From: Selaginella moellendorffii
Lineage: Eukaryota > Plantae > Lycopodiophyta
Direction of reading: 5' to 3'
Length of the DNA: 64,000 nucleotides
NCBI RefSeq assembly: GCF_000143415.4
Contig: NW_003314288.1
Location: forward strand, 1,612,056-1,676,055
A model generated the notes under the pieces. The model made no database searches. It had not been told where the DNA came from and was given only the letters and a program-made list of their open reading frames with translations. Made by a program: the position numbers and the translations under genes. The stretch's first letter is position 1, and every line of letters starts with the position of its first letter. This document shows, piece after piece, positions 1-64,000 of this stretch.

Positions 1-3000
1 TTTGACAGACTCGGCACACCCAGGAACTACTTATTTCGGATGCTTTGACCCCATAACACTCCTCGTGCACAGCTAGTTGGCACCTGCTCGCGAGTTTAAG
101 AATAGAACAGTGAGAAAATGTGTCATACCTGTTACAAATGATGATCTTGTTATATTCATAATCTTCAACCCAACGACACACGGCACATCTTTCTGACGTC
201 CAGTTGACTATTACCGGTGTGTACGGCTCTAACAAAGGAAGAAAGAGTATGAAGACTGGAGTAAAATTGAAACGCAATATCTTACCTTGTAGGCAAGCGG
301 TGAAATCCTTCACCGCAAGCTTCCGAACATTGTGCGAGTTGTAGCCGATGCCTGGTGCGCCACTCTCAATCATTCTTTGAAGCTGCAAGTGTACGCTCTT
401 TCAGAATTAAATGTTTCCAAGCCCCTTACACTCACCCATAAGTAAAGAGACTGCTGTGTGGTTTTTATCTTAATAGTTGATTTCCACCGTCTGCTTTTAC
501 AGCCTGCGTGCCGTTCCCACTCTGATGGGGGCATGAATTTACCATCTCCACATAGTTCACATTGACAAAAGACCCTGTTGGACATAAGAAAACTGAGAAA
601 ATCAAGCACAATAAACAGAGTTATTCCAGCTTACTCGTGGCGTTTTGGTCGATACTCAGCTTCTTTTGTACCGCAGTAAACAATTAAACATTCAGGGATG
701 AGATAAGTGCTCCACTCCGCCAGCATCCTAAACTCCGGTTAGCAATGCAATATGTGAAAGACGAGAAAAATCTGTTACCCTTGCCGTGTTTTACTTTTGC
801 ATATGTTACAAGTGTAAGAAGAAGCAGTCTGCCGGATTGACAAGGTGAGATTGACAAAAATAAATATCACAAGATACCTTCGATAGCACCTTGCTAACTT
901 TTACGCAGGCTGCATGCATCCAGACTTGACAAGCACCACAACGGACCTGAAAAAAAAAAAAGTTAATTAGAAAAGGAATCCAGGAAGACAGAAACTTCTT
1001 ACCCAAGAAACTTGTTCGAACAAGGATCGGGGTTCTGTACACACGCTGCAGTGCTGTTCAGGTACCCGTTCTTAGGCGCGAAAAAGTGAATATTCTAGAC
1101 GTACCTGATCTTCTTCTGCAAAATTATTAACGTCTTCAAGAAGAGGCTGATCGGTATCACTAGTTGATGTTTCGGGTTTAGCTTCACAGACAACCGGCTG
1201 CTTCTCAACTTCTTCTTGCTCAAAACCAGATTCCGCAAGTATAGCCTCCTCCATTGCAGAGCCGAAGGCTTTTTCTTCATCTTCTTGCAAAGTTTGATTT
1301 TGATACCTGGCACATGATCAATTGAATTGAGAAGTCTTGCAAAGGATAGGACACACCTTTCGAGCTCATCCATGAATGGAAATATCATGCTCCCTTGAAC
1401 CCACGAAAACTCCTTTTAGAAAATAAAACACGTCAGAATCTGGACTGGAGACTGGAAAAAGTAAATGCTTACCCGCTGCTTTCCAGTCCCGAAGAACATC
1501 ACGCAGACGGAGCTTGGGACACGAGAACTTTGAACTGCCGCTGGTGGATACTTCACAACCTTTGCCGGCCAAAAGAGATCGGCTCTTTTTCCAGACTTTG
1601 CCCACACAATGACACCCTCCTCAAATTTCTCTGCTAGATGCTGAGCCATGATTGTTGCCACAGACATGTCGCTTGCATCACTGTCATAATCTTGGGCCTC
1701 CGGCTCGTCAAATTCTTGGTTTGTCGATAACAAGCAGTTCATCTTCTGCGTCTTACGAGCTGATATCTCATCGTCTTCTGAGTCACTCTCCACGTCCTTT
1801 GCTCGCTTCACAGGCTGAGTAGATTTTGCATCCGCGCGTGCCTTCGTTGGTTTCTTACACTTCGGGGTCATTTCCCGCTTGGCCGTCTTAGCTTCGTCTT
1901 TTGGCTTCTTCAAAGGCTCCACTACCGAATCTCGAAGCCACACTGGACGGGTTTGAGTCCTGCCTCTCTTCGTTTGAATAAGGGGACCTTCCGGTTCTTT
2001 GGAAACCGAAGACTCCACAGACTCTGCTTCCTGCTTCTTCCCACCTTTCAGTTCCTCAGCGGCTTTGCTCGCCGCCGCTTCGGCTCGCTTCGACTGGAGT
2101 TTACCGGCAGCTCTGGTGCCAGGCACCTGCGCCCTTTTGTCGTCTTCAGCGACTTTTTCCGCTACGCTTGAGCCTGTTGCTCTATGGACCGCACTTAGTA
2201 ACAAATTCTCGGCCGCTGGATAATTGTTGATCAGCATCCGCGCTAGAACGCACTCCCTGCTCTCTACTCTCTGCCGCTTGCCATCCCTTGACGCCTCGCT
2301 ATCAACTTTTGTAACACCGTCCGGAGAAGGAGCTTGGGTTGAAGGGATTCCACCAGTACACTTCCCTTTGCCGGGTATGAAATCCACCACCTTGCTCGCC
2401 TTGCTGCCGTCTTGATGGAAAATCAGAATTTTCGTCTTCCCCACCGGATTCTCTAACGGGCACTGCTGATTGCTCACACAAACCGAGCCAGAGGACGCCT
2501 CCCTCGCCCTTTTCTTCCCTCTCGGCTTCGACAAACCACTCTGCGGTGTTGGAACCGTCACCATCCGAGTGCCCTCGAGGCAATTCATCCTCATGCGCTC
2601 CAGAGACATGGCACCAACACTGGTTCCATTCACCACTTGCTGCCTCGCCGCTACAGCCCCGGCACTCACGACGCCATTCAAAGCCTGCTTCACTGGGCCG
2701 GCTGGCCCCCGGGGAATTCCCGCATACCTGGGGTCCAATGGCAGCATCATGGTATTTCGCGCCACATGAACAGTCTCCCCGACTCGGCCGTTTGGGCGGA
2801 AGAACACCGGCGTCCCTGGAATCCCCGGCCATGGCATCCCCGGAGCTGGAGCTGGAGCTAGAACCGGCTTGGAATGTAGCTTTTGCATACACTCGCTGAT
2901 CTTATCGAGCATCGTCTGGGTCGTCATCCTTTGACACGCAGCTGGAAGAGGATAGGGAGGCAATTGGAACGCTGGAGTCCGCAGCGTCGGCGCTAATCCC

Positions 3001-3242
3001 TGCCCCGGATGTAGAACACCACTACTCGGCGCTGGTATCCCCTGTGAGACGACACTAACACCACTACCCTGCGGTATCCCCTGTGAATTTCCCGGCTGGA
3101 ATCCTGGCACCGCCCCTTGCTGTGCCATTCCCTGCTGAAATCCTGCCCCTAGAACCTGTTGTTGTTGCTGCTGCTGCTGCTGCTGCGCGTCCGGGGGTCG
3201 CCAGCATTCCGACGCCGGGGACGAGCAAAGCGCCGATGGCAT
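1..3242 (-). CDS. ATX3/4/5-type histone-lysine N-methyltransferase, 5' portion (multi-exon; continues beyond window start)
   Basis: Exon 1 (3242-~1472) has the KRGR..P..LRDSV motif and PWWP start (FEEGVIVWAKSG..FWPAKV..VCVMFFG). Later GT-AG exons encode PHD-like VRCGACQVWMHAAC, SAND-like CQCELCG..PPSEWERHAGC..WKSTIKI and PHD ERCAVCRWVEDYEYNKIIICN. This domain order matches ATX3/4/5. The SET domain is not in the window. Confidence 0.9.
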
Positions 3243-3351
3243 CTCCAGCTTGAAAATCCCTGCGAATTCCTCCTCAGGCGCTGATCCAGACGCCCGATTC
3301 CATCATCCGAGGCGAGGAGAGACTTCGCGTCACGTCCAGAGGAAGAACAAT

Positions 3352-3371
3352 GGTTAGGGTTAGGGTTAGGG
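3352..3371 (+). repeat. GG(TTAGGG)3 telomere-like repeat in the ATX 5' leader/promoter
   Basis: ggttagggttagggttaggg read directly. Confidence 0.85.
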
Positions 3372-3994
3372 CTTTACGAAGCTCTTGGATCGATCGACCA
3401 CGCACCTCGATCGCGCCGCTGCGCAATCGCCTCCGCTACGCCCCCAGCTCGCAGCAGCACGAACGCGCTCCCCGGACGCCCTAGCTCGCGAATTCCTGCT
3501 TATGGCCTATCTATCTAAATTTCTTTGTGGGGAAGACGATGGACGTTTGGCCACAGGATTCCCCAGCCCTGAGACCAATCCCGGACCGCCACGTGGCCTT
3601 TGAATCTGCGCGAGCCCGCGGGTTGCCGCCGTTCGTCGGATTTATTCCCCGGGAGTCTAGATCGACGGCCATGATTTGCACCAGCGCCCAGCCGTTCGAT
3701 CGGCCATCCAACGGGCCTTGTCATGTGTGTGTTGCTTGTTGCAGTGGGACGACGATGTCCTTGGCGATTGAGCCGAGCACCTGGATCGGCGATAGGTTTT
3801 CTCCTTGATCCGGCGCGGCAATCTCTCCATCCGGGGAGGGAATCGCATCCAAAATATCCAGTGTACGTTCCCAAATCCAAATGCGCGGCGCAGGTCTAGG
3901 GTTCTTAGATAGCAGCCACATTGTCTAGCAGCAGATCGATGCGCTAGAGGAGGCCAGGGCAGGGAGGGCAGGGCTACTGCGATTCCCGGTGAGA

Positions 3995-5842
3995 ATGATG
4001 CAGAGTCGCGTGATCGCGCAGCAGGAGCAATACCAGCAGCAGCTATGGCGGCCTTCCGGCGAGCTGCTGCATCTCCTCACCGAGGGAAAGCGCCAGGCGG
4101 CCGATTTGGAGGAGCTCCACGGCGGCGGGCGCTATCAATCCAGCTCCAGTGCCGAGGAAGAAGCCATGGTTTCCAAGAGGCAAGCCCCCGCGGTGTGGAG
4201 GCCTCCCATTGGAATGAAGCCCAATTGCCCGCTAGCTCCGCCGGTGATAGACGAGTGGCAACTGTGCAAACAAGAAGAACCCAGCGCTTTGCTTCTCGCT
4301 GGAGAGAAGAGGAGTGATGATAGCAGTGGCCAGCGAGTACAGGGAAACCATTTCCACAATGGTGGGAGGGGCAGCCCAAGTGATCTTTCCAACTTAATGG
4401 GGTCACGGACGAATTCTTCTTCCGGCAATGCACATCATCTGGACAGTGAAAGGAACGATCTCTCCACGACGACGGACGAGGAACTCATGCCGGCTCCTAG
4501 AACGGCCTTTGCAGATCCCACCAAGCTTTTCCAAGCGAGTTCGTCGTCACCATTTTCCAGCAGTGGAAGACGAGAGGAAGATAGTCAGGGTGGCAAACTT
4601 CCGTCACCTTTTATCAAGCAGCAGGCAGTGCCGCCGACTCCACTGTTTTCTGGGCTTGGGAGTGTGAGTTTTGGATCCGGTGCCGGATTCCTCAAGCCTC
4701 CAGCGACCAACGTTTTCGCTCACAGCCCTCCGTTGGCATTTGGAAGGATTCTACGTAACTCTTCTGACGAAGAGCTGCCAAACCAGGACCAAGTTCCACC
4801 GCAAGTTTCGACCGTGAAGCATTTGAGCTCCACGAATTCGGCATCTGAGAAAGGGAGCTCTGACTCACAGACTGGGAAAACAGCCGTGGCCACTGAATCG
4901 AACGGAGGGTTCAAACCGAGTGGCCTGGCAGGCAAGAGCTTGGTACCGGAATCTCCAGCCAAAGCAGGGAAAAGCACTTCTGGCCGGAAACTGCGAACGA
5001 GACCTTTGGATCTTCTGATGAACGCACTTCAGGGTGATGCTCCGGCCAAGGCTACCAGGCTTGGGTCCAGGATATCCAATTCTGGAGCTCAGCTCAATAC
5101 TTCATCGTCAGCGCGGGACGCCGGCGCTGGAGCTCAGGATGGTCCGGCTCAAACCGCCAACACTCGGAACTCATCGGCCTCGCGAGCTCCGAAACCGACG
5201 AGAAATTCGGCCAGGCAGGAAAGCTTACAAAAGCAGGAACAGGATCGTCAACAGCAACAAGAGCAGCAGCAGCAACGAAAGGGAGCGTTTTTCGTGCACA
5301 CGGGTGTCTGGATTGTACAAAAGAAATCCTCCAGGCATACCAAGAGCGCGTTTAGGAAGAAAAGCTCGGAGGAGGAGCAGAACCAGATCGTTCCAGTCGC
5401 AAGCCATCGCCGGCAAGCTCCATCAAAGACCAGGAATGGACACCACCCTCAACAGGGGACGACGGTGGGGACGACGACGACGACGACAAGGCCAACGTCA
5501 ACGAAAAAGCGATCTCTCACTGCGATCAGCACGCCACAGCAGCCGGAACCAAAGCAGCCGAGGAGAAGCCAGTCGAAAGCTCGAAATGGCCACCAAGAAC
5601 AAGCCGCTGCTCGAGCCGCGATCAAAGCTGGCCGTAAAGAGAGACGAGGCGATGACGAACAGGAAGAGCAAGGAGATGGAGAACAAGAGGAAGAAGAAGA
5701 AGAAGAGGACGAATCTCTCGTTGTCACGAAAGCTCCACTCGTTCGATCCAAGCGTGGAAGACCCCGAGCTTTACCGACGAGGCTACGAGACTCGGTGGTA
5801 GTAAACAAGGTGAAGAAGCCAACGAGGAAAGAAACCAAGTGA
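3995..5842 (+). CDS. Intronless low-complexity protein ending in an ATX3/4/5-like motif
   Basis: ~615-aa ORF (first ATG 3995), Ser/Gln-rich. Acidic tract followed by PLVRSKRGRPRALPTRLRDSVV at the C-terminus. Confidence 0.7.
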   Translation: MMQSRVIAQQEQYQQQLWRPSGELLHLLTEGKRQAADLEELHGGGRYQSSSSAEEEAMVSKRQAPAVWRPPIGMKPNCPLAPPVIDEWQLCKQEEPSALLLAGEKRSDDSSGQRVQGNHFHNGGRGSPSDLSNLMGSRTNSSSGNAHHLDSERNDLSTTTDEELMPAPRTAFADPTKLFQASSSSPFSSSGRREEDSQGGKLPSPFIKQQAVPPTPLFSGLGSVSFGSGAGFLKPPATNVFAHSPPLAFGRILRNSSDEELPNQDQVPPQVSTVKHLSSTNSASEKGSSDSQTGKTAVATESNGGFKPSGLAGKSLVPESPAKAGKSTSGRKLRTRPLDLLMNALQGDAPAKATRLGSRISNSGAQLNTSSSARDAGAGAQDGPAQTANTRNSSASRAPKPTRNSARQESLQKQEQDRQQQQEQQQQRKGAFFVHTGVWIVQKKSSRHTKSAFRKKSSEEEQNQIVPVASHRRQAPSKTRNGHHPQQGTTVGTTTTTTRPTSTKKRSLTAISTPQQPEPKQPRRSQSKARNGHQEQAAARAAIKAGRKERRGDDEQEEQGDGEQEEEEEEEDESLVVTKAPLVRSKRGRPRALPTRLRDSVVVNKVKKPTRKETK

Positions 5843-6138
5843 ATTATACCAAGCGAGAGAAACAAAAACATCGATCAAGAAGGAAGATTTGTGTATGGAT
5901 CAGAGAAGCATTCCTTGCAAATGGTTTAAACTTGTATCTTTCAAATCTGTTGGTATGATCGCTACAAAAATTCCAAACGAGAAACAACGAAAGAGATGAG
6001 GAAGAAGAAGAAGTTTGATCTCTCCGGGCCTGTGGTGGTGGTGGCGTAGCTCCCTCCTCCTTCCCTGTACATGATTTCACGATTTCTACATACCACCTCT
6101 CTATCATCCGCGTGAAAATCCATCCATGCCATGGATCA

Positions 6139-8226
6139 CTACCTTGCTCCAAAGGGCTTGCTCTTCCTCCCTTTCTTCCAATTCCCCAGCACCGAGCCTT
6201 GGAACCGCAGCGGCAGATTCTGGCTTCTCCCACGCTTGGATCGAATCAGGGCACCACCAAATGCGTCCTCGCCACCACCATGATCTTGCACCTCCTCCTC
6301 CTCTTGCTCCTCCTCCTCCTCCTCCTCCTCCTCCACCACCACCACTGGCACCGGCGCCGCGGCCTCGAGGTGCTCTCCATGATCATCGCCATCGCCATCG
6401 CCCACGAGCTGGAGATGGCGGCGATGATCGAGAATCGTCGCGGACTCCCTCACCACTGTGCTCAGGTCCCTCTTTCTCTGATGAACCCCGGCGCCCTTCT
6501 TCGTCTTCGTCGTCGTCGTCGCCTTCTTCTTCTTCTTCGAATTCGCGAGCTCGCCAGCAGCAGCATTCCTCTTGACGCCCGGCCGATGCTCCTGGTGATC
6601 CTCATTCCGGGATTTCTTTCGGACCACACCGTACTCAAACGCATCCGCCATGAGGAGCTTGCGCGGCTGCTGCTGCTGCTGCTGCTCAATCCTGCGCTGC
6701 GACGCTCGCACCCCGGGCCTTTTGCTGGATCCCCAATCCGATCCCACCTCCAATTGCATCGCCACCTTGCCCGGCCGCGGGCACCTCCGCACGACCCTCT
6801 TCTGCACAAACGGGATCTCGCCATGCACGAACTTCGCCTTCCTCCAGATCCTCCTCCCCAATTCATCCACCTTCTCCTCGTCGCTGGAGATCTCCACCAT
6901 CTCCACACTGCAATCCTCTGCTGGTGGTGGCGACGACGACGCCTGAATGGCAGCCTCCGCCAGCACGTCCAGCGCCTCGGACATCGCCTCCGCAGGGTTT
7001 GGATCATCCATCTCGTCGCCCACGCCCTCCAATTCCAACTTCCCTGCCAGGGCCTGATCGCCCGACCTAGCTCTCGCATCCCCCGAGAACTTCTCCTCCA
7101 TCACCTTCTTCCTCTTGCTCTTCCTCGCCAAATGCTGATGCTCCTCCCCCTGCCCAAGCTCCTGATCCAACCCATTGCCACTGTCGGAGCTCTCCACGCC
7201 GCAAGTTGTCACCTGGGAGATAGCCACCTCACCCGACGAAGAACAGCCATCCACCTTCTTCGCGATACCGCCCTGCCGATCAATTCCCATCGCGCCGGCG
7301 CTCTGATCCTCTTCCTTCTCCTCCTCCTTGCTCTTCTTAACCCCAGAAGGATCCGCCCTTGGATGACGATCTTGCGAATGCCCAACACCCGATCTGCCCG
7401 AAAAACCGCAAACCTGGATCGCGCTCTCCTGCCCCTGCCTGTACTGATCCCGATCCTCCGGAACCATCGACCTTGCCAAAACGGCTCCCCCGACTTTGGC
7501 TTTGATCGCCATCGCCCTTTGATTGGAGCTGGGCACCGAGACCATCGTCGACACCGTCGTGGCGCTCGGTTTGGCCTCCTCCAGATCGTCGCGATCGTCG
7601 CAAGGAACAAAATGCCTGCAGCCCAAGTGAGCGTAGTCCATACTCTCGCGGTACCTCTTGCTGCCCAGGTTGATATCCGCGACGTAGGATGGCAGCACCG
7701 CGGTGACACCGCGGTGGACGCGCGGTACCACCGCGGCGGCGGGGTGACGCACCACTGCGTTTACCGGGTTGCGAGGCACGGTAACGCCGGTGGGACGAGG
7801 ATCTTGGATCACCACTGCCGCTGCTAGATTTCTGTGGTACTGCTTCGCTGCTGGTACCACCGTCGCTGCCACTGCCCCAGGATTGGAGATCGGTATGACC
7901 GGCTCTTGATCATCCCCGACCTGGCGGTGTTGCTGTGGACGATGATGATCCACCACCATAGCCCGTCTTGCAGCCATCTTCCAAGAATTCATCCCATCGG
8001 CGGCGCTGGATTTGCTCCTCCCCGCCGATGGTTCCAAAAGCTCCTGCCGCTGCTGCGATTCTTGATGAATCGCGGCGACCTCCTGCGATTGCGTCGGTTC
8101 TTGGATGATCGACGAAGGATGCTTGTCGAATTGGACCTTCTCCGCCCGCCTTGCCATTGCTCTCCGGAATGCCAATTTCTCCTCGCACACATCCTCGCTG
8201 CAGCAGTAGTAGCGATCCGCGGCCAT
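6139..8226 (-). CDS. Intronless low-complexity protein ending in an ATX3/4/5-like motif
   Basis: ~695-aa ORF (first ATG 8226). Basic tract, then poly-Glu, then ALIRSKRGRSQNLPLRFQGSVLGNWKK at the C-terminus. Confidence 0.7.
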   Translation of the reverse strand: MAADRYYCCSEDVCEEKLAFRRAMARRAEKVQFDKHPSSIIQEPTQSQEVAAIHQESQQRQELLEPSAGRSKSSAADGMNSWKMAARRAMVVDHHRPQQHRQVGDDQEPVIPISNPGAVAATVVPAAKQYHRNLAAAVVIQDPRPTGVTVPRNPVNAVVRHPAAAVVPRVHRGVTAVLPSYVADINLGSKRYRESMDYAHLGCRHFVPCDDRDDLEEAKPSATTVSTMVSVPSSNQRAMAIKAKVGGAVLARSMVPEDRDQYRQGQESAIQVCGFSGRSGVGHSQDRHPRADPSGVKKSKEEEKEEDQSAGAMGIDRQGGIAKKVDGCSSSGEVAISQVTTCGVESSDSGNGLDQELGQGEEHQHLARKSKRKKVMEEKFSGDARARSGDQALAGKLELEGVGDEMDDPNPAEAMSEALDVLAEAAIQASSSPPPAEDCSVEMVEISSDEEKVDELGRRIWRKAKFVHGEIPFVQKRVVRRCPRPGKVAMQLEVGSDWGSSKRPGVRASQRRIEQQQQQQPRKLLMADAFEYGVVRKKSRNEDHQEHRPGVKRNAAAGELANSKKKKKATTTTKTKKGAGVHQRKRDLSTVVRESATILDHRRHLQLVGDGDGDDHGEHLEAAAPVPVVVVEEEEEEEEEQEEEEVQDHGGGEDAFGGALIRSKRGRSQNLPLRFQGSVLGNWKKGRKSKPFGAR

Positions 8227-9025
8227 CGCCCTCTCGATCCCAAATTGCAAAGCCTCCCTTGCCAGAATATTTCGGCTGTGCGTGCCTTGCCGCTGGTCTT
8301 GGCCCTGGGAATCCGACTCGATCCTACAATCCGCCCGAGGAATGCATCACCCGGCGATGCACGGCCGGGCAAGAAAGATCGATCCGCGCAAAGATCCCGA
8401 TGGCGAATCCCAAGCCCTGGGGAAGAAATGGTTTCCCTGGCAACCAGATTTTCTTTGGGATCTTTCAATGCAGCTTGGAGCGCCGATGGAGACGAGGAGC
8501 GCTGGCGGATGAATCTGAATCCACCATACCTGCGACGAGCAAACTATCCGGATTGGCAAATGAGCGCCGCGGCTCCCTCAATCGTCCGCAAGACGATTCT
8601 AAACCCTCGCCATAGCCAGGGCACGCCACCGCGCGACGCCCTTGCAAGCCCCTTGCCCTCGCTGCTTTGCTTCCTTCGCAAAACTCTTCTTTCTCCTCTT
8701 GTGGTGTCTTCCTTTGTTCTGGGTGTTGCGTTGTGCATTTTTGCTAGAGCAGGGAATGTCGTGGCCGTTGGATGGGGGCGAATCGGACGGCGCGATCCGG
8801 CACGTCGCCGCGGCCCGTCATGCATTTCTTTTGGCGCATCCCGGCCGCTCAATCCACAAATCCTGCAGCTGGCGGAGGTCCACGTGGTCACACTCTCGTC
8901 CGTCGATGCCGAGAAGATTGATGAGACCGTCCGATGTTTGTAACCATCTCGCGCCAACAAAAAGTCAACGTGTCCAAGCGCAGACCGTTGGATTTCAACA
9001 ATCTACGGCCGGAGCAAGCAGATGT

Positions 9026-10416
9026 TTACACAGTCACAGCGGAGTGAAGCTTCATGAATTCCTCGAAGCTTTTGTATCTGGGCTGCCAGTGGAGTTCTTC
9101 GCGAGTTTTGGATCCATCCATCTTCTTGCCCAGAGGTCCATCAGATCCTTGACAGCACAAGAAGAACTCGATCAGCAAAATCGGAAGAACAAGCAGCTGA
9201 ATCGATCGTATCGTACCAGTGAAAGTGGTCTTGCACTCTTGGTTCTTAGACACCACGTCCATGATCTCTTGCCTGTTTCAAAGGAATTCCAGAGCGAATT
9301 CTCGTAAAAGCTTCACGAAAAATCCCACCTTGACATTGGAGTGCCGTCGCAGCCCATGAAAACGCGACCACGGAAGTCCGTTCTTCGAAGTATGGCCACG
9401 CACAGAGTAGCAGCGTCCTAAAAACACACAGACAAAGTAAGAATACGAGAGAATGCGAAAGGAGAAAAGCTTGAAAGACGAGTGAAGGAAGAAACTAAGA
9501 ATTTGAGAGCGAAAGGATACCTCATAGTGAATGAGATTGATGTAACAATCCGGTCGCTCTTTTATAACCGGGAAAGTTCGCCAGTAAGCATGAGCGCCTC
9601 GATCAGCACTGTGGCGAGCTAAGTCAAGGCAACACAATCGAAAATCGCGAAGAACTTTGCGGGAAAGGATATGTAAAGTCCTGCCAATCTCACAACGTTC
9701 CCTCCGACTTTGAGAATCTCCTCCTCAGCAGCTAGAATCGTATCAGTCCTGGGACTTCTTCCTTTGGCAACTGTGGGAGTGGACTAACCGAAAAAAAAAA
9801 AAAATAGTGTTCTTAAGTTCATCCACTTCAAAAGAAATTTAGTTCTCTCACCTCCACGCACAAACCATTGTCGAAGCAATCGTAGACCGCGCTGCTAGAA
9901 GTGAAGAGCAACGATCCCTCGCCATTCCATCTCTCCGCAGCTCTCCTATCATCCATCCCATCGCAAAGTCGAGAACAATTTCTTCCAAGAGGAAGGTCTT
10001 CTTTCTCCCAAGAACTTACCTCACTTCCAGCGCGTAATCTGTGTCGGGAGGAGCGCAAAACACCACGAAAGGGAAGCGCTCGGCCGTGGCGGCGTCCCTC
10101 ACAACCGGCTCGATCCCGAGCGCGCGCAATGCGTCGTGTTCTTTGCTGGATCTCGTCTGCCCCACGATTCTAGCGCTACCCCGGTTTTCCTGGCGAGAAC
10201 ACACAAGATTTGGAGAAATTCTAGCGACAATTTCCACACCTCGCCCCAATGCTTGGCAATCAATCGCCCCAGCCGCCCGGGCCCGACCACGAGCAAATCT
10301 TTGCTCATCGTTGCCCTAGTTACAAATCTAGGCTTCGCTGCTCTAGCCTGGAATTTTGCCGCTAGTCTTCGCGGGTACCAGGGCTCTGGCAGCAAAGGAT
10401 TTGTCACAGACTCCAT
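9026..10416 (-). CDS. NAD(P)-binding Rossmann-fold protein (YeeZ/atypical SDR-like), probable plastid transit peptide
   Basis: Spliced translation gives DLLVVGPGRLG, FPFVVFCAPP, LLFTSSSAVY, VVRLAGLY|SADRGAHAYW..NLIHYE|DAA, FMGCDG, KTREELHWQPRYKSF. Confidence 0.88.
9418..9520 (-). other. GT-AG intron with U12-type donor (103 nt)
   Basis: Donor GTATCCTTT. Removal joins LIHYE|DAATL in frame. Confidence 0.75.
9611..9672 (-). other. U12-type AT-AC intron (62 nt)
   Basis: Donor ATATCCTTT, branch GCCTTGAC, acceptor CAC. Removal joins GLY|SADRGAH in frame. Confidence 0.9.
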
Positions 10417-10504
10417 AGCTCCAGTAGGAAGGAAGAAAAAAAATATTTTTACATGAATGCTTTGTTTTATTTTTATTTTCTATCGGTTAAAGCGATACAT
10501 TCTT

Positions 10505-12293
10505 CTACGCTCGCTGTCGCTTGTTCTCCACGAGAGCTTTCACGATATCCAAGCCAAATGGATCGCCCTCTTCGAGCACTTTGAGCACTGTTCCTCCGCC
10601 AGTGAAGAGATAGTACTTCGGACTGTCCATGGCTTCGTGGTAAATCCCCGGAAGCAAGCTGTGCATTGAACCAACGAGAGAATTTTAGAGAAACTTTGTA
10701 AGAACTCGTCTCGGGTAACGTACCGCTTGAAGACCTGTAAGGTGTCTCCTCCTCCAAAAAACTTTTGCGCATCTCGGTTGCGATCAATCACCTCGTCCAT
10801 CTTGCGGGTTCCCTGCCAGAAGTGAGGGACGAGCCCCATGACCGCATTGACGAAGATCGTCTTTGCGGAGGTTAGCGCCTCCAGAACCGGGCCTTCCTCA
10901 AAGGACTTTGGATCCACATCGACCACGTACTTGAACTCTTTTGAGCCGGAATCCTGCTCATTGATCACAGTTACTAGGATATGATCGACAAGCAAGCAAG
11001 AAAACTTACCTTGATCGAGATGGTACGAAACTTTCCCTCGTGGCGACCATCCGTAACGTCCGACTCAACAACGTAAGGCAGCTCAACGATTTTCTTCTCG
11101 TTCTTGTCCTGTTCCACCAGTTCTCTGGCGAGCTCAATGTCCGATTCCTGCACAGTGACAACAATCGCACCGAAAAGTTTTAGAAAAGAAAAAAACCAAC
11201 AGCGTGGACAGCAAAGAGAATGTGCTTGACGTCCATACCTCCACCCCAGCAATCTTCAAGCCATACTTTGCACACAGGAATGTGTTGAATATTAAACCTC
11301 CCAAGATGAGCTTGTCGACCTTCTTGTATATTTCCTTGAGGGGCCCGATCTTTGTGTCATACTTTGCACCCGCCACCACAGCGACGAAGGGTCTTGCTGG
11401 ATTGAGCACTAGTTTTACGTTGAAGAGTTCATCCTGCATTCAAGGAACGGGTTCAGATCAGAAAGAAGCGATTGAAATGCTTACCTGTAGGCAAAGGCCA
11501 GCATACGATGGAAGTAGCTTTGTAATCTGATATGTGGAAGCATGAGGCTGCCACGAACCAAACGCGTCATTGACATAAACATCCGCAAGACCAGCAAGCT
11601 GGATCACGAATCTTTCACGCTTGTCTCCTTTATCTTCCTCGCCCTGTGTCACAACTTAAGAAATGAACTCAAAGAACCATGAAGCTCATAGAACTTACAG
11701 CAAACCAACGAGTGTTTGGGAGATAAATCCCTCCAATCTTTCCCTCCTTCAAGTCGTGGATCAACCAGTTCACGGAAGTGTCGATATCCACGATTCCTTC
11801 GGGCTCGGTTATGTGGAACTCCGGAACCACGAACTTGATACGGAGCTTCCGTTGCAAGTAGGCAACCACGGCATCCACAGCATCGTCCTTGTTCACGGTG
11901 ATAGCTTTAGTCTTTTTGTCCAAAGGCCTTCCAATGTGAGTCATGATAATCGGCCTAGAAAAAAGGGTGCAAGAATGAAAGAGGAACTTCAAGCTAAACT
12001 TTACCTTCCTCCGCGTTCCACAATGTTATACATAGTCGCCAGAGTAACATCGATCCTGTACTGGTCCTGGACTCTCCCTGGAAGAATCGAAATCTAGAAA
12101 TCACATCCAAACGATTGCGATCGTCCTCACCTTTCTTGACAACGTTGTGATCGACGCGAAGAAGCACAATCTTGTCCCTAAGATCCGCGTCTTGCAGCAA
12201 GGGCAAGCTCGGATCCAGCTGCTGCGCCGCTTCCCTCTCGTCGTCGACGCTGTAGCCTACCTTCATCCCACTCTCGGGAAGGTATGGTGCCAT
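10505..12293 (-). CDS. Divergent phosphoglycerate kinase family protein (8 exons)
   Basis: [54 protein letters not shown]. Seven GT-AG introns. Last exon ends ENKRQRA* at 10505. Confidence 0.88.
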
Positions 12294-12518
12294 TGCTCTA
12301 GCTAAACCTATCGATCGATCGATCGTCGCGCTTCTTCTCTGCTCGAAAATCTCTATAAAGCGTCAAATGGGAGACTCTCCTGGAAGCAACACGCCAACAC
12401 CACAGCAATGCATCGCCACGTAGCACTCTCCCTCCTCCACGTGTACCGCTATGACATGCTCGTTTAAAGTGGAAAAACACAAGCCTCCGTGAGAAAATAT
12501 TCTAGGGTTTAAGGGAGG

Positions 12519-14477
12519 ATGAAGCTCGTCAAGAAGAGGATCGCCGCCGATGGCTCCGGCTCCGTCAAGGTTAGATCACTCGGCATTCTTTGCTGGATCA
12601 ATCCATTCGCCTTCTTCTGTGGGATTTGCAGCTCGTTCCAGAGGAAGACGACGATCTCTGGAATGCCTATAATCTCATTGCAAAGGATGATCAGGTCTCC
12701 GCCGTCACAATGAGGTAGAATTTCGAGGGTAGAATCTCCTGTTTGTGTCCTCATTGCGATCCTTGACACCAGAAAGGTACAACGTGAGAATTCAAGCGGT
12801 GGAAGGGACGCAGAGAGGGTCCGATTGAAACTAGAAGTTCTTGTGGAGGTGATACCATTGCAACTTTGGTAATGTCGTTTAGACTTTTTCGCATTGGTAA
12901 CAGGCAACCGAGTTCGACAATATCGCTTCGGTCCTGCGCATTCGTGGCAAAAATCTCACTGAAAACGACCATGTCAAGGTAAGCTCGTGTCGAGCAGAAT
13001 CACATTCTACATTTGTTTTTGTTTATATCAGCTCGGTGCGTATCACACTCTGGAGATCGACCTCCAAAGAGCCTTTGTGCTGACCAAGGTACTAGACGAT
13101 TTTTTTTTTCTCTGTGTTGGAAATTAACTCCTCGTTGTGAAGACTATATGGGACAACTGGGCTCTGGAGCTACTAAAAAATGCTACCGGTGAGTGTTCTT
13201 CTGAAACTATGCGACGTGTTTAGAAGCGATATGTTTTGTAGATCCTACTGCAAATGCCGATGTAGTAGCGGTGCTGATTGACGAGGGGCTAGCACACATC
13301 TGCCTTGTAGGTCAAAAGTATAGCTTCTTTTCCTAAATTTAAGCTTCCAGGTGCTCACTCCTCTTTTTTTCCTTTTACAGCATGACAACAATCAAGGCAC
13401 GTGTGGAAGCCTCTATTCCTCGCAAACGTGGTGCAGCGATTGCCGGATATGACAAGGTTTTTATTAGCTGCTCATGAAGTGTATTTGGGTTTGATACCCG
13501 TGTCCTGCAGGCGCTGAACAAATTCTTCGAGAACGTATTTCAGGTTTGTCGTCTCTAAACTTCAACATTTCCTGAAAAATTATGCTCACAGGCGCTAGTA
13601 AGAAGCGTAGACTTCACTTTGATCCGCTGCATAATACTTGCTAGTCCTGGATTTACGAAGGTTTGCACTTTTTCTGTGTTTCATCACGCAACTAATTGCT
13701 TGTGTTCTCCAGGACCAGTTCTTTGATTACATCAACCTTGAGAGCACCAGGAGGGAGATCAGGGCTATCATTGAAAACAAATCGAAGTTCATTCTAGCTC
13801 ACTCATCATCCGCCTACAAGTAAGCTTTTCGCGTCTTGTAAAGACTGGTTTTTTTCAGTTGGTGGCTGCAGGCACTCACTTAAAGAAGTCCTTGGCTCGC
13901 CCTCTGTTGCTTCTCGAATCAAAGATACAAAAGCGGCCCAAGAGGTACACTTGTTAAGACTTCCAATGTAAGCTACTTATGTAAGCTACTTACACGCAGG
14001 TCCGGGCCTTGGAGCAGTTCTTCAACATGCTATCTACAGTGAGTGAATGATTCTGTATATTGGCGACACGCCGACACTTTTTTTTCACTAGGACCCTCTG
14101 CGAGCGACTTATGGCCCCGCTCATGTGTCAGCAGCGCACGACAGATTCGCCGTCCAGACGCTTCTCATCACTGACGCACTCTTCAGGTAAACGAGCTGTG
14201 AAACTTCTTTCCTCGTACGATGTCTTTCCTTCCAGAAACGCGGACATTCCGACGAGAACAAGGTACGTCGAGCTCGTCGAGTCAGTGAAAGAAAAGGGTG
14301 GAAACGTCCACGTCTTCTCCTCGATGCACGTCTCCGGCGAACGTAAGAAATTCCCTTTCGCCTCTCGGTCTTCTCACTCACTGTCTCCATCGTTTTCTCG
14401 CAGAACTGGCGCAAATGACCGGCATTGCCGCCATCCTCCGCTATCCCCTCCCCGACCTCGAGGACCTCGAAGTATAA
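12519..14477 (+). CDS. PEL1: Pelota/Dom34 ribosome-rescue factor (multi-exon)
   Basis: GSGSVK|[84 protein letters not shown]. Confidence 0.96.
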
Positions 14478-14548
14478 AAGCGCTCGTTTAGACTAAAAAG
14501 CTATGGTATAGGGAACAGAGGGGCCAGGGAGCCCTAATCGCCAAAGCA

Positions 14549-16638
14549 ATGGAGGTGTTTCAAGTTGCTCCAACAGCTCTCCACATCCCTCATCCTCACC
14601 AGGTACTCCAATGCAGGCGCCACACCTCCTCCGCCTCCAAGGCCAGGCAGAAAATCTTCCAGCAGCAATGCCGGAAGTTCTCGTCCCCGGGCAGGACAGT
14701 AGTGCCAGTGATCGCAAAGCAGCCAGCAGTGAGCCCGCCCTCGGTGTCCGAGCGCTCCGCCGAGGGAAAGTCCCTGGATTGCGTGATAGTGGGAGCTGGG
14801 ATCTCGGGGCTTTGCACAGCACAGGCGCTAGCAACGAAGCACGGCCTGCCGGTTACCTCCATCCTGGTGACCGAGGCAAGGGAGAGAGTAGGGGGAAATA
14901 TCACGACGCTGGAGTCGGATGGATATTTGTGGGAGGAAGGACCGAACAGCTTCCAGCCCAACGATTCTATGCTCACCATGGCGGTACGTAGTCTCTTGAT
15001 TTTCTCGCGTTTTGATATTCCTTGCAGGTTGACAGCGGACTGAAAGACGAGCTTGTTCTCGGGGACCCCGATGCTCCTCGATTTGTTTTGTGGGGTGGAC
15101 AGCTTCGCAAAGTACCAGCGGGGCTCGGCGATCTTCCGTTTTTTGATCTTATGAGCTTTGCGGGAAAGATACGAGCTGGCCTGGGAGCTCTTGGATTGAG
15201 GCCTCCACCTCCGGTATGTCAAGTGTATCCTTTTTTTGTTTCTCTTTTAATAAACGGTGTTCATTATTTTCTGTTGTGCAGGGTGGTGAAGAATCCGTAG
15301 AGCAGTTTGTTCGTCGGAACCTAGGTGATGAAGTCTTTGAGAGGCTGATCGAACCTTTCTGTTCAGGTGAGTACTATTTGATTGGCGTAGATTTTCCCCT
15401 TAGTTGGATTTCAGGCGTTTATGCTGGTGATCCTTCGAAATTGAGTATGAAAGCTGCATTCGGGAAAGTATGGAAGCTGGAAGATCAAGGTGGAAGCATC
15501 ATCGGGGGAACTATTAAGCTTATACAGGACAAGAAGAAGAATCCCCCTCCGCCTCGTGATGAGTAAGTCTGATTAAAGCAGTTCTTTTTGAGATTTCATT
15601 TTCGTTGTAGGCGACTGCCGAAACCAAAGGGTCAAACTGTTGGATCATTTCGCAAGGGTCTCATCTCGCTTCCCAAGGCTATAGCATCGAAGTAAGCAAT
15701 TACAATTGCTGTGCTTTGACACAATTACGGTTGTTGTGTTCAGGCTTGGCGATAGCATAAAGCTCAAGTGGAAGCTCTTGTCTGTAAAGAAAACATCCGC
15801 GGGCCTCTATACACTTGTTTATGATACTCCAGAAGGAACCACGGCTGTTTTGGCAAAATCTGTCGTCCTCACAGTTCCATCCTACGTTGCTAGTGAGATT
15901 TTACGACCAGTTTCCGTAAGTTATTTCAAATGCTTTTTTGCTAACGTTTCTTACGATTGTGTTTCAGCCTGCAGTTTCTGATGCCCTCTCAGAGATATTC
16001 TATCCTCCAGTTGTGGCAGTAACTTTATCGTATCCTAAATCAGCCATTCGAGAAGATCGCTTGTCCAATGGAGTTTTGAGTGGATTTGGCCAACTTCACC
16101 CTCGCAGCCAAGGAGTAGAAACTTTAGGTGAGTTTCTTGACTTCTCGAGCAGGACTAAATGTTTTGTTTGCTGTTGCAGGAACTATCTACAGTTCCTCTC
16201 TTTTTCCAGGCCGTGCTCCCCAAGGCCGTGTTCTCTTACTGAACTACATAGGAGGTGCCACCAACATGCAAATATCAATGAAGGTTTGTGCCGCAGATCC
16301 ATTTTCGCTTACAACGTAATACATAATATGCGTCGCAGGAAGATGATGCTATAGTGGAAGCAGTGGATAGAGATCTCCGTAAGATGCTCTTGAAACAAGA
16401 CGCGGAGCCACCGAAAATTCTTGGTGTTCGGTTGTGGCCTCGAGCAATACCGCAGTTCACGGTAGGCCACCTGGATCATGTTGAAGCAGCTCGGTTTGGT
16501 CTGAGGAACGCTGGAGTCGAGGGGATTTTCCTGGGAGGTAACTACGTTGCGGGTGTTGCACTTGGTCGATGCGTAGAAGGGGCGTATGAAACTGCCGAGA
16601 CCGTGTCCAAGTACTTGGCGCAAGTTCTACCATCTTAG
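14549..16638 (+). CDS. PPOX1: Protoporphyrinogen oxidase 1, chloroplastic
   Basis: Transit peptide, [85 protein letters not shown]. Confidence 0.97.
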
Positions 16639-17002
16639 CCTCTATGTCTCCCCGCAATCCTGGAAGGTACGCAATGTCTTGAAAGCGATTCTTTTCAGTT
16701 GTAACTGTCAACAGTACTCGCGGACTGAAGATGTTTGACAAAAAAAATTTCAGGCAACGCAAGCAATCGTGAGTGATGTTGCCAAGGTGGTCTGTCTACC
16801 CAATGGGAAGCTGGCAACGCTTATCTCCACTTATCGATTTTGTTCGAATATTCGTCCCATTTGTCAAGAAAAATTTCACAGTGCGCTATCGTGCTTTAGA
16901 TTCTACCAGTGCGCTGCCATTCAAGCGGCTGGGGCTTTGCTACATTCCATTTTCTTGGAGCCCATGAGGGAGAGACTACCAGAGGTTCGTCTATAGTCAA
17001 GA

Positions 17003-18079
17003 ATGGAGATCGTTCTAGCGCAGCACAGGTCAGTAAGATTGGTGTTGCGTAGCTTCGATTGCTAACATTCGTTCCATACAGAGCAAATGGCTGTTCAGCG
17101 ATCCAGGCAAGAAACAGATGTTTCCTCGCTTTAATTACGTTTTCTAACGCTTTTCTCTTTTGTGTTTCAAAGATGGTACCTCGATCTACTAGATCTCCTC
17201 CACTTGCCACACTTCCAAGTCGCGGACTGTTCTCATCCAAGCTGACGAAGTTCCAGCATAAGCGGCAAAGTCGGCCCCATAAAATCTCCGCATCCTGTGA
17301 GTCATCTTTCTCTTCTCTTGCAACTGTTCTTAGAGTTTGGTGTTGTCCAGTGCCTGTCCACGCAGTTACAAGCACAGTGCAACTCTCATCCACGCTCTTC
17401 ACGCTTGCGACAACGCTGGTGATGCCCTTCTACACCATCATGATTCTAGCTCCAAAGAAAACTTGGGTGAGCTGATCTAGGATTTCAGTTTTGTAGCTTA
17501 GCTAACTCACATCTTCTTTTCCAGACAAAGCGTGTAATTGAAAGCAACATCCCTCACGTCGTCCTCGGAGCCATGTACACTTATCTTCTATCCATTTCCT
17601 GGACGCCTAACACTCTACACTACATGTTTGCAACCAAGCACTACCTTCCAGAGGTATTTACAGCTTTCAGCCAAAAGGAAAATTCTAGCAAAACTTCTTG
17701 CAGCTCGCTGGGATTACTCAAATGTTTGCCAGCACAGTAACCGTTGCATCCGCCTGGGTGCATCTTCTTGCCGCTGATCTATTCGTAGGAAGGTACTCTG
17801 TGAATTCACTTTCATACCTCGCCTAAACTCTTGTTTCCAGACAAATCTATCTCGAAGGGCTGGAACACAACATTGAAACTCGCCATTCGTTGATACTGTG
17901 CCTCATGTTCTGCCCGATCGGCATGATTTGCCACATCTTCACAAAGGTTCTCAAGCTTGCAAACTTCTCATTTTCCTTGACTGATTCCTTCGCTTTTTTC
18001 TTTTGCGTGTGTGACACAGGCTTTGACACTAATGAATCGAGTGCCCAAAGTACACCCGGAGAAAATAGCGGCTCCGTGA
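17003..18079 (+). CDS. ABA4: ABA DEFICIENT 4 (neoxanthin biosynthesis, DUF4281)
   Basis: Spliced: [16 protein letters not shown]|[24 protein letters not shown]|[22 protein letters not shown]. Start codon placement (17003) is less certain. Confidence 0.9.
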
Positions 18080-18699
18080 TTAAAGCCAAAGATTAGGATA
18101 ACATAATGTACTTTTGCGCTGTGTCCTTGAGATTGGTCAGTGGATAAAAAACAATGAGGATATTATCGAGGGTTCAGATGATAAGACACGTCATCTGACA
18201 CGTAAGCGAATGTCATATGACAGGAATTGGGGATTTTTCTTTTCCGCGCTCATGCGATACGAGCGAAGAAGGCAATTTAGGAGGACAAGTATCCATGGCG
18301 AATTTAGGGTTTATCAGCTCGCGATGGCACGGGGATGAAGCGCTATCCGCCGCACGCCTCTAGAATTTCGTGGTGCGCACCTTTTCCAGGTTAGATCTGA
18401 TCTTAGATCTCGTGTCGCGATTTTCTTTAGCTCGCGTAGGGTAGTCGCAATTTCTCTCCCCGCTTCGCGATTCTTCTCGTCAAGCCAAGGCAATGGCATT
18501 ATTCCTTCCCTGACACTCTACCGCCCGAGCATTTGGGAAATTTTTTGACGTGCCAGCGACTCTCGTCGGGGTCAGTGCTTTCTTGCGGGTCACTGTTCTA
18601 AGTAAGTTCCAGCCTTTTGGATAGTTTTTTTTCTTTTGTTCTTCCTCCTTGGAAGGACCAAACGTACTTTTGTTTGACACTATCGTCGTGCTGCAGGAG

Positions 18700-19969
18700 A
18701 TGGCCGCCGCGGAGATGAGGACCGCCTGGCACAGAACAGCTGCCACTTGCTACTTACTCCACGAGGACGCCAAGCGATCATCAAAGCCGGACGACGAGGC
18801 CTATAAGACGAAGGCACAAGGAGGGAAATACGAGCTTAGCGATGGGTGGAGTGCCGTCAGCTCGCACTACTTCTTGCCGGACAGGAAGCTAGATTTCCAC
18901 TTCCACATGGAAAACGACGGTGATCGATCGCCATCTAAGAAAAGCTTGGGCCTGGAAGCAGAGGCGGGGACTAAGTCACTCGAGTCGGACTGGCAAGCTA
19001 TAGATTCGCCATCGACGTGCACCACCGATGCAAAAGTTTTTGACAAGGACCGGTCACTAGCCGAGAAGACGAGCGTGAGCTGCAGCTTATCCGCCAAGAA
19101 TCTCGAGGTGATGGGCCAAAGGTGGCGACACGCCAACAAAAGCGAACTGGCAGCTCTCATTGCGAGGAAGTCTTCCGAGGATATGGGAAACTGTGACTTG
19201 CCGCCGCCTCTCTCGCCGGCAGCAAAAGGCTTGCTGAGACCTTCGGCCATAAAGGAGGATGTTTTCCATGGTGGTGGGGGGGAGAAGCTCGCAACACCCG
19301 GTCTCCCATCGTCCGCACCGTCATTGCCGTTTCGAAGCCTTGGAGCTTTGGATCCGAAACTGAAGAGCAAAATCCCGACTCCAGTCGAGATCTCTCAAGA
19401 AAAACCGACAGCAGAAGAAGAGAGGTAACTTACACTCCCACTTTTTTTTCGTGTGCTAGTGTTTCATACTTCTCAATTCCAGGAATGACGCTATGTTTTG
19501 GAAGAACATGGACTCGGAGCTGCTCGGGGAGGCCCTTTGCCGGTCGCAGACACGAGCCAGGGAGGCCGAGAAGCGGGCAGCCGAGGCGGTATCGGAGAGA
19601 GACCAGCTCCTAAAGCTCTTCTTCCGGGAGGCGTCCGTGTCGCTAACATACAAGCACTGGGTCAGATACTTAGAGGCAGAGAACTCGATTCTTAGGCGAC
19701 AGGAAGAAGAGCTAGGAGAGCAATGGCCCCAAGATGAAGACGCTGCTTTTGATAAGATGGACCAGCAGCACAGCTCCTCGCTCAAGCGCTCCAGCGATCC
19801 CAGCAAACAGCACCAAGAAGGCATGAGATCTAAGAAACGCAGCAGGCAGTCAGATAACTCGATGGTACTGGGATGTACAGTGGGACTGGCATTTGCTCTG
19901 GGAGTTAGTCTCGCGGGTGCTGGCTTGGTATTTGGTTGCACCATGGGCTGGATTCTCATAGCCTTCTGA
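18700..19969 (+). CDS. Conserved uncharacterised plant protein with coiled coil and C-terminal transmembrane anchor
   Basis: MAAAEMRTAWHRTAATCYLLHEDAKR, ELAALIARKS..NCDLPPP, EALCRSQTRAREAEK, LGVSLAGAGLVFGCTMGW. One coding intron (~19425-19482). Confidence 0.85.
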
Positions 19970-22434
19970 TGGCTCGATTCTTACCTCCTTTGTTATCTGT
20001 GAATATCAAATGAATCCCAAATCACGTGGTATATATATTGGTTTAGTTTTCAATTTAATGTCTTTGAGTTATTTAATCATTGAATTCAATCCTATTTCAA
20101 ACACGGTTTGTTTGCTCGCCGGCAAGAATAAATCCTTGCCTGCTTCACGCGCTTAAGCAAGACTTAGAGGCGAGTTCTCTCCGCCTTCTTAGTGTATTGC
20201 CGCACCCAGAGAACCAGGGCTCCATGACCTTCTGTACAGATCACTACATGTAGTCCAGATGATTTCGGCTCTTGCTCGATAGATAGCCGGTGAAGTTTTG
20301 GAGTTTCGTGGGGCAGCAATGGGTCTGTATTTAGTGTGTATTCCACCTATCTGCGGCTATAAAGGTAAAGGGCAAACGTAGTAGAGAATCGAGTTTAGTT
20401 ATAGCGAGTTATAAAATATAAATTGATGGCTATACAATACCATTTTATTCTCAAATTAATACTTGGAGAATATAATTAATTTTTCTATTTCTATAATCAT
20501 AAAGACAGAGAATTATTACAATAGAGTGGAGAGAATATCTAAAGTATTGCACTCCACCCTATTGTATAAAAGGCTATAGAGTTTATTCACTTTATAAAAC
20601 TTCATCTTAAAAAAGAGCTTGAAAATGTAGGCTAAGCCAATTTAGGACTTAATATATAAGAAGTAACATTCAGTAATCATTATTGTTAATTTTTTTTTCA
20701 CACAGAAGATTCCCACCTTAGGTGAGGCACTAGTAACTTGATCCAACTTGTTTAGAATTTCAAGTTTGTAGTTTAAAATAGTAATGTAATCTTATGATAA
20801 AAAAAATTTAAATATAAATAGCATACAAGTCTTTTAATAATGTATTATATAACTTCACATAAACTATTAGGGTGATGACTTGTGCTTAGACTCCGAGATG
20901 GTGATCTTGTCTATATCAATGAAAATCCTAAAAACAACAAACCATAAATTGGATTAGCTCTATTTTGTATAAACCTTCAATTCTTACTTATAAAGAAGCT
21001 TTCATAGATCCTCATGCTCGCAAGGAGGCAGAGGCTATTGCATGGCACCTCCACCTCTTCACTAAGAACCACTATGCAGTGAGGAGTGTTCACCTCGCTA
21101 GCTAGAGCATCCTCCTCATCATTAACTCGCTGCCTTAAGGGAACCTTAACTAAAGCCTCTTTCTTTACTTCATGTGAAATATAGCCTCGTCATATGAACT
21201 ATACACCTATGAGCTTGGGGTGTCCACTTCATGAGGAGGCTCAACCTCCTCCACTACCATGCCACATGGGGTCTCCTCCACCATCACCTTGTGCCCGCAT
21301 GAAGGGTCTTCATCTATAACATTATGAGGAAGGTCCTTCTTTACCACTTCGTGTTCATTGACAACCTTGCATTCAATCACCAACTTGCATTTGTCCACCA
21401 CCTCACACTACACAATGTGAAATTGCATTGTAGGGTCTATAGTAGCAACCCTGGAAAGAAATAAAAATCCAAAAAGAAGCAAAGGATTCAATGTAATGCT
21501 TACATGTCATAGATTATGATCACACCATTTGTAATGACATAAACTTTTTCTGGTTCGGCATCTTACACTTGTAAAACTACTTCTTTTGCATTCTTGGGAT
21601 TTAACACCACTTCTTCTGGGATCTCCATGGCAGTGGGATGTTCTTTTGCCACTCCCTCCACAACATCATCCTCCATTTGTGTTGTTGGCTTTGTAACTTG
21701 CAATGAAGGAGGGTTGCACACATTTGCTATATTGGCAGAAAAGAGGATAACATGGTCTTCAATCTTGAGTTTGTATCTCAACAAATATTGCCACCAAGAT
21801 ATGCCTAAGAAGCCTAGTCCAATAGAGCATGAATTTTTCTCTTCAAAAACACACAAAAACATAGATGTGCAAAAGTATATAAAAAATATCCTCACATGCA
21901 AACCTACTATCCTCAATTAGCATAACAATGCCCTAATTCCTGATGCTCTACATAATAAATGAGATGAATGAATTCATATGCATTTCAAAATTCAAAACAT
22001 ACCAGCAGAGGGCTTGCTCAAAAGTGTGTCTACATCAATTAGATAATACAAGTATTTAGGCCTAGCAAGTTACCAAATTGCCACACTATAGCCATATACC
22101 TAGGTGCCTATTGTTACTATTGATGCAAAACTCTCTACTTCTTAGCTATGAAAAGAAACACATTAGTACGTGCATTAGAGAGGAGTTGCATTAAGTGTAT
22201 AAGTATAAATATAAGTGTATAAGTGTATAAGTGTATGTATAAGTGTTGCATTATAATGCAATCATTATAACAACCACAAAATTTAAACTAGGGAGCAAAC
22301 TCAAGAAAGAAAAACTTATATTATCAATTTGCAATGCGGCTAACCACTACAATGCCAAAAATCACTACACTCAACACCCCAAACACCTAAAGAAATGTTT
22401 TGCCTCTATACTCTAATAGATCAAGCTTGCCACT

Positions 22435-22540
22435 TAATCATGCTCACCACCACACTCCAATTAATCACACTCACCACTATGCTCCAATTGATCACACTTG
22501 GCACCACACTCTAATTGATCACACTAGCCACTACATTAAA
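22435..22540 (+). repeat. ~27-bp tandem repeat, ~4 degenerate copies
   Basis: Units like taatcatgctcaccaccacactccaat / taatcacactcaccactatgctccaat / tgatcacacttggcaccacactctaat. Confidence 0.75.
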
Positions 22541-22873
22541 TTGGGGCACCACACTGCAAATAGGTCACAAGAAATAAAAGATGCATCGATTAATTGAAGC
22601 ACAATGCTTATATTAGGGCATGATATGATTGACACACACCTCCAACTGGTAGAAATGAGCCACAATTGTGAGAAATGAGAGGAGACAAATGATCACAATC
22701 ATCACATTATAATTTACACTCACAAAACTGAGACTAAAAACCCCTCACTAGATTTGCAATGATATCATATTGTCTAGGATGACATGGCATCAATTTTATG
22801 TGGTAGTCATGCCCCATGCATACATGGCATACCCCATGATAAAAACATTATACACACAATCACATTTAAATGA

Positions 22874-22876
<3 letters not shown>

Positions 22877-22941
<65 letters not shown>
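22877..22941. repeat. (AT)n microsatellite
   Basis: Perfect AT dinucleotide run. Confidence 0.98.
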
Positions 22942-22942
<1 letters not shown>

Positions 22943-23412
22943 CCCTATGTTCCATAAAGACTAAAACAACATTAAAAGCATACTCTCAAAGAAACTAATG
23001 AAATTACAAACACGAATGCCCAACATTACTTTTGGGCCATTTGTGTCCTAGGTGACTCCACTGCAAAACTAAAGCCATCTATTATGTTTCATGATATGCA
23101 AAATTTCTATAGAGCACTTCACCACCAACTTGCCTCTAGTGCTAAAACAATGCCTGATCATGATATAACTCCAATTTATAGATCCAAACAAGGTGTAAAC
23201 ATTCTCCAGGAGCATGCTACTTTGCCTCCTACACAGGATAAATGCATTAACCCATCTTACAAAGAGTTTTAGCTTTATTATATGGACTAGAAAAATGCCA
23301 CAAACCTCTTCTAGGTTTAGTATTTGAGAGGAAATATGTGCATCTCTTATGCATGCAATATTGAATTGCCTTTGTTGACCACTAGCCAACAAATATATAA
23401 ATCCAAAAAATA

Positions 23413-23488
23413 AATATATAATATAATATAATATAATAATAATAATATAATATAATATAATATAATAATAATATATAATATAATATAT
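23413..23488. repeat. (TATAA/TAA)n simple repeat
   Basis: Read directly. Confidence 0.85.
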
Positions 23489-46451: not shown

Positions 46452-47837
46452 CTACGAGTAAAGACCAGAGCAAATTTTGATTCTCCGAGCAAGAAAACTT
46501 CGTTTGCGATCCCAAGCTTTCTTTCCACAAGAAATATAAGTCTCAACTTTGAATATATTGTTTAGCAGCTCACTGCCAACCAAGTTTCCAATCTTACAAG
46601 TGAGTGGCACCGAAACACCACGCAAAGGATTCTTCAGTGCGAAAACAGCAAAGTTGTCACCGCTGCTCACTTCCAACTGGTAAACCTCGTCGAAAACCTC
46701 ACCAATGCGTTTCAACAGCCCACGGTGTGATTCTTCCCCCAGGGGCATCACATTCATCGCCAGCATCCCTCCGGAATCCAGCGCCGATCGAGCGTCGCGC
46801 AGGAACTCCCCCTCCGCGAATTCCTCCGGGGGGCAGCTCCTCGATGATCCGTCGCTCACGTCCACCACGATCGCGTGGAAGAAATGCTCCGCCACCTTTT
46901 CCTTCTCGGCACCACCACCGTCCTCGAGCCGCGATCTAGCGATGTTCCTCACAGTCTCCACGCCGTCTTCCACATGGACGCGGAGATTCTCGGCGGGGAC
47001 GAGACCAAAGCGCCGCCTGGCAACGTCCACCACCACCTCGTCCACGTCCACCGCCACCACCTCCATCGCCGCCACCGCCGCGTCCATCCGGGAGCTCAAG
47101 AACATCGGCAGAGCTCCGCCTCCAATCCCCACGCACAGCACCCCCGCGGGATCTCCCGCCGCCGAGCACGACTCAAGGCAGCGGCTGATCAAGCTGAAGC
47201 CAGCCACGAGCGGGGCCAAGTACGCGTGAACCAGCACCCCGTGATCGATCGAACAGGCCGAGGGAGAGTCCGTTCGATCGAGACCGAGATCAAGATCGCC
47301 ACCCAGCAGCGGCACCTCGGTCTGTATGAGATTTGGAAGGCTCTTGAAGCGGAGCCTCCTCCGGAGATGGCCACCCTCGAGGCGGACGTCCTCGACGAGC
47401 ATCATGCCTGTTTTGCGAGAGTAAGCTCGCTCTAGAACCCGAGACCATACCACATTGTCCTGGTAGCACGCGAATGGAACCTCTTGTATCTCGTCTAGCC
47501 CCGCCTTGTTCCTCACAAGCTGGAGGAGAAACGGGCCTAGGAATTTCTTGAGCTCCTCGTCTTCGTCCTCTTCTTCGTCAAGCTCCCATTCATCCAGAGC
47601 TGGAGCTTGTTCTTCGGATCCAAGCCCTCCCCTGGAGAGGAGAATAAGCGTCGCAACGCCAGATGATGCCAGTAGCTGCTCCTGCCCTGCTTTTGACGAA
47701 AAGATCCAGTCTAGCTCCCGCCCCTGCGGCACCAGCATTGCAGCGCACTGGGGCTTGGCCGGAGGATCAGCATCAAGCACCACCACTCCAATCTTGCGAC
47801 TGGCCACTTCCCATTCCAAGCGCTCCCGCCCTAACAT
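46452..47837 (-). CDS. SAM-dependent methyltransferase, METTL13 C-terminal/spermidine-synthase-like
   Basis: AMLVPQGRELDWIFS, RRRLRFKSLPNLIQTE, VLCVGIGGGALP, VAVDVDEVVVDVARRRFGL, IVVDV..CPPEEF, GGMLAMNV. Confidence 0.88.
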   Translation of the reverse strand: MLGRERLEWEVASRKIGVVVLDADPPAKPQCAAMLVPQGRELDWIFSSKAGQEQLLASSGVATLILLSRGGLGSEEQAPALDEWELDEEEDEDEELKKFLGPFLLQLVRNKAGLDEIQEVPFACYQDNVVWSRVLERAYSRKTGMMLVEDVRLEGGHLRRRLRFKSLPNLIQTEVPLLGGDLDLGLDRTDSPSACSIDHGVLVHAYLAPLVAGFSLISRCLESCSAAGDPAGVLCVGIGGGALPMFLSSRMDAAVAAMEVVAVDVDEVVVDVARRRFGLVPAENLRVHVEDGVETVRNIARSRLEDGGGAEKEKVAEHFFHAIVVDVSDGSSRSCPPEEFAEGEFLRDARSALDSGGMLAMNVMPLGEESHRGLLKRIGEVFDEVYQLEVSSGDNFAVFALKNPLRGVSVPLTCKIGNLVGSELLNNIFKVETYISCGKKAWDRKRSFLARRIKICSGLYS

Positions 47838-49217
47838 GCTATGAACCCTAATGGTGGACTTTAATTTAAAAGGTTATTAATATATTTAATGAGTATCATA
47901 AGCTCTAGTTTGAAGCATTAGCAAGACACATGGTAGTGTTTTATCATGGCAGCTCTAAAGAAAGCAAAATCCTCATTCAAAATACATGAGAGCACTTCTC
48001 GTAAAATCTTCTTGTATGTAGATATAGTTTGACTTTTTATCCAGTTTTGTAAGATTACTCAGTGGGAATATTAGGACTGTTGCTATTGTGAAAGATCCAA
48101 ACTATCTAATTTGTAAGGCATTGCTTCCAGCTGAAACAGAAAACTTTATATTGTCCAATCAAATATACACAGACATGTTACAATTCTTTAAGGTCCAACT
48201 ATTAAGAATCTCAACGAAGAATACCAATGAATGCTCTCTCTTGTAGCTATTTCGTGCTGTGAGTTGAGACTGGACCCGCCCAAAGGAGAGATTGAATTTA
48301 GTTGCTGCATCATCTGGCTAGGACAGAATCGCTCGTGAGAATCTGCCCAGGCCCTCCCCGAAACTTCACATTTCCCCGCCTTTTTGCCTAGCAGCTTCAC
48401 CAATGACCCCATCTCCTGTGGGATTCTACGCGCGTCTTCGAGTGGCCAAGAGATTTACGCGGAAAAGATATGAATCGCCAAGAGCAACACAGGGAGAGAT
48501 CACAAAAGTGTAATGCGCGCGAAGCGATCACGCGCTTTGACGTGATTATCCCGTGGAATATTCCCATCCCGTTGCCTACGGTGGCCAGTCCAAGTCAAGC
48601 CATGGGTTTCCTAGCAACAAGCTAGAAACTCACTTCAGGGCTTTGACCAGTCAGGGGCCCTCCGATCGGCAGAGATCCAACGAACACGGCCAGCACACGT
48701 GGACGTGGGCGCAGCTGCATGCATGGATGGCATGCCAGCCATTGGATCCCACAACGACGTCCGTCGGATTGACACCCGACGACCGAGATCATTCTGACCG
48801 GGTTAACGCGAATCTTACCCGTCGGAGGGGTCGGACGGTGCAGATCCCCTCTCGTGGGAGAGCCGTCGGATTCCCCGCTGTGGGCGGCCAGGATGTATTT
48901 CGCGCGTTGTATTTAACCTGTTAATGGGGCGATGGCGAAGGCTGCTCGTGCACCCGCGCATTCATTCTTGGTCCATGTGGATTGGGTCTGCCGAAACGCT
49001 CTCTCTCTCACCTCCAGACATGGCATTGCTTTGTTCTTCCTGTCACTAGATTGAAAGAAGAAGACCCCTCTCTCTTTGTTTGACCACGTGAATCGGAAGC
49101 GAGAGAGCGAGCGAGGAATTGGTCCCGTGAAGATCACAAGAGAGCATTCCAATCCCCAATAATTCCATTCGTTTCGCCCTCTTTGCTTTTCGATCGGAGA
49201 TCGCGCGCGCGCCAGTG

Positions 49218-50580
49218 ATGATGGATGAGGAATCGGAGAACAGCAGCCGATCGTCGCTGCCGTGGCCGGACATGAGCGATTTCGTGATGCGCAAGGGGAA
49301 TCCAAGGCCACCGCTCACGCCCATCACCTCATTGGTCTCCAGCTTCCTTTGCTCGCCCACGGAAGACCACCATCGCCGCTCGGAGAATAGGGCTCCTCCG
49401 CCTCCTTCCATGTCTTCCTCTCCTTCTTCTTCTTCCTCCATAGCTTCTTCCTCCCAACCAGGGCGCTTGCTCTCATCGGCTCCTTCTTCCTCCTCTTCAT
49501 CGTCGTCCTCATCCTTCGCGGAGCGCCTGGCAGCCAGGAACAATGCCGCCAGCGGAGACAATCCAAATGGGTGCCGATCAATCGATCCAATTTCCACCCC
49601 GGCGCGCTCCAACTGCTTCACCATCCCCGCCGGGATCGGCATCAGCCCCTCGAGCTTGCTGCTCGACTCGCCAGTCCTCTTCAGCTCCGCCAAGCTCCAG
49701 GTCTGTAGACTCACTCTCCCATCAAATTCTTCTTCTAGTTCCCCTTTCCAGTCTTTGGTTCTTGGAGTCGTTTGGAGAGCGCAACTATACAAGCTTTGTC
49801 CACTCTCTCCAGTGTTCTTCGTTTTGTTTTCTCTGTTTTCTTTTTTCTTCCGGATGCGTCCAGCCGAGCCGTCTACCGGATTTTCTCATGGGTCTCTAGT
49901 TTTAGCGAGCGTTCGTTAGATCGTGCACGAGGAACTTTGACCCGGTCTTCGGTCTCGCTTTCATGGTTTTGCTCGAGAGCATCTTTTGACTGACTGACTG
50001 ACTGACTGGCTTGGCTGGCTGGCTGGCTATGGATGGAGCCAGAGAGGAAGAGAGCTGCTAAAGGAGATCACACTGTCTCACTCATAAATCTCTCCCTCGA
50101 TCGCTTTCTCCCTTTCTCTTTCCGGCGGGCAACTTAATTGATCTTTGGGCTCGATTTTTTCAGGCATCGTCGCCCACAACCGGGACACTCGTTTCCGCAT
50201 CGCAGGAAACTAAGATGGATCCATCCATGAACTCAAACTCCAACTCCAGCAACAGTAACTTTGTGTTCAAGCCATTTGCGCAGCAGCAGCAACCTCCGTA
50301 TTTGGTAAGAGTTCCAGTCAAACAAGTATTCTGTCCTCTGACTTGGCTGGGACTTTCACCAGGACTTTGCGCAGTTCCCGATCCAAATGTCCCACCAGCA
50401 CCACCTGGCGATCAAGCAGGAGAGCCAACTCCGCGACTCGACCGCTTTCATGGATCACCACCCGGACCAAAACTCAAACTCCCTCACGCGTTTGATGGCC
50501 GAGGGCTTCGATCACAGCGAGCAAGCCTTTGCAAGCTTCAAAGAGCCACAGCATCACCATCAGCAGCTTGAACACATCAC

Positions 50581-50620
<40 letters not shown>

Positions 50621-52073
50621 CATCAGCCACTGCAGCAACAACAACAGCAGCAGCAGCAGCAGCAGCAAGAGAACTTTCCAGCTTTTGTGGAGCGGCCATC
50701 CGAGGATGGATTCAACTGGAGAAAGTATGGGCAGAAGCAAGTCAAGGGGAGCGAGTTCCCCCGAAGCTACTACAAGTGTACGCACCCGAGCTGCCCCGTG
50801 AAGAAGAAGGTGGAGAGATCCTACGACGGCCAAGTCACGGAGATTGTCTACAAAGGCGAGCACTGCCACGCCAAGCCGCAGCTCAGCCGCCGCTCCGCCT
50901 GCTCGATCTACAATAACAGCGTGAGCGCGGTGAGCTCCACCGCCGGCGCTGCCGTGATCCCCGACGACGCCGCTGGGGAGGATCAGCCGAGGAGCGGCGC
51001 CACCCCGCCGCCGCCGGTCGCTGCTGGCTACGAGCACTTGTCTCCATGCTCCAGCTTGGACGACGAGAAGTTTGGCGAGGATGTTTACGACGACGAGGAG
51101 AGCGAGTCCAAGAAAAGGTTGGTTTTCCGCGGAAACTTGTTCGTCAGCTAACTTGGTTTTCTTGTTTCTGTCAGGAGAATGGATGGATCGAACCAGGTGA
51201 CGGCCATCCAGAGAACAATCCGCGAGCCTCGAGTTGTAGTCCAGACGCTGAGCGAGATCGACATTCTCGATGATGGTTACCGCTGGAGAAAGTATGGGCA
51301 GAAAGTCGTCAAAGGCAATCCACATCCACGGTAGTGTTTTTTACTTCTTGAGAACCGCGTGACCCTGTTCCGGATCAATCCAAAGAGCTGACTGGTTCCT
51401 TGTCTTTTTTATTTTGTTTTGGAACAGGAGCTACTACAAGTGCTCTAGCAGCGGCTGCGCCGTGCGCAAGCACGTCGAACGCGCCTCCAACGATCCAAAG
51501 TCTGTTATCACAACTTACGAAGGCAAGCACAACCACGATGTTCCAGCTCCAAAGCACGCCGCCGCTGCCAATAACATCTCCGCTAACAACAGCACCACCA
51601 TCACCAACAACAATGGCAGCAACGATCAAACAAGCTTGCTCCAAACTTCGCCATCTCTCCCTCACTTGGGGATGAGATCATCCTCCACTTTACTCCCGCC
51701 GCTACCTCTGGATCAACAAAACCACCACCACCACCACCAACACTCGCAGCAACAGGCGATGAACCAGCACTTCCACCAGTTTAACGCCTCGTTTGGGAGC
51801 CTGGGCTCGCCATCGTCGTGCGTGACGAACATGTTCTCGATGAACCGGGAGCTACCACCGGCGGCTCCGTCGTTTAACTTCGGCAGTAGCGCTAGCTCTA
51901 GTGAAAACTTCGGCTCGGGGTTTTACCACACAAGCCCGCCCCAAGATCTAAGCAGCATGGTCATGTCGAGACCGCCAAAGCTGGAGCAGCAAGAACCCGA
52001 TCTCGACTTGGTTCACCAGCCGTTCCAGGGATTCCTAGCTTCGCCTGGTTCCATTCCATATCTACAAGTCTAG
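49218..52073 (+). CDS. Group I WRKY transcription factor (two WRKY domains)
   Basis: Two WRKYGQK motifs with C2H2 fingers. N-terminal [22 protein letters not shown] and SPTTG motifs, poly-Gln. Introns at ~49701-50163, 50305-50373, 51118-51174, 51331-51428. Confidence 0.95.
49986..50028 (+). promoter_or_regulatory. Intronic T(TGAC)5 W-box-core array followed by (TGGC)n
   Basis: ttttgactgactgactgactgactggcttggctggctggctggct in WRKY intron 1. Confidence 0.6.
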
Positions 52074-53994
52074 TATACGAAAAAAAAAGAGAGAATCGTC
52101 AGAACTATCTATGTACATACAAAAGGTAAAAAACGAAAAACAATAAGAAAGCTCGAAACTCTGCATGGCACTTAAATGCGTAAAAGATGGTACCACTTTG
52201 TTCATCAATGCAGATTCCCATCTCTCTTGTTTTTTTTTTTTCGTTTCCTGTAGTGTTGGTGTTGTTGGTACCTGGCCTGGGAGTTTGTGGTTTGGACTCC
52301 CTGGTCAAAGTTCTATCTCTGGAACATTAGCGGCATTTCTTCTAGTTCCATGGAAGGATCGAACGGTCAGTCAACCAGGCCAAAGAGGATCAAACACCAT
52401 TAACTCGCCCTGATAAGCAAAGCCGCAATCCAAGGATCTTCCAAACTCGCTAGTGCGTGCTACAGACAACGAGAAGGCTGACACGAAAATTTGGAGAAAA
52501 GAGTCAAAGAAAAGAACGAATTGAAGCAAGCAAAAAGAGGTCTGAGAAAAGGGAAAGAAATTCACTAGTGCTAGCCACTACTGGCAAGCGATAAGAGAAT
52601 ATATCCCCGCCTCCACGGGCCTGCGGTACGGGCGCCCTGTACGTAACGAGAAAGATCAAAATTTTCCTCGTTTTGTAGTAGCAGTGTTGTTGACCCCGGG
52701 AAGAAAAAAGTTGAACTTAAGACCCCACCTTCCAAATCCCAAAGGCGCCTCCAATCCAGTCTAGCAATCCACTCACTTCTTAAAACAGATTAGAGCAAAG
52801 CAGGAACTCTTCACAAAAATGAATGAATGACAATGGAAAGAAAAAACGATGGAAAAAGTTTATAGTTGGGTTTCAGGTACATGTTTGACTGCCTCTTTCT
52901 GGCTTGCTGGTTTCAGTCAAAGCTGGACATGTGTCTTTAACCCTTGAAACTTTGTGCAAAGACAATTGCCACCTTTTTCAATTCTTGTAAGTTAAGTCCT
53001 GACTGATCCTACAGAACATTCTTCCAGCCGGTCAACGAAAGTCCTCCCGGTCAAACTAATCCTTTGTAAGTACTTAGCCGAAAAGCAAAAGCAAAAGCAA
53101 GCAAGCCACTTCGACTTCCATGCACCCCTTCTCTTTTTTTTCGTTGTTGTTTCTTCCAAATGATTGTGACAGGGCACTACGCACGTAAGCATAGCGCTTG
53201 GTGATGTAGCGGCGGAGGGACAGTCTTCGCATAGCCTATGATCATCATTTTCTTTTGATTCCTCCGACTTCCAAGCCATGACCGCTGACACTTCTCGCGG
53301 CAAACAAGAGCTGTAGAACAAGTGCTAAAGGTCGTAAGTAAGCGGGAGGGGATTCGTGAGAATCCACTCCCCTAAAGCAGCAAAATCCTTTTGTACCGTT
53401 TTGACGATCGTTCCCGATTCGAGCTCGCCTTGTCGGGGACTGCCTGTACAAGAAAAATAAAAGATGCTCCACAATACCGACCTTGACAGGCCCTGTAGCT
53501 CCAACAGCAGGAAAATTCCCTTCGCGTCGCTGCGATTTACTGCCAACAAGCACGAATCAAGTCAGTCAAGGCAAGAGAAAAAGAAGAAAAACGAACAAAG
53601 GAGACACTCACGCACGATGATGACATTGGTATCGTCCTCTCCGGTACGTGCATGCCCGGCCTACAGCTGCAAAAACAAACCATCAAGCAAACATCTTAAC
53701 TTCTTGGTCAGCCAAGGACAAGCACGGACAAGCTAGACACCCGAAAGATAAGAATGATAAGCCTTGTCTCCTTCCTTCCCAGACAAACTTTCACGCCCTC
53801 GCTATCCTATCGGCCTGTTTTTCGAGTCCCCCGTTGATACTGATGCGTGCGGTCTCTCTATTCTCTGTTCTTCTAATTTGAGTAGCAATCTAGCCTCTGA
53901 ATCCATTGTACAGATACCAGCCTAAAAGCGTTCCCGTCCGTCCCCCATGTACAGCAGCAGCACCACCAGTCCTCCAAAAACCTTTTTTTCCTGT

Positions 53995-54611
53995 TCAGCA
54001 GCTTCCACCGCTCGCCGGCTCTATGGAGCTCAACAGGCCGTTGGCTCTGAGCTGCGTGCAGTGCTCTTCCGCGTCCTCCTGGGAGCAAACTATGACTACC
54101 GACAGCCCGTTGTGGTGCGCTTCTTGCATTATGTTCACCGCGTTGTCCAGAGTCATCCCCGGGATCACCTTCATCAGCACCTGGACGACGTACTCCCGCC
54201 GGTTAAAGTTGTCGTTGTGGAGAATGACCCGGTAGGGAGGAGCCATCTTCTTCTTCTTCCTGGAGTTCGAAAGCAGTAAGGTCACTCACGTCCGGCTCAA
54301 AGTTCGTGAAAACTTTCCACTTACCGGAGGTCGAACTCTGATTCACGGCCTGGGGTCGGGGCCGTTTCAATCGCAGGCTTGTCGAGAACGCCACCACCGA
54401 GGCCACCGGGTAAGGCTGCACGGACTGCATGGCTCGCAATTATCCTCGTGAAGCATTTGTGACACTTATCTGCCTCTGGTTCATGGAAAACAGATGAGCG
54501 GTCGAGGAGCAACGAGGAAATAGCAAACTTACCAGCAAAGATTGTGTTGAATCTCGATACTTGTGAAGTAGAGGGCCACAAATGCGCTACCTGAGTAAGA
54601 GTACAAGCCAT
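53995..54611 (-). CDS. CLPS1: Chloroplast ClpS1 N-degron adaptor (3 coding exons)
   Basis: GVLDKP..TPGRESEFDLR|KKKKMAPPYRVILHNDNFNRREYVVQVLMKVIPGMTLDNAVNIMQEAH. Confidence 0.95.
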
Positions 54612-55082
54612 AGTTCTCTGCTCAAAAAACAAAGAAAACAAAAAAAACACAAACAAATCTTCAGTCAGTGACTCTTGCTCAAACAATCGAACACTGTTCC
54701 TAAGCTGCTGAGACCTAATCTGTGATGGAATGCGTCGTTTCAGCTCGGCTCGCTAGAGAGCATAGCTCCAAACATGTTCCAAAGCAGCTCTAAGAGCTTA
54801 AACCAGACTACCACACACACACTTTACCTGGAGCTATGGCGCAGCAGCGCCGTTGTCCCAGACACCACAAAATAATGTCACGACGTCAAAATGGCTGGAA
54901 TTGAACCACGGACCGCTTGACACTGAAGAAAAAAGAAAAAAAAAACAACAATTTTCAGTTGCAAAATTTTGTCTTACTTCGAGAGGACGACCGAAAACCT
55001 GCACAATTTCGGTATATAAGTCCTCGAGCAACAAAAAAAAAAAAAAAAAAAAAACAAGCCGAAGAACTGCATCGAAAAACCG

Positions 55083-55898
55083 TCACAGGAGACTTGTGTT
55101 GGAGTGTGGAGCGTGCTCGGTTGATGGACCAGCGCCCTCTGGCTTGAGCATTTTCACCACTCCCGGAGACCCACGAGCGCCACCACCTTCCATGGCGTCC
55201 ACCTCCGAATCCACCTCCTCGAGCTCCCTGTGAGGAAAGTGCTGTGGCTCCGGGCCTCCCAGAGCACTCGGCTGCTGCCGATTCCTCCTCCTCGTCCTGG
55301 CCTTTCGGTTCTGGAACCAGTTGTAAACGTTGGACTCGTTCACCGGCCCAAGCTGGCTGAGCTCCGCCGTGATCTCTCGCACTCGCTGCTTGTGTGGCGT
55401 CCCCATTCCAACGTCGTAGAGGCTCTCGAGGAGCTTGACCTGGGCCTGGCTGGGCGCCCACCTCTGGCGAGTGGTGGCTTTCACGGGCGGCGGCGGCGGC
55501 AGCGGCGGCGGTGGTAGCGGCGATGGCGGCGGTGGTCTAGAGCTAGAAGCTCCTGTCCATCATATAAACTTTGTCCTTAGTTCTCTTTCGTTCTAAGCTA
55601 AGCGAAAAGGAAAAAAAAATGGTACCTATAAGACCATACCGTTGGGATTCGCCATTGACGCCTTGTGCATCTCCACCAGCTGCTGGCAGATCGTGGCGTA
55701 GACGGCGATCTGGCGCCGCAATTCGTCCAGCTGCTGGGCGCTCATCACGATCCCAAAATCCGGATGGTATTCCGGCCGATCCAGCGCCGAGCGGAGGAGG
55801 ATTTCATCCGCATTTGGCGGCTCGCGCTTCACCGGGGATTTCTCCTCCGCCTTGGCTCGCAGCCTCTTACTGTACCTGGGATTCTCCTGTCGATCCAT
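55083..55898 (-). CDS. WOX13: WUSCHEL-related homeobox, ancient/WOX13 clade
   Basis: Exon 1 VMSAQQLDELRRQIAVYATICQQLVEMHK. Homeodomain RQRWAPS..NVYNWFQNRKAR and EVDSEVD motif. Intron ~55553-55639. Confidence 0.92.
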
Positions 55899-56269
55899 CG
55901 ATCGGCGTAACCCTATTTCCTGCCGCGGCTTGGTACCGCGCCCTGGGAACGCATCCGGGAAATGAAAGAGATTTCTTGCAAGAACAAGAAAGAGGAGGGG
56001 AAGAGAAAGAGGGATTCTTTAGAGTGCACCGGCTACGAGGACACGGCGAGCGGCGCCGCCAGGGTGCCGCCGCGCGGCAACGCGACGATCCATCCATCCT
56101 TCATTGGCGACGAACAAATCAAAGAACGCAGCGTCATCGTCATCGCGGCGACGTGCCTTCCTTCGCCATTATATTTTATATTCTCGTCAACGCTCGGAAT
56201 CGAACGTTGGATAGGTAGCTGAAATGACTCTTCTTCTTCTTCTTCCTCTTTGATCGATCATCCATTTCG

Positions 56270-57793
56270 ATGCTCCAGGAGTGTGATCGCCGCCAGGAAT
56301 TCCTCCACCGCCTCCGCGACTGCCGATCCCTCTCGCGAGCCCGGCGCTTGCACTCGCGCGTCGCCGCCAGCCGCGACACATTCCTCCTCAACAAGCTCAT
56401 CGAGATGTATGGCAACTGCGGCGATCCGGCTCGCGCGCGCGAGGTGTTTGATCGCGTGGCGCCCAGGGATCGCTACACCTGGGATCTCATGCTCATCGCC
56501 TATGCCCAAGCGCGGCATTTGGAGGCGGCGCGGCGTTTCTTCGACTCGATGCCACAGCACAGCCTCGCCTCCGCCACAGCGATGCTTCGATTGGCGGCGG
56601 AAGAAGGATATTCGCACCATGCCAGCCGGATTTTCTCGGAGATGCCATACTTTGACGTGATTTGCTGCAATGCAATGCTCTATGTGTATGCCCAGTCAGG
56701 GCAATGTGATCTTGCTAAAAGTTTACTCCATGAGATGCCAGAGCATGATCTACTGTCCTGGACCGCTATTTTACTTTCTTACACCCAATCTAATAATTTT
56801 AGCGAAGCAAAGTTTCTTTTTGATACAATGCCATGCCGTGATCTTTTTTGCTGGAACATCATACTTAACGCAAATGCCCGTTTAGGGGAACTGCATGAAA
56901 CTGAGAACCTTTTTAATATCATTCCGCAAAGAGACATGTATACTTTTACGGCAGTAGTAGTAGCGTACGTACGTCACAAGCAGCTTGAGAACGCTAGGCT
57001 TGTTTACAACCAAATGCCATACGTTACTACGGTGACTTGTAACACTATCCTTGGAGGATATGCCGAGAACGGGTATCTGGACGAAGCACGACAATGGTTT
57101 AACTCCATGCAAACTAAATGCTTGACGTCTTATAACATAATGTTAGCAGCGTACGCACAAGATGGATTAGTGTTTGATAGTACGTCTTTTTTCATGGAAA
57201 TGCCTGACCGTGACCAGCGCTCCTGGAATCTGATGCTTCATGCATATGCCCAGCTTGGGCATCTGGGAAAGGCAAAATCTTTGTTCCGCGCAATGCCGGA
57301 GAGCTCCATCGTGTCGTGGAGCTCAATGCTGGCAGCCGTCTCCTCGTCCTTCTCATCCCAAAATGAGCATAAAGATCGATGTGATGGTGCTAACGATCCA
57401 TTCTTTCTCTTTCATTCAGCAAACATGGAGCATCATCCCGACCATGTTTGCTTCCTGTCGATTCTGAGCGTTTGCAGCAAGAAGGGACGAGTGAAGCAGG
57501 GCCGGACCTTCCTGGCATCGATGAGATTTGACTATGGAGTGGAGCCTCGCAGGCACCACTACTCGAGCATGGTTGATCTCTTGGGCCGCTCGGGCTATCT
57601 TGGCGACGCCCTGGAACTGTTGCGTACCATGCCCTTTATTGCCAAGGCTCTGGACTGGGTGTGCTTTGCCGCTGCCTGCAGAAGCCACACAGATCTTAAG
57701 CTTGGAGCTGAGGTGGGTTCCCAAATTCTTGGAAGACAACCCGGCAGTGGCGCGGTGGTATTGCTTGCCAACAGTTGGGTGGAACATTTATAA
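56270..57793 (+). CDS. PPR protein with short S/SS-type repeats and E domain
   Basis: ~31-aa repeats (SWN.ML.AYAQ.G...A..LF..MP), and HYSSMVDLLGRSG..MPF E domain. Confidence 0.9.
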   Translation: MLQECDRRQEFLHRLRDCRSLSRARRLHSRVAASRDTFLLNKLIEMYGNCGDPARAREVFDRVAPRDRYTWDLMLIAYAQARHLEAARRFFDSMPQHSLASATAMLRLAAEEGYSHHASRIFSEMPYFDVICCNAMLYVYAQSGQCDLAKSLLHEMPEHDLLSWTAILLSYTQSNNFSEAKFLFDTMPCRDLFCWNIILNANARLGELHETENLFNIIPQRDMYTFTAVVVAYVRHKQLENARLVYNQMPYVTTVTCNTILGGYAENGYLDEARQWFNSMQTKCLTSYNIMLAAYAQDGLVFDSTSFFMEMPDRDQRSWNLMLHAYAQLGHLGKAKSLFRAMPESSIVSWSSMLAAVSSSFSSQNEHKDRCDGANDPFFLFHSANMEHHPDHVCFLSILSVCSKKGRVKQGRTFLASMRFDYGVEPRRHHYSSMVDLLGRSGYLGDALELLRTMPFIAKALDWVCFAAACRSHTDLKLGAEVGSQILGRQPGSGAVVLLANSWVEHL

Positions 57794-57899
57794 TTAAGTG
57801 TGTCCCTGCTCTTGCATTCCTGATGCCTCTGAGGTGATATCCATGCAGTGTCTTAGTCCAATCATATAGTTCAATGCAATAGAGTATGTATTGTACAAA

Positions 57900-60800
57900 G
57901 TTCTAGTTCTAGTTAGATTAGTCTTGTTATAGACTTAAGCCCATATTCAACTAGAGAAGTTTTTTGGCTGGTTATGTGTCTTAATGTATAGTATGTAGTT
58001 TGTATAGCAATCTTCAACTAAAAAATGTGTAAATCCTATAATGGCTTGCAAATGGGGCTAGGCAAGATAAAGGATGTACTAATGGATACTTATTATATAT
58101 GATTTCAATTTAATATTATATTCTAAATACATTATAATACAATGTAATTATAATTATATTACTTGTGCATTACTTGTGCCATTTTCTTTGATACCTTTCT
58201 CAATTAGAAAAATGGTAATTGCTTAATGAGAGAGTCTTTAATGGCTATTTTATCCTTTAGAGTTCCAAGAATTCATAGTGATAATATATTCAAATCTCAT
58301 CCCATGATCACATACACTATAATTGCCTTTGACAAAAAAATTATATCATTAATTTTTTTCCAAGCTAGCAAAATTCTTATTACACCAATAGTTCCAGGTG
58401 TTGGTACTCTAATGGTTCCAAGTATGATAGACTTTAGGAATATACAATTCGTCTAGAGACTTCTATTACTCAAATATATTAGTATGCTAAGAGATATATA
58501 GTATTTTTTAGCATATCTCCCCACTAGTTTCTTTTTTTTAGACTACTATTGCATCAAGAATATGACAACAAAGGACTCATCATGACTAAGTTAGTAGTCA
58601 TAGTGGTCATAAATGAAATATCAATGGCAAGACTTCAAGACTCTTAAGCATTTATATTTATAAAATTGATCCAAGTTGATTATGTTAAAGCTGACACCTC
58701 TTCCCATGATGGTGTTTCTAATATATGGATCTTTTCTCTTAGTTTGATTCTAATTTAGTTGGATGTTGCATATAATCATAATATTATATAACACTTTCTG
58801 GGATGAGGTTTATAATCCAGCAAAGAGGACTTCACAAAGGTATTAATTATCCAATGATCCTTACAAGAAGTACATGCTAAATTCAAGAAAGATGCTAGTT
58901 ATCTACCTCTATAATCTTTACAAGCACTATATGCCTAATGACATAACTAGAGGATGAGAATAAAGAGTTAACTTAATAGTACCTAGATATTGTAATATAG
59001 TATTAGGTATTGAACTCCCTACCTCTTGAGTAATAGAAGTGAATTTAAATAGAAATGCTACAATAATTAGGATGAAATTTAATCATATTTTAAACTTGAT
59101 ACTATAACATATATGGTTTCTAGCTTATACCCTATGGTAAATTATTATAAGATAACTATAGAGTGAAACCTAACTCTTGAATATATGTGCCAAGGGCAGC
59201 CTTATGTAATGAAGGGATAAAAATAAATTCTTAAGTATATAATTAAGGAGTGAAAGAACTATAGCACAAAACACCCAAGCATATAGCTAAGGAGCGAAGG
59301 AGCAAAAGTATAGAGACCTTCCTTCACAACTTTTAATAAATGGATTAATGAGTATTTTAACTTAAAGAACTAAAAGTTCAAAAAAGCCTATATCCAAGTT
59401 TTATATAATATTCATAAGTTTTACATCAAGTAATTTTAAATTTTAAAGAAGAAATCATGGTGTAACCCACAACATCTTTCTTAGCATATCCATAAGTCAA
59501 AACTTTATAATGTAAAGGATAATGAAAAGTATATCTACATTAATCCAAAAATTAAGCACGACTAAATTGTATTCAGTAAATGATCACCAAACAAATCCTC
59601 TATAAATCCATGTATAGATCAAAATATAACTTATTTCATAACAAGGGCAATAAGTATCATCAACTCAAACAAAAATAGACCTAATAACTTCAATATTGAT
59701 CATTAACTTTTCCTTTTACAAAGTTAGTATAGTTTATAATTAAATCACTTTTCAAGAAAAAGTCAAAACTCAACACTTACTAAGTAATCTCACGAATTCT
59801 AATGACAAAAAAGGTATATCCAAACTATCAATTATGCTTATGGAGAAACATCTCAACTCACTCCAATCTCAATGTGAACAATATCAATGTTCACTTTAAT
59901 GCTATGAACACAAAAAAAGGTTAGAAACAAAAAAGATCAAACCACCACTCAAAACTTTTTTAAAATCAAACTAACTATAGTAAAAAATATTTTATTTAGT
60001 ATCCAAGACTAATCTTTCAACAATACTCAACTATAAATAACACATTATCAAGGAATAAATCACTACATCTAAGACTCAATACAAACTAACACTATAGAGT
60101 AAACGAAACCAAACAATATTAATAGAGGTGGAATTGACATGGAAAAATTGTGCAAGCCCAATAATATGATCATCTACAAACTATTAAAATTTAATTATAC
60201 AATAATAAACTCACTAAAATATCTAGCCAATAACTCCAAGTATCATAATAGAACTTATGGGCTATATAAGTACACAAACTCTTAATAAATAAAGTTACAA
60301 TACAAGTACTAACACCACAACCATAAACAATTAAGTTAAATATCACCATCCTTAGCCAAAATGCAAGGCCACTAAACCATGTTACATTAATGAGATCTCA
60401 TTGCTCTCATAAAGTTTAATTAGATATAAGGTGCAATTTGCCATTAAACATAATATTAAAAAAGAAAAACACAAGGGTCACTTCCTAGAAAAGTGTAACA
60501 ACCACTTTTTACTTTAAATTTAAACTTCATCCAACTTAATTGCCTTAGCCTCAAAAGTTAGTATTTTATTTGGTTCATATTACATAAAATACTTGCTAAA
60601 GTGTAGGCTAACTAAACTTTGACCTCAACTTTAACCTCTTCACTAACTTGTAATGGTTTATAAAAATGGAATGGTTTTTAAGTAAAATGATTAATATAAG
60701 ATTAGCCATTGGAAAAGTTTAATGAAAATCTATAAAAATTCTCCATCTTAGAGAAAGATTAAATTTCTGTCTAGGAATATAAATTTTCATAACTCAACCA

Positions 60801-61910
60801 ACCCAATAGTATGTTCATAACATGCCTATATATCTAATATCCAAGATCTATATTCACAAATCAAAATGAATATCCAAGATTTGATTATAAAGATTATATC
60901 TTCAAATATCCATATTAGACTAACACTTTTATTCAATCACTTTCAAGATTTAGCATGAAGCTAGAACACTAATAAGGAAAATGACATAAAAATACGAGTT
61001 TTCAAATAAACACTTTATCATTTAATATAATAATGTCATTTCCACCAACATAAGTGCTAGTAATATTAATGCCTTAACTACATATCTTTTTTACCCGTCA
61101 ATCTAAGTGCTAAGAAATTCACCAACAAGTTATAACATATGAATGTTATAACCTTTTTTAACACTTAATAGGCAAACTCACAAAGAACTAAGGTACCAAT
61201 ACTAACTTAGCATAATAGATCATAATTTTACTACTTGCAAGTAAATTAGCATCACCATCAATCACATTGGCGTTGATCATCATTTGACCAAACAACTTTA
61301 TAAACACATTGCTCACAATCAAAAGAATATGATATAAAAATTACAATGACTTAGTCATTATTTGAACAATACCACATAAGCAATATCTTGAACTATGTTG
61401 CTACTACAAAGATTTAAACTAGTATCTAGTGCCAACTCCAACAATAAAATGCAATATAAATACCACACACTAATACAGATTTATGACACAGCACCACCAA
61501 CTTTATTCATAATACAAATAAGTTTAGACCACTCTCTTTTTAACTAAACTCAAAACTAATCCAATATAGCTTCTTATGGAGCAATAACAAAGTTTCCTAG
61601 GAAAGACTTGAATATTGTACCCATTTGCCACTTGTAAAGCCAAACTACTCAATTGCATTATGTGAATATAAGCAATGAAATTATGAGACCACAAAAGAAA
61701 GTTATCAATAACGAAGGATTAAATATGTAAATCATCATTTTTTCTTTGAGAGATGATTTGCAACAATTAACTTCATAAAACCTTAACCTTGCATTCACAC
61801 TACCTAGTTTAAGCTAAGAAAAGTTTATAAGAGAGTGCAACAATAACTACCTAAACTAATAGACTAATCCCTACAATCTAGATTAATATAATCATAATCA
61901 TACCTAGGAA
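57900..61910. mobile_element. AT-rich decayed repeat block
   Basis: Very low GC, near-absence of CpG, no ORFs. Confidence 0.4.
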
Positions 61911-62488
61911 TGTCGCGAATGTGATTTCGGGTATCGAAAGTTACCTGTTGGCTAGTACTTTTGGATATTCTTTTTTTACTGCCATGATGGCAGGAGGTCG
62001 GTATTGCTAGACCCATTATCAGTTCCCACTTGAGCTAGTTGAGAAACTGGTCATTGACCGTGCACTTAAATCAGATAAACATAAGGTAGGAACTTCTATG
62101 TGTTTCTTGCTAAGCATACTCGGCCCGATTTGAGAAACTTCTGTCATTGATTTGCACTTGTTAGTATCAAGAACCCCCGTGATATTGAGCTTGGTCCCTC
62201 AATATTCGCTATATGATAGCTTACCGTGTCTGCCAAACACCCTCGCTATCATGCCCTTTGTGTTAGTTTCATTTCGATCCCAAATGCTATTTATGGAAAG
62301 TGTTCAGATTTGCTTATTTGGCATATCTACGGAATGTAGAGGGTGGCTTGAACACAATGGTGTTCGTCCCGTGTCCAAATTTACATTCTAGCGCCATTCC
62401 ATATTTAGTAAGTTTCGAGCTTGTCCTAGAGACTAACTCCTGATACTAAGGGAGGCTTGGGGTGAAAGCCCAAAGCGTGTGTTCCTCA

Positions 62489-62521
<33 letters not shown>

Positions 62522-63002
62522 TTAAATTTTTAAAAGGGAAAGGGGGAGGGGGGGGAATGGCCAACAACCCTGGGGAAAATCCAACTCCCCCCTTGGGGGC
62601 TGTCCTNNNNNNNNNNNNNNNNNNNNNNNNNNNNNNNNNNNNNNNNNNNNNNNNNNNNNNNNNNNNNNNNNNNNNNNNNNNNNNNNNNNNNNNNNNNNNN
62701 NNNNNNCCTGGCATTGGAATACTGTTGCTTCTAAGACTGTTCCAAGTCGCTCTAGGCTCCTGTCCCTTCGCTCTTTGGGTTGTATGCTCAAGAGTTGCTC
62801 CGTGGTTCAGTTCCGTCACTCCTTGGTTCCATGCTTGGGAGTTTGGCACCGTTCCTTCGTTCAGTGGCCCAAGGCCCTGAAACTCGGGTTCCACACCACT
62901 GTCCTTTGGACACGTGGCACATGGAGGGTTTAGGTTTCGCTTCGTGGTGTTATCCTATGGTAAATCACCATAGGATAAAGGGTAAAAACCACGTGCGCTA
63001 CA
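61911..63002 (+). mobile_element. 5' LTR of an LTR retrotransposon (contains an assembly gap)
   Basis: Begins TGTCGCGAATGTG and ends CACGTGCGCTACA (imperfect inverted termini, 10/13). Composition shifts at 61911, and a PBS follows immediately. Confidence 0.7.
62607..62706. other. Assembly gap (100 N)
   Basis: Run of N flanked by poly-G and homopolymer-rich sequence. Confidence 1.
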
Positions 63003-63004
63003 TT

Positions 63005-63015
63005 TGGTATCAGAG
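63005..63015 (+). mobile_element. Primer binding site complementary to tRNA-iMet
   Basis: TGGTATCAGAG two nt after the LTR-terminal CA. Confidence 0.85.
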
Positions 63016-64000
63016 GTAGAGTCTCGGCGAGTACTATCCAATGAGATTGGGCAACTAGTCTCATTGCATACGCAGAGATGAAAACGATGATCCGAGTGGG
63101 TACACATTAGAGTGTTAAGGCTTCACATTCATTCTTTGGGTATGGATTTCAGTTACCTTTTGTACCATAATAGTGTGAGCTTGCTTTTGGGCTCATAAGA
63201 GGGTTTGAGTGTTCCGTTTGCACGAGTTTGCGCTTGGGCTCGTGAGTGAGGCACATTAGCAACTCAAGGTTACACTTTGAGTTAGCAGGATTAATATTAG
63301 CCTATCAGTGATTCCATGAGTTGATTCACTAGTTTCATGAGTTGTTCCATGTACCATGGGTGAAAGTAAACCTTCCTTGGGTTTGTTATGAGTGGCAAAT
63401 AGGTTGGTCCGTAGCTATTTAGCACGGCATTAGTGGATCCTTCCTAGGCATGACTATGACTGGATCAATTAAGACTGTAGGGATTAATTTATTGGTTCAA
63501 GTAGTTATTGCCGTGCTCTCTCATAAACTTTTCTCGGATTGGATTGAAGGCAGTGCAAATGCAAGCTTGAGGTTTAGTCAAAGATGAGGCCGAAAAGAGA
63601 GTCATCGAGGATGAAGGATCAAACACGTAAATCTTCTTTTCTTGAAGAGATGATTTGCAATGAGGTGTTGACTCATTGCTCATGTTCACAATATACAATT
63701 AAGAGTCCCTATCTTGATGCATGTTGGTTATGGTGGTCTTATAAATAGTGAGTTATGGGATGGATAGTGGTGAAATACTAAACCATTTTGTCTAGGCTTG
63801 CTATTGGAAGACTTGGGTTGCAATGCTCAATTCTTTTTCGGGAACCTTGCTATTGCTCCTTGAGTAGTTTGGTGTTGGATTAGTTTGAGTTTGATCGGAA
63901 AGAGAGTGGCATGAGCTTGTCCGTGTTGTGAACAAAAGTTAGTGGTGTTAAGTGTTATAAGTCTTTATCGGTAGAGTGTGGCATTTATGTTGCATTTTAT

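What the first reader, a model, noticed from the sequence alone, without database searches (positions are those of the whole stretch)
1900..8226. ATX3/4/5 gene clustered with two catalytically empty neighbours that share its N-terminal motif
Seen: three adjacent genes carry one peptide. ATX has PLIQTKRGRTQTRPVWLRDSVVEPLKK (~1900-1988), ORF 3995-5842 has PLVRSKRGRPRALPTRLRDSVVVNKVKK (~5735-5820), and ORF 6139-8226 has ALIRSKRGRSQNLPLRFQGSVLGNWKK (~6170-6252). In both neighbours the motif follows a poly-Glu tract and the protein then ends, with no PWWP/PHD/SET. Each protein also has an upstream amphipathic LxxL segment (YPAAENLLLSAV; RPLDLLMNAL; ALDVLAEAA). The genes are arranged head-to-head, then tail-to-tail. 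Recalled knowledge: angiosperm ATX3/4/5 N-termini have a YPLNLL motif, an acidic tract and PPLV+TSRGRVQVLPSRFNDSVIENW. Inference: local inverted duplications of ATX exon 1 produced stand-alone proteins that kept only this motif. They could act as decoys, competitors or adaptors for the H3K4 methyltransferase's partner or for the nucleosome. Motif retention amid otherwise unalignable sequence suggests selection.
Basis: partly seen in the sequence, partly recalled or inferred. Interest (0 to 1): 0.85.

Follow-up and report, generated by a model that had tools for sequence, protein, structure and literature searches.

The report
Enzyme-less relatives beside spikemoss ATX gene
In the spikemoss Selaginella, a histone H3K4 methyltransferase gene of the ATX3/4/5 type lies beside two expressed, intron-free genes whose disordered proteins carry the enzyme's three N-terminal docking motifs but no enzyme part; similar unnamed proteins exist in ferns and seed plants, so this may be an unstudied set of partners or competitors of the enzyme.

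Summary
The window is Selaginella moellendorffii. Exon 1 of an ATX3/4/5-type gene (1476-3242, minus) lies head-to-head with ORF2 (3995-5842). ORF2 lies tail-to-tail with ORF3 (6139-8226).

All three share the peptide RSKRGR-x-Q-x-LP-x-RF-x-DSV (motif B). It is the only significant BLASTP match in each pair. ORF3, and weakly ORF2, carry a third basic motif (A) in the same order as in other plants' ATX N-termini.

Both ORFs are transcribed without splicing, are kept in the second haplotype, and show purifying selection (combined dN/dS about 0.2, in-frame indels only).

A motif B profile found 178 proteins among 1.84 billion. Of the 150 listed, all but three bacterial repeat proteins are ATX3/4/5-type enzymes, their fragments or motif carriers without any catalytic domain. 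About 100 are enzyme-less, mostly 170-400 aa, and end 25-50 aa after the motif. Those I identified come from ferns, a gymnosperm and angiosperms. All are "hypothetical", without Pfam family or literature.

So the neighbours belong to an old, unnamed family and are not a Selaginella oddity. Local duplication from ATX exon 1 is unresolved. A decoy or adaptor role is plausible but untested.

The parts
1476..3242 (-). Exon 1 of the ATX3/4/5-type H3K4 methyltransferase gene. It encodes a disordered N-terminus and the first half of the PWWP domain. The gene continues off the window start.
   Evidence: PWWP match at aa 544-589. A GT splice donor follows at about 1475 and PHD-type exons lie downstream. 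The other haplotype's gene model is 1262 aa with PWWP, PHD, ePHD and SET. Contigs of 3889-4009 nt fit a spliced mRNA.
2166..2222 (-).
   Evidence: The ATX-type motif L profile scores 4.8 bits on NLLLSAVHRATGSSV; 0 of 2000 shuffles reach it.
1905..1985 (-). Motif B in ATX
3323..3405 (-). Intron in the ATX 5' leader (GT..AG on the minus strand)
   Evidence: Contig joint 3322/3406 with ends CT..AC on the plus strand, in run X1.
3750..6015 (+). ORF2 transcript, unspliced. The 3' end lies between 5872 and 6015.
   Evidence: Contigs of four runs from four studies start at 3750-3753 and run on without a joint to 5555, 5872 or 6015. Depth is low at 3400-3750.
3995..5842 (+). ORF2 coding sequence, 615 aa (SELMODRAFT_405718). 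Disordered, no known domain.
   Evidence: dN/dS between haplotypes is 0.12, P 2e-4, with one 3-nt indel.
5000..5035 (+). Motif L in ORF2 (RPLDLLMNALQG)
   Evidence: 4.4 bits with the ATX-type profile; 3 of 2000 shuffles reach it. Not significant with the general profile.
5288..5362 (+). Motif A in ORF2, weak
   Evidence: Second-best BLASTP match to the Adiantum SET-less protein (E 0.32). Profile E 0.056. It sits between L and B as in other carriers.
5735..5818 (+). Motif B in ORF2. The stop codon comes 8 codons later.
   Evidence: 60.6 bits, E 6.8e-12 in the whole library.
6056..8258 (-). ORF3 transcript, unspliced. Both ends are approximate.
   Evidence: Contigs cover 6056-6278, 6369-8065, 8108-8258 and 6369-8599+ with no joint. 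Depth dips at 8000-8400.
6139..8226 (-). ORF3 coding sequence, 695 aa. Disordered, no known domain.
   Evidence: Gene model of 699 aa in the other haplotype. dN/dS 0.36, with one 12-nt indel.
6931..6978 (-). Motif L in ORF3 (EALDVLAEAAIQASSS)
   Evidence: General motif L profile E 5.7e-4, above all 2000 shuffles. Second-best match to the Adiantum protein.
6775..6843 (-). Motif A in ORF3 (basic, F-x-Q-K-R-V-V-R-R-C)
   Evidence: Profile built from other species: 19.9 bits, E 1.8e-8, shuffle maximum 6.9. With motif B masked, the best local alignment to a moss-like ATX N-terminus starts here: score 88 against 40.8 +/- 5.3 for shuffles.
6172..6252 (-). Motif B in ORF3. The stop codon comes 10 codons later.
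   Evidence: (68.2 bits, E 2.8e-14).
5742..6245 (.). Inverted repeat made by the two motif B coding stretches (arms 5742-5797 and 6190-6245)
   Evidence: 56 nt, 71% complementary; the longest inverted repeat in 1400-8400. 8 of 14 shared residues use the same codon against 4.2 expected, P 0.024.

Best explanation
What is shown. The region holds the 5' exon of the Selaginella moellendorffii ATX3/4/5-type H3K4 methyltransferase gene and two neighbouring genes. Both neighbours are intronless, transcribed and selectively constrained. Their products (615 and 695 aa) are intrinsically disordered and lack PWWP, PHD and SET. They carry, in the same order as the N-terminal regions of land-plant ATX3/4/5 enzymes, three short linear motifs:
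- L, a short amphipathic helix (LDLL-x-EA...SG);
- A, a basic stretch (Q-K-K-V-x-R-R);
- B (V-R-S-K-R-G-R-x-Q-x-L-P-x-R-F-R-D-S-V).
Both proteins stop shortly after B. They are the lycophyte members of a widespread, unnamed family of SET-less carriers of this module in vascular plants.

What is inferred. The module is the docking part of the enzyme. It may bind a recruiting protein, the nuclear import machinery, or the nucleosome or DNA surface. The SET-less proteins present the same docking motifs without catalysis. They would therefore bind the same partner and modulate where or how strongly ATX3/4/5 acts, as competitors or as adaptors. Some seed-plant members also carry an EAR-like DLNLRL motif, which points to co-repressor recruitment.

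Confidence by step. Identity and family membership: about 0.9. A functional link to ATX3/4/5 through a shared partner: about 0.35.
For: - Shared motif B is the only significant match in all three pairs.
- The motif B profile finds 178 proteins at E <= 1e-3. The 150 best split into 38 ATX-type, 102 SET-less and 9 fragments, besides 3 bacterial repeat proteins that I left out and the window's own ATX copy that I added.
- Pfam shows PWWP, PHD and SET in the long hits and nothing in about 100 of the short ones.
- Profiles of motifs L and A built from other species hit ORF3 (E 5.7e-4 and 1.8e-8), and hit ORF2 and ATX at the expected places.
- The fern SET-less protein of Adiantum (587 aa, intronless) has L, A and B in the same order and also ends just after B.
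- Transcription without splicing: contigs of four studies share a start at 3750; the promoter gap has low depth; a GT..AG joint in the ATX leader shows the runs are RNA.
- The other haplotype keeps the same gene order and intact frames.
- dN/dS is 0.12 for ORF2 and 0.36 for ORF3, 0.20 combined (P 9e-5). Coding indels are 3, 9 and 12 nt, while the seven indels in the non-coding stretches I tabulated measure 4-16 nt and only two are multiples of three.
- AlphaFold2 of a seed-plant member gives a disordered chain with confident helices only at the N-terminal motif and at motif L.
- An EAR-like DL[NRK]LxL motif occurs in 29 of 100 SET-less members.
Against: - No binding partner of the module is known, and none could be tested here.
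- ORF2 and ORF3 lack the N-terminal helix motif and the EAR-like motif of the seed-plant members, so their function may differ.
- ORF3's purifying selection is marginal on its own (P 0.08).
- Motifs L and A in ORF2 are weak.
- The runs are only guessed to be RNA, and contigs give no strand.
- SET-less genes are not next to ATX in Dioscorea, Rhamnella or Adiantum, and Riccia ATX has no such neighbour within 10 kb. A linked function is therefore not implied by synteny elsewhere.
- Motif B contains a K-R-x-R core and could be mainly a nuclear localisation signal.
Confidence: 0.5

Rival explanations
1. The SET-less proteins are chromatin or nuclear proteins with a job of their own. They share the L-A-B module with ATX3/4/5 only by descent. 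The module would be a general nuclear import, DNA-contact or nucleosome-contact element, and the proteins would not act on the ATX pathway. The adjacency in Selaginella would then be only a trace of an old duplication.
For: - Motif B has a basic K-R-G-R core like a monopartite nuclear localisation signal, and ORF2 has the AT-hook core R-G-R-P.
- No synteny with ATX in the four other species sampled.
- Seed-plant members have extra motifs of their own (N-terminal helix, EAR-like) that ATX lacks.
Against: - The conserved part of motif B extends well beyond a basic import signal (L-P-x-R-F-R-D-S-V-L-E-P-W). It is restricted to these two protein kinds among 1.84 billion representatives.
- Three motifs are kept in the same order in both kinds.
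Confidence: 0.3
2. ORF2 and ORF3 are decaying relics of partial duplications of ATX exon 1. They would be transcribed from leftover promoters but have no function.
For: - They sit directly beside the ATX gene.
- Outside the motifs they cannot be aligned with anything.
- They are rich in low-complexity sequence.
Against: - Open frames of 615 and 695 codons are kept in both haplotypes.
- dN/dS is about 0.2 and indels are in-frame only.
- Motifs are retained at ancestral consensus positions that the local ATX copy itself has lost, such as R-S-K-R-G-R and L-P-x-R-F.
- Equivalent proteins are conserved in ferns and seed plants.
Confidence: 0.07
3. The shared peptide is a chance resemblance between basic, low-complexity disordered proteins.
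For: - The motif is short, and each pairwise E-value is only 1e-3 to 1e-4.
Against: - Whole-library E-values are 6.8e-12 (ORF2) and 2.8e-14 (ORF3).
- The hit list is almost purely plant ATX and SET-less proteins.
- Motifs L and A are independently significant and collinear.
Confidence: 0.02
4. The ORFs are 5' exons of longer genes that splice to catalytic exons.
For: - ATX exon 1 has the same motif order and does continue into catalytic exons.
Against: - The two ORFs converge with only 296 bp between their stop codons.
- Contigs run through both stop codons with no joint.
- The public gene models of the other haplotype are single-exon, 616 and 699 aa.
- The fern and angiosperm relatives are also single-exon.
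Confidence: 0.01

Closest known systems
ATX3/ATX4/ATX5 (SDG14/16/29), class III trithorax-type H3K4 methyltransferases of plants
   Same: The N-terminal disordered region carries the same ordered motifs. Examples are angiosperm exon-1 fragments with Y-P-L-x-L-L followed by P-L-V-R-T-S-R-G-R-x-Q-x-L-P-S-R-F-N-D-S-V (P0048, P0060), and liverwort, moss, lycophyte and fern forms with L, A and B. The window's own ATX gene is a true member.
   Different: ORF2 and ORF3 have no PWWP, PHD, ePHD or SET and end just after motif B.
Unnamed SET-less proteins of ferns and seed plants, for example Adiantum capillus-veneris KAI5067743.1, Dioscorea KAJ0976778.1, Gossypium TYH70058.1 and a Welwitschia transcript
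   Same: They have motif L, then motif B 25-50 residues from the C-terminus. They have no Pfam domain and a single coding exon. The fern forms are about 590 aa and have motif A as well.
   Different: Seed-plant members are short (about 230-340 aa). They add an N-terminal helix motif (S-K-A-Q-x-x-L-x-K-I-L) and often an EAR-like DLNLRL, both absent from ORF2 and ORF3. They are not adjacent to ATX where checked.
Plant microProteins (for example LITTLE ZIPPER, and miP1a/b, which bring CONSTANS into a TOPLESS complex; PMC9638782, PMC4807768)
   Same: They are catalytic- or DNA-binding-domain-free relatives of a larger regulator that keep only an interaction element. miP1a/b also carry a TOPLESS-binding motif, as the seed-plant SET-less proteins may.
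   Different: MicroProteins are under 20 kDa and act through a folded dimerisation domain that binds the parent protein itself. Here the proteins are 66-75 kDa and disordered, and they share linear motifs that would bind a third party. No interaction has been tested.
Arginine-anchor nucleosome binders (LANA, HMGN, CENP-C motif) and AT-hooks. This is from my general knowledge and was not tested here.
   Same: Motif B has an R-S-K-R-G-R core followed by a proline and an aromatic residue, in a disordered chromatin-enzyme tail.
   Different: The spacing and the conserved residues differ. Only ORF2 has the AT-hook core R-G-R-P. No solved structure carries the motif.

Membership tests
ATX3/4/5-type SET-domain methyltransferase (the gene at 1476-3242 and beyond) | PWWP domain followed by PHD, extended PHD and SET | tested here: met
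   PWWP start in exon 1. PHD-type exons at 1-1100. The 1262-aa model of the other haplotype has PWWP, PHD_2, zf-HC5HC2H and SET.
ATX3/4/5-type SET-domain methyltransferase (ORF2, ORF3) | PWWP, PHD and SET domains | tested here: not met
   No such Pfam match at E <= 1. The proteins end after motif B, and no splicing to further exons is seen.
SET-less L-(A)-B family (unnamed) | Motif B within about 25-50 residues of the C-terminus, with no PWWP downstream | tested here: met
   By profile coordinates, ORF2's motif B ends 4 residues and ORF3's 6 residues before the C-terminus; the KRGR core starts 30-32 residues before it. 102 of the 150 best hits share this layout.
SET-less L-(A)-B family (unnamed) | Motif L helix upstream of B | tested here: met
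   ORF3 E 5.7e-4. ORF2 4.4 bits, reached by 3 of 2000 shuffles. 65 of 100 SET-less hits match the motif L pattern.
SET-less L-(A)-B family (unnamed) | Single coding exon and no known domain | tested here: met
   Unspliced contigs. Single-exon models in Selaginella, Adiantum, Dioscorea and Rhamnella. No Pfam match.
Seed-plant subfamily of the SET-less family | N-terminal S-K-A-Q-x-x-L-x-K-I-L helix and an EAR-like DLNLRL motif | tested here: not met
   Neither pattern is present in P0001 or P0002.
microProteins | Under about 20 kDa, with a single folded interaction domain that binds the related larger protein | tested here: not met
   The proteins are 615 and 695 aa and share only linear motifs. 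Binding to ATX cannot be tested here.
AT-hook proteins | Core R-G-R-P within a basic patch | tested here: not met
   Only ORF2 has R-G-R-P. ORF3 and ATX have R-G-R-S and R-G-R-T, and this position varies across the family.

The most novel reading that the evidence does not exclude
The L-A-B module is a portable chromatin-targeting cassette, and the SET-less carriers are a vascular-plant-wide class of dedicated modulators of ATX3/4/5. They would occupy the enzyme's docking site (a recruiter or the nucleosome surface). In seed plants they would bring a TOPLESS-type co-repressor through their EAR-like motif, giving an off-switch for H3K4 methylation. The Selaginella cluster would preserve the locus where enzyme and modulator arose from each other, by gene fission or fusion.
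Probability: 0.15. Interest if true: 0.85.

Novelty: new variant of a known kind. Interest (0 to 1): 0.62.

Why it matters
How ATX3/4/5 enzymes find their targets is an open question. Work up to 2026 points to transcription factors and chromatin marks but does not assign a role to the N-terminal region (PMC13084085).

This finding defines three conserved linear motifs in that region. It also shows that plants keep separate genes that encode the motifs without the enzyme. That gives a concrete handle:
- peptides for pull-downs;
- a deletion series for complementation of atx3/4/5 mutants;
- an unannotated gene family to knock out.

If the SET-less proteins compete with or redirect the enzyme, they would be a new layer of control of H3K4 methylation in plants. 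If they do not, the family still lacks any Pfam entry or name and could be defined from these data.

Tried and rejected
- **Full-length searches.** Searches with ORF2 and ORF3 found only themselves. Low-complexity words filled the candidate list, so I switched to a motif profile.
- **Pfam.** It gave only noise for ORF2 (BRCA2 OB2, prothymosin, all below threshold).
- **Motif order.** The moss-like fragments P0003, P0004 and P0006 are truncated inside motif L, and full-length ATX proteins show the order L, A, B.
- **Phylogeny of motif B (34 columns).** ORF2 falls with bryophyte and lycophyte ATX, and ORF3 near fern ATX. The AU tests reject neither "three window copies are one clade" (p 0.29) nor "all SET-less are one clade" (p 0.48). 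I draw no origin from the tree. The 149-row AU test did not finish in time.
- **Synteny.** Look-ups in Adiantum, Dioscorea, Rhamnella and Riccia found no ATX/SET-less adjacency within 10 kb. Diphasiastrum ATX was not on record.
- **Solved structures and ESM Atlas.** No solved structure holds the motif. The Atlas gave only "hypothetical protein" clusters or nothing.
- **Literature.** Six text searches were run. The three for the motif strings found nothing relevant, and those on ATX3/4/5 N-termini found no description of the motifs.
- **Earlier notes of this scan.** They held nothing on this locus.

Full report
**1. What is in the sequence**

The window is from Selaginella moellendorffii. ORF2 is 99% identical to SELMODRAFT_405718, and the other haplotype scaffold GL377569.1 has the same genes in the same order.

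- ORF 1416-3242 (minus) is the long first exon of an ATX3/4/5-type gene. Its last residues start a PWWP domain. A splice donor follows near 1475, and exons with PHD-type cysteine patterns run to the window start.
- The public model of the other haplotype is 1262 aa with PWWP, PHD, extended PHD and SET.
- ORF2 (3995-5842, plus) starts 753 bp from that exon, on the other strand.
- ORF3 (6139-8226, minus) converges on ORF2, with 296 bp between the stop codons.
- Neither ORF has any Pfam domain.

**2. The shared peptide is real**

- A pattern scan of all six frames of the 64 kb window finds it at these three places only.
- Two ATX exon-1 fragments from other land plants (not identified; P0003, P0004) carry a cleaner version, A-L-V-R-S-K-R-G-R-x-Q-A-L-P-S-R-F-R-D-S-V-V.
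- ORF2 and ORF3 match this version at positions where the local ATX copy has drifted (R-S-K-R and L-P-x-R-F). They are therefore not recent copies of the neighbouring exon.

**3. The motif marks two kinds of plant protein**

A 34-column profile of the motif (alignment A2) was run against 1.84 billion representative proteins. It found 178 proteins at E <= 1e-3 and 20 at E <= 1e-10. ORF3 scores 68 bits and ORF2 61 bits.

I sorted the 150 best hits by layout, leaving out 3 bacterial repeat proteins that score through many weak stretches and adding the window's own ATX copy:
- 38 have a PWWP signature within 420 residues after the motif (ATX type).
- 102 end within 70 residues of the motif and have no PWWP (SET-less).
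- 9 are fragments or other layouts.

Pfam agrees. Of 28 long hits, 21 have PWWP and most of those also have PHD and SET. Of 121 short hits, 17 have PWWP (exon-1 fragments) and about 100 have nothing.

Named ATX-type members include:
- two liverworts, Riccia and Calypogeia;
- a clubmoss, Diphasiastrum;
- Adiantum ferns.

Angiosperm-like exon-1 fragments that I did not identify also belong to this type.

Named SET-less members come from:
- ferns (Adiantum capillus-veneris and Pteridium);
- Welwitschia;
- Persea, Aristolochia, Tasmannia, Dioscorea, Aquilegia, Protea, Gossypium, Fagus and others.

All are called hypothetical or uncharacterised, apart from two names that look automatic: "HhH-GPD base excision DNA repair family protein" for some Gossypium members and "FK506-binding protein 4-like" for one Fagus member.

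**4. Two further motifs in the same order**

- A profile built from other species hits ORF3 at 6931-6978 (E 5.7e-4, above all 2000 shuffles).

*Motif A.* A basic motif (hydrophobic-x-Q-K-K-V-x-R-R-x-x-S) lies between L and B in liverwort, moss and clubmoss ATX proteins and in fern SET-less proteins.
- ORF3 has it at 6775-6843 (19.9 bits, E 1.8e-8, shuffle maximum 6.9).
- With motif B masked, the best local alignment of ORF3 to the ATX N-terminal fragment P0004 starts exactly there (score 88 against 40.8 +/- 5.3).
- ORF2 has a weak copy at 5288-5362. It is the second-best BLASTP match to the Adiantum protein.
- The local ATX has no detectable A.

*Closest relative.* The Adiantum SET-less protein (587 aa, single exon) has L, A and B in this order and stops just after B. 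It is the closest known architecture to ORF2 and ORF3.

**5. The neighbours are live genes**

*Transcription.* I laid contigs of four runs from four studies on 2600-8599. The runs are only guessed to be RNA, but four things fit RNA:
- The assemblies total 25-56 Mb.
- Contigs start at 3750-3753 in all four runs.
- Depth is low in the 3400-3750 promoter gap.
- One contig joins 3322 to 3406 across a GT..AG intron on the minus strand, in the ATX leader.

ATX contigs of 3889-4009 nt also fit a spliced mRNA for a 1262-aa protein. ORF2 is covered from 3750 to 5872-6015, and ORF3 from about 6056 to 8258, both without any joint. One contig runs on upstream of ORF3 into the next gene, and depth dips at 8000-8400, so I take that contig as a merger of two transcripts.

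*Selection.* I compared the two haplotypes.

| Region | Synonymous | Non-synonymous | dN/dS | P |
|---|---|---|---|---|
| ORF2 | 10 | 4 | 0.12 | 2e-4 |
| ORF3 | 5 | 6 | 0.36 | 0.08 |
| ORF2 + ORF3 | 15 | 10 | 0.20 | 9e-5 |
| ATX exon 1 | 11 | 7 | 0.20 | 7.6e-4 |

- Substitutions per kb are 7.6 (ORF2) and 5.3 (ORF3), against 10-12 in the intergenic stretches.
- The three coding indels are 3, 9 and 12 nt. The seven in the non-coding stretches I tabulated are 4, 5, 5, 5, 6, 9 and 16 nt.
- Variants seen in the run contigs give the same picture (pN/pS 0.28).
- These counts are small and ignore transition bias.

**6. Origin**

- The SET-less layout is old and widespread, so it is not a Selaginella invention.
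- Whether ORF2 and ORF3 descend from the same event as the fern and seed-plant proteins, or arose locally from the ATX exon, cannot be decided.
- In a tree of the 34 motif columns, ORF2 sits with bryophyte and lycophyte ATX copies and ORF3 near fern ATX copies. All three window copies are on long branches.
- AU tests reject neither a clade of the three window copies (p 0.29) nor a clade of all SET-less proteins (p 0.48).
- There is some support for ORF2 and ORF3 being an inverted pair. Their motif B coding stretches are the longest inverted repeat in the region (56 nt, 71%). They share codons at 8 of 14 identical residues against 4.2 expected (P 0.024), while neither shares codons with ATX above expectation. 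Gene conversion would explain this equally well.
- No adjacency of SET-less and ATX genes was seen within 10 kb in Adiantum, Dioscorea, Rhamnella or Riccia.

**7. How it may work**

- AlphaFold2 on a 73-sequence alignment of seed-plant members gives a disordered chain (mean pLDDT 56). The only confident helices are at the N-terminal motif and at motif L.
- The conserved elements therefore behave as short linear motifs in a disordered chain, which points to partner binding and not to a folded domain.
- Motif B has a basic K-R-G-R core and then a conserved L-P-x-R-F-R-D-S-V-L-E-P-W stretch. The core alone could be an import signal, but the rest is too well kept for that alone.
- From general knowledge, it recalls arginine-anchor peptides that bind the nucleosome acidic patch. 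This is a lead and was not tested. No solved structure contains the motif.
- The most economical reading is that enzyme and SET-less proteins dock on the same partner, and that the SET-less proteins tune the enzyme's access to it.
- 29 of 100 SET-less members carry an EAR-like DL[NRK]LxL motif. This resembles the way miP1a/b bring CONSTANS to TOPLESS (PMC4807768). ORF2 and ORF3 lack that motif.

**8. Known or new**

- The motif strings occur in no relevant paper of the library.
- Papers on ATX3/4/5 evolution and targeting do not describe the N-terminal motifs.
- Pfam has no family for them.
- The general idea of a domain-less relative that modulates a larger regulator is known from microProteins (PMC9638782). 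ORF2 and ORF3 fail the size and folded-domain criteria of that class.
- I rate this a new variant of a known kind.

**9. Limits**

- I did not find an Arabidopsis member among the proteins I could name.
- The taxonomic range below ferns rests on Selaginella alone.

Noticed in passing
window 5843-6138: The convergent ORF2 and ORF3 transcripts appear to abut or overlap at their 3' ends. ORF2 contigs reach 5872-6015, while other contigs cover 5914-6232 and 6056-6278. Contigs give no strand, so a natural antisense overlap is possible but not shown.
   Followed up: partly
window 3240-3242 and 3323-3405: The ATG that opens the long ATX ORF is changed to ACG in the other haplotype and in two runs (M1T). 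An intron lies in the leader at 3323-3405. The true start codon of the ATX gene may therefore lie elsewhere.
   Followed up: no
window 9026-10416 (-) and 10540-12293 (-): Upstream of ORF3 lie two genes. One is a 302-aa gene with a Rossmann-like N-terminus and no Pfam family on record. The other is a phosphoglycerate kinase gene. One run's contig merges the 3' part of the 302-aa gene with ORF3.
   Followed up: partly
P0005 (571 aa): This SET-less protein holds two complete tandem copies of the whole unit (N-terminal helix motif, EAR-like motif, motif L, motif B). It looks like an internal duplication or two fused gene models.
   Followed up: no
alignment A4: Two of the 121 short motif B hits also match unrelated Pfam families (K-box; glycosyltransferase family 41). 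They may be fused gene models or chance hits. I did not identify which proteins they are.
   Followed up: no
Gossypium cluster of P0029: UniRef names several cotton SET-less members 'HhH-GPD base excision DNA repair family protein', although they have no Pfam domain at all. This looks like a propagated mis-annotation.
   Followed up: partly
window about 480-620 (-); alignment A3: Six ATX-type proteins match Pfam PF16135 (Tify domain binding domain). The local gene has a similar cysteine-rich exon (C-x-C-x-x-C ... W-E-R-H-A-G-C) at about 480-620.
   Followed up: no
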